Source of the DNA: Rebecca billardiae RCC1528
Taxonomy: Eukaryota; Protista; Haptophyta
Direction of reading: 5' to 3'
Length of the DNA: 64,000 bases
NCBI GenBank assembly: GCA_965240325.2
Contig: OZ251224.1
Span: 930,001 to 994,000 of the forward strand
This document shows positions 1-64,000 of this stretch, in pieces (position 1 is the stretch's first letter; every line of letters starts with the position of its first letter). The translations under genes were made by a program, and so were the position numbers. The notes under the pieces were generated by a model that searched no databases, was not told the origin of the DNA, and worked only from the letters and a program-made list of their open reading frames with translations.

Positions 1-991
1 ATAGACAACTTATCATTAGTAACAGGCAGCAGGCTTATCAATTATATTATTCGTCTGCTTATTGAATAAGCCGGCCGCGTAATTATACGCTGCCTGCGCA
101 GATAATGCGGCGTCGGCCGTCGGACGCGGGACGACTGAGTGAGACGAGGCTTGCATGACGAGCCTCCAGCGGGCACCACAGTAGTATCAATCAATAATAA
201 ATTTTCGGATGATCTAGGCTGTGCAGCGGGTGGCAAAATCACTGGCATGGCCATGATGCACGAACCGTCACCGGCCTGACCGTATTAAATTATCGCGATC
301 GTCATATAATTAATTATATATCATTTAAGACGACTGGTGAAGATAAACAATTATGATGTGTCAATCAGCTTGGCGACACATGGTGCTTATAATGACGATT
401 TTAAAATATTTCAATAATAGTAGTCAGCATCATCGGACGGCACTTAGCCATCAGAACGGCGGATTACTAATGCTAATAATGTCATGCAAATCACAATGCA
501 CCAATGTCCGAATGACACGGACTGCTGAGTCTCTATCTGTAGTACTTGTAACAGTTACACAGTCTAAGCGGCTGGCCCGCAACGGACGGAACTGCTTACT
601 GTGCCAGTAAATAAAGTAGTACTGTGACGAACTGACTGTACTTAAACTGTAGTAGTTACTGTAACTGGCGCAGGCATTATTACTATAAATACTATTTCGA
701 TATATTTACATTTATCCATATATATATATCAGTCTGAGCAATAATACCGACCACAATGGTGTTCATTAATTCAACAGCCGCTTCAGACAGACGACTGAGT
801 GCCATGCCTCACGCTTCCGCGGCGGCTGTCTCATCGATCGCAGTGATGGTCGACGTCGGATGGAGGTTGATCCCGGACGCTGCGCCGGGGCAGCCCGTCC
901 CCGAGCCGGCGCCGGCCGCACAGTGTCGTGACCAGCTTCTTTATGATCCGCGCCGCGGTCGGCAGGAGTGCGCGATGGCGGCACCGGCGGA

Positions 992-2276
992 TTACATGCC
1001 ACCCATCCCGCCCATCCCGCCCATCCCACCGCCGCCGCCTCCGACGACGGACTGCAGCTGCATGATCACGTTCATGATCTCGGGGTCGCCCATGTACTGC
1101 GCCATGTTGGCCGGGTTGGACATGATGTCCTGGATAGCCGCCATCACCTTTGGGTTCTGGAAAGCAGCCATCAGCTGCGGGTTCTCCATCAGCTTCTCCA
1201 TCATGCCAGGTGGGACGCCTGCCAGCAGTACAGAGGGAGGGGGCAGCACGCAGCAAGGGTCGCGCGGTGGACCGGCGTCAGCACTGGGCTGCGGGCATGG
1301 GACGAGCATGCGCCGCAGGTGGCGGGGACGGGCGGTGGCGCTCACCTGGCATCCCGCCCATGCCCGGCATCCCGCCCATGCCCGGCATGCCGCCCATGCC
1401 CGGCATGCCGCCCATGCCCGGCATGCCGCCCATGCCCGGCATGCCGCCCATGCCCGGCATACCACCGGGGAATCCACCACCACCACCCGACGACGACGAG
1501 CCTGCGCTGCGCTTGGCCTGCTCCTCGCGCCACTTCTTGTCACGCGCAGCGCGCTTCTGCTTGCGCACGTGCAGCTGCTGCACCTTGCCGCCGACAAACT
1601 TGTTGACCGCCTCGGTGTCCTCGTCGAAGTCGATGCGCTGGCCAGCCGCAAGATCCGACTGCGCGAGCTCCCACTCGCCCAGCATGCGATAGGCCTTCCC
1701 TCGGCACTTGAGCGCAGTGGCGGAGTCGGCGTTGAGCGCAAGGGCCGCGTTGCAGTCACGGATCGCAGCGTTCGGCTTCTTCAGCTTGGCGAAGATGGCG
1801 CCACGCTTGGCATAGGCGAGCGCTGATGGCGCGAGCTTGATCACCTCGGTGTACTTAGCGATCGCGCCGTCGAGATCGCCGGCCTCGAGCAGCTCCACGG
1901 CCTGCATCTTGAAGGGCATGGACTGGTCGCGCATCTCGTCAGTCACCTCGACGCTCGGATCGCCCATCTCCGCGGGCTCGTCCTCGTCGGGCTCGACGCG
2001 GCCGGGGTCCTCCTCCTCCTCCTCCTCCTCGCTTTCCGGCGGTGGAGCCGGAGGAGCGCTGTGCGGAGCGGCCCCACCGATGCCGGGGTCGACGTCCTCG
2101 AGCTCGGGCATCTCGTCGGACTCGTCATCTGACGCATCCGCTTCGGGGATGCGGAACGACTTCAGGAAGGTCTTGAGGAAGTCGAGCTCCGGGTCGTGGA
2201 TAAGGGACGGGCCTGCTTGCACCTCCGCCAACAGCTCCTTCGCCGCCTTCACCAGCTGGGGCTGCTTCAGCCCCAT
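992..2276 (-). CDS. ST13: Hsc70-interacting protein (HIP/ST13): dimerisation domain, TPRs, GGMP repeats, STI1/DP domain; exons 2276-1346 and 1218-992
   Basis: N-terminal 'PSLIHDPELDFLKTFL', acidic stretch, TPRs ('AKRGAIFAKLKKPNAAIRDCNAALALNADSA'), (GMGGMP)n. Intron 1219-1345 (GTGAG...GGCAG) joins in frame to the STI1 domain 'NPQLMAAFQNPKVMAAIQDIMSNP'. Confidence 0.93.
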
Positions 2277-2494
2277 CGCGCACCGTCCTATATCGCGCGG
2301 AGACGGTCCTGTCCAACCGCGCGCGCGACCTGACAGCGAGGAGCGCGCCGCCCTGACCGTGCACGCGTCCAAGTCGCCAGCTGTGCTACGCGCGAACGAA
2401 TATTATATTGCGGTCGAAAAGACGAAAACGCGCATTTTCGCCGGCGCTGGGCGCCAAGCGCGCCACGCGTGCGCACTGCGCAGCCATTGTCATC

Positions 2495-3046
2495 ATGCTG
2501 TCGCGGTGGTGTCTGCGTGGCCGCGCGCTCTCGACATCGTCGGACCCGGCTAAGTGGCGCGGCGCCGTGGAAGGCCCCTTGGAGGCAGTTTCGGGGTTCG
2601 TGTGGGGCCCGATCAAGCGCCGCGGTGACAACGCGTGGGTGGCTGAGAAGGCCGCACCGAAGCGCGGGCGCCGGCTCCTCACCGAGCTGCAGCACGAGAT
2701 GGAAGCAAAGTCGTACACGGCAGAGCCTTGGCGAAAGATGACGCACTTCCGCTCGGGCGACGGTGTGCTGGTGCGCTACGTCACTTCGCTCACGCAGAAG
2801 AAGGAGAACGTCTTTCGCGGCCTTTGCGTCGGCAAGAAGCGCACAAACGGCTGGGCGGCAGGCTTCTGGGTGCGCAACATTGTGGCGGGCGAAGAAGTGG
2901 CTGTCTACTTCAAGACGCTGTCGCCAATGTTGCGAGGGGTGGAGGTGACGAGGAAACGCGTGTTCAAGGCAAAGACGAACAAGCTAAACTTCATGGCCGG
3001 GCGCTTCCGCAAGTTTGTCAAGGGTCGCTCGCTACCTTCGATGTAA
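2495..3046 (+). CDS. MRPL19: Mitochondrial ribosomal protein bL19m
   Basis: Arg/Ser-rich presequence 'MLSRWCLRGRALSTS'; L19 core 'FRSGDGVLVRY...FRGLCVGKK...FWVRNIVAGEEVAVYFKTLSPML'. Confidence 0.85.
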   Translation: MLSRWCLRGRALSTSSDPAKWRGAVEGPLEAVSGFVWGPIKRRGDNAWVAEKAAPKRGRRLLTELQHEMEAKSYTAEPWRKMTHFRSGDGVLVRYVTSLTQKKENVFRGLCVGKKRTNGWAAGFWVRNIVAGEEVAVYFKTLSPMLRGVEVTRKRVFKAKTNKLNFMAGRFRKFVKGRSLPSM

Positions 3047-3478
3047 CCATGTCCCGACTGTCGCGTTGGCCCGGGCTACAACTTAGAGTCGTCACTTTGG
3101 CAACGCCCCACTGCGGCTCATCAGATGATCATCCCGGCGGATCCATGATGTGACCGTTGATGTCGTCGGCTCTCCCGGTGAGGCCGTGACGGTAGGGCCC
3201 TGGCACTCCGATGCTGAACTGCACTGCATGCTTCTGTGAGTATATTCAGCGGAACTCAACTGAGTTCTACAATACAGTAGACGAAGGTCAGGAACCGCGG
3301 CGTACGTCGACCAAGCTCAGAGCACGAAAGCACTCTCAAGCAGCGGGCGCGCGGCGGCGCGCGCCCCCGCTCGCTCGGCCAGCGCTCCAAATTGATGATG
3401 GCTGTCACGAAAATAATAATCGGACATCCAGACCGCCCAGACGCGGCCACGCGGCGAGCGATCGTGGACGTCGTCGTC

Positions 3479-4414
3479 ATGCACAGCGTCATCGTCGTCG
3501 CCGCAGCCCTTGGCAGTTTCGGCCTGGCGCGGCCGAGCGAACGGCTCGCGTCGTCGCGCGCGCCAGCACGATCTCGCGTGAGGATGGCAGGGCCCATCCG
3601 CGCTGTCGAGGTCTGCACTTCGGACGTGGACAAGCTCGCGTCCTTCTACGAGGCGTGCTTCGGCATGTCGAGGAAAGCGGACTCTGCGGATCTAAAGTGC
3701 GCAGAGGTGGGCTACGAAGGGGACGACGTGTGCCTGAAGGTGGTCGAGCGCGACAGCTTCCGCATCGGCGAAGGGCTTGGCGCCATCGCCGTGTACGCCG
3801 ACGACATCGATCAGGTGGCGGGTCGCGTCGAGGTGCGTGGTGGGATGGTTCTCGCTGCTCCGCAGAAGTGCACCGTCGGCCCGAGTAAGATTCCGGACGA
3901 GCCCAAGGGCACGGTGCACGAGACGTACGAGGCGCTTGTCGCCGACCCCGAGGGCTACCGCTTCCGCCTGATTCAGCGCGCTGGCTCCCCGGGCAAGATT
4001 GTGAAGGTCGTGCTGTGCGTAACCAACCTCGAGCACTCGACTGAGTTCTACTCCGAGCTGCTTGGCATGCGCGTGCTGCGCTGGCGATCAAACCTGTCGT
4101 CCGACCCCATGTCGACGTCGCTCACCGTGCAGCTCGGCGAGGTGGGCGCCATCGCCGAGGGCGTCGTCCTCGAGGCGGCCCCCGACGATGCGCCCAAGTC
4201 CGCGCTGCTCGAGCTCCAGTACCCGTTCAACACGCGCAAGATTGACGTGGGCGATGGCGGCGCTGGCCGGCTCACGATCGCCGCGGCCGAGGCTGGGTCG
4301 AAGGCTCAGCGGGCGCCGTCGGCGTACGGTGAGCTCATTGACGGGCCTGGCGCCTCGGGAGACACTCGCCTTCGCGATCCCGACGGTTACGAGCTCCTGC
4401 TGGTCGAGGCATGA
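3479..4414 (+). CDS. Glyoxalase/VOC-fold protein (two VOC modules), probable bipartite plastid presequence
   Basis: 'SFYEACFGM', 'DPEGYRFRLI', 'VTNLEHSTEFYSELLGM', 'LLELQY', 'RDPDGYELLL'; hydrophobic signal followed by an Arg/Ser-rich transit-like segment. Confidence 0.8.
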   Translation: MHSVIVVAAALGSFGLARPSERLASSRAPARSRVRMAGPIRAVEVCTSDVDKLASFYEACFGMSRKADSADLKCAEVGYEGDDVCLKVVERDSFRIGEGLGAIAVYADDIDQVAGRVEVRGGMVLAAPQKCTVGPSKIPDEPKGTVHETYEALVADPEGYRFRLIQRAGSPGKIVKVVLCVTNLEHSTEFYSELLGMRVLRWRSNLSSDPMSTSLTVQLGEVGAIAEGVVLEAAPDDAPKSALLELQYPFNTRKIDVGDGGAGRLTIAAAEAGSKAQRAPSAYGELIDGPGASGDTRLRDPDGYELLLVEA

Positions 4415-5106
4415 GCCCTCCCTCTGGACTGCACGGGCACTCGCTGAGTTGGGCTCTACGCGGTGATCGTGGCTGTTCGGCTCACCCCAGCTTCGCTGCA
4501 CACGCGATCTGGCGGAGTGTCGAGCCGAATGCCGCTGCACCACACGGCATGGGCAGCCCGTCGATCGTGGCGCTCACACCCCGCGATCTCGCGGCTCGGA
4601 GCATTGTGCCATGATCGATGATGGGTCACCGCCCGGCGAGCATCCGCCTTCCTCATTCCTGCACAACGCCAACGCCAACGGACACGGTTCCGAATCCGAA
4701 CGTTACTAGTCAAGCTACGGCGGAACGTATGAGGTCCCGAAGTAATGCGGCCGCACGCCGTCCGTCGTTGCAGTAACAGCCAGTAACTTGACTGCTAACT
4801 AGCGGCCATGTGAACGTTGACGCCGGAAGGTCGGACTGCGTACAGTCGGCCGCATCGGGTGCTTGCGCCGTGACCGTGTGGCGCGGGCGGCAGGCTGGCC
4901 AGGCCTGGGAAGGGCTCGTCGGCGCGAGGCCACAGCCACAGGCCGCAGATGGGCTGCTGCTAGGACGTGAGCTCGACAGCCAGTCCGCCAAAAGGAAACA
5001 CAGCAGTCGTAGCAGCTCGGACAGCGGCGGGTTCGGGTGCTGCGCCGTCTGCTGGGCGGCGGCGCGTCTGATCCCGCGCCCGCGCCCCGCACGCGCACGG
5101 GCAGCC

Positions 5107-7428
<2,322 letters not shown>

Positions 7429-7641
7429 TCATTCACTCATTCCGGCCAAGTCCGCCAGTCCGGCCCGGTTTCGGCGGCGCTCCGAACGAGGCCAATCTCC
7501 AAATCGATGGCTGCGCTTCGAGCGCCAAAGCCCAATAAAGGCCCGCGCTCACGGGGAAACCCCCATTCCCTTCGGCCTGCCTACTCTGTCCTGCGCGGGC
7601 CACCCCACCCCGTCGCACCTTCTCGGGTGCACCCGCGACGC

Positions 7642-9378
7642 ATGCCGAGGAAGCGGCCGCAGTCGGCGACGGAGGGCGCGCCGTCCGCGGCGCCGGATGG
7701 CCAGCACGCCAAGACCCAAGGCGGCGCAGGGGCGCCGGCCAGGCCCGCGCCCGCGCCCAGCGAGCGCGAGCGCAAGCAGCGCGAGTACGAGGCGGGCCGG
7801 CTGAGCCTTGAGCTGTTTCCGGACCAGGCGTGCGTGTGCCCAGACGCCCCGCCGGCGCCTGGCGGCCCGCCTCGGCGCGAGAACTTCTATGCCTTCTTCC
7901 GCGACCCGAGCTGGCACCCCACGAGCGCCCCAACCATCGACGTCGCGCAGCCGGCGCCGGCCGAGCCGCCGGCGCACGACCGCGCCGCTCGCCGCATGGA
8001 TTGGTCACGCTCCCTCGTGGCGCAGAGCATCGAGCTCTTCCAGGAGGCAGGCGTGCCGCTCGCATTGGGTGACCTTGCGCCAAAGCAGGTGGGTGGGACT
8101 GACCTCGAGCCCATCTTCACCAACGAGGCTGCCGGCAGCAAGGTGCGCCGGATGGCGCGCGAGCCGTCGCGGGTGGTCCTCGCTGGTGGCGCTGTCATCG
8201 ACGAGGCGCAGCTCGGCGGCGAGCGCTCTCGCATCATGCTGAAGCGCAGGCTCGACGGCGCGCGCAAGGGTGTCCTCCGCCTGGACGGCAGCCGCGCCCA
8301 CGACCACCTCGTCCGGCTGAACCGCAAGGCGATCGCCTCGCACCAGGGCCACAAGCTGGCCGGCATCGGCAGCGCCGCCTACACAGAGCCGAGGGCGGCC
8401 GCGTCGCTCGACCGGCCGATCTGGTCGGCGAAGCAGATCTCGCGCTGGGAGGGCAAGTGGCCCGTGCTGCCAGACCGCCGGGCCGCGCACGCGCAGGAGC
8501 CCAATGCGCAGGCGCAGGCCGTGAACGACGTCGCCGATGACGACGCGGCCCACGCCTCTGCCACGGCCGCGCGGCGCGCGTCCATCCAGCAGCGCTCGAG
8601 CACCGGCGACGGCGCCGGCGCGCCGGCCGCAGATAGCCGCCCTGCCTTGACACTTGTTGCGTCGGTCGCCGGGCTGGGCCCCCCACCAGCCCTCCTCGCC
8701 CACGCGGCCGCCATGCGCGCCCGCGAGCGTCTGGCGGAGAGCGAAGGCCTGGGTGCGCCAGCTGAGCTCCCGGCCGCTGCCGACACCGCCATGGCCGACG
8801 CCCCCGCTACCGCCGGCGGCGGCGAGCCGGCGGCGGGTGAGGACGAGCAGCCGGCGGAGGCAACGGCCCCGGGGGCCGCGCTGCCAGCCGACGGGCCGCC
8901 GGCTGCGCACACGCCTGCGGAGGCGTCCCAGCCGCCGCCGCCCATCAGGCCGCCGATAGGCCACGGCGCGGGCGGCGCGGGCGGCGAGCTCTCCGACGTG
9001 GACATGCTGTCTCCCTCGCTCTTCTCGCCTGCGGGCAGCGCGCTCACGCCCGGCTCGGCGGTGGACGAGGGCTTCGAGGGCTTCGGCGTGGAGCCCGAGG
9101 GCGCACAGTCGCCCACGCGCGACGTGGTGAACGGGCTGATGCCGTACGTGGCCGGTGACCCGTACTCGTCGTTCCCGCGCCCGACTGCGCCGCTCTACGA
9201 CTCGATCATGAAGTATCCGACCGCGCCGCGCGCCGCGCCCGAGCCGCTCCGCGCTGAGTCGTCCGCCAAGGCTGCGCAGCTCAGCCTCGCACGCGCCACG
9301 CAGCCCAAGCTCGCACCGACCGCGCTGCTGTGCGACGAGACGGTCGTCGACGGGGACGACGACGTGCAGATGTGGTGA
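7642..9378 (+). CDS. Hypothetical protein (~578 aa), basic N-terminus, largely disordered C-terminal half
   Basis: Long ORF with coding-like codon usage, divergent from LACS. The stop overlaps a GTGAGT donor-like site (9375), so the 3' end may be spliced further. Confidence 0.6.
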   Translation: MPRKRPQSATEGAPSAAPDGQHAKTQGGAGAPARPAPAPSERERKQREYEAGRLSLELFPDQACVCPDAPPAPGGPPRRENFYAFFRDPSWHPTSAPTIDVAQPAPAEPPAHDRAARRMDWSRSLVAQSIELFQEAGVPLALGDLAPKQVGGTDLEPIFTNEAAGSKVRRMAREPSRVVLAGGAVIDEAQLGGERSRIMLKRRLDGARKGVLRLDGSRAHDHLVRLNRKAIASHQGHKLAGIGSAAYTEPRAAASLDRPIWSAKQISRWEGKWPVLPDRRAAHAQEPNAQAQAVNDVADDDAAHASATAARRASIQQRSSTGDGAGAPAADSRPALTLVASVAGLGPPPALLAHAAAMRARERLAESEGLGAPAELPAAADTAMADAPATAGGGEPAAGEDEQPAEATAPGAALPADGPPAAHTPAEASQPPPPIRPPIGHGAGGAGGELSDVDMLSPSLFSPAGSALTPGSAVDEGFEGFGVEPEGAQSPTRDVVNGLMPYVAGDPYSSFPRPTAPLYDSIMKYPTAPRAAPEPLRAESSAKAAQLSLARATQPKLAPTALLCDETVVDGDDDVQMW

Positions 9379-10673
9379 GTCGGTTTCGTCGGCAAGGCAT
9401 CGGATGCCAATGATTGCCATGCCCCCCGGCGGCATGGCAGTGTCGTCGGCATGGCTATGGTGGCTCGGATGTTCAAAGGCATTCTAATCATGTCGTCTCA
9501 TGACGCGACTTCATTTTGTCTGCTAGCTAATATACTGCTCATGCTGCCATATTGTTCTTACTGTTATATATTAACGACGTGGTAAGTGCAACGGGCAGGC
9601 CGTCAGAGTCAGCAAGCTGTAGCGGCAGATCGAGCAGCAAAGACAAACACCAGGATCAGCGCTCCTCGCCGTCGTCCCCCCCCCCTCGTAGTCGCCCATC
9701 ACTCCATCGCCGAGCGGAAGCTCGACGCACCGTCTGGCGTCGACGCGCGCGCGCCACCGCGGTGGTCGCGGTGCCACGCATCGTCAGCCGTCGTCTCGAA
9801 GCAGTCGTCGTACGCAGTGCCCCCGCGGGCGCGTGCCCCCGGGCGCACGTGCGCCATGCGCGCGCGGGCGATGAGCATCTTGGCCTGGCCACGGAGGCAG
9901 CGCATGCCCAGCTCGCGCCGATATATATGTAATCATCATCAATACCGATATTTACGTACGTACACCAACTTGTCGGCAGCGCTGGCACGTTGTCGGGCCG
10001 CGCGCGGCACGGATGATGAACGGGCAACGGCGCAGGCGTGGCAGGCATAAGCAACAGGAGCTGCCGAGACTGCGTCGGCCGCGCCTGCCCGCAGTCGTAT
10101 CGAGCGAGGCTACGCGCACTCAAACATCTCCTAGTCCGTGCACGAGCGTTGTTCGCCATCGACCTCGGACTAGTGTGCCGGGGAGGCGTCGCCTGTCGTC
10201 ACTCGTAGATCGTCCGCCGACGAAGGGTCTAGGAGCGTTGAGGGCCTGCAGGATCAACCGATGGAGAGATACTGCTGTGTATCCTCCCACAAGCGACGCT
10301 TCGGGGCAGATGTTCGAGAGATCGGACGATCAAGCGAAAGTCATAGGTTGCAATTTTAGGCCCACTACGGCGAGACTTACTCACGTCATTAACAGAAGGT
10401 TACCCGCTGCTCAACTTTCGGCCCCCTGGAGCGACGTTTCGACCAATGGCGCGCGTGGGATGAAAGAAAGGTTCTCTGATCTCGCGTAATTCTGGCGCTG
10501 GGGCTCAGGAACGCAGCGATATTGACGATATTTGATATTATTAAAAATATTATTGCGCCACTGATGCTGATGATGCTCAGATGTCGATCATCGACGAAAT
10601 CGGCCGGCCAGACGTCTGGCCGTACTATTAGTTAGCGGTCGTCGATCTGACGAACCGCGTCACGATGGGCCGC

Positions 10674-12526
10674 ATATGACCGCGCGCGTTCCGCGGTCTT
10701 AGAATCACTCAATTCCGTAGAACCAGCGTAGTTAGGGGCCCGCGGTGCAACCTCCGTCGGCTGCGCCTGCTGTCGATCAGTGTGACTGACATGGCGGGCC
10801 GAGGACTGTCGCCGCGTGCCGCGCGGCGAGAAGCGCGGCCGCCGGGGCGGCGCGCGCGCGCAGGGCGAGAGGCGCCGCGCGCGGCGCGGGCCGGCGCGTG
10901 CGGGCGTGCGGGCGCACCTACTACTGCTTAAGGTGCTCGCGCTGCGCCACTGCGCTCGACGACGGGCCGCTGGTCGCTCAGCCGGCGCGCCTCGTGCCGG
11001 CAGAGCGAGAGCGCGCGCCACTGCCAGCGGGCACTGCTGCGGCCCCGGCCTGCGCTGCGCAGCCGCGCACCGATCGATCGCCAGTGACTAGTGAGGCGCT
11101 CGAGACCGAGCGGAGCTCGGAGTGGAACGAGGCGAGCAGCGCGTCGCGCCTGCCGCCGCGCGTGCGCCGCGGGCGGCCGTGCGCGCCTGCTCCACCGCGC
11201 CGCCGTGCAGCGTGCTCGCCCGCCGCCTCCTCGTCCGCCGCGTCGGCCTCGAAGCCACGGCGGCGGCCAGCCAGCGCGGCAGGCTGACAATCGGCAGCCC
11301 GTGGCCGTGCGTGCTCGCCGAGTTGCTGCTGCTGCACCTCCGGCGCCGGTCGACGACCGAGTTGAGTGAGGAGGAGCCTCGCGCTCGGCGTCGAGGAGCG
11401 AGCTCGCAAGCTCGAGCTCGCCTTTCAGCCGCGCTAGCTCCCGGGGCGCATCCGGCTCATCTATCTGGCCGCTGCGGCGTGCCGTCGCGGCGCGCTCCCG
11501 TCCTCATTCCTCAAGCGACGAGCTCGCGTAGTGCTCCGGACTCGGCTCGCCCTTGCGCGCTCCTCCTCGGGCGACGAACGCGCCCGCGGGCAGGTTGTTG
11601 GGCGCGCGCCGTCGACTCGGCGTGACTCGGCCACGCGGCCCGGCAAGACGACACGGACCGGTGGGCGCGCTCGGTGAGAGCGGAGCGCGAGGGCCGGGCG
11701 AGACGGAGTAGACGCGGGGCCTGCGAGGCGACAGGCGCGCTCGGGGAGAGCAGAGTGCGAGGGCGAGAGGCAGCGGCCGGCCGGCCCCCACCACCACCTT
11801 GCGCACCGCGGCGTACTGCGGCGGCACGCGCACGCACGGTCCCCGGTCCGAGTCAATCAAGGGCTCCACGTCGCGGCACGCGCCGGCGCGTACCGGCGCG
11901 AGTCGTCAAGGGCCTTGCCCCATAGTGCAATTTCGTCTGCTGTATATTCGTCACGAATACCCTACGGAGTGATCATCTTTTGTCTGCAGTGCGCCCTCTA
12001 GCTGTAGTGGCTTCCGCGGGAACCATGTCCATCATTTACGACCATGCACGTTCAACCCGCGTATCGTCGCAGAAGATTGATTGAACGGGAACCCCCGGCC
12101 TTGGTAGAATACCCTGCTACTGTAGGACCCCCGTGTACATGCACTTTTAAACAACACGTCCGGCCCTGGGTGGCCCGGTTGGTCCCGGACTGGCGACCAA
12201 GTTTTGTTCCGTATGAATATTTACAACAAATCGCAGCTAGATATTCGTTCACTACCCAGATATACTGACAAATGCACGTCCACAGGCTCACGTCCGTCCG
12301 TAGATACAGGAATTGGAGCGGGCGCGGCTATTTCGTCAATCGCGTCTTGCTAATGGAGAGCAATGGGCTGCCAATGTACCCCTCGAAAAAGCGAAAACTC
12401 ACCCTCCAACAGCCCTCAAAATCGTCCCCCGTCCCCTTTTCTTTGATCAAAAGATCTTTTTTACGACGTAGTGAGGGCCCCCGGCGGGGCTCCACGCTAC
12501 GCGCTCCGCCCTACACCGCGGGCCAT
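10674..12526 (-). mobile_element. Helentron/Helitron2-like non-autonomous element, copy A
   Basis: Inverted repeats GGCCCGCGGTGCA (10737-10749) and TACACCGCGGGCC (12512-12524). Terminal hairpin GACCGCG...CGCGGTC (10678-10698) lies outside the sub-TIR. Both ends are homologous to 37985-40249. Confidence 0.7.
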
Positions 12527-13163
12527 TCATGACTAAATCACAGTGATGATGTCATATCATCATCAGTGTCATGCGCAGCATTTAATGTCACTACTGCTAC
12601 ATAGCAGTACATTATTACACCGAACTCATCGCGATGATCCGCGCGCTGGCGAACATGCAGACTCGTCAATCATCACTCGACTGACTCGTCACGACTGGCA
12701 GCAATAACTCGACGGATTATTATATGAGTCGGACGGCGGTCGACGCCGGCCCGCCGGCGGGTCACGCCGGGACGCCGGCGTCGTCACCGCTTGGGCCCGA
12801 CTGGCCGACAGCCAAAACTCGGACCAACAGCAGTCGACACTCCGCACTCGTGTCTCGTCACTTGACACAGACTAGCTAGCTTATTGTACACCCTACAGAG
12901 TCAGAACTCGTCCGGTGCGACCGGTGCCCGACGTCGCGCGACGACTCCCGACGTCGGACGTGACTGTCGTGAGTCACCGGTGAGACTGACTAGTAGACAC
13001 TAGAATCATATTATTATATTTATTTATCAGCATACGCGCGCATATATATATATATATATTAATAATAATATCGTCGGACGACATTATTAACTACTACTGT
13101 AAGACTCGCGATCATCGTCTAGCAGGATAGAGGCATTTATAGGCCAGCAGAGTCAGGCACGGA

Positions 13164-13585
13164 TCAGACGCCGTACCACCCACCGCGCGCGCGCGAGCCG
13201 CCTCCACCTTCGACGGGCAGTGTCAGATCGTAGCGCCGGCGTTTATCGGCGTCGCCCAGGATGTCGTACGCTGCCTGGATCTGAACAAACGTGTCGCTCT
13301 GACCGCCATTTTTGTCTGCGCGGCGGCGGCGCACGGCGCACGAGTGGGCGCGCGCGGATGAGAGAGCGTGTGAGCGGTGTCGCGCGCGCGCGCTCCGCGG
13401 TGGGCCGCATCGCGCGCGCACCTGGGTGGTGCTTGAGCGCCAGCTTGCGGTACGCCTTTTTGATCTCGTCGAGTGTGGCGCCGCGCGCGACGCCGAGGCT
13501 CGCGTAGTGCGTGGCCACGCTGCGCGCTGCTGCGTGGCTGGCCGCGTGGTCGCGCGCGTCATGCCAAGCGCGCCGCCAGCGCGAG

Positions 13586-13625
<40 letters not shown>

Positions 13626-16068
13626 GGTGCGCGCCGCCAGCTCCAAAGTGGCTGTAGCCGTGCGCGCCGCCCGCGTGCGGCGGCGGCTGCGGCGGCGGCT
13701 GCTGCGCGCGCGCGCGCTCGCGCTCGCGCGTCAGCCTCGCCAGCGCCTCCTGCGCCGCCGCGCGCACGTCCGCGCCGCCGTGCGCGACCGCGTGCTCGAG
13801 GTCTGCGCGCGCGGGCGCGAACTGCCGCCTGTCGAGCAGCAGCTCGCCTCGGCGCAAAAAGGCCTTGGCGTAGCGCCGGTCGCGGCGCAGCGCGTCGTGC
13901 AGGTCGTTGAGCGCGCGGTCGTCCAGCCCCGCCTTGCGGCACGCCGCCGCGCGGTTCGTCAGCAGCAGCGCGCACGCCCTCGCGTGCGCGCCGTCCACCT
14001 TGAGCGCGTCCGTGTAGGCAGCGATGGCGCTCGCCCACTGCGCCGAGCGGTACGCCTCGTTGCCGCGCTCGCGCAGCGCGTGCAGCCGACCGACGCGGTG
14101 GAGGAGCTCGCGCGCCGCGTCGGGGCTGAGCACGCCCTGCAGCCCGTCGTCCCCGCGCTCCGCCGCCGCCGGGATCGCGGGCACCCTGCGCAGCACCTCG
14201 ATGGCCGCCCCGAGCTGCAGGTCGCCGTACAGAACGCGCGCCTGCGCCACCAGCCAGCCAGCGCGCTCGGCCGGCTCGGCCGCCTTGGCGGCGCACTCGG
14301 CGGCGAGCTCGATGGCGGCGCGCACGTCGCCCGCGCGCGCGAGCGCGTCGCACTTCGCCGCGCGCAGCCGCACCGAGTGCGGGCAGATCGCGATCGCGCG
14401 CTCAAAGTCGAGCACCGCGCACGAGGCGCGCTCGGCCTTGACGAGCCGGCCGGCCGCGTCCGACGCCGCCTCCGCCTCGTCCGCCTGCCTCAGGCCCGCG
14501 CGCGCGCGCTCGGCGTTCTCCGAGCCGGACATCCAGCGCAGGCGCTCGTACAGCCTGCGCGCCGCGACGAGCTCGCCCGAGAGCAGCTCCACCTGCGCGG
14601 CGCGCGCGACCGCCTTGGCGTACGTCGGCTCGAGCCTGAGCGACTCGGTGCAGGCCGCGCGCGCCTCGCGCACGCGCCCGAGCTTGATGAGCGCGGCCGC
14701 CCGGTTGCAGTGCAGCTGCGCGGAGTGGGGCATGTACCGCAGCGCGCGCTCGTACTCGCGCAGCGCGCCGCCAAAGTCGGACGCGCCGTACCGCTCGTTC
14801 CCGCGCCGCTGGTGGTCCTCCGCGCGCGCGCGCTCTGTCGCCGCCGCCCCCGGCTCCGCGCCGCTGCCGCCGCCGCCGCTGCCGCCGCCGCCGCCCGCCG
14901 CCGCGCTCGCAGTCCCGTTGTTGGACGCGCGCGTAATGTCCTGCATCGGCGGCATGGATGGCGGCGGCACGCGCGCCGAGGCGGCGCCAGCGCCGGCACC
15001 CTTCCCTGGCGGCACGGCCGCCTCGCCCGCTGCCGGCTCGTTGTCGCGCTCACTCGCATCGTCCGCCGCGCCCGCGGCCGCGCCCGAAGTGCGCGCGTGC
15101 GGCCGTCTCCGCTCTCGGTTGCGCCCGCTGTGCCGGCGCCGCTCCTTCTCCGACGCATCGGGCGCGCCGGGGTGGAAGTGCGGCTCCGCGTCGACGCCGA
15201 GCGTGGTCCCCGCCCCCACGGGCCTGGGCGCCGGCGGCACCTCCGCCGCCGCCGCCGCCTTGGACGCCGCCGCCTCGGCGTGCAGCGCCGCCGAGCGCAC
15301 GGCCATCCGCTCGAGCTCGTGCTGGATGGTGGCGACGCTCACGTGCGGCGCGGCCTTGTCGGCGCGCGCGCGCGGGTTCGGCGCGGCGTCGGGCTGCGCG
15401 GCGGCGAGCGGCACCCACGCGCGCTGCGCGGCCGCCGCCGGCGCGCTCGGGCTCTTGAGCCCGCCCGCGCGGCCGCCCCTGCCAGTCGCTCGCGCAGCGG
15501 GGGAGGTCTTGCTGCCCGCCGCCGGCGCGTCGGCGCCGATGGTGAAGAGGGGGGCGCCCGCTGCCGGGTGGCCCGCGGCCGGGCCTGAGGGGGGCTGGAT
15601 CGCGTGTGGCGCGGGGGACGGGGGCGGCGGGGCCATGTCCACGTCCATGGTGTTCGCAGCACCCGCGGTGGTCTGCGCTTGTTCGGCCGCGCCCTGTGCT
15701 GCGTCGCGATCAGGCGGCGCGCCCAGGCCAAAGGGCGCCGCTCCAGCCGCAGAGCTCGCGCTCGGCTGTGACGCTCCAAAGTCGGCCTTTTGCGTCGCCC
15801 CGATGGGCGCCGCGCCTGCGCTCGCGTCCTTGGGCTTGAGCGGCGAGCGCTTGGCCGTCGCGGGCGTGCGATTCCGACCCGACTTGCCGCGCTGGGGCTT
15901 GAGGCCTCGGACGTCGCCCTCGTCGTCGCGCCCAGGGGTGAAGAGTGGTCCGTTTGCTGGCAGTGCTGCCTCGAGCGTCGGCGGGTGCCCCCCCGCCGCC
16001 GCGGTGCTGGGCTGCCCGTCGCCGCGCTGCATTCCGCCGCCGCTCGCCTGCGCCGCGGCTGCTGCCAT
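13164..16068 (-). CDS. TPR-repeat + J-domain co-chaperone (DNAJC7/TPR2-like) with long disordered N-terminus; exons 16068-13422 and 13315-13164
   Basis: TPRs ('RGNERYGASDFGGALREYERAL', 'RGNEAYRSAQWASAIAAYTDAL'); J domain 'HYASLGV...EIKKAYRKLALKHHP'. Intron 13316-13421 restores the HPD motif. Confidence 0.9.
13586..13624. repeat. (CTG/CAG)n encoding a polyQ tract in the J-domain protein
   Basis: About 12-13 consecutive CTG on the + strand. Confidence 0.9.
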
Positions 16069-16477
16069 TTCAGTGCGGGCGGTTCAAAAAAAAAGGACGA
16101 CGTTCGTCAAACTGGGCGTTTCGCTGGAAATATCGACCGCAAGCGCGCCTTTTTCAGTTTTTGGCGCGCCTGTCTGGTGTTTGTTTTTTCGGCCGCGGGC
16201 CTGTTCGGCTGCCAGCCTCCCACGGCCACCGCGTCCTGCGTCGTCGTTGCTGTTGCAGCTCGCTGCGGGCCGGCGCCCGCCCGGCGGGGCCCGCAAACTG
16301 TTCGGGCGCCGCCGACATTGCATGATCAAGGCGACGTTGTTGGTGGCACCACCGGCACTGGCCACCCCAGACCGAATTGTTCAACTCAGGCGTCAATCGT
16401 GACACGTATGCATACGTGTGTGGAGTTCACGATCAGCGCTCACCGTCGATGCAGTGCGCGGCTCAGCCTCAGGGCAG

Positions 16478-17434
16478 TCAGGCACGCTTGCCGAGAGTGA
16501 ACAGCGACACGCCCGCGAATTCGACTGTCTCATCGAGGAAGTCGGCGCCGCTCCCGACCTTCACGACGCCGGTGCGCAGCGATGACACGTCGAGCGCCTC
16601 GCGCTTCGCGACCATCTGCGGCTCGGCGAACGCCTTGAGCGTGTGCGTGTCGGCAAACAGCGCCGTGCAGCGCGTGCCGGCGATCACCTCGAGCGTGACC
16701 GCCGCGCGCTGCTCGGGCACGCCGCAGCCTCGCAGCCCGCCAACGGCAGGGAGCACGATCGCCGCGCCCGAGGCGAGAGCGGCGCCGCAGGCCGAGCCGA
16801 TCCCGAACGCGTGAGAGAGCGTGATGGCCACGGCGACCCGATCATCGGGTGTGAGTGCCAGCTGCGACGCCGCGGCCTGGCCCAAGGCAAGCGCCTGCGT
16901 GTGCGTGAGGGGCGTCGCCGAGTTGAAGTACGCGTGCGGCAGCTCCTCGCCGGCATGCGCGCCCAGCGAGTCCGGCAAGGCGGTCGGCTGCGCGCCGGCA
17001 CTGCCGCGACCGCCGATCTCCGCGAAGAGATTGTCCGCCAGCAGTGCCGGCAGCGAGAGCTCGACCGAGGCAAGCCACGAGCCTTTGCTCGCAGCGACGC
17101 AGCCGCGCACCGCGCTGTTCTGGCTCGTGAGCTTCGTGGCGAGGCTTTCAAGCGCGGCCGCGTCCTTTGCCGTGGCTACGGCCGAGCCCGTGCGGGCGAG
17201 CGCCAGCTGCAGCATCAGATTCTCCGCAGTGTTGGGCAGATCCATGGCGACGACCTCGCGAGAGCCAGCACGCAGGCCCCACTGCTCAAGCGCGGACGCC
17301 ACCACGCTGGTCGCGCGGTTCACCTCACCGTACGTCATGGACACGCCCTGCTGCGGCGCGAGCAGGCAAGGCGCCGACGGGGCACGGACGGCGACGGCCT
17401 CGAGCGCATGCGCGATCGTGCGCGGAATCGACAT
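16478..17434 (-). CDS. Truncated/degenerate AMP-binding (ANL family) protein, 318 aa
   Basis: 'SMTYGEVNRATSVVASAL', 'DLPNTAENLMLQLALARTG', 'LTPDDRVAVAITLSHAFG', 'DVSSLRTGVV'. The YTSGTTGxPKG loop and C-terminal domain are absent. Confidence 0.75.
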   Translation of the reverse strand: MSIPRTIAHALEAVAVRAPSAPCLLAPQQGVSMTYGEVNRATSVVASALEQWGLRAGSREVVAMDLPNTAENLMLQLALARTGSAVATAKDAAALESLATKLTSQNSAVRGCVAASKGSWLASVELSLPALLADNLFAEIGGRGSAGAQPTALPDSLGAHAGEELPHAYFNSATPLTHTQALALGQAAASQLALTPDDRVAVAITLSHAFGIGSACGAALASGAAIVLPAVGGLRGCGVPEQRAAVTLEVIAGTRCTALFADTHTLKAFAEPQMVAKREALDVSSLRTGVVKVGSGADFLDETVEFAGVSLFTLGKRA

Positions 17435-17581
17435 GGACGAGCAAGACGAGGCGAGGAGCCACCTCGTGAGCGCGGACGTGTGCGCGCCCACTCTCCACTC
17501 TGATCCGGAAGAAAGCCGAGAGAGCCGACGGAGAGGTCCGGTTTGCGGCTTTTCTCGCCGTGTTGGGCGCGACTTTCCAGC

Positions 17582-18553
17582 ATGGGGCCCGCCGGCGCGG
17601 CGCTGCCGGACGAGGAGGCACGATGTCGGATCTGCTTCGAAGGGGGCGAGGACGAGGCGAACGCCCTCGTCGCGCCTTGCCAATGCCGCGGCTCGCAGCG
17701 CCTGGTGCACCTCCGCTGCCTGGAGCGCTGCCTCGTTGCTGAGCTGGCGCGCGCGCGCTCGGAGAGCGCCCCTCTCCAATGCAGCGTCTGTCTAAGCGCA
17801 TTCGCCTACCAGCTGCACACGCCGCCACCGCCGCTGGTGCGCCGGGGCTCGCTGCTCGTGGCTGCGCGCTCGCTCACGGGCTCGTTTGAGCGTAGCGTGA
17901 TTTTGATGACCGAAACAGAGCAGCGCCACCTCGGCCTGGTGCTGACAAAGCCATGCGGTCGCTTCGACGGGTTGCACAGCATCGAGACGCCAACGGCGTG
18001 CTTTCGCGGCGGCCCGGTGTGCGGCGGCCGATTCGGCGTGACAAATTACATCCTTTTGCGGTGCTCGACGGAGCCAGCAGACGAGTTCTCCGTGGAGCTG
18101 CTGCGCACCCCAGGGCACGAGTCGCTGCTGATGGGCCCCAGCTGGGCGCCAGTGGATCGCGCTCACCTCACGCGCGAAGCACGGGCCCACGCACTCGCAC
18201 CTGGCGCAAATCAGGTGCTCTGCTTCCGCGGATACTGCGCCTGGGGCGCCCAGCAACTGGGGAACGAGCTTGCCCGTGGGATGTGGGGCGTCGTCGACTG
18301 TGCGGAGATGAGCGACATTCTGATTGCAGCTAGAGAGCGTGGGGCCGAGGCGGCAGAGGATGCGCTGCCAGGCGACGAGTCCCCGCCGCAGTGCAGCCTC
18401 TGGGACACCTTCGAGGCCGAGGCTGCAGAGCGAGTCGTGTGGCCTGCAAAGCCTGCTATGGTGCAGATACTCGCTTCGTCAGCGGCAGGGCTTGGCGGGG
18501 CGCCTGCCTGCGACGATGATGACGGACGACCGAGTGCTGATGAGTGCTGCTAA
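17582..18553 (+). CDS. RING-CH (RINGv) zinc finger fused to DUF179/AlgH (UPF0301) domain
   Basis: 'CRICFE...PCQCRGSQRLVHLRCL...CSVC', then 'GSLLVA...FERSVIL...GLVLTKP...GGPV...FRGYCAWGAQQLGNEL..GMW'. Confidence 0.82.
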   Translation: MGPAGAALPDEEARCRICFEGGEDEANALVAPCQCRGSQRLVHLRCLERCLVAELARARSESAPLQCSVCLSAFAYQLHTPPPPLVRRGSLLVAARSLTGSFERSVILMTETEQRHLGLVLTKPCGRFDGLHSIETPTACFRGGPVCGGRFGVTNYILLRCSTEPADEFSVELLRTPGHESLLMGPSWAPVDRAHLTREARAHALAPGANQVLCFRGYCAWGAQQLGNELARGMWGVVDCAEMSDILIAARERGAEAAEDALPGDESPPQCSLWDTFEAEAAERVVWPAKPAMVQILASSAAGLGGAPACDDDDGRPSADECC

Positions 18554-20142
18554 TTTATGACCCCGACGCCCGCGGGCCGCCGCTGCACCTGGCCACGCCC
18601 ACGGCAGCCCGTGGGGCCCGCCCGTCCGTGAGCCCCCGGGCAGACTGTACCGCCTACTAGTTAGTACCTAGGTAGCCGCCGCCTAGCAGTACGGTACAGG
18701 CAATAATCGCAGGCGCGCAATAAGAAGTCGAGTCAGCAGAGATCTCACGGCTAGTCTCCGGTTTCTTATATTAGCCGTTCGGTAGCCCGAGCGCCTACGG
18801 AGTCTCAGTTTCTTAGCAGCTAGGTCCGCCCGCCGCGCAGGCGCAGGGGGCGCAGGGGGGCAGACTCACCGAGCCCGCCGCTGAGTCTTTGTAGAGGTTG
18901 AGGACTTGTGCCAAATACAGCATTCACAATTGGCCCGATAGCAAGCATTCTACTATGTAAACTTATTAGACGGGTAATCCTGCCCCTCGCGCCACGCTGC
19001 TGCAACTCGAGCCAGGTCACTACTGTGCTGGGAAATATCCGATATCGCAACAATAACTTATTGCAGCAAATAAATACACTATTTATTATATTTAAATACA
19101 AATACCGCAAAAAACATTCCAGATGAAATCGGAAGTATCCTCACGAACGACGTGTACATTTCGGATTTCCGTATTGATTTCCTTAATCGCGCAAGTATGC
19201 ATTGTTGATTTGTCAGCTCCGCGGCCCCAAGGCTTGCTTGCGCGCGCTTTGGCCGCCGCCGCCGGCCGCCATTCACGCCTTATTAACCAAGTGTGCACGT
19301 TTAAACATAGTAAACTGTACTCATTCTATGATTTAACGACACAGGTAGGACGACGCGGGTCTCCTGATTCGTCGGCGGCAGTGTCCGATCGTCGACACGA
19401 AGTCGGTGTCTTCCAAGTTACACGGTGGAGTGGTTTTCAGGTTTCCAAAGGCACCTGGGTGTGCACCAGTCGTTCCGGACTGGGCAAACAAACAACGACC
19501 TGAATCCGTCGACCACGATGTCGACGACCATCTCCGCGCCCGCACCAGGGCAGCGCCACCAGCCGAAGACCCTCAAGAATTCGATCCTAGCCGCGACCAT
19601 GCGCGTCACAAAGCCAACCTGCTCCCCGCTGCTTGCGTTCGGGGGCGCGGCCGCCGAGACTGAGTACTCGCGGCTGCTCGTCGAGCTCACAAACTCCTGT
19701 GCACCGCGAGGATGATGGCGTCGCGCCTTGCCCCCGCCCCGCTGTTGACCGCCCCGCCGAGGGCCGCAACTGCATGGGCAATTTAATCGCTGACGGCTGA
19801 TAGCTTGGCTTATAAGTAGCTGCAGACACCCATGTACGTCGCGGTGGTTGTCTGGGCCGCGCTGGCTACGACCTCGTCGTCGGCAAGCGCTCCTCGAGCA
19901 TCTTGGAAGTACTACATGGCCACGTTTTACTCGATGGCTCCCGCGCGGTCGTCGTGCGGAGCGAATCGCTTCGTCTCGCGCTTGCGTCGGCACTTGCGAT
20001 CCAGAGCGAATCGCGCCAACGTGCTTGGCGCGCGGCGATCGACGCCGAGGTGCTACGACACATCACGATCGCGCGCGCACATGCAGCGCGGAGCTGTTCC
20101 AGACCTCAAAGCCAAGATGTTACGGCGAACAGGTCACCCCTG

Positions 20143-20225
20143 CGCTCCTTGGTGCTACCGCTCCTGGGTGCTACCGCTCCTTGGTGCTACCGCTCCTGGG
20201 TGCTACCGCTCCTTGGTGCTACCGC
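20143..20225. repeat. 16-bp minisatellite, 5 copies alternating T/G
   Basis: GCTCCT(T/G)GGTGCTACC repeated five times. Confidence 0.9.
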
Positions 20226-20257
20226 CCCAGGACAGAATTAAAAATGGGCGGGGGGGT

Positions 20258-20280
20258 GTGGGGGGGCGCAGCCCCCCCAC
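20258..20280. other. Perfect GC hairpin GTGGGGGGGC-GCA-GCCCCCCCAC
   Basis: 10-bp stem with 3-nt loop, lying between the minisatellite and the 109-bp array. Confidence 0.7.
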
Positions 20281-20470
20281 AATGAGTCGATCGGAGGGCG
20301 TTTGCAGATAGGAGCGCGGAGTAGCTGGCTTCCGCTCGGAGCAAGATGGCTGAAAGCCTTTAACTGGCTGCTTGAGCCGATACGACGAGCCGATCAGCAG
20401 CACTGGCGCGGGCTGGGACAAGTGCCCAGCTGTATATCCCAGCTAGATGTATCCTCATCACTGAAACCGC

Positions 20471-23295
20471 GTAACCTGTGCCTGGGTGCCAAAGCTGAGA
20501 CGATGATGAGCTGAGCAGCAGCAGTCTTGCGGGCTGGGGCACGTGCCCAGGGGTGGGTACCCGATGCCCTCAAAACCACGTAACCTGTGCCTGGGTGCCA
20601 AAGCTGAGACGATGATGAGCCGAGCAGCAGCAGTCGCGCGGGCGACGGTCGCGCGTGCCTAGGGGTTGATACCCGATGCCCTCAAAACCATGTAACCTGT
20701 GCCTGGGTGCCAAAGCTGAGACGATGATGAGCTGAGCAGCAGCAGTCGCGCGGGCTGGGGCACGTGCCCAGGGGTGGATACCCGATGCCCTCAAAACCGC
20801 CACGTAACCTGTGCCTGGGTGCCAAAGCTGAGACGATGATGAGCTGAGCAGCAGCAGTCTTGCGGGCTGGGGCACGTGCCCAGGGGTGGGTACCCGATGC
20901 CCTCAAAACCACGTAACCTGTGCCTGGGTGCCAAAGCTGAGACGATGATGAGCCGAGCAGCAGCAGTCGCGCGGGCGACGGTCGCGCGTGCCTAGGGGTT
21001 GATACCCGATGCCCTCAAAACCGCCACGTAACCTGTGCCTGGGTGCCAAAGCTGAGACGATGATGAGCTGAGCAGCAGCAGTCTTGCGGGCTGGGGCACG
21101 TGCCCAGGGGTGGGTACCCGATGCCCTCAAAACCACGTAACCTGTGCCTGGGTGCCAAAGCTGAGACGATGATGAGCTGAGCAGCAGCAGTCGCGCGGGC
21201 TGGGGCACGTGCCCAGGGGTGGATACCCGATGCCCTCAAAACCGCCACGTAACCTGTGCCTGGGTGCCAAAGCTGAGACGATGATGAGCTGAGCAGCAGC
21301 AGTCTTGCGGGCTGGGGCACGTGCCCAGGGGTGGGTACCCGATGCCCTCAAAACCACGTAACCTGTGCCTGGGTGCCAAAGCTGAGACGATGATGAGCTG
21401 AGCAGCAGCAGTCGCGCGGGCTGGGGCACGTGCCCAGGGGTGGATACCCGATGCCCTCAAAACCGCCACGTAACCTGTGCCTGGGTGCCAAAGCTGAGAC
21501 GATGATGAGCTGAGCAGCAGCAGTCGCGCGGGCTGGGGCACGTGCCCAGGGGTGGATACCCGATGCCCTCAAAACCATGTAACCTGTGCCTGGGTGCCAA
21601 AGCTGAGACGATGATGAGCGGAGCAGCAGCAGTCGCGCGGGCTGGGGCACGTGCCCAGGGGTGGATACCCGATGCCCTCAAAACCACGTAACCTGTGCCT
21701 GGGTGCCAAAGCTGAGACGATGATGAGCTGAGCAGCAGCAGTCTTGCGGGCTGGGGCACGTGCCCAGGGGTGGGTACCCGATGCCCTCAAAACCACGTAA
21801 CCTGTGCCTGGGTGCCAAAGCTGAGACGATGATGAGCCGAGCAGCAGCAGTCGCGCGGGCTGGGGCACGTGCCCAGGGGTGGATACCCGATGCCCTCAAA
21901 ACCACGTAACCTGTGCCTGGGTGCCAAAGCTGAGACGATGATGAGCCGAGCAGCAGCAGTCGCGCGGGCTGGGGCACGTGCCCAGGGGTGGATACCCGAT
22001 GCCCTCAAAACCACGTAACCTGTGCCTGGGTGCCAAAGCTGAGACGATGATGAGCCGAGCAGCGGCAGTCGCGCGGGCGGCGGTCGCGCGTGCCCAGGGG
22101 TGGATACCCGATGCCCTCAAAACCACGTAACCTGTGCCTGGGTGCCAAAGCTGAGACGATGATGAGCCGAGCAGCAGCAGTCGCGCGGGCTGGGTCACGT
22201 GCCCAGGGGTGGATACCCGATGCCCTCAAAACCACGTAACCTGTGCCTGGGTGCCAAAGCTGAGACGATGATGAGCCGAGCAGCAGCAGTCGCGCGGGCT
22301 GGGGCACATGCCCAGGGGTGGATACCCGATGCCCTCAAAACCACGTAACCTGTGCCTGGGTGCCAAAGCTGAGACGATGATGAGCCGAGCAGCAGCAGTC
22401 GCGCGGGCTGGGGCACGTGCCCAGGGGTGGATACCCGATGCCCTCAAAACCACGTAACCTGTGCCTGGGTGCCAAAGCTGAGACGATGATGAGCCGAGCA
22501 GCGGCAGTCGCGCGGGCGGCGGTCGCGCGTGCCCAGGGGTGGATACCCGATGCCCTCAAAACCACGTAACCTGTGCCTGGGTGCCAAAGCTGAGACGATG
22601 ATGAGCCGAGCAGCAGCAGTCGCGCGGGCTGGGTCACGTGCCCAGGGGTGGATACCCGATGCCCTCAAAACCACGTAACCTGTGCCTGGGTGCCAAAGCT
22701 GAGACGATGATGAGCGGAGCAGCAGCAGTCGCGCGGGCGGCGGTCGCGCGTGCCCAGGGGTGGATACCCGATGCCCTCAAAACCATGTAACCTGTGCCTG
22801 GGTGCCAAAGCTGAGACGATGATGAGCCGAGCAGCAGCAGTCGCGCGGGCGGCGGTCGCGCGTGCCCAGGGGTGGATACCCGATGCCCTCAAAACCATGT
22901 AACCTGTGCCTGGGTGCCAAAGCTGAGACGATGATGAGCCGAGCAGCAGCAGTCGCGCGGGCTGGGTCACGTGCCCAGGGGTGGATACCCGATGCCCTCA
23001 AAACCACGTAACCTGTGCCTGGGTGCCAAAGCTGAGACGATGATGAACCGAGCAGCAGCAGTCGCGCGGGCCGGGGCACGTGCCCAGGGGTGGATACCCG
23101 ATGCCCTCAAAACCATGTAACCTGTGCCTGGGTGCCAAAGCTGAGACGATGATGAGCTGAGCAGCAGCAGTCTTGCGGGCTGGGGCACGTGCCCAGGGGT
23201 GGATACCCGATGCCCTCAAAACCACGTAACCTGTGCCTGGGTGCCAAAGCTGAGACGATGATGAGCCGAGCAGCAGGCAGCAGTCGCGCGGACTG
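20471..23295. repeat. Tandem satellite of 109/112/115-bp units, 25 full copies plus a partial (degenerate partial also upstream, ~20370-20470)
   Basis: GTAACCTGTGCC starts at 20471, 20580, 20692, 20804 ... 23117, 23226. Confidence 0.97.
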
Positions 23296-23479
23296 GCGCG
23301 CTTGCAGATTAGGCGGTGCAAATTCTTACAGCCTGCGCCGCTAAGTCGTATGGAAATTTTCAAGTGAGCATCAATGGAGTTGTTGTCATCGCGCATAGAT
23401 TCATCACGCCGGAAAAAAAAACTGATGTGCACCGCTGTCTGTTCAAAATAAAGTCGCACGGAAAAGGAGCGCGAGCAAA

Positions 23480-24525
23480 CGCGCTGAAAACATTCGCTCC
23501 TGCTTTCTATCCGTGCTGAAAACTGAGCGGATGCGCATCCTTATAGCTCAAGTTTCGGCCGAAAATATCGGCACACTGCTGTCAGTCCAAAAGTCGCTCG
23601 GAAAGGAGCGGGAGCATACATGGCTGGAAAGCTCCGCTGAAAACATTCGCTCCCTTTCTGCCTGCTTCAAATCAGTGCTGAAAAACTGAGCGGATGCATC
23701 CTTAGCTCAAGTTTCGGCCGAAAATATCGGCACACTGCTGTCAGTCCAAAAGTCGCTCGGAAAGGAGCGGGAGCATACATGGCTGGAAAGCTCCGCTGAA
23801 AACATTCGCTCCCTTTCTGCCTGCTTCAAATCAGTGCTGAAAAACTGAGCGGATGCATCCTTAGCTCAAGTTTCGGCCGAAAATATCGGCACACTGCTGT
23901 CAGTCCAAAAGTCGCTCGAAAAAGGAGCGGGAGCATACATGGCTGGAAAGCTCCGCTGAAAACATTCGCTCCCTTTCTGCCTGCTTCAGATCTGTGCTGA
24001 AAAACTGAGCGGATGCATCCTTAGCTCAAATTCCGGCCGAAAATATCGGCACACTGCGGTCAGTCCAAAAGTCGCTCGAAAAAGGAGCGGGAGCATTCAT
24101 GGCTGGAAAGCTCCGCCGAAGAAATTCGCTCCCTTTCTGCCTGCTTCAAATCCGTGCTGAAAAACTGAGCGGATGCATCCTTAGCTCAAGTTTCGGCCGA
24201 AAATATCGGCACACTGCTGTCAGTCCAAAAGTCGCTCGAAAAAGGAGCGGGAGCATTCATGGCTGGAAAGCTCCGCTGAAAACATTCGCTCCCTTTCTGC
24301 CTGCTTCAGATCTGTGCTGAAAACTGAGCGGATGCACCCTTAGCTCAAATTCCGGCCGAAAATATCGGCACACTGCGGTCAGTCCAAAAGTCGCTCGAAA
24401 AAGGAGCGGGAGCATTCGTGGCTGGACAGCTCCGCCGAAAACATTCGCTCCCTTTCTGCCTGCTTCAAATCCGTGCTAAAACTGAGCGGGTGCATCCCCG
24501 GCTCATATCCCGCCGAAAATATCTG
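23480..24525. repeat. Tandem satellite of ~160-bp units, ~6.5 copies
   Basis: AACTGAGCGG at 23521, 23684, 23843, 24003, 24163, 24322, 24480. Confidence 0.95.
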
Positions 24526-25821
24526 GCTGCTACCTAGGTCATGATTCTCGCGCGCACGCGAGAGTTGCCTTTCTGTAACTATTTGACTGAGCAACCAGAA
24601 GCAATCACAACGCCATTCCTCCATCGCAATCAACGATGATGCGCACGGCGGCACGCACGACCGCACGTGATAGTGACCGTACAATATTCTTATTTTATTT
24701 TAAATAGCGGAAATACCAGTGTAGTATTATTGTCTGATCATATTCGAGAGGAAATTAGTTATTTTATTCATTATTTTAATTAATGTACATCGATCGCTGA
24801 TTTTCGTTTGGGTATTACTTATGAAGGACCGATATATATGTAATAAAATTTATTTTTAATTTTGTTAGCAACTGCTGCCATTGTGTTTGCGAATAATTAT
24901 ATTTTATTGGCAACTACTGCCATGATTTAAAATAGCATAACATTTAAAACGAATGGTAGAGTTCATATTATAAATGTGGTCTGGATAAGTTAATTTATTC
25001 CTAAAACATTTCCATCAGAGAAGTCAGAAGATAGCCAGCAGTTACTGTAGCTGGTTAATTTTAGTGTAATTAATATATATATATATATGGTATATGATTT
25101 TAAATAGGCCGTTCCACGCTCTAAATAGGGGAAAGGGGTACGTCTGGCCGAATCTGTAGCTAAAATGCCTACCCATTTAGAGCCTTTGGCACAACCCCTC
25201 AACCTCCTCGAGTCTTTAGGCCCGGCCGGCGAGGCCAAAGAAAAATTTGGGCCATTTTTGAGCAAATCTGGCATCATGTTGCATATATGGATGCAGCGAT
25301 GCACTGGCCAGGAGGCACTCATCAGGAGAAGTCGGGACTTGGCCTGTACTACTACTTGTAGTCCTGCCGCGCGCCGCGGCGTCCCACCGGGGCACTGCGC
25401 CTCGGCGGACCACTCGACACTCGTCAGCCGCGACGACGTAGTCCCGGTAGTTTCTTAGTGTGACTATGCGTATAGCGAACCAGCCAATCGCTAGTCTCAG
25501 TTTCTAGGCCAGATCCGCAGATAGCAAGCCCCAGTTTCTTAACGTGACAGCTCCTTATTGCCCGCGATTGCCTGTACTGGTACACTCTGTGCCAGCCGAC
25601 TGGCTTGCTCACTCAAACTTGCTGCCGTGGACCGACCAGACTGTCCGTAATAATAAGGCAATATAGATAGCTTAGACGGGCCCGCAGTCAGACCGTCCGT
25701 CGGAATGTGATGGCGTCGTGATTGTCAATATATCATCGTTGATGCGGCATCGTTGACTGACCAGCAAGCTGCCAGTGCGCGGAACCGCGAATAAAGCGTG
25801 CAACATCACGACCTGCGCGCC

Positions 25822-25939
<118 letters not shown>

Positions 25940-26957
25940 ATGATCATGGTTCCGGCGCCGGTGATGTATCGGATATGATGCGTACAGTAGTTATAAGTTA
26001 CTAGTTGAGTAATGAGTAGTTACCGGCGGCGCTGACCACTGAGTCATGCACAGTGCCCACTCCTGCATGAGTCTACTACTGCTATCGCGCTGATCGTCAT
26101 GCAGTGTCAGTGGCCTGTGATGGCCCGCCTCGCCCCTACCGGCAACCCGCGCTCACGATCGTGAGTGACGAGTGTATAACGTTGAGTCGTCATCGGACGA
26201 CGCCGGCCCCCCGGAATCCCCCACCCGGGGGGCCGAGCTCGGAGCTGCGGCTGGCGCGGGCTGCCGCATCGGCCGCTACTCCGGCTCCGCTGCGGGCCGC
26301 CCGGAGCCGGGCGGTGGGCCGGTGCGGCAACGGTCGGCCGCTGCCCGCCGGCGCGGCGGCGCCGGCAGTCATGAGTATAGACCCGCTGTATACGGTTAGC
26401 CGGGAGTCGCCCCGCCCGAGTGGAGTGCTGGCGCGTCCGCTCGGTCTCGGGACTCAGATTCGGGAGAGTCTGACGACTCCATTTCACTCTGACAGTGACA
26501 ACTGCTGACATCGTCGTCATCTGCGACCATGTCCATCATGGTCGGTCATCCGTATATGCAGCGGCTATAATATGATATCCGCGGAGACCCGGGGCACCCG
26601 CGACCCGCGGCAGACTTCCCGCGAATCGGCTGACCGCGTTGCCACTGTGACTGTGAGTCACTGTCAGTGTCTGCGGACTCAGTCACAGTAATCAGTCGTC
26701 CGCGTGCGCATGCAGACTACGCATGCTGACGAGCTAGTGAATTAGCCCTGCTCAGTAGCGCAGTACACGCGGTGCGGTGACTACAGCATATACAAAGTAT
26801 CATCAGTCCCGCGCGCTGCCGAGACTACCAAGTCCGCCCGGCAGCTGGCAAATGGCAGCCTGGCATTTGGCAACACGCAGTGGCTGCGGCCGGCAGCGCC
26901 GCAGCGCGGCCAGCCCGGGCCAGGCCCAGGCCGCCGTCGGGGCCGGTGCGCACCGCC

Positions 26958-29659
26958 TCAACTCGGCTGCTGACGTGGGGAATCGGCAGCTGCTGGCGCT
27001 GTCGGCGGAGTCGATGCTCTGCCCTCGTCGCCGCCCGCCCCTCCGGGAGAAGCGCCCGGTGCTTCCGCCGCAATCTCCTCGGGCCTGTCGCCGTCGACGT
27101 CGAGGAAGATGCAGACGACGGACACGTTGTCGCGGCTCCCCCTGCGCAGCGCCTCATCGACCAGCCACTGGCTCGCCGCGGCCGGGTCGCCGCCGGGCCC
27201 TCGGCCCTTCTCGAGGGCCATGCGCACCGCGTCCTGGTCGCTGATCACATCCCACAGCCCGTCGGACGCGAGCAGCAGCAGCTCGTCCTCTGGCAGCAGC
27301 CTGAGCGAGAGCACGTTCGGCTCGTGCAGCACAAACGGCGCAAACTCAAAGTCGCCCAGCGAGCGCGAGACGCTCAGGATGCCGTGCACGCGGCCCCTGT
27401 TGACGAAGCCGCCGCTGTCCACGATGCGCTCCTCTTCGGCCGGGAGCTTGGGCTTGTGGTCCGTCGTGAGGCGGAGCGCGCGGCCCGCGCGGGACAGCAC
27501 GGCGCGAGAGTCGCCCACGCCCGCCACGTGTGCGAGCGTGCGCGTGAGCAGACAGACGATGGCGGTGGTGCCGCCGACCGAGCTCGCGGTGAAGTCGTCG
27601 CGCTCCTCGGCGTCGTCGAGCAGCTCGCTCGCGCGCTGGCGCACCAGCCCGTTCACCGACTCGAACGCGTCGTACAGCACGTGCGCGACGTCCGTGCCCG
27701 TGCACGCGATGCGCCGGCCGTCGCTGATCGGCCGCTGCAGCTGGCGGTCGAGCACGGCGCACATGTGCTCGGCCGCGCACGCCGAGGCGTGCGAGCCGTT
27801 GTGCCCGTCGAAGAGCGCGGCGAAGTGGCCCACGCCGCCGCCGAACGCGCAGTGCTTCACGGTGCACCTGTCCTCCATGTACGGCCGCATCCCTGTCATC
27901 GCGCACAGCCCAAACGAGGGCGAGCCCGGCGGCGCGCCCTCGGGCGGCGGCACGTGCTGCGCGGGCGTGTCGTGTCGGCACAGCCAGCCAGAGTCTGCGG
28001 CGGCGGGGGCGGCGTGCTCGCCGGCGGGCGCGGGCTCGGCTGCGCCTGCGTGCGCCTTGGCGTCATCGCCTGCCGACGCCGAAGCAGCGCCCTCGTCAGC
28101 CTGCGCTGCGCTCGCCTCCGCTGCATCGGCTGTCGGCGGCGGCGACTGGGCCGGCGCCGGGAGCTCGGCTGGCGCGGCCGCGGGCGGCGCGGGCGGCGCG
28201 CCCTCCTCGGGCGCGGCCGCCATCGGCCCGTCCGAGTCGTGCGAGGGGTGCGGCTCGAGCGCCGGCGACGGTGCCGGCGAGGGCGCGGACGACGTCGGCG
28301 ACGCGCCGTCCCGCGCCGACAGCTCGCCGCCCGCCGGCCTGAACGCGTTCGCCGGCGGCGTGAGGGCATCCCTCTCGTCAGGGCCGGGGCCTGAGGGCGC
28401 AGGCGTGGGCACGGTGCTGGGTGCGCGGCTCGTCGAGGCGGGCGGGCGCTCGGCCTCGGCGTCGGGCGCGCCGTCGGCCGCGCCGCCGTCCGCCGTCGAC
28501 GCCTCCTCGGCGACCTCGTTCACCGCGTCTCCGTCCGGGATCGCGTCACCGTCGAGCTCCGAGCGCGGCGTCGACGCGTCCGTCATCGCGCGCGAGGACA
28601 GCAGCCCACCGCCCGTCTCGCCGCGGCCGGCGGCGCGCAGCGAGAAGCCGGCGATGGCCGGGTCGGAGATGTTCGAGGCCGCCCCGGCGATGCGCTCGAG
28701 CTCGAGCGACTCTGAGTCCGAGCCGCGCGACAGAGGCACGCGGCCTGCCATCGCCTCCGCGTACACGTCCGAGCCACCGTGGCCGGCGCCGACGCGGAGC
28801 CCGCGCGCTTCTGAGGAGGGCCTCGAGAGCGGCGCGCTCCTCGCAGCGCGCGCAGAGCCCAGCTCGTCCTCGACGAACTCGACTTCCTCCTCGACCTCGT
28901 CGGCACTCTGGCCCGAGGCGCGCGAGAGCGCGCGCATGTGATCAGCCCTGCGCGCGCGTGCGGCCACGCCCGGCGGCGGCGTGCGCCCGGTGAGGGGTGA
29001 GTGAGGACAGGCATGGCTGTGAGGCACAGGCGCGGCCACGGCTGCGTGCGCGCTCGCGCAGGGCGGCGTGGCGCGGCGACGCACAGCACGTCGTGCGTCG
29101 CGTGCGTCGCGTCAGCTGGCGGGTTGCCCAGCGGGCTGGTGATCGACTCCCGCATGCCGCGCGACCTCGAGCTGCGGGGTGGCGAGCGTGGCGAGCTCAC
29201 GGGCGAGTAGGGCAACTGATCCATCGAGGTGTGCGGCCGCGCGCGCGGCGATGGCACCTGCTGCAGCTTGCGCGGGGGTCGCCTGATGGCGTGCGCGCCC
29301 ACGTCGGATCCGCTGAATGCCGAGGGCGACGCTGGGAGCGTCGTCATCTGCGAGGTCGCCATGCGGCGCTTCTCGGGGGACGCCTGCGGCTTGCTGCCGC
29401 CGGACGCGATGTGCACCTGTCCGAGCGAGGGCTTGCTGCGCGAGCCCTTGTGAACGTGCGACACGGGAGCGAAAGGCGGGATCTGCGGGCGGGCCGCGAC
29501 CGGCTCGTCCTCGATCATGATGTTCTCCTCCACCACCTCACCGTCCTCCGCCTCGAGGGAGATTGCCTCTGCGGCCGCGGCTGACTCGCCGCGGCGCAGC
29601 GCTTCGTCCTCCTCGACGCTGATGAAAGGCGACTCGCTGCGGCGCGGGCTGGTCTCCAT
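26958..29659 (-). CDS. Protein phosphatase 2C (PPM) with long disordered N-terminus; exons 29659-29085 and 28947-26958
   Basis: 'GMRPYMEDR', 'FDGHNG', 'GGTTAIV', 'GVGDSRAVL', 'TDHKP', 'LSVSRSLGD', 'LASDGLWDV', 'GSRDNVSVV'. Intron 28948-29084 is phase-2 consistent. Start codon uncertain. Confidence 0.9.
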
Positions 29660-30243
29660 CGGGGTGGCAGGGAAATGGGGGATGCACGGCCAGGGACGTG
29701 CACCACCAGGTCCACGTCAGCTGCTTGTCAGGCACCACCAGCTCCTCCGGCTGCGAGGGGTGTCCCCGCCAGGAGTGCTTGATCACCGCGGCACTGGGGA
29801 GCAGTGGACTGCTCTACCCCCGAACAAACCGGTACCCGGGAACAGATGAGCGGAACTAGGATCATGTGGGTAGAAGAAATACGATCACGCGGAGTGAAAC
29901 GCAACAGCTCTTCTAGCAAGAGTCCCAGAATTGGTCCGTTTCGCGTGAGCGTTGGATGCTGATGAATGGTGAGCGGACTTATGACTTTACCCGCTCGGTG
30001 CGCTGGAGACTTGGAGTGGGCACTGGCCAGGGCCTGGCCAGCGCGGAAGCCATTGTCATCGGGCGATGGAGGAGGCTACTCTTTTTGACTTATTTTTCCT
30101 CGCTCGGCCGCGGCGGCATCTGCCGTCGCCGCCACGCGCCCCAGGCCGAGGCGGTGCTCCATCCCGGCCCCGCTCCCGTAGGGGGGCAGGGCTGCGGGTG
30201 GCGCACTGCCTGACCTGGTCGGAAGGCGCGGACGCATTCTATA

Positions 30244-30389
30244 CAGTTTATTTGTTTTAACGTGCGTAAGGCTCACGGTGGCAGGTTGCCGCGCCATCCT
30301 TCAAGCGCACGCTCTCCGAAGAGAGACCTGGAAACTGGTTTTAATCTCGCCTGCCTGAGCTGTGTGCGTCTCTTATTCTTAGTAAACTG
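30244..30389. mobile_element. 146-bp MITE, Tc1/mariner-like (TA|CAGTTTA...TAAACTG|TA)
   Basis: 7-bp TIR flanked by TA on both sides; 49 bp at its right end (30343-30391) recur exactly, inverted, at 39947-39995. Confidence 0.55.
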
Positions 30390-30594
30390 TATGTGTCTGC
30401 TGCACTCTGAGTCTGACGCTTGCCGGTTGCATACCACGTCGTTATATCCGCCCTTATATTTTTCCTCGCGGGAAGGAAGAAGTAAAAACATAGCAGCGCA
30501 GCCTCACAGGAAAAGGGACCCGAATCCGCGCGTCGCTCCTCATCGTGCGCCCCGAGCGGTTGGGAGCGCTGCACGGCCGCGCGGCGCGCTTCGC

Positions 30595-31956
30595 ATGCTC
30601 GCGGTGCGTCGGATCAGGTCCCTGATGGGGCTCGAATCGAAGGACGAATCGAAGGACGAGGATGAAGCCATGGGCCTCGTCAGGGGAGATGCCAGTGACC
30701 GTTCCACGGGCGAATATGTGTCGTCGCTCTCTGTCTGCGCGGGCGTTTCAGCCTCGACGGTCGTTGCGGCATTGTCGTACGCCCTCGCAAGCTCGTCCAT
30801 GCTCGTGCTGAACAAGCTGGCGCTGTTGCACTTCCCGCTCCCCGGCACACTGATGAGCATTCAGTGCGCATCGACCGCTGTATTTGTGCTCTTCCTGCAG
30901 GGTGTGGGCGCGGTCGAGAGGGAGCGCACGTCCTGGAAGGACGTGCTCAACTTCTTCGGCGTGCCCGCCCTGTACACCGCGGCCCTGTTCTCATCGACGA
31001 GCTTGCTGCTCTTCTCGAACGCGGAGACGCAGATCATCATCCGCACGAGCACGCCGGCTGCCGTCGCGCTCCTCGACTGGGCCCTCATGGGCTACAGGAT
31101 GCCGGACGCGCGGAGCTTCCTCATTCTGATCGGGCTGATCTGCGCCACCACCATCTTCTTCAAACTCGAGCGGGGCATCGGCGCGCTGGAGCCGGCGGCA
31201 TTGGCATGGGGCTGGGTCTACTTCATCTCCATCACTGCCGAGATGGTCCTGGTCAAGTTCATCATGAACAAAGTGCGCATGTCCACGTGGACGCGCGTGC
31301 TGTACAACAACGCGATGGTGATCATGTTCATGCCGCTACTGCTGGCGGCCACCTCAGAGTGCGCGACACGCGCACGCGCGCGCGGCGCGTGGTCTGGCCG
31401 CGCGCCGAGAGCCAGCACGCCCTCCAGCACGCCCCACGGTGGCGCAAGGGCGCTCTCGCACTCACGCGCGCGCCCCTGCCGCGCACACAGGCACGTGCGG
31501 ATTGCCTTCTACTTTGCGACTAACCACCACGATAAGCTCTCGGCCCTGGCCGGCATCGTCTTGTCGTCGGTCGGCGGGACGGCCATGTCGTTCACGGGCT
31601 TCAAGCTTAGGCACGCGGTGAGCGCGACGACCTTCACTCTGATCGGTGTCGTGTGTAAGCTGGCCACCATCCTGGTGAATCAGTTCATCTGGGACCACCA
31701 CGCGGGCGCGCTCTCCTCGCTCGTGCTGTGCGCGTCCATCGTCCTCAGCACGCAGTACAAGGCGCCGGGCATGCGCGAGGGCTTGCAAGGCGCCGATGGG
31801 TGCATCTTGCCCTTCTCTCCGGTCGAGAAGAAGAGCGGAAAGGGCGGGACGGGAGACGACAGTGACACGGACCAGACCGTGGCCGAGGCCGAGAAGGCGA
31901 TGGCAGCAGCTGACAAGCTCGTGAAGCAGGCGGCGAGTGTGACTGCAAAGGCATGA
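30595..31956 (+). CDS. Nucleotide-sugar transporter (GDP-mannose/GDP-fucose transporter-like, GONST/SLC35 family); intron 31359-31490
   Basis: 'YALASSSMLVLNK..L..FP', 'TRVLYNN', 'SFTGFKLRHAVSATTFTLIGVVCKL'; multiple TM segments. The 132-nt intron is 3n and stop-free. Confidence 0.88.
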   Translation: MLAVRRIRSLMGLESKDESKDEDEAMGLVRGDASDRSTGEYVSSLSVCAGVSASTVVAALSYALASSSMLVLNKLALLHFPLPGTLMSIQCASTAVFVLFLQGVGAVERERTSWKDVLNFFGVPALYTAALFSSTSLLLFSNAETQIIIRTSTPAAVALLDWALMGYRMPDARSFLILIGLICATTIFFKLERGIGALEPAALAWGWVYFISITAEMVLVKFIMNKVRMSTWTRVLYNNAMVIMFMPLLLAATSECATRARARGAWSGRAPRASTPSSTPHGGARALSHSRARPCRAHRHVRIAFYFATNHHDKLSALAGIVLSSVGGTAMSFTGFKLRHAVSATTFTLIGVVCKLATILVNQFIWDHHAGALSSLVLCASIVLSTQYKAPGMREGLQGADGCILPFSPVEKKSGKGGTGDDSDTDQTVAEAEKAMAAADKLVKQAASVTAKA

Positions 31957-33308
31957 CCGAGCGACCGGCAGCAGCCCGTCCCGGACATGATCCTCGCTGG
32001 TCGCTCACACGTGTGGCGCGCCGAAGACGCGACACGCTGCGTCGCCAGTGCAATCCGGCGGCGGCGCGGCCACGCCAGGCTCCTCTGGCCACGCGATCAC
32101 GCATTGTCAGCCAGCGGCACAACAAGCACGCTGATGATACCGCGAGCATTTGTAACCGAGGTGTTCATCAGCATCAATAATATCTACTTCGTCATGATTC
32201 GTCACGAATCATTATTGTCATATATCACGACGATGAGATTGCGCGGCCCACTCACCACTGCTGACAGATCAGCATTATTTATATTACATCGATTATTCGA
32301 TAACGTGTCTCAGTGCGGTCGTCCGACTGTTAGTTATAGATAATTTATGCGGGTGGCGAGGGCTGGCAGCGCTGCTGAGCGTGATCGGCATCGACCGCCG
32401 CCGCCCGTGGCCGTGTCAGACTACGGTGGAGACCGTTCACGTTGCCCGCCCGTGTTCGGCGAACGTTGGGGCTTGGGCACGGCCCTGATGACTGATACGA
32501 TCCGCGTTATCAGCCGACGTAGTCACCGCGCGCACGCCTCGGCTTTATTAACAATGTAAAAGCCGCAAAGCCCGGCGGCGCGGTCGTGTCTCAGTCTGCT
32601 AGTATCTGAATCCGTCTCAGAATCGCGGTCTGTCTAGGTGGCGTGACCAGTTATATTGATTCGGCCGCCGGGCCACCGCCGGCGCCGCCCGTGGGCAGCG
32701 GCCGGGCCGCGCGCCGACCGCTCCGCGCCCGGCCTCCCAATCGGCCCACGGTCCCACTGAGTCGGGCCACTGTGCTGCGACCCACTCAGGCACTGTCACT
32801 GTGTCTGTGACTGGCCAGGCCGCAGGCCACCGCGGCCACCGCCGCATGTATTATGAACTCAGAATGAGCCGACTACGCCGCGACACCGGCAGTCAGGCAG
32901 TCAGGCACGTAGGCGGCGGCGCCACACGGCCACGCCCACGGCACACTCGCCCGTCGCCACGAGTGACTCCGACTGACGCGGCCCGGCTGTGACTAGCAGC
33001 TTGTAGTCAGTGTAAGCTAACATGCATGCACAGATGAATGTCGGACTGTCAGTGCTGTATATCACTCGAGCAGCCGGCGACTCGACCGTCATCGTCGACG
33101 CGTCGGACACCCTGATGGACTACCCGTCCCTGAGGCATGAATCGTGTAGACCTATAATGGCGTATAATGAGACTAACTATGTAATCGTAATGACCGACGT
33201 CTGCGTCTGCGTCCTGACCGACTCCGCGACTCGGCGTGACCAGGATCCATGGAGTAGCTCCGCAGCCACCTGACTGACTACTGAGCCACCCAGTCGACAG
33301 TCGCCCGC

Positions 33309-33887
33309 TCACTTCTGCTTGTCCGGCTCTGATGCGGGCGGCGCAGCCGGCTTGAGGCAGTCGAACAGAACCTGGAAGATGATGAGCGCGATCGAGCACT
33401 CTGCGACCACGTTGTGGGGCGGGATCAGGCTCGTGTTCCGGCTTGCAACATCGCCAGAGGCGAGAGCAATGGCAGCCACGCCTGAGAGCACGTGTGCCCC
33501 TGCGTGCCAATACGCCCATGTTTCGTCGTGGCCGAGTGACAGCATCCACGAGTGCCGGAAGCACGACAGCGCTCCAAGAAGAGAGCCCCATCCCAAGTAG
33601 CACGTGATCTCCGTGAGCCAGAAGCCGGTGAAGAGGCAGTACGCGAGCGCCACGCCTGCGGCTGCAAGGTCGGCGTCGCGACGAAGAGACGGCCCTGGTG
33701 AGCGCCAGTAGTTGAGCGAGCAGAGGCCGGCTGTGCAGAGCATTAGCGACAGCAAACGCTGTCCTAGCGCGCCAGCGAAGGCGCCCGATATGAGGAAGCT
33801 GAGGGATGACGTCAGGAGCAGCTGCACTTGCCACACGGGGAAAGCCAGGTGTGCGTACGAGTTGGTCCGCTGGACGACGGGAGGCAT
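33309..33887 (-). CDS. Small multi-pass membrane protein, CREST-superfamily-like (192 aa)
   Basis: Several TM helices; motifs 'CSLNYWRSP', 'RRDAD', 'YWHAGAH' (S..., D, HxxxH pattern). Confidence 0.65.
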   Translation of the reverse strand: MPPVVQRTNSYAHLAFPVWQVQLLLTSSLSFLISGAFAGALGQRLLSLMLCTAGLCSLNYWRSPGPSLRRDADLAAAGVALAYCLFTGFWLTEITCYLGWGSLLGALSCFRHSWMLSLGHDETWAYWHAGAHVLSGVAAIALASGDVASRNTSLIPPHNVVAECSIALIIFQVLFDCLKPAAPPASEPDKQK

Positions 33888-34212
33888 GGGAGCTGCACGG
33901 GTGCGCGTCGGCCCGTGCTGTGCGCTGTGTGCGGTGCCAGATGAAAGCCAGATGCCACCACTTCGAGCAATGGTGGGCTCTCGCGTTGTCGCGTGCGGTG
34001 AATACGCGCGCGCACGACACCAGTAGGCGCGCGGTTTGTCTACACGCGGATTCGGGGCCACCCGGATGCGCCGAGCAGTCGTTCCACGTGCATCACGCTC
34101 CGGACCGCTTGATGCAACAGTTGCCGGGCAATCCGGGCTCCCTCGCGGCGTACGATGGCGACGGCCGCATCCGCCGCGCGGTGGATGCGCGTTTGACCTT
34201 AACGCCGCGGGC

Positions 34213-36570
34213 ATGAAGGCGCGCGCGGGCTTGCGCGCGGTGGACGTGCACGGGTGCCTCTCGAGCATGCGCCCGACTGCATGGGCGCTGTCGCCCGCCG
34301 TGGGCCTTGCTTTGGCGCAGGATGCGGGGTTATGGGCCAACGTGCGAGCGCACCGCAGCGCGTGCGACAAGCCCTTCTCGAGGCTGGTGCGCGAGCTCAC
34401 GTGGGCGCCATGCCACGAGGCGCCGCTGCGCCGCACGCGCAACGAAAGTCTCCCGGCCGCGCACCTGGACGCCGAGCTGCTGGCGCACCTCGCTGGCCTC
34501 GGCCTGTACACACAGCTTGATGACGACGGCGTGCACGCCGCACTCCGCGCCGTGGGCGTGTCGGCACTGGCCAAGCGCACGCGCGTGACGATCGCGCGCT
34601 TCGTGCGGCTCGCGCGGACGATGCGCGAGGCGGCCGATCAGACCACGCCAGCCACCGCGCCGGACCTCGCCCCGCTCGCGCGCCCGGTGCACGCGCTCGT
34701 CGCGACCCTGAGCTGGGATGTGTGCAGCTCACGCGAGTGCCTGCTGCGTTACCTGCTGACGCTGCAGCGGTATGCGCCGGTGCTGGCCGATGAGCGGCTT
34801 GCGACGGACGCTGATGAGCGCGCCCGCTGGCTGGCGCAGACCCTGCCGCCGGCCGAGCTCGCGTGCGCGGAGGCTCTGGGCGCGGGCGCTCGCGCCGTGC
34901 TCCGCGTGCGCGCGTGGGAGCAGCAGCGCGGGCCGGAGCACGCCGAGTCGGCCGCGGCGTTCGAGCTGCTCGCCGCGGCGAGCGCGAGCTCGGGCATGTC
35001 GGACGGGCCGCCTGAGGTGAAGATGGGGCACTTCCGGTACCGCGGGCAGACGGCGCGCGCCGACTGCGTCGAAGTGGTGCTGCGCCAGACCATCGACGAG
35101 CTGCTCTGGTGCGCGATGCGGCGCGGCTTTGAGCTGCGGCGGCTGCCAGTCGGCGCGGCCCCCGCGGTGCGCGCCTTCTATGAGGAGCTCGACGGCGTGG
35201 CGACGGGCGGGCAGGTGCGCGCGGAGGAGGGCGCGGCGCTCAGCCAGCGCTGGTTCGAGCTCTGCGCCCAGCTCCGCCGCGCCACCTTCCTCTCCGGCAG
35301 CGCGGAGAAGGGCGGGCAGTACGAGCTCGCGCCCACGCTCGACAACGTCGTGCGCTCGCTCGCCGAGATGCTGGGCGTCCCGCTCGGCTCCATCGCCGAG
35401 CTCGAGGCGTTCCCGGCGCACGCGGGGGTGGAGATGCCGCCGGTGCGGGTGAGGCTCGACCGCACGATGACCGACCGCGAGGGCTTCCACCTCACCGTCG
35501 GCGAGCGCCGGCTGGGCGTGTGCCTCAAGCAGATCTCGAATCACGCGTTTGTGACGCGGCCGGCGCCGCTGTGGGCGCAGCCGAGCGGCGCGGCCGCGCT
35601 GAGCGTGCGCCACCCGGTGCGCGCGTACGCGGCGGCGTGGTCCGAGGGGAGGGTGCAGCTGGGGCCTGCGAGCGTGCTCCTCTCGCGCCTCGTCCCGCCC
35701 ACCGCGCTGCTCGACCCCGCCGCGAGGGGCGCCTCCGCCTCGCGCGGCGCGGCACAGTTCGCTCTTCTCTCGGCGCGGCTGCTCGACGCACAGCCGATCG
35801 CGGCCGCGATGGAGGCGGAGGCGAGCTGGGCGCGACCCGCGGCCCGAAGCGCGGCGCCGGCGGGCGCGGGGGCGCCTGCGGACCGGCTTGGCATCAGCTG
35901 CATGCTCGTGCGCGCCTTCGCTCGGCACGCGACGCTGCGGGGACCGCAGCGCGCGCACACGTGGCGATGCGGCTGCGCGGCCGCCACCGTGCTCGAGCTG
36001 AGCGCCGCACACGCGACTGGGCGCGGCGCAGAGCCGCTGCCGGCTGCGCTGGCGGCAAGCGCGCAGCTCTCGGCGCTCGTCGGCGTCCTTGTGGCGGATG
36101 TGGAGTTGCTGCAGCGCGGCTGCGCGGGGCTGGACGTTGGCGAGCTTGCGCGCATCGCGTGGCTGGCGCTCGTCGCGCCTGGTGCCCACGCGCGCGCCCC
36201 GGGCACCACGGCGCACGGCCGAAGCGCGGCCCTCGCCGCCATGAGCAGCGCGGGGCGGCACCGCGCACACCGGCTCGAGCTGCTCGCGCACGTGCTCGGG
36301 CCGCTACAGGCAGGCGTCTTCCGCCTGTGCCAGGCAGGCGTGCACCGCGCCGCGGCGTTTGTGAAGCATGCCGTCGCCGTGCTCACGGCCGCAGAGGTGC
36401 CACTGCCAGTGGCGGGATCATCAGATTCCGATCACGATGCCGCTGCGCACAATCATGCTGCTGCCACCTGCCAGCACTGCAGCACTGCAGTTGCGACGAC
36501 GGTTTCAAGGCCCACGATTGCGAGTTCGACGACACCACAAATGCCTGCGCGCACACGACCCCGGAGCTGA
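34213..36570 (+). CDS. Hypothetical protein (~785 aa) with a conserved-looking central domain
   Basis: Long coding-like ORF; motif block 'GHFRYRGQ..ADCVEVVLRQ...FYE...RWFEL...YELAPTLDNV'. Confidence 0.65.
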   Translation: MKARAGLRAVDVHGCLSSMRPTAWALSPAVGLALAQDAGLWANVRAHRSACDKPFSRLVRELTWAPCHEAPLRRTRNESLPAAHLDAELLAHLAGLGLYTQLDDDGVHAALRAVGVSALAKRTRVTIARFVRLARTMREAADQTTPATAPDLAPLARPVHALVATLSWDVCSSRECLLRYLLTLQRYAPVLADERLATDADERARWLAQTLPPAELACAEALGAGARAVLRVRAWEQQRGPEHAESAAAFELLAAASASSGMSDGPPEVKMGHFRYRGQTARADCVEVVLRQTIDELLWCAMRRGFELRRLPVGAAPAVRAFYEELDGVATGGQVRAEEGAALSQRWFELCAQLRRATFLSGSAEKGGQYELAPTLDNVVRSLAEMLGVPLGSIAELEAFPAHAGVEMPPVRVRLDRTMTDREGFHLTVGERRLGVCLKQISNHAFVTRPAPLWAQPSGAAALSVRHPVRAYAAAWSEGRVQLGPASVLLSRLVPPTALLDPAARGASASRGAAQFALLSARLLDAQPIAAAMEAEASWARPAARSAAPAGAGAPADRLGISCMLVRAFARHATLRGPQRAHTWRCGCAAATVLELSAAHATGRGAEPLPAALAASAQLSALVGVLVADVELLQRGCAGLDVGELARIAWLALVAPGAHARAPGTTAHGRSAALAAMSSAGRHRAHRLELLAHVLGPLQAGVFRLCQAGVHRAAAFVKHAVAVLTAAEVPLPVAGSSDSDHDAAAHNHAAATCQHCSTAVATTVSRPTIASSTTPQMPARTRPRS

Positions 36571-37084
36571 TGCTGATAATAATTGACGCGAGGCTCCGGC
36601 TTCGGTCCACCCCCCCCAGTCTGGTCAGTGGAGCGTTACATCTTGACACTGCAATCGGCGGGATCGCCGCCTCTGATGATCTACAATAGCTCCTAGCCCA
36701 CCCCAGGCGGTCCCTTGGGTCACGCGCGATATTACGGCGCCACTGAGTCTGATGGATCTGATGTCATCTGATGACATGCAGCCACACCTCCAATAGGTTC
36801 AGACTGCTCTATATTTTATATATAACTAAATACCCAACGGTCCGGGTATCATTTTCGCATATGTATGATACAGGTGTCCGGAACACTCCCGGACTGCATG
36901 TGCCGAAATCTGAGTAGGGGACGGGTAATTACATAGTAAAAATAGAGTCTGAACCTATTGGGAGGTAGTCGGATGGCGGGATGCGACCGATTTCTCGGCG
37001 TTGAAGTCATCAATCGGTGGGGGTCGGAAGGGACTCTGCTGCATGGTCCGCTTGGTTGACTTCGGCTCGGGGCCAAGACGTAAC

Positions 37085-37939
37085 GACCCGTTGCACGGGT
37101 GAGTAACCGTGAGCGTATGAAAAAACGACAAGCGTATGAAATCTCGCGGTTTTGTCGCTCGCGCTGCCGCATGGCTGACGTCCGCGCCGATCCGAGCGCA
37201 ATGGTGCATTGCGAAGCCGATTCGCAATGCACCAATCCAATCCGCATGTCAATCGACCCAACCGTCGCTGAGAACGAACGACAAAACCCAGGGCAGGTGT
37301 CCACCACGAAGCCACGCCGCGCGCGCGCTGGCAGCGTGAGCCGGCGCGGTTGCAAAGGGTTGCCCAAAGGCAGAGAGATCAGCCAATGCGGCTACCTTCG
37401 GCAAGCACGCCACCTCAGCGTCAGCATCGGGTGGGGCCGTGACGATATATGCCCTTGGATGCGGCTCCAGCCAAACGGCTCTCGACGCGGGGAGCCGCCA
37501 TCGGCCGCGAGCGCGTACACGGATACACGTGCTGTCCTCGTGAACGAGGATTCAGGAGACGAGGCGCGGCCCGCGATGCGCAGGCAAGACCTAGGGAGTG
37601 GCTCACGCTTTGATCGCGTGTACGGGTACAGAAGGCGTGCGCACGCAACCGCACCGCCTTCGTGAAGCGCGTGGGCAAGCTGCTGAAGCTCTCACGATGC
37701 GCGCTTACTTCTCACCTCCGTGCGCTCGCCGACCGCTCACGCTGCCTTCCGCGCGGCGGACCTGGGAAACCTGCCACCTGGCGCGCACGACGCAGCGCGT
37801 AACGCGGAAGGTGGTAGATCTGCTGCCACGCTCCCGCTGCCGCCGCCGGCGGCGGCAGCGGCATGCCCACGATGCGGCGACGGTGATGACTATCACTGCC
37901 AAAGTGTCGTTTTTTCGGCGCTCACGCGTGCAACGGGTC
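37085..37939. mobile_element. 855-bp non-autonomous TIR element with 4-bp TSD TAAC
   Basis: Left end GACCCGTTGCACGGGTGAG...CGTATGAAAAAACGACA vs reverse complement of right end GACCCGTTGCACGCGTGAGCGCCGAAAAAACGACA. TAAC at 37081-37084 and 37940-37943. Confidence 0.75.
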
Positions 37940-38323
37940 TAACGGAGCTGGGGGGGTGGACCGGAGCCGGAACCGCGACTGATGATGGCCCGCGGTGCAG
38001 GGCGGAGCGCGCAGCGTGGAGCCCGCACCAGTGGGCCCGAACCACGTTTCAAAAAGATCTTTGATCAAGAAAAAGGGACGCGGGGGCCGATTTTTAGGGC
38101 TGGCGGAGACCGAGTTTCGAATTTTGAGACCCTCTCTACAGGTGCATCACGGAGAAAAAAACCGCGCCCACAACATTCCCCTAATCAATCGTGGACGGCC
38201 GGGCGTGAGAGTTCACTTCTGTGTGAAGTAGGACGGTTACAAGTCCAATACAAGCGTCAGCTTCTTTGAGGCTATTTTCGCACGTCCATACGGGATCAGC
38301 GAAGTAACCAACCGATATATATT

Positions 38324-38575
38324 GGCTTCGTCGGGGTCGTATTCACTACTGATTCATATGCTGTATGGTTCACGCAGGCATAAAATCGCTTCGTCGGAGT
38401 CGTATCCACTACTGGAGAACATCATTTGCACCGCTTCGTTTTCATACATTATGAACCATATATGCTGTATGGTTCACGCAGGCATAAAATCGCTTCGTCG
38501 GGGTCGTATCCACTACTGGAGAACAACATTTGCACCGCTTCGTTTTCATACATTATAATATATATATGGTTCATG
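38324..38575. repeat. ~104-bp tandem repeat (2 copies plus partials) inside copy B
   Basis: 'ATATGCTGTATGGTTCACGCAGGCATAAAATCGCTTCGTCGG...' occurs twice. Confidence 0.88.
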
Positions 38576-39495
38576 GACTGCTACGGGGTCGAGCAAAATA
38601 TCATCGATATTCATCAGGCGCACGTGTGCGTATTCATCATCAGCCTTCGGGAATTGGGAGTAGCTATTGGCCTTTTGCCCTCTGGCGAGCCAGTTGTGCG
38701 CACTTTAAGAGCAGGCCTGAGCAGGCTCGAGGCCACTTTTTTGCCGCTCACGTGGACATGATGCCGAGCACGTCTCACGAGGTGCGCGCGGCGAGTGGCG
38801 TCTGGAGCGCGCGGCTGTGGTGGGCCCCGACGGCCGTCGACATCGCGTTCGTGCCCCGCTCACTCTGAACTCCGCGCGCCCCCGCCGCCCTATCGATCGA
38901 TCATCGATGCCTGCGCGCGGAATCGTGCACCGCGCGTGCCGCCCGCGACCGGCCGCGGCAGGCCCGAGCCGCCCTTTCGGGCTCTCGCAAGCACGGGGGC
39001 AGCGGCGCCTGATGGCGGACTGATCGACATCTGAGTCTCCGACTTCACCGTGGACGCGCCCCCCTCGTCATGCCTTCCCGGGGTCTCCCACGGAAGACGG
39101 ACTAACCGAGCAGGCGACGGTACTGTCTGTACGCTGCCGTGACACACGGCGCCTGGGCAGCGGGCAGTGGTGGCGGGGTCCCGCGGACGTCAGTCTTCCC
39201 CTCGCGCCCTGCTCACCTCGAGTGCGCCGCCACGCGCCTCCGCACGCGTGTCCCATCGATGCGCAGAGCGGCATGCTTGCATGAAAGTTGAAATGGCTGG
39301 GTCATCAGCCCGCGCCGGCAAGTCTGTCTAGCGCTGGACGGACGGACATAGGAGGACGAGCAGCGCGGGCGACGGTGGTGCGCGACGCTCCCAGAGCTGG
39401 CCGTGCCTCTGCGACGCGTGCCGAGCCTGACCGAGGTGTGTCACCCGGTCCACGCGCGGCGCGCGCGAAGGCACCGGTGCTGTGGCTGCTCGGCT

Positions 39496-39826
39496 CGAAT
39501 CCGCGGCCTCGCCTCGCACCGCGGCACCGTGCTCCCTGGCTGTCAGCTCCGCGTGGCCTGGCGTGCACGTAGAGTTGCGCTCATGCGTCGATCACGCCTC
39601 GCGCCCGCCTGTCGGCCGTCGCGCAGGCGCTGGTCGAACCCTACTCGGACCAGTGCAAATCATCTATCCCGTGGCCGCTGCCGGCGCGCGGTGACGGGAC
39701 AGCGCGGTCAGCAGCAGGCGCAGCGGCCCGAACGAATCCGCGGCCCCGCACCGTGCTCCCTGGCTGTCTGCTCCGCGTGGCCTGGCGTGCACGTGGAGTC
39801 GCGCTCATGCGTCGATCACGCCTCGT
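39496..39826. repeat. ~95-bp direct repeat (39496-39601 and 39733-39826) inside copy B
   Basis: 'GCACCGTGCTCCCTGGCTGTC(A/T)GCTCCGCGTGGCCTGGCGTGCACGT...CGATCACGCCTCG' occurs twice. Confidence 0.85.
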
Positions 39827-40778
39827 CGCATCCGCCTGTACACAATATCGGCGCCGCGGCGGCGGCTGCGACTGGGCCCGCCCGGCCCCGGGCGCCCCGG
39901 CGGCCCGGCGCGGCCGAGGCGGCGGCGCGCCGCTGGAGTCTACTGCTACAGTTTACTAAGAATAAGAGACGCACACAGCTCAGGCAGGCGAGATTGACGC
40001 CCGCCAGCTGTCACCGCCCATGAAGCCGTCGCCGATGGTAGCGCCGCCGGAAAAAAATCGTTACATCAGTAGTTGTACGGGCATGCCAACCGTGCCATTA
40101 CTGGTCTCACTCTCAGCCTCAGGTCTGTCCGAATCGGACAATCGTGAAATTGAATAGAGTTAGACGACTGCGCGACGGAGGGTGCACCGCCACCGCGGGC
40201 CCCGAACTACGTTCGTTCTACGGAAAAGGACCGCGGAACGCGGTCATTTATATATATACGACTGTACATCATTATTAGCATTGTACGGTGCGTCTCTGAT
40301 AGTCGTAGTAGTATATTATTGATAATAATAACAGACAACAGTCGTCCCGGACTCCCGGCGCGGGCGGCTGCGGCGCGTATATGCCGTATATATTTGTCAT
40401 ATCGTCGTGACGACCGGTCTACTCAGTAGCTAGTCGTTATCTCTGCTACCGGGTTTAAGTCTCTCCTACCGTGCATGCCCGTGATCACGACGCCGTCATG
40501 TTGGTCACTACTAATGTTGGTGATGCGTGCCCAGCGGCGGCGCGGGCTCCATGCTGCGCGCTCTGCGGCGTGCCCGCGGCGCGGGCTCCATGCTGCGCGC
40601 TCTGCCGGGAAGGCTGCACCGCGGGCCATACAGTGACTCTGCCGCGCCGCCCGCCCGCGCTCTGCCCCGGGGCTGTTTCGCAGCCCTGGCCCGCCAGGCT
40701 TGGTCGTCACAGACTGATCGGCGCCCGCCGGTGAGATGTCGACGGCGCCACGGATCCCGCCGGCACCGGAGCCAGCTG

Positions 40779-42450
40779 CTAGATCAGGTTCTCCTGAGAG
40801 GGTGTGGTGGCCACCCGCGGCTTTGGTGGTGGCCTGCTCACGCCGCTCATGAGCACGGACGGCAATGCCGGCGCTGATGCCGACGCGCGCGCCGCCGGGC
40901 TGGGCCTGGAGCTGTCGGCGGCTATCAGCGCCGGCGACGAGGGCATCTCGGCATCGTCGAGCGGGGCGATCGCCTCGAGCTCGAGTTGCGGGTCGAGCAG
41001 CCCGGCCTGTGGGTCCTCGCCGTCGATGGAATCCTTCTCGATCGAGGCGTACCCGGAGGTGGCGCCGCGCGGCAGCACCTTGGTCACGTACTCCCACTCG
41101 ATGCGGAAGACGGCCCAGACGGTGCGGCGCACCACCTCGAACGACTCGAAGAAGAACATGCCGTGGCCGCGTGTGGGGACGGTGCCGAAGACGGCCATCG
41201 CCCAGATGAAGCGCAGCGCAAAGTTGAACACCATCAGCGCGCCGTACACGGAGCGCCTCGGGCTGATGATCATCTGCTCGCGCAGCTTCAACCGCCAGCA
41301 GCCGCGCTCCGCGTTCCACTGCAGCATGCCCCAATCCATCAGGATGTCCCACACAAACGTGTACATCGAGTTGACGACGGCCGCGAGGACGAAGAGGCGA
41401 TCGACCGTCCGCGACGGGCTATGCCTCCGCAGCCAGCCCATGTACACCAGCGGGAACGCCGACGAGTACTTGAGCGCGTTCCTGCGGCGGGAGCCGCGGC
41501 GCGCGTGCCATGGCGCGCGTGAGGTGCTGGCACTGGAGGAGCGCGAGCGCAGATCGGGCGCCGGGCGAGTGGGCGCGCGCGCGCGCGCACCACAGGTTCT
41601 TCTGCTCGCGCGTCTTCGAGTACACGTGCAGGCACTGCCACAGCCGGCACCAGAAGGGCAGCGCGAGCAGCAGCGGGTTGAACACCGAGTCGACGCACAC
41701 GCCGTGGTACCGCTCCCAGAGGTCAGTCGTGCGCACGTACGCCATCCCCGGCTCGCGCGGCGTGCGGAGGATCGACGTGGTCTCGCACACCATGAGCTGC
41801 AGGTCGGCGAACGCCTTGGCCAGGCTCGTCGCGTAATCGGCGACGATCACGTGCCAGAACGTCACCGGCGCGAGCGGCGCGATGAGCGAGTCCCAGGCGG
41901 TGCGCACGAGCGACGCGCGCGTGTCCGCGTGCAGGTAGTGGTGCGGCGCGAGGAAGACGCACGCCATCAGGACGTGCAGCACCCAGTGCGAGACGAGCCA
42001 CGGCCGCCAGGTCATGCCGGGCCACTCGCTCGCGACGAAGTGCATGAGGTGCACCGCGAGGAACATGTTGAGCAGCACGAGCGCGCACGTGACGCCCATC
42101 TCGGACGGCTTCACCGGACCGCCGAGCACGTGCTCCAGCTCCATCCCGGCGGAGGTGCACGTGCGCACGACCCAGCTCCAGCCGGAGAGAATGAGAATGA
42201 TCAGCACCGGCGGGCGCGTCGTCGCGTTCTTCCACAGCAGCTTTCCCGCCAGCTTCCACGGCGTGTACGTGTGCACGCGGCTGATGCGCCCGAGCACCAG
42301 GTACATGCACACGAGGACGCCGAGCAGCACGAGCTCGCGCGAGCCGAGGGGCGAGGCGAGCCGCAGCATCTTCCACAGCCCATCGAAGCCGCCAATGTGC
42401 ATCCGCGTCGGCCGCGGCGATGCCACGGGCGTGCTCCGGCGACGTTGCAT
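40779..42450 (-). CDS. EXS-family protein (ERD1/XPR1-like, no SPX domain); exons 42450-41591 and 41481-40779
   Basis: 'PVTFWHVIVADYATSLAKAFAD', 'LPFWCRLWQCL', 'NLW/NALKYS', 'YTFVWDILMDWG', 'FNFALRFIW', 'EVVRRTVWAVFRIEWE'. Intron 41482-41590. Confidence 0.92.
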
Positions 42451-42544
42451 CGGGGATCTCGGCGGGCGTTGTTGAGTGCTCGGACCGGCGTCGCGCCGTC
42501 GCCCGTCGTGGGCGCCACGGCCTCCATCAAAGCTCCGCCTCTCG

Positions 42545-43948
42545 ATGGCGCCGCCACGTGCCGTCAGCGCTGATCGGAGGCGTCGGGCCCGCGAACAGCG
42601 GCGGCGTCGGGCGCTCGCGTGGGCCACTGGAGCCGTCGGGTTTGCGCTAGTTGCGTACGTGGCGTTTGCCCTGCGGGATGTCCTCGTCAAGCTCGGCCCG
42701 GCGCCCCAGCCCGTGCGCGCGGTGAACAGCTCGGTCTACGCGCGCGGCCTCGTCACGCGCCGGACGACAGCCGACGCCATCCTGGCCGAGCACGACACTC
42801 AATTTCGAAACACGTCGTTGAAGCTCACTGACGGCTTTGCACTCGCGTTCCTGTCGGGCGAGCACTCGTGGCGGGCGTCGTACGCACTCGCCCTGCGCAA
42901 CGCTGCCAAGTTCACGCACATCGCGCCGCGTTGGTACGGCCTCGAGTGGCCAGGCCCGGCCATCAGCGCGTCGGACTCGTGGATCTCACGCGCTGCCTTC
43001 ACGCTCCGAGTGGCTGGCAGCCGGTCCCCTCCCCTCGTCGTGCCGGCCTTCGCGTTCGCAGGCGCCACCGCCGGGCTGGTCGCCGCGTGCGGTCCAGCCA
43101 ACCGCAGCAGCGCCGAGGGTGAAGCTCTGCCAGACGAGGTGCGCGTGGCGCGCGAGGTGGCGCGCGCGGTCGCGTCGGCTTGCGAGCGGCTGCCGCGGTG
43201 CGCTGGCGTCGCCATCGACGTGCACGTCGCCCTCGGCAAGAAAGCTGCCCGCTGCCGCCCGCTCCTCGCCGCACTTGTGCGCGCGCTGTCGGCGCGGCTG
43301 CGCGGCTCGGCGCGTCAGCTGCTGCTTGAGGTGCCCGCGCACGAGCCGGCGGCCTTCTCGCGCGCCGAGCTGGCCGAGCTGCATGCGCACGTGGATGCGG
43401 TGATCGTGCGCACCTTCGGCTTCTCCTCGCCCCGCCGCCCCGGCCCAGATGCGCCGCTGCCCTGGATGTCGCACGCACTGCAGGCGCTGCTCTCGGCAGC
43501 GCGCCCACCGCAGGCAGGCGAGACAGGCGCCGCTGCACCGGACTCAGACACCGCGGAGGGCAGCGACGCCGAGGCGGAGGTGGGCACGCGCGTGGCAGCG
43601 GCGGCGGGTAGCGAGGGCGCCGGCGCGGTGGACGAGGGCGCGAAGAAGCTTGTCGCCGCTCTGCGCTTCGGTGGGCACGACTACAAGGACCCGAAGGGCG
43701 GCGAGGCGCTGTGCAACCGCACGCGCTACCTGGAGCTGTTGCGCGCACACCGGCCACGTCTGGACTGGTACCCGGAGGCGTCCGAGCACGTCTTCGCGTA
43801 CGTCGACGACACCAACGTGAGCCACTCGGTGTACTTCCCGACGCTCAAGAGCCTGCAGGAGCGACTCAACGCGGTGCGCAGCTGGGGAGCAGGCGTGGCT
43901 GTGGAGAGCGTGCTCTGCGGCCTCGACTACTTCCTCGACCTCCTGTGA
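42545..43948 (+). CDS. CHID1: Chitinase domain-containing protein 1 (inactive GH18-like), type II membrane anchor
   Basis: 'KFTHIAPRWY', 'PGPDAPLPWM', 'SEHVFAY', 'VYFPTLKSLQERL', C-terminal 'GLDYFLDLL*'; the catalytic DxxDxDxE motif is degenerate. Confidence 0.87.
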   Translation: MAPPRAVSADRRRRAREQRRRRALAWATGAVGFALVAYVAFALRDVLVKLGPAPQPVRAVNSSVYARGLVTRRTTADAILAEHDTQFRNTSLKLTDGFALAFLSGEHSWRASYALALRNAAKFTHIAPRWYGLEWPGPAISASDSWISRAAFTLRVAGSRSPPLVVPAFAFAGATAGLVAACGPANRSSAEGEALPDEVRVAREVARAVASACERLPRCAGVAIDVHVALGKKAARCRPLLAALVRALSARLRGSARQLLLEVPAHEPAAFSRAELAELHAHVDAVIVRTFGFSSPRRPGPDAPLPWMSHALQALLSAARPPQAGETGAAAPDSDTAEGSDAEAEVGTRVAAAAGSEGAGAVDEGAKKLVAALRFGGHDYKDPKGGEALCNRTRYLELLRAHRPRLDWYPEASEHVFAYVDDTNVSHSVYFPTLKSLQERLNAVRSWGAGVAVESVLCGLDYFLDLL

Positions 43949-44004
43949 TAACTCGCGGACTGCTCTCAGATATGTCCTCTCTCTCTTGGACATATCGTAG
44001 TCGG

Positions 44005-44044
44005 AGAGAGAGAGAGAGAGAGACTCGCTGCGCTAATAAAGTCG

Positions 44045-44134
<90 letters not shown>

Positions 44135-44166
44135 TAGATAGATAGATAGAATATAGATGATAGATG

Positions 44167-44202
<36 letters not shown>

Positions 44203-44204
44203 TA
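44005..44204. repeat. Compound microsatellite (GA)n + (GATA)n between convergent genes
   Basis: (GA)n at 44005-44022 and 44048-44130; GATA repeats at ~44133-44204. Confidence 0.97.
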
Positions 44205-44217
44205 GTCTCGTCAGTCG

Positions 44218-46359
44218 TCATCCCAGCATCATCATCGTCCGTCGGACATCGTCGTCGGATCGTCTGAGAGTGGCACCGAGAGTCTTAGACTTAGCACGAC
44301 TCCTTCTCGCCCGCCGGTTCTCAAGCACGTGAGCCAGCAAGGGCAGATTAATCTTCTTGTTGGCGCCTCCTGAGAGGTGGGCGAAGCAGACGTCGCTAGG
44401 TCGGCCGCTGCTCTTGGAGTCCGTGGACTCGATGCGCCCGCTGGAAGTCACGTGCATGCCTATGGGCAACCCAGCGCCGAGAAAGTCCGTCAACGCGCCG
44501 CCTCTGCGCATGCCGAAAGTGTTGGTGACGAGCAGTGAGCAATAGTCGAGCGCCACGTCGTCAGTGTGCCCTCCCCAGTATGCGCTGTACGCGTACTGGT
44601 CGTCCTGCACGTACGGGATCGGCTCCTTGTCGAGCCACTCGTGGTGCTTGTACCACATGCCGGCCTCCATCTCTCGAGCCACACGCTCGACCATTGGCAG
44701 GAGCGCAGACACTTGGCCTGCAAAGAGACCAGAGTTCAAGACGTAAGGCCACTGCATGTTGCGGTGCATCTTGTTGCGAGAGGGGCTGGGTGCCATCGCA
44801 GAGTCAGAGGGAGTGCTTGCTTGGGCCTCTGCGAACTGAGCGCACAGTTGACGCGCCCACGGAGGCTGCCGTTTTTGCCATCGCACAGGCAGAGGCGCTC
44901 TGCCCCCGCGGCCGGAGACCTCGGGCTCCGCGTTGAGGTTGCTCCATTCGCCGAGTCCGCCAAGCTCGGCGCCAAAGACGATGGAGGCACCCGACAAGGC
45001 AAAGAGCGCGTCCAGGCGTTCGCGCACCCCTGCCAGAAGATCTCGAGCACCAGTGCCGCCTGCTGCCCGGCAGCCGCCGAAGAAGACGTCACTGCCATCG
45101 GCAAAGATGACGGTCAGGTTTGAGCGGCCAGCCGCATGCGCTGCTCGGAGGTAGTCGCGCAGAGCGACCACCTTTGTGATGTGCCGTGTGTACATGGGCG
45201 CGTTCTGGCCAGGGTGCGCCCCGGCGAGATTGACCACCGGGCATCGCTCCCCGCGCAGATCGGCCGCAGCGCATATCATCGTCTCGAGCGGGCTACTCAC
45301 CACCTTGCCGCCGTGGGTGTTGTACGTGAGCACCTCGATGGCGCCAGTTCGTCGCCACGGGCGCGATGCCACGTAGCGATTCCACGTGTCTCGCCACTCG
45401 AGGAAGGCACTGCGAGCAGCCGCAGTGCCGAGCATGTCCGCCGGGATCGGGATGAGGCTGTGCGCATACGAGGCATCGCCGTTCCACCGCCAGCGCCTCC
45501 ACGTCGTCCATGGCGCGTACTGGTCCCGCACGTGCGCAATCCCGGCTGGGATGTCAGCCCACGCTCGATCCACGGAGGGGTCGCCGCCGATATCGAAGGA
45601 CAGCTCCTCCGGGAGCAGCGCAGCGCGCTCGGGGTGGGCGCGCACCCACTCCGCCAGCAGCACACCATCGGAGGCAAGAGCTACATCTGGGTGTGAGCGG
45701 TTGCTGCCGGTGCGCTCTGCTGCTCCACGACGAGAGCTGTCCGCTGCGCTGAGGAGCTCGGAATGCAGCCGAGTCGACGGGCGAATGATCACCGTGCGTG
45801 CGTGCACGCGCACCGTTGAGGATGCGCACATCGGCGCGCAGTCCGCAACGATCGCGGCGGCCTCTCCGGCACGCTGCAGTACGATGGGTAGTGCCACGTC
45901 CATGTTGCCGCGCACAAGCGCACCTCGCGTGATGAAGGCGATCATCGCCATGCCAGGCACGGTCCCTGGATCGGCGAGAGCGGCAATTGGGGCCAGAGCG
46001 CTGCCCGAGGCGAGCGGGAGGATCTTGCACCCCATGTCGTCCAGCCAGCGGCGCTCCTCGGTGCCGGCGGCGCCATGCGCAAGCAGCACGATCATCTGGC
46101 GCATCGCGCCGTGCTGCCGCAGCGCGTATGCCAGCTCGAGAGCTAGCGGCACGTCGTGCGGCCGAGTCACGGAGGTCGCATAGCCCCAGCGCAAGCCCGA
46201 TTGGTCTTTTGCACGCTGTTCGCCGTGGCCAGCAGCACGCAATGACCTGCTGCTCGGTGTGAAAAGCGCCTCTTCCGCTTGGGTCGACGTGGCGAACACG
46301 ATGAGGAGGAGCCAGGTGAGATGCGAGCGAATCCCATGTGCGACGGACGCCCACATCAT
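44218..46359 (-). CDS. Secretory-pathway glycosyltransferase: degenerate GT8-like N-domain + PLOD-type GT-A domain
   Basis: Signal peptide; 'YATSV...ALELAYALRQ...MIVL'; 'TKVVALRDYL', 'VIFADGSDVFF', 'IVFGAE', 'LNSGLFAG', 'DDQYAY', 'ALDYCS', 'AHLSGGANK'. Confidence 0.78.
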   Translation of the reverse strand: MMWASVAHGIRSHLTWLLLIVFATSTQAEEALFTPSSRSLRAAGHGEQRAKDQSGLRWGYATSVTRPHDVPLALELAYALRQHGAMRQMIVLLAHGAAGTEERRWLDDMGCKILPLASGSALAPIAALADPGTVPGMAMIAFITRGALVRGNMDVALPIVLQRAGEAAAIVADCAPMCASSTVRVHARTVIIRPSTRLHSELLSAADSSRRGAAERTGSNRSHPDVALASDGVLLAEWVRAHPERAALLPEELSFDIGGDPSVDRAWADIPAGIAHVRDQYAPWTTWRRWRWNGDASYAHSLIPIPADMLGTAAARSAFLEWRDTWNRYVASRPWRRTGAIEVLTYNTHGGKVVSSPLETMICAAADLRGERCPVVNLAGAHPGQNAPMYTRHITKVVALRDYLRAAHAAGRSNLTVIFADGSDVFFGGCRAAGGTGARDLLAGVRERLDALFALSGASIVFGAELGGLGEWSNLNAEPEVSGRGGRAPLPVRWQKRQPPWARQLCAQFAEAQASTPSDSAMAPSPSRNKMHRNMQWPYVLNSGLFAGQVSALLPMVERVAREMEAGMWYKHHEWLDKEPIPYVQDDQYAYSAYWGGHTDDVALDYCSLLVTNTFGMRRGGALTDFLGAGLPIGMHVTSSGRIESTDSKSSGRPSDVCFAHLSGGANKKINLPLLAHVLENRRARRSRAKSKTLGATLRRSDDDVRRTMMMLG

Positions 46360-49300
46360 CGAGGCCTCGCACGCCGACGTGTACGTCGCGGGGTCAGAGG
46401 CGCGCCGCCAAGCCCTCTGCGGGCGTGGTGTGCGCTGTCAGCGGCGCACTTTCTTGTTGCGATTCAGATTCACACCCGCCGGGCCGCCATACTTACATAA
46501 GAGACGCGCACGCCACTCAGGCAGGCGAACTCCGGACGCCAACTCCGGAGGCTCATCTGTCTGGTACTCTCCTCCGGACTGCGCCGCCATCGTTACTCGG
46601 CGGGCACAGCCCGTCTGGGGCTAACCTCACAGGCCGGGGTGGAGCACCGGACTGGGCGTGGACGCCCACCTCGTGGTCGACCCGTCGCCGCGGGAGTGAG
46701 CGGTGCGCGTGGAGCCGGCGCGCTCGGGCCTGCGCGGCATGCCGAACGGCCGGTCCAGGAAGCGCGACTTGCCCACACCACCACGTAAGTGCTCCACCGC
46801 ACTCGCCCTGCCCGCACGCGAGGCACGCGTGCACGATTGCCGTGTTTGCGGGCGCGTGCACGTCAGGGGCTGCGTGCGCCCGAATGGCATGGAATGGCAT
46901 GCCCGGAGGGGCGTAGTCCGATGGTACTTGCGGCATACCATCGGCCAAACGTAGTCTGCGCTTGGCCGGCCTTGGCCATGGTGTGCTCATGCGTGAACAG
47001 TGCAAGCCCTAACTCACACTGTCCCTATGTGCCCTGCTCGCACGCGCGCAGGCCATGTCGGCGGCGTGGGAAGCGGAGCGCTTGTTGAGAACTCTCCCGA
47101 GGCCCCTACCGACGTGCTCTCGCCAGTGGCCCAGCGGGCCCAGCGCGTCAGGCGCTTCGAATGGCAGCCGCGCGTGCGCGCGCAGCCGCACGACCTCATG
47201 CTGCTGCTGATCTACGCGAGCTTTGCGCTGCTGCGGCTGATGGCCTGCATGGGCGCGCGTTGTTCTGCTGGCGGCACGCGATCGACGCCGGAGCGTCGAT
47301 GCGCCAGCCCACGATGAGCTCGAGCCGAGACTTGAAAAGGTTGGCATCGACTGGCAGACGCTCTGGAGGGCGCCGTGCCGCGATGGGCGTACTGCACGCC
47401 TAGGAGTGGTCGCGCACAGCTTCTGCGCGACGATGAGCTGAGGCTGCCGCTGGCGAGTCTGCCGCCGCCATTGCGGCCGCTTGGCTTCCCAGCCGTGATG
47501 TGTGTGCCAGGCGGGTAGGCAGGTCTCCAGTCGGCATTGCCACACGCAGACGCCTCACTATCTAACGCCTCAGCTGCTCGAGTCTGGCCGGCGGCGCCGC
47601 CGCCAGACTAGGTGCAGTGTGCGCGTCACCGCGTCAGTGCGCGCCTGCCGCAGCCAGCCCTGAGTGCCCTGGCCAGCCTGGGCCCGGGGCCGGGTCGCGG
47701 AGGCGGTCTCCTAGGAGACCATATAGCGCCCGGCGTTGAAGGAGAGTTGTGTGCGCGCCATGTAGTAGTAGTGCTGCCAGACGACTGTAGTGTAGGACCG
47801 CCGAATCATCCGATCGATCTCGGATTAGTCGGATTATCTCCGGCTGATCCGCCGTCCGCGGATAGTTTCGTCAGTTACCGTAGTCGTCAGTCTCAATGTT
47901 ACACGATCCGAATAAGCGGGCGCGGCGTCGGTCACTGGTCAGCCTCACTAAGCAGTCTCTGCTCAGTACTCACTGTAGTCTAGTCATTGTAGTTAGTGTC
48001 CGCCGCGATCTGGCACTACGAGCCACGACAGTCTGACAGAGACTAGAGAGTCAGAGTACTGAGTAGTTATTACATCACGGTCCCATGAGTCCGACGGTAC
48101 GGCAGACCCGCGTACCCCTCACAGCCCGCCGGGCCCAAGGGCTGGTCGGCTCAGTAGTAGCTAAGTCACTGTCATATAGGCTTAGCAGCGGTCACAGCCA
48201 CGAAAGCTATCAGCATTGGCCGCATCAGCACCAGATCATCCGCACCACTGCTTTAAGGTGGCGCTTCGCGCGGCCCGCACAGACGTGAGACGGCCCCAAG
48301 TCGCAGGGCGGCAGGCTGACGCGCGCGCCGCGTCGCCTACCGCGTACTCGTAGGTATTGTACTGATGCGCACTGGCCTCCACGTCGCCACCACACTCAGT
48401 CTCACAGTAGGACCGTCGTCGGCCTGGTACCTCTCACCGCAGTCATCCACTGCTTGAGACCGGTGCCAGCCTGGCGTGTCGCCCGGCGCGCGGCCCCGGA
48501 GGCCAGTACGGCCAGCCTTGCCGACCTGGCACGGTGATGACGACTCGTTGTTCAGCCGGGCAGCACGGTTCAGCACTCCACGCGAGCACGCTGAAGTCCG
48601 TGGCCGAAGTCGACCTAGGCTGGTCGTGAGTAGTGGCGTCTTGCGAGTGATGAGAGACGACGAATGCGTCAAGCTTCCAAGACTGACAACCCGTTCGACG
48701 AGGGGCGAGCCAGCTAGCGGTGCTAAGCTTGCCCATGGCCATGGTGCCACCGCGCGAGAGAGCATGCTGCTGCTGATAGAGGGCTCGTTATCTGAGGCGC
48801 CGTGTGATGAATGAAACATCACCGCACAGGCCACGACCGCAGTGGGCTGCGGGCAGGCTCCAGCTGACAGCCACGAGGGGATTGGCTGTCGAGCCGGAAG
48901 CTGGTGGCTGGCACCCGGCGAAGACCAGTCACGTGCCTACTGCAGTCTTCTGGCTCCATCGCAGGGACTCGGGCAGAGCAGGTGTCCAGAGGTTGAGCAA
49001 CACCGCCGGTGCAGCCGCCGATCATGTTGCAGTGTGTGGAGCACAAGAGGGGTTGCGAGCGCGCGTGGCGCGTGAGGGCGAATGCACACGAAGGAAACAT
49101 CCGCTTAGTGAGCTCCGACTGGCCAGCCGTATCTACCAGCCACTCGAAACACGCCGCGCGCCCGAAACCCCCGTGGTCCAGCCACCCGGTGCCCGTTCGG
49201 GGCAGGCACAGCCCAAACGGTTCATGTGCGTGCAGAACGGGCGTGGCGAGTGCACAACCAGCCGCAAGCGCTCACCTGCTCGCGCACCCTCCTCCATATG

Positions 49301-49908
49301 GTCCTACCGAGTGCTCCGCTCAGCGACGCCCTCGAACGGGCTCACACGGCTCTGCCGCACGACCAGCCAAGAGGCGCACGCGACGCGAGGGGAGGGCCTC
49401 GCCGGCCCTCCACCATCAACCGCGGCTCCCGAAGTGCCCTCCCCTCCGCTCCCGGACTCTGTGAGGTCCAGCCCAGCCGCACTCGCGTGAAGCGAGTGCG
49501 ATGGCGGAGAGTACCAGCCAGGAGGCTCATAGTAGTAGTGCACGGCATAACTAACTTCAACTAAATTTTAATTAGGGCGGACCTACGACCCGCCATTAAT
49601 TTCCTTTGCCTCCAACGCGCGCATCAAAGGACGATACAAATAACGGCCCGCCATACAGCTCTCTACCGACCGTACCCCCATAGTATATATGATCACGATC
49701 CGCCACACTTATTAGGTCAGGCTGCGATGAAGCGTTTTTAATGATATTCTATCCGGCTGACCGACCACCGCCCTCGGCCACGTGCGAGGGGAGCACGAGC
49801 GGGGCTGGCGCCCCGCGGGGGCGGGGCGACTCGACTCTGGTGACGCCTCCAAGCCGCTCGTGCCGCGCGCCTGGGGAGCCCGCGCTGCCGCTCGCCACGC
49901 CGCCAAAC

Positions 49909-51012
49909 ATGGGCTCTGACCGGGTCCAAAGCGCGCCAGGGCCTTTCTCTACGGCAGCGTCAAAACGCTGGGCCATCGCGCTCGCCGCCGTTCTCCCCAC
50001 CTTGGCTTTCCCTGGCGTGGCCATGGTACCAGAACCTTGCTCTACCACATCAGGATCTACGCGCAATGCGGTGCTCGTGAGGTCGGTGGCCCCGACCGAT
50101 GCACAATTCGCACGCGTGGTGACGTGGGCGGACGAGCTGTGTGGGACCGAGTTCGCACTCACAGTGAGCATCGACATCAGCTCTGAGCGAGGTAGAGCCA
50201 CCGCAGAGCGCTTTCGGGCGCGTGGCGTAGGCGTGCATGTATACGACCAGCAGGACATGTTCGACCAGTCTCCTGGGCTCGAGACCTTCCTGATTGAGCA
50301 ACACCCTTTCAAGGCTGGCAACGTCCTGGTGAACAAGGAGATGAGGAGGCGAAACGCAAGCTTCGCTTGGATGTTCCACGTGGAGGCCACCGTGCTCTGG
50401 GCACAGGCGGTCAACTTCTCGTTCGATTCCGTGTGGGTCATAGAGGATGACGTGGGCGTCATCTGTGGCCCATCAGCTGGTGGGCCAGCCGGGAACCTGC
50501 TGCCCTTCCTGAGAATATATGCACTGGGCACACACGCCAGGCACGATGTGGTTGCACACGCGAAGAGAAGCACGCTCAACTACCCATACAAGTACACGGT
50601 CACCAAACAATTCGGGCGACGTGTGCCGAAGTGGGGGCAGCGGTGGACATCGGAGTTTGTGATGCGCATTTCTGCGCGGCTGCTACGGTACCTGGCCGTG
50701 CTCGAGGCAGGCGGAGCGACAGGCATCTCAGAGATCGTCGTGCTGTCGGCCGCGCTCGCGAATACAACGCGCTGGAGCGTCGGTTGGCTCAACAATGAGC
50801 ACATCAGCCAGTACTACACTTGGGATGCCCGTGTGTCACGGTCAGTTTGGAAGCGGCTCACCACTGGCAACAGCACTGGATCCGAGAGCAGCCTCAGGAA
50901 AACGCTGATGCTCCGCAAGTACCTTCCTTCGTGGGCCACCCGACGTGTGCGCAGACCTCGACCGGCTGGAGGGGGGGATGGGTGCAAGCTGTACCACGCC
51001 CTGAAGTTCTGA
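49909..51012 (+). CDS. Putative GT-A-fold glycosyltransferase-like protein (DUF3405-like)
   Basis: N-terminal TM anchor; 'FDSVWVIEDDV', 'VMRISARLL', 'SEIVV', C-terminal 'LYHALKF*'. Confidence 0.6.
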   Translation: MGSDRVQSAPGPFSTAASKRWAIALAAVLPTLAFPGVAMVPEPCSTTSGSTRNAVLVRSVAPTDAQFARVVTWADELCGTEFALTVSIDISSERGRATAERFRARGVGVHVYDQQDMFDQSPGLETFLIEQHPFKAGNVLVNKEMRRRNASFAWMFHVEATVLWAQAVNFSFDSVWVIEDDVGVICGPSAGGPAGNLLPFLRIYALGTHARHDVVAHAKRSTLNYPYKYTVTKQFGRRVPKWGQRWTSEFVMRISARLLRYLAVLEAGGATGISEIVVLSAALANTTRWSVGWLNNEHISQYYTWDARVSRSVWKRLTTGNSTGSESSLRKTLMLRKYLPSWATRRVRRPRPAGGGDGCKLYHALKF

Positions 51013-52489
51013 CGACACAGTGTATATACGGCAGAGCGCTAGAGTAGAACCGATGATATCCATCACCGAATATAATAATATGATACAGGCTTCTTATACC
51101 CCCATATGCTAATAATATATACAGGCTTCTTATGGCTGACGATCGACCGGATGGCGGTCCGCCCGTGTCAGCGTGTCCGACGTGACGCCTGATGACGACA
51201 GCTGTCACAGCCCATGAATATGATCCGTAGTGGGCGCGGTAGTCAGAGCTCCGGCCGTTACGCTCCCGAGTGACGCAATCTCTCGAAATCACGAAATGTG
51301 AAATATCCCCTCGGTTTGTAACTGTTTGAGTCCGTTTAAGTTCGTTAAGGCTTAATTCCAGGGTGTAGAATCCGCCTGTGCCAATTTCAGACTGCCAAAA
51401 TGTAATCTAGACGGTGCGATTCTGGTTCAAATATTAATAGCGAGATCGCCTTGGAGATCCCAGATCCGCCAGATCGTGTATCTCCCCTACTAATGTTGCC
51501 GAGATCGCGTCGAGATTGAGGTCGTATATCTCCAGTATGTGACATTTTTTCGTCGCAAAACTTGTCAGCGTGACCCCAGTCCCCACTCCCCAGGTCATTC
51601 CAGGCGAATATTGACATCCCGAAGTTTGAGAGCCTCGTCATCTCAAGACGACAGAAAGTTGGACGATTTTATTGGGCCACGCACCCCCCAGTGGGGCTCT
51701 GACCCCTCGTATATGATCCGGTCGCCATCACTGACGACTACTGAATCACTGAGTCCGGACTCCTGCTGCGCGATATATATGTGGCGTTATTGGCACAATA
51801 ACTGAGTGTCTAAGAGCGACACCAAGATCCGGCTCGCTTGGCATCATCAACCAGCTGTCCGGCCGGGGCGCCCGCCGCCCAGCGCGCGCAGTCCTGGTCG
51901 GACCCCTTTTCGGCAGCCAATCCGGTCGGCACCGGGCACCGCCTGCAGGACTTGCTCGGCGATTCCTGTTCCATCCGAGGCGACTCTTCTGGCCTCGGCG
52001 CGGCTCGGCCCAAGGTACGGGGGCGCCATGACACAAGGCGCCGAGCCGAGCAGGGGGCCCACGACACCGCACGCTACACTCTCCTCCGACCGCTCTCGAC
52101 CACGGGCAGCTGCGCCACCGCACTGCCCGCGCCCGTCGTTCGTTGGTAAAATCCCGACCTATGTAACATGATCGTGTCCCAATCATGATCATCATCGTGG
52201 ACTGTCCCAAGACGCAGTTCACGCCACGACCATCCAGCTCTCGGTCGTGCTCGACGCTTCGAGCGAGCAGGGCATGGCGGAGTGGCTAGACATATATATA
52301 TCGATCGATCGCGACGACTGCTACTGTACAGGACTGCGCTGCGCTATATATTACACTTCGTCATCAGACAGCAGTTCCGCCGGGCGCGATTATTTCTTCC
52401 AGCACTCGCTGCCGAGCACACCGCCCGCCAGGTGTGAGCAGCCAGGGGGTAAGACTCAAATTACAAGCACAATCATAGCTACCAGGGCG

Positions 52490-55400
52490 TTAGGCACGTC
52501 GCTGGCGCACGTCCCTCGCCCATTCGACATCGTCTGCGCCGCCAGCTGCACCACGCGCGGTGGCACCACGGCTCCGACGGCGCAGCGTCTGCACCCGCTG
52601 CTCGAGCTCCTCGACGCGCTGTCTGTCCGCGTCCACCGCCGCCTTCTCTCTCGCCAGCTCGCGCTCGAGTCGCGTGAGGTTTTGCTTCTTGCGCGCCAGT
52701 TCTTGCCGCGCGTCACGCAGCGTGCGCTCGAGCTCGTCGGCGCCGTCTCCCACGCCGCCCGCAGGCTCATCGGCCCCGCCGCCTGCTGGGCGCTCCTCCG
52801 CCTCGGCCGAGGCTGCACCGGGCATGGGCCCCTGCTGCTGCGCGCTTGCTGCCTGCGGCGCGGGCTGGGCGGCGCAGGTGGCGTGCGTGGCGGCGCGTCA
52901 GATCGGCGCGAGCAGCCGCCGCAGCACAGCGGGTGGTGCGGCGCGCCGAGCGGCACACGCACCTGCGGCTGGGCGGGTGCGACGAGGCTGTTGGCTGCGG
53001 CTGCCACCGCGAGGGGCGGCGCGCCCGCCCGGTGCGCGTGCTGCTGCGTCTCCGCGGGCGGCTGCTGGCTCGCCTCGCGCTCGGTGTCGCCGTCGAGGTC
53101 TTCGATCGGCGGCTCGGGCGGCTGGCGCGCGGGCTTGACCTCCACGGCGAACTCGAGCTGGTGTGCGGCGGAGCGGCGTGCGGGGCGCGCGCCGGGGTTG
53201 AGCCAGACGCGCTGCGCGCGGCGCGTGCGCGCGGCGCGCGTGGCGCACCTTGTCCTTGGGCCCGTTGGGGTCCGTGAACACACAGCTCCACGTGAACGTG
53301 CCTGCGCGCGGCTGCTGCACCACCATCGCGCGCCATCCCTCGCCCGCGGGGTCGGCGATCAGCACGGCGAGGACCGGCTGCTCGCGGCGCGCGCCCGTCA
53401 CCGCGTGCAGCTGCACGCTCACCGCCGGGTCGAGGCACGGCTGTGCGCCGTCCGTGAGCACGCGCGCGCGCACGAGCGCAGCATCACCCTCGGTGAACGT
53501 GTGGTGCTCGGCGCCCGGCGGCGGCGGCTCGAGCTGGAGGCGGTTGGGGACGCCGCTGGGCACCACGCGCAGCGCGAGCCTCGCCTCCAGCGGCGGCGCC
53601 GGCGGCGGCGGCATCCACTTGAGCTGCACCGTCACCTCGCGCGGCAGGCTCGCGCCGCCCCGCATCGGCGTGGCGAGCAGCGTGAGCTCCCGCGTCGCGG
53701 TCGCCGCGCGCCCCTGCGTCAGCAGCTTGGCCGACACGCAGCGCACGGCGCGCACGGCCCTGGGCGCGCCGGTGTGCAGCTGCACGAGCTCGTCCGCGCA
53801 CTCGATCTGGATGGTGGTCCCGCCGCCCGCCGCGCGCACCGCTCGCGCGAGGCACTCGTTCCCGTGCTCCCCGTCCAGCAGCACGGCCTCGAGCCCAAAC
53901 GGCCTGCCGTTGGACACCTCCGCGTGCGTCGGCCGGAGCACGCTGATGCACGCGGGCGCGCCCGCGGCGATGTGCACGCGGAGCGAGGAGGTGTCGAGGC
54001 GGTGTGTGGCGAGCGTGGTGTTTGCGAGGGCGCGCGGCGGCACGCGCGCGCTCAGCTCGACGACGGCGCCAGCGTCGCCGCTCAGCGTGTACGTGCGAGC
54101 CCACACCGCCGCACCGCCCGCCGACGCGGCCGCCTGCCCCTCGTCACCAGCCCACGGCGCCCACTTGGAGCCTTGGGCGGGCAGCAGCGTCACGCCCGCG
54201 TCGTCCTCCTGCGTGCCCAGCTCGACGGCGGACCAGTCGAGGCGGTCGGCCTCGAGCGCGCGCACCGGTGCGCCCGTCGAGTCCACCAGCTCGAGCAGCA
54301 GCTCGAGCGCCGAGCCCGACGGCACCTCCGCCCCCGGGCGCAGCGCGCGCAGCGGCCGCAGCCGCCACTCACACGGCGGCAGCGGCAGCCCTGTGAGCAG
54401 CAGCAGCCCCAGCCTGCCGCCCAGCCGCGCCTCGAGCTGCACCGTCTCATCCGGCGCGATCGCGATGAAGCACGTGAAGCTCGCCACCCCTTTCTTCACC
54501 TTGGCGCGCGCGACGTGCTCGGTCGCGCCGCCCGCCAGCCGGCGCTCCACCAGGAGCTCGCTGGCGCACGCGAACGCACTGTCGACGGCGCCGAGCGAGC
54601 AGGGGGCAGGCGGCGCGCCGTCCGCGTCGCCTGCCGGCAGGTGCACGCGCACGCTCAGCCTCTTGAGCGGCTCGTGCGCCTTGCGCGCCGCGCGCACGCA
54701 CGTGCTGCCGGCCACCTCGTCGAGCACGGGCGACTCTCCCTCCGCCACGTCGAACGCGAGCCAGCGCCTCTCGACGATCCACTCGAGCGCGGTGCTGCAA
54801 GGCGCCGCACCGCTCGCGGGCGGCGGCGCGGGCCACTCGACGGTCAGCCGCGCCGCGTCGCCGAATGGCGCGCTGAAGTGGAGCTGCTTGATCGTGAGTG
54901 TGCCCTCGGCCGGCGTCACTTCGTCCGGGTCCAGCTCGATGCCCTCGACGCACACGCGCAGGTACGGCGCCTCCACCTCGGCGGCCGCGCACGCGTTGCC
55001 CCACGCCGCCTCCACCTCGGCGGCCGCGCACGCGTTGCCCCAGCTGTCCGTCACTCGGAGCGTCAGCTTGCGCTGCACGTCCCCGTGCCGCACGGCCGTG
55101 CCGCGCGCGTGCGCGGCCGCGGGCTCGACGGCGGCGATGGCGCCGGCGGCGAGGAGGGGCGGCGTGCCGCCCACGCCCACGCCGTGCCGCGCGGGCACGA
55201 GGCCGCCCAGCTCGCCAGCCTCCTCGCCGTCCAGCTGCAGCCGGAGCGCGAGGTCGAGCGCGGCGCGGCCAGCAGGGAGCCGAAAGCCGGGCGGCTCGAG
55301 CCTCAGCCCGCTCAGCCTGAGCGCGCTCACGCGCGCCGCGCCTTGCGGCGGCAGCTCGCCGTCGAGCTCGGGGAGGCTCAGCTCGAACGGCTCGGCGCGC

Positions 55401-58400
55401 CAGTCCGGGCCGCGCACCACGCGCACGCCCTCGCCCAGCCCCGCCGCCTCGACGCGCACGCACGCGCCGATGCGCGGCAGCTGCGGCGCGTGTGCGAGCG
55501 CGCGCTTGTTGCTGTCGTGCAGCAGCAGCACGAGCGGCGGCAGCGCGCCCTCGCCCATGCGCACGAGCGTCCGCGCGGCGGGCGGGGGCGGCGTGTCCCA
55601 GTACGCGCACACACCCGACGCCTCGCCGGCGCGCAGCTCGAAGACCCCCTCGAACTCCGGCTGCGCGATGCACTCCGGCGCGCACGCTCGCACCGCGTAC
55701 TCGCCCGGGGCCATCGCGCGGCCGTCAAAGTGGAAGTAGCGGTAGTAGCCGTCGAGCACCGTGTCGTTGGCGCCGCGGCTCATCTGCAGCGGCGCCTCGA
55801 GGGCGCTCTCGCCGCTCTCGCGCGACACGATGTCCACGCTCAGCGTCCCGCTCAGCGGGCGCGCGCAGTACAGCTTCTCCGCCTTGCTGCTGTCGCAGCC
55901 GTTGCGCAGCGCCACGCGCAGGTACGTTTTCGCAACGCCCTCGATGCTCGGCGGCGGCGCGCCGCCCTTGCGGCCGAGCGGCGGGAGCGACAGGTAGCTG
56001 CTCGAGCTCGCGTGCACGCTCACCTCGAGCCGGTGCGGCAGCTGCCGCTTCAGCCCGGTGCGGTGCTTCGCCACCTCCGCGGGCGGCACGTTCAGGTCCT
56101 CGCGCCGCTTGATCTCGCCCAGCGAGATCTCGTCCGGCTCCACCGCCTCGCTCTCGTGCCCGACCACGCGCTCGAGGACCGCGCTGTACCCGCTGGTCTT
56201 GGCGGGCTCGGGGGGGCCGCCGAGCGAGACGAAGTGGAGCACCTTGCCGAGCAGCTTGACCCGGCCTTCCCGCTGAAGGCTGTACCGCACGTACAGCGGC
56301 CGCGCGCCCTCGGCGGTGTCCAGCTCGAGGCCGAGGTGGCGCAGCTTGGGTGTCTTGTAGTCGTGCGGTCGGTCGGAGTCGAGCGCACGCGTCTCGTACG
56401 GCCACGACACGTCGAAGTAGGTGCCCTCGTCGCGCTTGCACATCGCGCACAGGTAGTCGTGGGTCACGTCCCTGAGCGACATCGCCTCCGCGCCGCCGCG
56501 CGCGATGGCGGCCGCGGGTGCGGTGGAGCGCGTGCGCGTGCGCGGCGCGTCCGGCGCGCGCGGCCCCCTCGTCGGCCGCGCGCTCTCGACGCCGTGCGGC
56601 GGCGGCGGCGGCGGCGGCTCTGCCGCGAAGCGCACGTTGCGCTCGTCCACGCCCTCCAGCACCTGCCTGCGCGATTCGTACGTCAGCACGGACTTGTTCA
56701 TGTCCACCTGGAAGTCGGGCGGCAGGAAGAGCGCACCTCCCAGCCGGCCGAACGCCTCTGCCGGCAGCACGCGCGCGCGGTTGCGGTGCGCGCCGCCAGT
56801 TGAGGACGTCGGCGGCTTCATGCAGTCCCACAGCAGCAGGGGCTCGTGCGGCAGGCGGCAGCCGTTGTGGAACACCATCACGCCCGGCTCGCCCAGCGGG
56901 CTCGTCTCCTCCCCGCCGAGCAGCGGGAAGTAGAAGATGATGAGAACGCACTCATGAATGCACTCGTCTCCGCTGATGCTCACGCTCAGCGCGAGCCGCA
57001 GCTCCCGACCCCACGCGCTCAGCAGGCTGGCGTTCTCCGCCTCGAGCGCCGGGCGCTCGGCCTCGAGGTTGGCGGCGTTCTGCCGCAGCAGCATCTCCAG
57101 CGTCGCGCCGACGCAGTCGTCGTACCTGGGCAGCCGCTCGGGCGCGGGCGTGCGCGCGTGCGCGCCCAGCTCGGGCGCGGGCGTGCGCGCGTGCGCGCCC
57201 AGCGCGTACACGGCACTGCCGGTGGCGCCCGAGCGGATGCAGACCTCGAGACTCAGCCGGAGCAGCGGCTCGGTGTGCGCCGTGCGGCACACGCTGCCGT
57301 GAATGATCGGGAAGTACGCGTCGTTGAAGAACGAGACGAGCTTCAGCCGCGCCTCCTCCGATCCGCGCAGCTCGTCGAGCTCGGCGCCGGGCACGCGCGA
57401 GACGACAAACTTGGTGAATCTCGAGCCCCAGGCCGGGTCGGCAAGGCGATCGCGCTCCGCCGCCTCGAGGCCGTCGGCGGCGTAGCCGCCGCACCAAGGG
57501 TTCTCGCCCTTCTCGTTGAGCGCGGCGCACTCCTGCAGGTCCCACTTCGCGCACGCCACCTCCTCCGCCGCCTCGCCCGCCGCCGCCCCCTCGCGCCGGC
57601 ACGAGCGCGCCTCCACGCGCCCCTTGCCCTTGGTGAGCGCGGAGACAGCCATCTTGCAGCCCACGCCGTACTGCGAGATCAGCCCGGGGCACAGCGAGCC
57701 GTAGCTCTGGTAGTTGACGCCGGCGCGCCCGACGCTCTCGTCGCGCGCGTGGCCCGAAAGCCCGAGCACGAACAGGTCGGACAGGTCGGACGGCGTGCCG
57801 TTGAACCCGTCGCCATTGTCCCAGACGCTCAGCTCGGACGCGTCCAGGTCGACCTCCACGCGCACGCTCGGCACGCTGCGCACTGTGGAGGGCGGCGAGG
57901 GCTCGGCGGGCGGCGTGCCGCGCGTGTCGAGGCGGCGGCGCAGCTCGTCCATGCACGCCCAGAACTCGCGCAGCTCCTCGTCCTGCCGCGCGCCCACGCG
58001 CTTGTCCACGAGGTCGTGCAGCTTGGGCGCGCCGCGCCGCAGCGGGAAGCCAGGGCTGCACGCGAGCTCGGACAGCGAGCGCGCGGCGATGGGCGCGACC
58101 ACGTCGCCGCACGAGGGGCCGAGGAGCTTGAGGCGGGCGTGCTCCCACGTCGCCCGCACGCAGCTGTCCTCCTCCAGCGGGCTGATGCCCTCCTCGTCGC
58201 GCGCGGGCCGCAGCGAGTTTGGCAAGGCCTCGGTCGAAGCGGTGAGCTCACGGCTCAGCGCGCGCACCGCGACCTCATACGCGCACCGGACGTCCTCGAC
58301 GTGTTGCGTGTGGTGCCGCTTCATGGTCGCGTGCACGCCATTGTCAGTCAGCTCCTTGAACGCCTGGTTGAACCGCACATTCGTGCGCAACGTGTCCGTC

Positions 58401-58708
58401 ACGAGATTTAATGCGGGCGTGAGTTGCATGGACGTCCATTGCCGAGCGTCGACGGGCGTGGACGGGGGCTGCATACCGTCGTCGGTGCAGCCGGGTGCGA
58501 CGGACCCGAGGGAGCGCGCGTCGCCATCGCCACTGCTCGTGGCGTTGGCACCAGCGTGGGCGCTGATGGGCGCGGCGGGCGTGGGTGGGTCACCGTCCGC
58601 CGCTCCGTTCGCAATGCGACGGACGGTGGCGGGCGTAGCTTGGGCCGTGTGGGCGGTGAGGGGGTGCGTGCCGTCGCTCGCCTCACTCGTGGCGTGAGGG
58701 TCGCTCAT
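52490..58708 (-). CDS. SMCHD1: SMCHD1/GMI1-like GHKL ATPase (~2005 aa) with Ig-like linker and short C-terminal coiled coil, no SMC hinge seen; exons 58708-53249, 53157-52963, 52852-52490
   Basis: GHKL motifs 'FKELTDNG', 'WDNGDGF', 'ISQYGVGCK'. SMCHD1-like blocks 'FHNGCRLP', 'AFGRLGGALF..DFQVDMNK', 'RQLPHRLEVS', 'DSWGN' (compared from memory). Introns 53158-53248 and 52853-52962 are GT-AG, phase 0. Confidence 0.8.
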
Positions 58709-59126
58709 CTTGTCGGCGCGTGCGCGGTGGAATGGAGGGCGGGGGGTGGCGTTCGCCGATGGGCGCGGAGTGTCGCGACCGATCGCCGAGCGCCGAGGCG
58801 TCGTTGCTTGTCCTCTTTGGACACGTCCAAGCCCAAGCTCAAGCGTTGCGGCGACTGCGCACACCGGACCAATGACAGGGGATGGACCAATGACAGGGGA
58901 TCCGGGGAGAAGGCCGGAGGGGCGCGTCGCGCGAGTACGAAAACTAAGCAGCTCCTACGACTACTACGTCTTTATAGTAGGCTTTTGGCGACGGTGCAGG
59001 CTAAGACTGTCACAAGCGGGCTACGGGGCTAGTAAGCTAGTACACACAGGACAGTCAAAGTATGATCAAAGAGATGAATGATCGTGTGCGCGCTCCTATC
59101 CTCCAAGACGTCTCACCTCCTGCGTC

Positions 59127-61223
59127 TCACCTCACGTACGCGACGATCTCAGCCGACGATGCAGCGGCAGTGAAGAACGGGTGGCGGAGCGCGGCGGCCG
59201 CCGACAGCCGGTCGGACGGGTCCCACTGGAGGAGCTGCCACGCGAGGTCGATGCCGGCCTCGGGGAGCGCGAATGATGGCAGCGGGTTGAGCTGCTTCAC
59301 AGCAGAGAAGAACGCCGCGCGCGCCTCTTGGCGCGTGCCCTCCGAGTCCGGCTCCGCGCCCACCGCGTCGCCGTGCGGCCGGGCCGAGCGCTCCGCCGGC
59401 TGGTGGAAGATGCCGAAGCGCTCCCACGCGTGGGCGAGGGCCGCCTTGCGCTGGACGCTCGCGGGCTCGTTCCCCAGGGTGAGCCCGATGATGGCGCGCG
59501 TGCGCTTGTCCGGCTTGAAGATGTCCGCCGAGCCGACAAGCAGCTCGAGCAGCAGCACGCCCAGAGACCAAAGGTCGTACGCGGCGCCGCGCACGCGCAT
59601 CGGCGCGCCGTCGTGCAGCGCGACCTCGGGCGGCTGGTACGCGGCGGTCTCGCCCTGGATCGGGTCGGCGTCCGGTGGGTAAAGCGTCGCGTTGTTCAGC
59701 GAGTCCAAGTCCAGGGCCGAGCCGAAGTCGATGAGGCGCACGGTGATGTGCGGCGCGCGCGCGCTCCACGGGTGAGCCGACTGATCCCCGTCCGGGCCAC
59801 CGCCGTCACGCCCGCCACGGGCGGCGCCGGCCGCCGACTGACTGCCGTTGCCGGCGTCGTCGGCGTCGTCGGCGTCGTCAGCGGCGGGGTGGTCGTAGCG
59901 CACGATCACATTCCCCGGCTTGAGGTCACGGTGCACGATCCGCCGCGCGTGCAGGTCGGCGACGGCCTCGAAGAGCTGGCGCAGCGTCTCGCGCAGCACC
60001 TGCAGCCCGCGCTCGTGTGTGCGCAGCTGCCGCCACAGCGCGGACGGTGCGAGCACCTTGAGCGGCTGCGGGGGCGGCTGCGGCGGCTCGTGCCGCGCGC
60101 GGTGCTCGCGGCGGCCAGCGCCCCCGCGCGCGTGCGCGCCGCCGCCGCCTCGCCCTGCGCGCTCCACCGCGTTCTCGCCGGCTGCGCGTGCAGTACCGCC
60201 GGCCATGGGCGCGGGCGCGGACGCGCCCGCCGCGGCCAGCAGCCCGGCAGCAGCGTCCGCACTCGCCGCGCGCGCGCCGGGTTGAGCCCCCAGCGCTGCG
60301 GGCACGTGGCGTCGCGGCTGGGAAGGCGGCGGCAGGCGCAAGTCCTCGCCATGCGCCGGCTCCCCGCCACCCGCCGCCTCCGACGGCCCCGGCGGCGACC
60401 GACGCTCCCCGCGCATGGCGACGGCGCTCTCGGCCGCCGAGGCCTGCGCGTCGCCCGTGCGGCCGCCCGCGCACCCGCCCTTGCCGGAGCACATCGGCTC
60501 GATGTCCCTGAGCTCGTAGATCAGGTCGTGCAGCGAGGTGCCCTCGTCGGCGAAGACGAGCCAGAGGCTCTTCTTCGCCGCAGAGCCCTCGCCCTCCGCC
60601 TCCACCCCCGGCTCCTCCACGGAGAGCGTCTCGCCGAGCACGCCGTCCGCGTCCGCGCTGAACCACTCCATGAAGCGCGACACGTGCGGCACGCCCTGCA
60701 GCTTCTGCCCAAAGTGAATCTCGCGGAGGCCGGAGCGGAAGGAGGGCTCGTGCTCGGCATCCATGCTGATCCGCTTGAGCACGAACGCATACACGCCGCG
60801 CTTCGCGCGGCTCGACACGCCCCTCCACACCTCGCCGTGCCCGCCCTTGCCCACCTGCTTGCGCAGGTGGTAGTACGGCGGCGCGGAGAGCACGTCGGGC
60901 TGCGCAGGCTCGGCGTAGCCGAGCAGCCGAGCGCTCCAGCTCATCACATGCCGCATCCACGACTTCGAGTCGAACGGCACGAGCTCGAGTGGCCCCGGCA
61001 GGTTGGGCTCGGGGAGGAGGCCGAAGCTCTCGAGGGCCACCAGCTCGTCGCCAAAATGCGACGAGGCGGTGAGCGCGTGCGTGCGCGGCAGGGAGGCGAT
61101 GCGCTCGACGAGGATGTAGTCGCCGATCTGGTCATCCGCCTCGTGCGGGGACCCCGCCATCATGACCAGCTCGCCGGCCCCTGCCGCCGCGGCGGCGAGG
61201 CGGACGAGCCAGCAGGCGAGCAT
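59127..61223 (-). CDS. Ser/Thr protein kinase, plant At3g63330-like, with hydrophobic N-terminus
   Basis: 'GKGGHGEVW', 'FVLKRI', 'SGLREIHFG', 'WLVFADEG', 'HRDLKPGN', 'IDFGSAL', 'YQPPE', 'YDLWSLGV', 'DPSDRLSA..AL.HPFF'. Confidence 0.9.
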   Translation of the reverse strand: MLACWLVRLAAAAAGAGELVMMAGSPHEADDQIGDYILVERIASLPRTHALTASSHFGDELVALESFGLLPEPNLPGPLELVPFDSKSWMRHVMSWSARLLGYAEPAQPDVLSAPPYYHLRKQVGKGGHGEVWRGVSSRAKRGVYAFVLKRISMDAEHEPSFRSGLREIHFGQKLQGVPHVSRFMEWFSADADGVLGETLSVEEPGVEAEGEGSAAKKSLWLVFADEGTSLHDLIYELRDIEPMCSGKGGCAGGRTGDAQASAAESAVAMRGERRSPPGPSEAAGGGEPAHGEDLRLPPPSQPRRHVPAALGAQPGARAASADAAAGLLAAAGASAPAPMAGGTARAAGENAVERAGRGGGGAHARGGAGRREHRARHEPPQPPPQPLKVLAPSALWRQLRTHERGLQVLRETLRQLFEAVADLHARRIVHRDLKPGNVIVRYDHPAADDADDADDAGNGSQSAAGAARGGRDGGGPDGDQSAHPWSARAPHITVRLIDFGSALDLDSLNNATLYPPDADPIQGETAAYQPPEVALHDGAPMRVRGAAYDLWSLGVLLLELLVGSADIFKPDKRTRAIIGLTLGNEPASVQRKAALAHAWERFGIFHQPAERSARPHGDAVGAEPDSEGTRQEARAAFFSAVKQLNPLPSFALPEAGIDLAWQLLQWDPSDRLSAAAALRHPFFTAAASSAEIVAYVR

Positions 61224-62564
61224 TGGCCTCGGCCCTCGCGTGCCGGACGGCCTCCTCCTCCGGCAACGACCGCCAGAATGTCGAGAATGATGATCGATGA
61301 CGATGGCCGCGATAAATCATGTGAGTGCGCCGAAACTCGTTTGGACGAATGAAAATGCCTCGCTCGCCGCTCGCCAGCGTGGGCACCAGACCGCACCAGT
61401 CGTGAGTCGAGGGCGTGACATCGCAGTCTGAGTCAGTCTGGCACTCGATCACTATCGCAGCTTCCCAGCATTCATTCAGATCAATCAGTTTCGGCCAGCA
61501 TCACTGGCGGCATCTTTTAGTGATCTGATATCAGCGCATCATACAGTTTATAATAATAATACTACGTCGAGAACTGATTAAGAGACGACGCACGTACATA
61601 CTATAATTCTATGAATATTTTAAAAGAGGGCGCAGCTCTCCTGATTCGTCTGTCGAAGTATGCTGCCATTGGAGACGGATGTGAGCGCGTTGGTTGGCCG
61701 CGGGTTAGGATTAGGAAGTCGTCGCCGATGCTGATCACGTAACTCTACGGAGGTACGGTAGGTACTAGGTGCCCACTCGGCCTCGCCCGAGTGACTGGTC
61801 ACTGGACCCCGACTCGGGGACTTGCCGCTGTATTAACAGTATGTATTTATCATTTTTGCAGTCGTCGCCCGGGGGCTCGCCGGCCTTGGTCATCATGTTA
61901 CACGTAGTTGCCCGCGTGGGTCCGAGGGCGAGGCTGTTCAAGTTGATGCCGTACTGTGCAGACTATAGTCCGGATGTGGTCGTCCTGGCCGGTGTGCGCG
62001 GCCTTGGGCTTGGTCTTGACCCGAATGACCGAGTTGAGGCTCCGAGGAGCCCTGCACCGCCGGCCGGGCGGCGCGGTGCGAGCCTGCTCATGGCGGGCGC
62101 GGGCCGTTGGCGGCGCTCTAACTAGTATGCTGTGTCAACTGTCTGAATTGCGACATGGCATTATTCATCAGCTATAATCTGCGCTAGTTATACGCGCAAA
62201 TAATAATAACTCTGTGACTCGGACTGTCAGTCAGGCCAGATAATTCCCATTCTGAGGTGGGTTACTATTTGTTGTATGTTGAGACCCCTTCGTAGTTCGT
62301 AACAGTTCGCGGCCTCCCAGGGGGCGCCAGGCGGGGTCAGAGCCAGGCCCCTCGCGGGCCGGGACACGGGTCCCCGCGGAGAGCACTATGCCCCCCCCCC
62401 CCCCCCCGGCCGTGCCCGTCCGGGGGGGGGCGGGGGGGCTCCCGTGCCTCCGGACTGGCGCGGGCGGTAGTTACGGTATTCAAGAAGACGATATGATTCG
62501 ATTTAGACCAGGCATGAATCCGCTTCGTACCGGTCCGGGCGGATCGGATCAACTCGGAGTGACA

Positions 62565-64000
62565 ATGGCGGCCGTGCTGTGCGTTTGGGTCTGGTCGTTC
62601 GCGTGCGCACATCAGCCGCAGCCGCATGCGGCGTCTCCGGGCTGGCGGCTGCACACGTACGCCCCGCCTCTGGAGCAGCTCGGCGTGTCGGCAGAGGCGG
62701 CAGCGCGCTACTGGCGGCACATTCAGATCGGACCGACGCGCTTGCCCTGGGACGCCGGTGGGCAGGCGCACAACCTTGCGCGGGATCTACCTAGAGCGCT
62801 ACCAGCATGGACAGGTCCACCGCCCCGCCGAGCAGACGAGCGCGTGCTCTCCTTCCTTCCGATCGCGCCGTACGTGCTGTGCATGAACTCAGACGACTAC
62901 GGTGCCGAGACGAGCAACGCCATGATGCGCCTCAAGGGCTCGTTCCCGAACTGGCGCAAACCTCCAGCGATGCGCAACGCGATGAACCCGCCGTGCCTTG
63001 CCAACACGACACTCGCATGTCCTGCGTACGAGCGCGTGCTGCGCTGGATGACCGAGCAGCCAAGCTGGCGTGCCCGTGAGCACCTGCATGCCCTGCTGCT
63101 CATGTCGGCCGACGTGCCGCGCCTCGCGCACGAGTGTGCCGAGCGGAACCGCATCCCTGAGCACGAGCGGTCGGTGTACGCCCTTGTGGGCCGTTCGATC
63201 CTCATCACGACGGAGGGGCGGCGCTGGACGTGGCGCGAGGAGCGCGCGGACGGCAGGCTGCTCGTCGCGCCGGACTGGACACCGCCCTTCTTCATGTTCA
63301 ACGGCTCGCACGCGCGCCTCCGCGCCTCCAAAACCGAGCTCGTGGCGATGAAGACCGTCGCAGCAAAAGAGTGCCACCGGTACGACAACCCACGACATCC
63401 GGCGAAGATGTATTGTGCGTCGTCGCCCGAGGCACGGCGTGCTATCGACGCTGGCAGGACGCCCCTCGCTGACGCACGGCCCGGTGAGGTCAGGCGCGCC
63501 CTGGTGATCGCCATGCACAACCTGACCGGCCTGCCGACGGGCCAGTACTTGTCCGGGCGGACCAAGCTGGAGAAGGCCCCAAAGACGGCGCTGCTGAGGA
63601 TCGCGCGCGCGTACAAGAAGGCGATCTTCACCATCGTGCCGCCCGGGGACACCGTCACATCGTGTCGCGTGTACAACGCGCTCGCAGCCGTCTCCATCCC
63701 AGTGCTCCTCATCCCTGACGAGTTCCTGCCCTTCCACTCGCTCGTGCCGTGGGCCAACGTCTCGCTGTCCATCGACCCTGCGGACGTGCTCGCCTACGCG
63801 CGAAGCAAGGCCCACGGAACCTCGCAGCACGCAAATCCACTGTGGAAGCTGCAGCAGCTTGTCGACTCGGAGCCACACCGGGTGGCCGAGATGCAGCGCC
63901 AGCTGGCAAAGTACCGCTGGCACGTGATGTACCACAACGGCTCGCCCAAGTCCAAGATGGGCGTCGTGCCCTTTGACCGGGAAGACGAGGAAGACCGCGC
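62565..64000 (+). CDS. Exostosin-family (GT47) glycosyltransferase, runs off the window end
   Basis: Open frame from ATG 62565 ('MAAVLCVWVWSFACA', signal-like) with no stop found, so it is absent from the ORF track; motif 'AIFTIVPPGDTVTSCRVYNALAAVSIPVLL...LPF..VPW'. Confidence 0.85.
   Translation, partial: MAAVLCVWVWSFACAHQPQPHAASPGWRLHTYAPPLEQLGVSAEAAARYWRHIQIGPTRLPWDAGGQAHNLARDLPRALPAWTGPPPRRADERVLSFLPIAPYVLCMNSDDYGAETSNAMMRLKGSFPNWRKPPAMRNAMNPPCLANTTLACPAYERVLRWMTEQPSWRAREHLHALLLMSADVPRLAHECAERNRIPEHERSVYALVGRSILITTEGRRWTWREERADGRLLVAPDWTPPFFMFNGSHARLRASKTELVAMKTVAAKECHRYDNPRHPAKMYCASSPEARRAIDAGRTPLADARPGEVRRALVIAMHNLTGLPTGQYLSGRTKLEKAPKTALLRIARAYKKAIFTIVPPGDTVTSCRVYNALAAVSIPVLLIPDEFLPFHSLVPWANVSLSIDPADVLAYARSKAHGTSQHANPLWKLQQLVDSEPHRVAEMQRQLAKYRWHVMYHNGSPKSKMGVVPFDREDEEDR

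Follow-up and report, generated by a model that had tools for sequence, protein, structure and literature searches.

The minus-strand gene at 58708..52490 of the window, as we call the whole 64,000-nucleotide stretch that was analysed, is intact and codes for a large protein whose ATPase and S5 transducer are, among solved structures, closest to those of human SMCHD1. We consider it probable (about 0.65) that this protein is a hinge-less SMCHD1-type GHKL ATPase which works as a MORC-style dimeric clamp and belongs to a small pavlovophyte family. It has several features in common with SMCHD1: a GHKL ATPase with the full motif set, an S5 transducer whose motif ends in NK, a beta domain after the transducer and then a long beta-rich linker, and, close to the C-terminus, a short coiled coil, with about 2,000 residues in total. 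Unlike SMCHD1, the algal protein has neither an SMC hinge nor an N-terminal ubiquitin-like domain, its N-box and G1 box are set apart by an insertion of 174 residues, and the identity within the core is only about 20%. In the SMCHD1/GMI1 family, the SMC hinge serves dimerisation and nucleic-acid binding.

Gene structure and related proteins

The gene consists of a large exon 1 and two small predicted 3′ exons (Table 1), and the protein encoded by this three-exon model, with its 3′ exons as predictions, has about 2,005 residues. Between about 58300 and 53260, the frame-0 GC3 never leaves the range of 0.92-1.00. This region is therefore a single exon, and the N-box-to-G1 insertion lies within it. 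The start ATG at 58708 is also the one called on the identical Logan contig L002. Paralogue L004 is interrupted at the position of intron 1 too, and it resumes with LEV. The predicted exon 2 contains the final beta strand and then an acidic Pro-rich linker. For intron 2 there are two acceptor candidates (AG at 52866-52865 or at 52854-52853), which are in frame either way. The coding sequence contains two perfect in-frame tandem duplications, and these might possibly reflect relaxed constraint.

Immediately beyond the stop codon, the GC content drops from 0.76 to about 0.55. In the 3′ flank, about 350 nt (51820-52180) form a patch that is richer in GC but has no frame-specific GC3, and there is a 158-residue ORF (51746..52222) for which no Pfam match was obtained. 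A convergent ORF on the plus strand (49741..51012) starts 1.5 kb downstream of the gene. The upstream neighbour is a protein kinase gene, and the 419 bases that separate it from the start ATG do not look coding-like. Two other neighbouring ORFs, one of 713 residues, which is predicted to code for a signal-anchored protein, and one of 423 residues, also lack Pfam matches.

Table 1 Features of the gene and its 3′ flank. Positions are those of the window; residue numbers refer to the encoded protein.
Feature	Position	Strand	Basis
Exon 1, 1,820 codons, start ATG to GT donor	53249..58708	-	open frame, GC3
N-terminal low-complexity region, ~95 residues	58424..58708	-	translation; GC3 only ~0.8
GHKL N-box KELTDNGVHA, with E119 and N123	58328..58357	-	read from sequence
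Helical insertion, ~160-174 residues, N-box to G1	57854..58327	-	in frame, coding-like GC3
G1 box DNGDGF, residues 297-302	57803..57820	-	aligns to DNGRGM of 6MW7
G2 box YGVGCK, residues 347-352	57653..57670	-	alignment with FGVGGK in 6MW7
S5-type transducer core, residues 607-676, FGRLGGALF..FQVDMNK with conserved Lys	56681..56890	-	Pfam SMCHD1_S5, 22.1 bits (cutoff 27)
Pro/Arg-rich disordered linker, ~residues 701-742	56483..56608	-	translation; pLDDT <40
Beta-rich domain, ~residues 743-900, at the position of the SMCHD1 BAH domain	56009..56482	-	AF2 strands, family conservation
Beta-rich linker, ~920 residues, recurring D-x-x-G-N motifs	53249..56008	-	all-beta model
Predicted intron 1, GT..AG, 91 nt	53158..53248	-	frame 0 to 1 change; splice sites in sequence
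Predicted exon 2, 65 codons, phase 0	52963..53157	-	GC3 0.92 in frame 1; translation
Predicted intron 2, GT donor	52865..52962	-	splice sites in sequence
Predicted exon 3, from 52864 or 52852 to 52493; stop TAA 52492-52490	52490..52864	-	sequence
C-terminal coiled coil, ~54 residues, seven heptads	52577..52738	-	heptad score
3′ flank without coding-like signal	51013..52489	-	GC 0.43-0.71, no frame-specific GC3

When 1.84 billion representatives were searched exhaustively, six clusters of related proteins were obtained. Those clusters for which organism names are available come from Pavlovales haptophytes, and the other members originate from sequencing samples. P0016 is the homologue from Diacronema lutheri (KAG8464798.1), while P0001 is a paralogue from the same sample as the window protein. 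With an identity of only 27-37%, the paralogues seem to stem from old duplications that were kept under selection. All relatives in the public databases are annotated as hypothetical proteins. A word-indexed protein search (with region 91-1000 and with the family alignment) came back blank and missed known members too, so that it is uninformative on relatives; probably, low-complexity words of this 75% GC protein swamped the candidates.

The ATPase head and its closest relatives

Judged from its motifs, the protein is a Bergerat-fold GHKL ATPase in which no catalytic motif is missing, and an S5 transducer comes next. The N-box core KELTDN corresponds to residues 118-123 and is kept as KE..DN..QS in P0003 and P0004. 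VIA aligned residue 14 of the model with residue 133 of 6MW7, the SMCHD1 structure, which places E119 at about E147/148 of SMCHD1. Within the G2 box, the Y and both G are invariant across the family. Further downstream, FHNGCRLP is found at residue 613 and FQVDMNK at residue 666, with the NK of the transducer at 671-672. The counterpart of the transducer motif in the alignment with 6MW7 is CYNRISGALF..FQVSTNK, a string which a preliminary description of this DNA had quoted for human SMCHD1 and which is truly present in 6MW7. Scores for Pfam SMCHD1_S5 range from 18 to 25 bits in the window protein, P0001, P0002 and P0003, which is under the cutoff of 27, and every Pfam match in this analysis is below its gathering score. 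It is nevertheless the only Pfam transducer model that was matched by the window protein or its relatives, none of which matched a MORC S5 or zf-CW model.

The N-box and the G1 box are separated by 174 residues. The long insertion between them, already pointed out in the preliminary description, is part of exon 1 and was modelled by AF2 as helices with low pLDDT. The same 174-residue spacing is kept in P0003 and P0004, the distal part of the insertion is present in P0002, and P0016 and P0005 lack it altogether. By this comparison of sequences, the insertion is conserved within one subfamily.

Ahead of the N-box, no ubiquitin-like domain was found: the residues are low-complexity, and the DNA upstream is non-coding-like. 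The relatives begin 20-40 residues ahead of the N-box. In SMCHD1, the N-terminal ubiquitin-like domain (residues 25-110) stabilises the ATPase dimer (PMC6620310). As this domain is missing, head dimerisation may work differently in the algal protein.

The preliminary description had called the ATPase SMCHD1-like and had suggested a comparison with SMCHD1 by Foldseek or by profiles. Both comparisons place SMCHD1 ahead of Hsp90, MutL and MORC. When the family profile of the ATPase region was run against all PDB sequences, 6MW7 was the top match with an E-value of 3.6e-6, followed by HtpG (0.05), MutL (0.13) and MORC3 (0.5), and MORCs were found at 0.5-1. Foldseek, run on the AF2 model, listed four chains of 6MW7 first (E 2e-14), with Hsp90 and GRP94 next (5e-9). 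The VIA structural alignment with 6MW7 gave a Z-score of 19.4 (rmsd 3.9 Å, 339 residues aligned, 20% identity) and extends to 6MW7 residue 549. For comparison, the Z-score was 15.6 for Hsp90 and 14.5 for MORC2, and MORC2, MORC3 and MORC4 together span 14-14.5. The GHKL and S5 folds are shared with the MORC family, but the MORCs rank under both SMCHD1 and Hsp90.

Other searches gave less specific results. A single-sequence phmmer search against the PDB had no match, and SMCHD1 was reached by family profiles only. The feature search in the ESM Atlas resulted in generic HATPase_c_3 clusters only for the ATPase and in nothing for the linker, and the shape search returned HtpG-like rows only (TM <0.4). 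PADLOC gave no match, and NCBIfam none beyond weak sacsin-type G1 matches, which leaves a recent origin from a prokaryotic defence GHKL protein unsupported.

The linker and the hinge-less C-terminus

The AF2 models are of low quality: their mean pLDDT is 49.5 and 38.5, with values above 65 only in the GHKL core and in the post-transducer domain, where the strands at about residues 780-900 reach 68-84. This domain had been labelled BAH-like, a label that stays tentative: what is seen is a beta-rich domain, for which there is no Pfam BAH match. In SMCHD1, a second DNA-binding site resides in the domains BAH and IGL-1 (bioRxiv 10.64898/2026.02.05.704097).

The linker of about 920 residues which follows is, as modelled, probably a tandem Ig-like array. 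Its D..WGN..C motif is conserved in the family, and weak Foldseek matches lead to the Ig arrays of complement, alpha-2-macroglobulin, NUP210 and S-layer proteins. For the last 640 residues of exon 1, the model is all-beta, with a mean pLDDT of 38.5 that is too poor for claims at the level of domains. The earlier proposal of an Ig-like linker is backed by this all-beta model of low confidence and by the weak resemblance to Ig arrays.

At its very C-terminus, the protein has a leucine-zipper-like coiled coil that is preceded by a disordered acidic Pro-rich tail. None of 500 shuffled sequences attained its heptad score, one heptad core position reads L/L/L/L/V/V/V, and the Pfam matches of exon 3 are to coiled-coil families alone, all of them weak. 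The length of the coiled coil is close to the approximately 55 residues that had been described before. The SMCHD1 hinge is flanked by two coiled coils (PMC7458401).

The hinge had also been described as apparently absent, and this has been borne out. There is no Pfam match to SMC_hinge in any exon piece of the window protein, even at E-values up to 10, and none in P0001-P0006, in P0016 or in the homologue L006, nor was a hinge found in the 1.5 kb of non-coding-like DNA downstream of the stop codon. The D. lutheri protein P0016 has an acidic linker and a coiled coil at its C-terminus. In the L006 homologue, which comes from another organism, a single open frame that requires no splicing begins in the post-transducer domain and continues up to the stop codon. 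Its C-terminal part consists of about 190 linker residues, about 45 residues of coiled coil and a short tail. In all, three relatives, including these two, end with a linker and a short coiled coil, and because they end alike we regard the hinge-less end as a real variant and not as an error of the gene model. As BLASTP of exon 3 against the C-terminus of P0016 was not significant, the shared C-terminal feature is one of architecture, not of sequence.

Mode of action, alternative explanations and implications

The C-terminal coiled coil would keep two chains permanently joined, and would thus do the job of the hinge in SMCHD1 and of the C-terminal coiled coils in MORCs. Upon ATP binding, the two N-terminal GHKL heads would dimerise, the dimer would then shut like a clamp round DNA or chromatin, and hydrolysis of ATP would reopen it. 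Because the DNA-binding surface of the hinge is absent, DNA would have to be contacted elsewhere, and the post-transducer domains or the insertion may serve for this. Only by analogy to the related systems is a role in repeat silencing or chromatin compaction likely.

Among these systems, Arabidopsis GMI1 resembles the algal protein in having a GHKL ATPase module of the SMCHD1/MORC group in a large protein (PMC5651269). As far as can be compared by description only, it differs in carrying a C-terminal hinge, of which the algal protein has none. C-terminal coiled coils occur in many MORC proteins, which are usually built as GHKL-S5 plus C-terminal coiled coil (PMC5651269). The algal protein shares this layout, in which the MORCs combine constitutive dimerisation with ATP-driven dimerisation of the heads. 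MORCs have only 600-1,000 residues, often with a CW zinc finger, and have no counterpart to the beta-rich linker with its roughly 900 residues.

The hinge might, as the preliminary description had considered, be supplied in trans, if the coiled coil paired with a separately encoded DMS3-like hinge protein. A precedent is found in Arabidopsis RdDM, where hinge and GHKL ATPase are on separate polypeptides, DMS3 and MORC6 (PMC5651269), although the ATPase of that pair is MORC6-type while the algal ATPase is SMCHD1-type. Family members (P0016, L006) have retained the C-terminal coiled coil, and the heptad 'a' positions carry different residues (L, A, K, L, E, D, L, L) so that a hetero-partner would be allowed. 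However, there is no hinge-like ORF in the neighbouring 20 kb, and we consider such a split machine unlikely. Far less probable is that a hinge exon has been missed downstream or was lost to a mis-predicted intron. The 3′ exons were indeed predicted from sequence alone, and the GC-richer patch in the 3′ flank might be suspected to be coding, but it lacks frame-specific GC3, its ORFs have no Pfam match, and the convergent ORF leaves only 1.5 kb. In addition, L006 reaches its stop codon in one frame without a hinge, and the annotated D. lutheri protein is hinge-less as well.

The protein could also be a divergent MORC or a lineage-specific GHKL ATPase without a function in silencing, its resemblance to SMCHD1 being due to shared GHKL-S5 ancestry. 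The MORC layout, the Z-scores of 14-14.5 for three MORCs, the merely generic clusters from the protein-language-model search and the absence of both SMCHD1 hallmarks, hinge and ubiquitin-like domain, are all compatible with this. We nevertheless give it a little less credit than the hinge in trans, as SMCHD1 is ahead by about five orders of magnitude in the profile E-value and by 5 Z units, the sole transducer match is to SMCHD1_S5, with neither MORC S5 nor CW, and the protein possesses about 900 residues of beta-rich linker, as SMCHD1 does and MORCs do not (PMC7458401). That the gene is a decaying or transposon-associated copy without function might be suspected from the paralogues in the genome, such as P0001, and from the tandem duplications. 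This is highly improbable for an open frame of 5.4 kb with a GC3 of 0.92-1.0 and all catalytic motifs intact, and paralogues that are only 27-37% identical point to old duplications under selection.

A hinge-less SMCHD1-type clamp thus remains our preferred explanation. More tentatively, what the pavlovophyte family has kept, or has invented anew, may be a 'proto-SMCHD1', in which ATPase, post-transducer domain and Ig-like rod make up a chromatin clamp that is closed by a leucine zipper. If this should be true, the SMC hinge would be an add-on and not central to the machine, the family would represent a natural hinge-deletion experiment with at least two paralogues per genome, and one subfamily would have acquired a new helical arm of 174 residues in the ATP-binding fold. 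In SMCHD1, dimerisation and chromatin binding are considered to require the hinge. To our knowledge, the mechanism of SMCHD1 is still open, and the beta-rich linker, which makes up half of the protein, is unstudied. With proteins that kept the ATPase and the linker but have a coiled coil in place of the hinge, the functions of the hinge could be told apart from those of the rest, and the family would bridge the architectures of MORC and SMCHD1. By analogy, it would provide a first candidate ATPase for chromatin compaction or silencing in the haptophytes, whose epigenetic machinery is almost unknown.

Gene structure

The SMCHD1-like gene lies on the minus strand, in a region of ca. 75% GC that is flanked by DNA of 53-59% GC. 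In a codon-position scan, frame-0 GC3 is 0.92-1.00 and unbroken from ca. 58300 to 53260, and thus this region is one long exon, the stretch between N-box and G1 being coding and not an intron. The same start as that given in the table has been called on Logan contig L002 (sample ERR14847148), which is identical to the window, and is located 419 bases past the stop of the upstream protein-kinase gene. At 53249 the long frame gives way to out-of-frame text rich in Arg, Pro and Ala, followed by a GT donor and a shift of the coding signal to frame 1. The splice model of the 3' end is a prediction from sequence, but it gains support because the frame of a paralogue (P0001) breaks off at the corresponding point, to be taken up again with the same 'LEV/LEF' strand. 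Summed over the three exons of this predicted model, the protein has ca. 2,005-2,009 residues. All searches with it were run exon by exon, separately.

Features of the SMCHD1-like gene, its protein and its surroundings (window coordinates unless residues are indicated)
Feature	Position	Strand	Remarks
First ATG	58708	minus	
Predicted intron 1	53248-53158	minus	
Predicted exon 2	53157-52963	minus	65 codons, phase 0
Predicted intron 2	52962 to AG with G at 52865 or 52853	minus	both acceptors in frame
Predicted exon 3	ends at TAA stop 52492-52490	minus	
N-box KELTDN	E119, N123 (residues)		by eye
G1 DNGDGF	residues 297-302		by eye
G2 YGVGCK	residues 347-352		by eye
Transducer motif with NK at end	residues 666-672		by eye
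In-frame tandem duplication	57136-57203		33 nt x 2.1, 100% identity; LGAHARTPAPE twice, residues 503-524
In-frame tandem duplication	54964-55042		39 nt x 2.0, 97% identity; WGNACAAAEVEA twice, residues 1223-1247
18-nt repeat unit (GGACCAATGACAGGGGAT)	58866-58900		CCAAT box, 1.9 copies, ca. 160-190 bases upstream of start codon
Protein kinase	59127-61223	minus	698 residues; Pkinase, E 9e-26; same-strand upstream neighbour
ORF	44218-46359	minus	713 residues, no Pfam match; begins with hydrophobic signal-anchor-like segment
ORF	49741-51012	plus	423 residues, no Pfam match; convergent with SMCHD1-like gene

The coding exon carries two tandem duplications. The end of contig L002 falls exactly within the first of these, while the other doubles the conserved D-x-WGN-x-C motif of one linker repeat. 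The CCAAT-containing repeat may be a promoter element. Among the ORFs adjoining the gene, one encodes the kinase and another a predicted signal-anchored protein, the others being unassigned. The exact kinase sequence occurs in Logan samples ERR14847148 and ERR14847151, so both hold DNA of the window organism.

The ATPase module and its relatives

All GHKL motifs could be found by eye. Pfam yielded only a sub-threshold match to SMCHD1_S5 (22.1 bits, cutoff 27, residues 607-676). Defence-system and prokaryotic family libraries gave no match to the protein, except for weak sacsin-type G1 matches in NCBIfam. Profile, Foldseek and VIA all rank SMCHD1 first among the solved relatives. A family profile of the ATPase region matches the SMCHD1 ATPase module (6MW7) with E 3.6e-6, followed by HtpG (0.05), MutL (0.13) and MORC3 (0.5); the full-length family profile is weaker (E 0.011). 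For residues 91-960, the quality of the AlphaFold2 model is low on the whole (mean pLDDT 49.5), but values of 65-85 are attained in the GHKL core. With this model, Foldseek placed the four 6MW7 chains on top (E 2e-14); Hsp90 and GRP94 come next (5e-9). VIA gave a Z of 19.4 for 6MW7 (rmsd 3.9 A, 339 residues, 20% identity) as compared to 15.6 for Hsp90 and 14.5 for MORC2, and in its aligned ranges E119 faces the catalytic E147 of SMCHD1, plus or minus one residue.

An exhaustive phmmer search with residues 1-1200 against 1.84 billion representative proteins retrieved only six clusters (E 5e-55 to 2e-14, 28-37% identity). Their named members are hypothetical proteins from Pavlovales sp. CCMP2436 and Diacronema lutheri, the others being from Logan or JGI assemblies. 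Judged by these relatives, the host is probably a pavlovophyte haptophyte. P0001 (locus L004, Logan ERR14847148, 1-6278; 37% identity) shares its sample with the window. An intron occupies the same position, after the last beta domain, and exon 2 is long and Pro-rich; the contig stops short of the C-terminus of P0001, whose N-terminal part is probably represented by a 245-residue ORF upstream (105-842). Locus L006 (Logan SRR30872635, 120-6869) carries the homologue of another organism, which gene calling has divided into P0004 (454 residues, spanning N-box to G2) and an ORF of 1,374 residues. The transducer must lie in the 1.2 kb that separate these two, either in a different frame or behind introns. 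Automatic gene calls split members of this hinge-less family.

The distance between the N-box and G1 is 174 residues, as compared to roughly 25-45 residues in other GHKL proteins. P0003 and P0004 share the insertion, which has conserved positions of its own, and P0002 shares its distal part. In P0005 and in P0016 (D. lutheri KAG8464798.1) an ordinary N-box (E-F/Y-V-A-N-S) is located ca. 40 residues ahead of G1. Hence the long insertion noted in the preliminary description is genuine and marks out a subfamily. It is predicted to be helical, with low confidence (AlphaFold2 model). Automatic alignments of the family are misleading at the N-box: in columns 270-300 of the family alignment, MAFFT set EFVANS and EYVANS of P0016 and P0005 not against KELTDN but against the 'EFWACMDEL' helix, which lies at the end of the insertion in the window protein. 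The true equivalence is shown by the common N-S-V-Q-S pattern.

The C-terminal end

SMC_hinge gave no signal in any piece of the protein, up to an E-value of 10. The last 640 residues of exon 1 are modelled as all-beta, with weak matches to multi-Ig or macroglobulin arrays, and predicted exon 3 encodes a seven-heptad coiled coil ('d' positions L, L, L, L, V, V, V) whose heptad score was reached by 0 of 500 shuffles. No coding-like frame follows the stop for 1.5 kb, up to the convergent plus-strand ORF. In the annotated D. lutheri protein (1,805 residues), the C-terminal end is formed by an acidic linker and a ca. 60-residue coiled coil. In the L006 homologue, a single open frame covers the post-transducer domain, the beta array, a Pro/Ser/Gln-rich linker of ca. 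190 residues, a coiled coil of ca. 45 residues, a short tail and the stop. A hinge was found in neither of them, and thus the hinge-less end characterises the whole family and does not stem from a faulty gene model. The absence of the hinge, as originally observed, is confirmed, and the interpretation built on it is partly supported, namely in that the protein is SMCHD1-like and, as are its relatives, devoid of a hinge.

A probable MORC-style clamp

Besides the hinge, the protein lacks the N-terminal ubiquitin-like domain, which stabilises the ATPase dimer of SMCHD1 (PMC6620310). In MORC proteins, GHKL-S5 occurs together with C-terminal coiled coils (PMC5651269). A literature search revealed no paper on SMCHD1-type proteins in haptophytes, nor on hinge-less forms, which is not proof of absence. 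As an alternative to the clamp described below, the coiled coil might recruit a separate, putative DMS3-like hinge protein. The simplest reading is that the protein would be a MORC-style clamp made from SMCHD1-type parts. In such a clamp, the chains would be constitutively dimerised at their C-termini through the coiled coil, ATP binding would lead to dimerisation of the heads, and the DNA contacts would be supplied by the post-transducer region.
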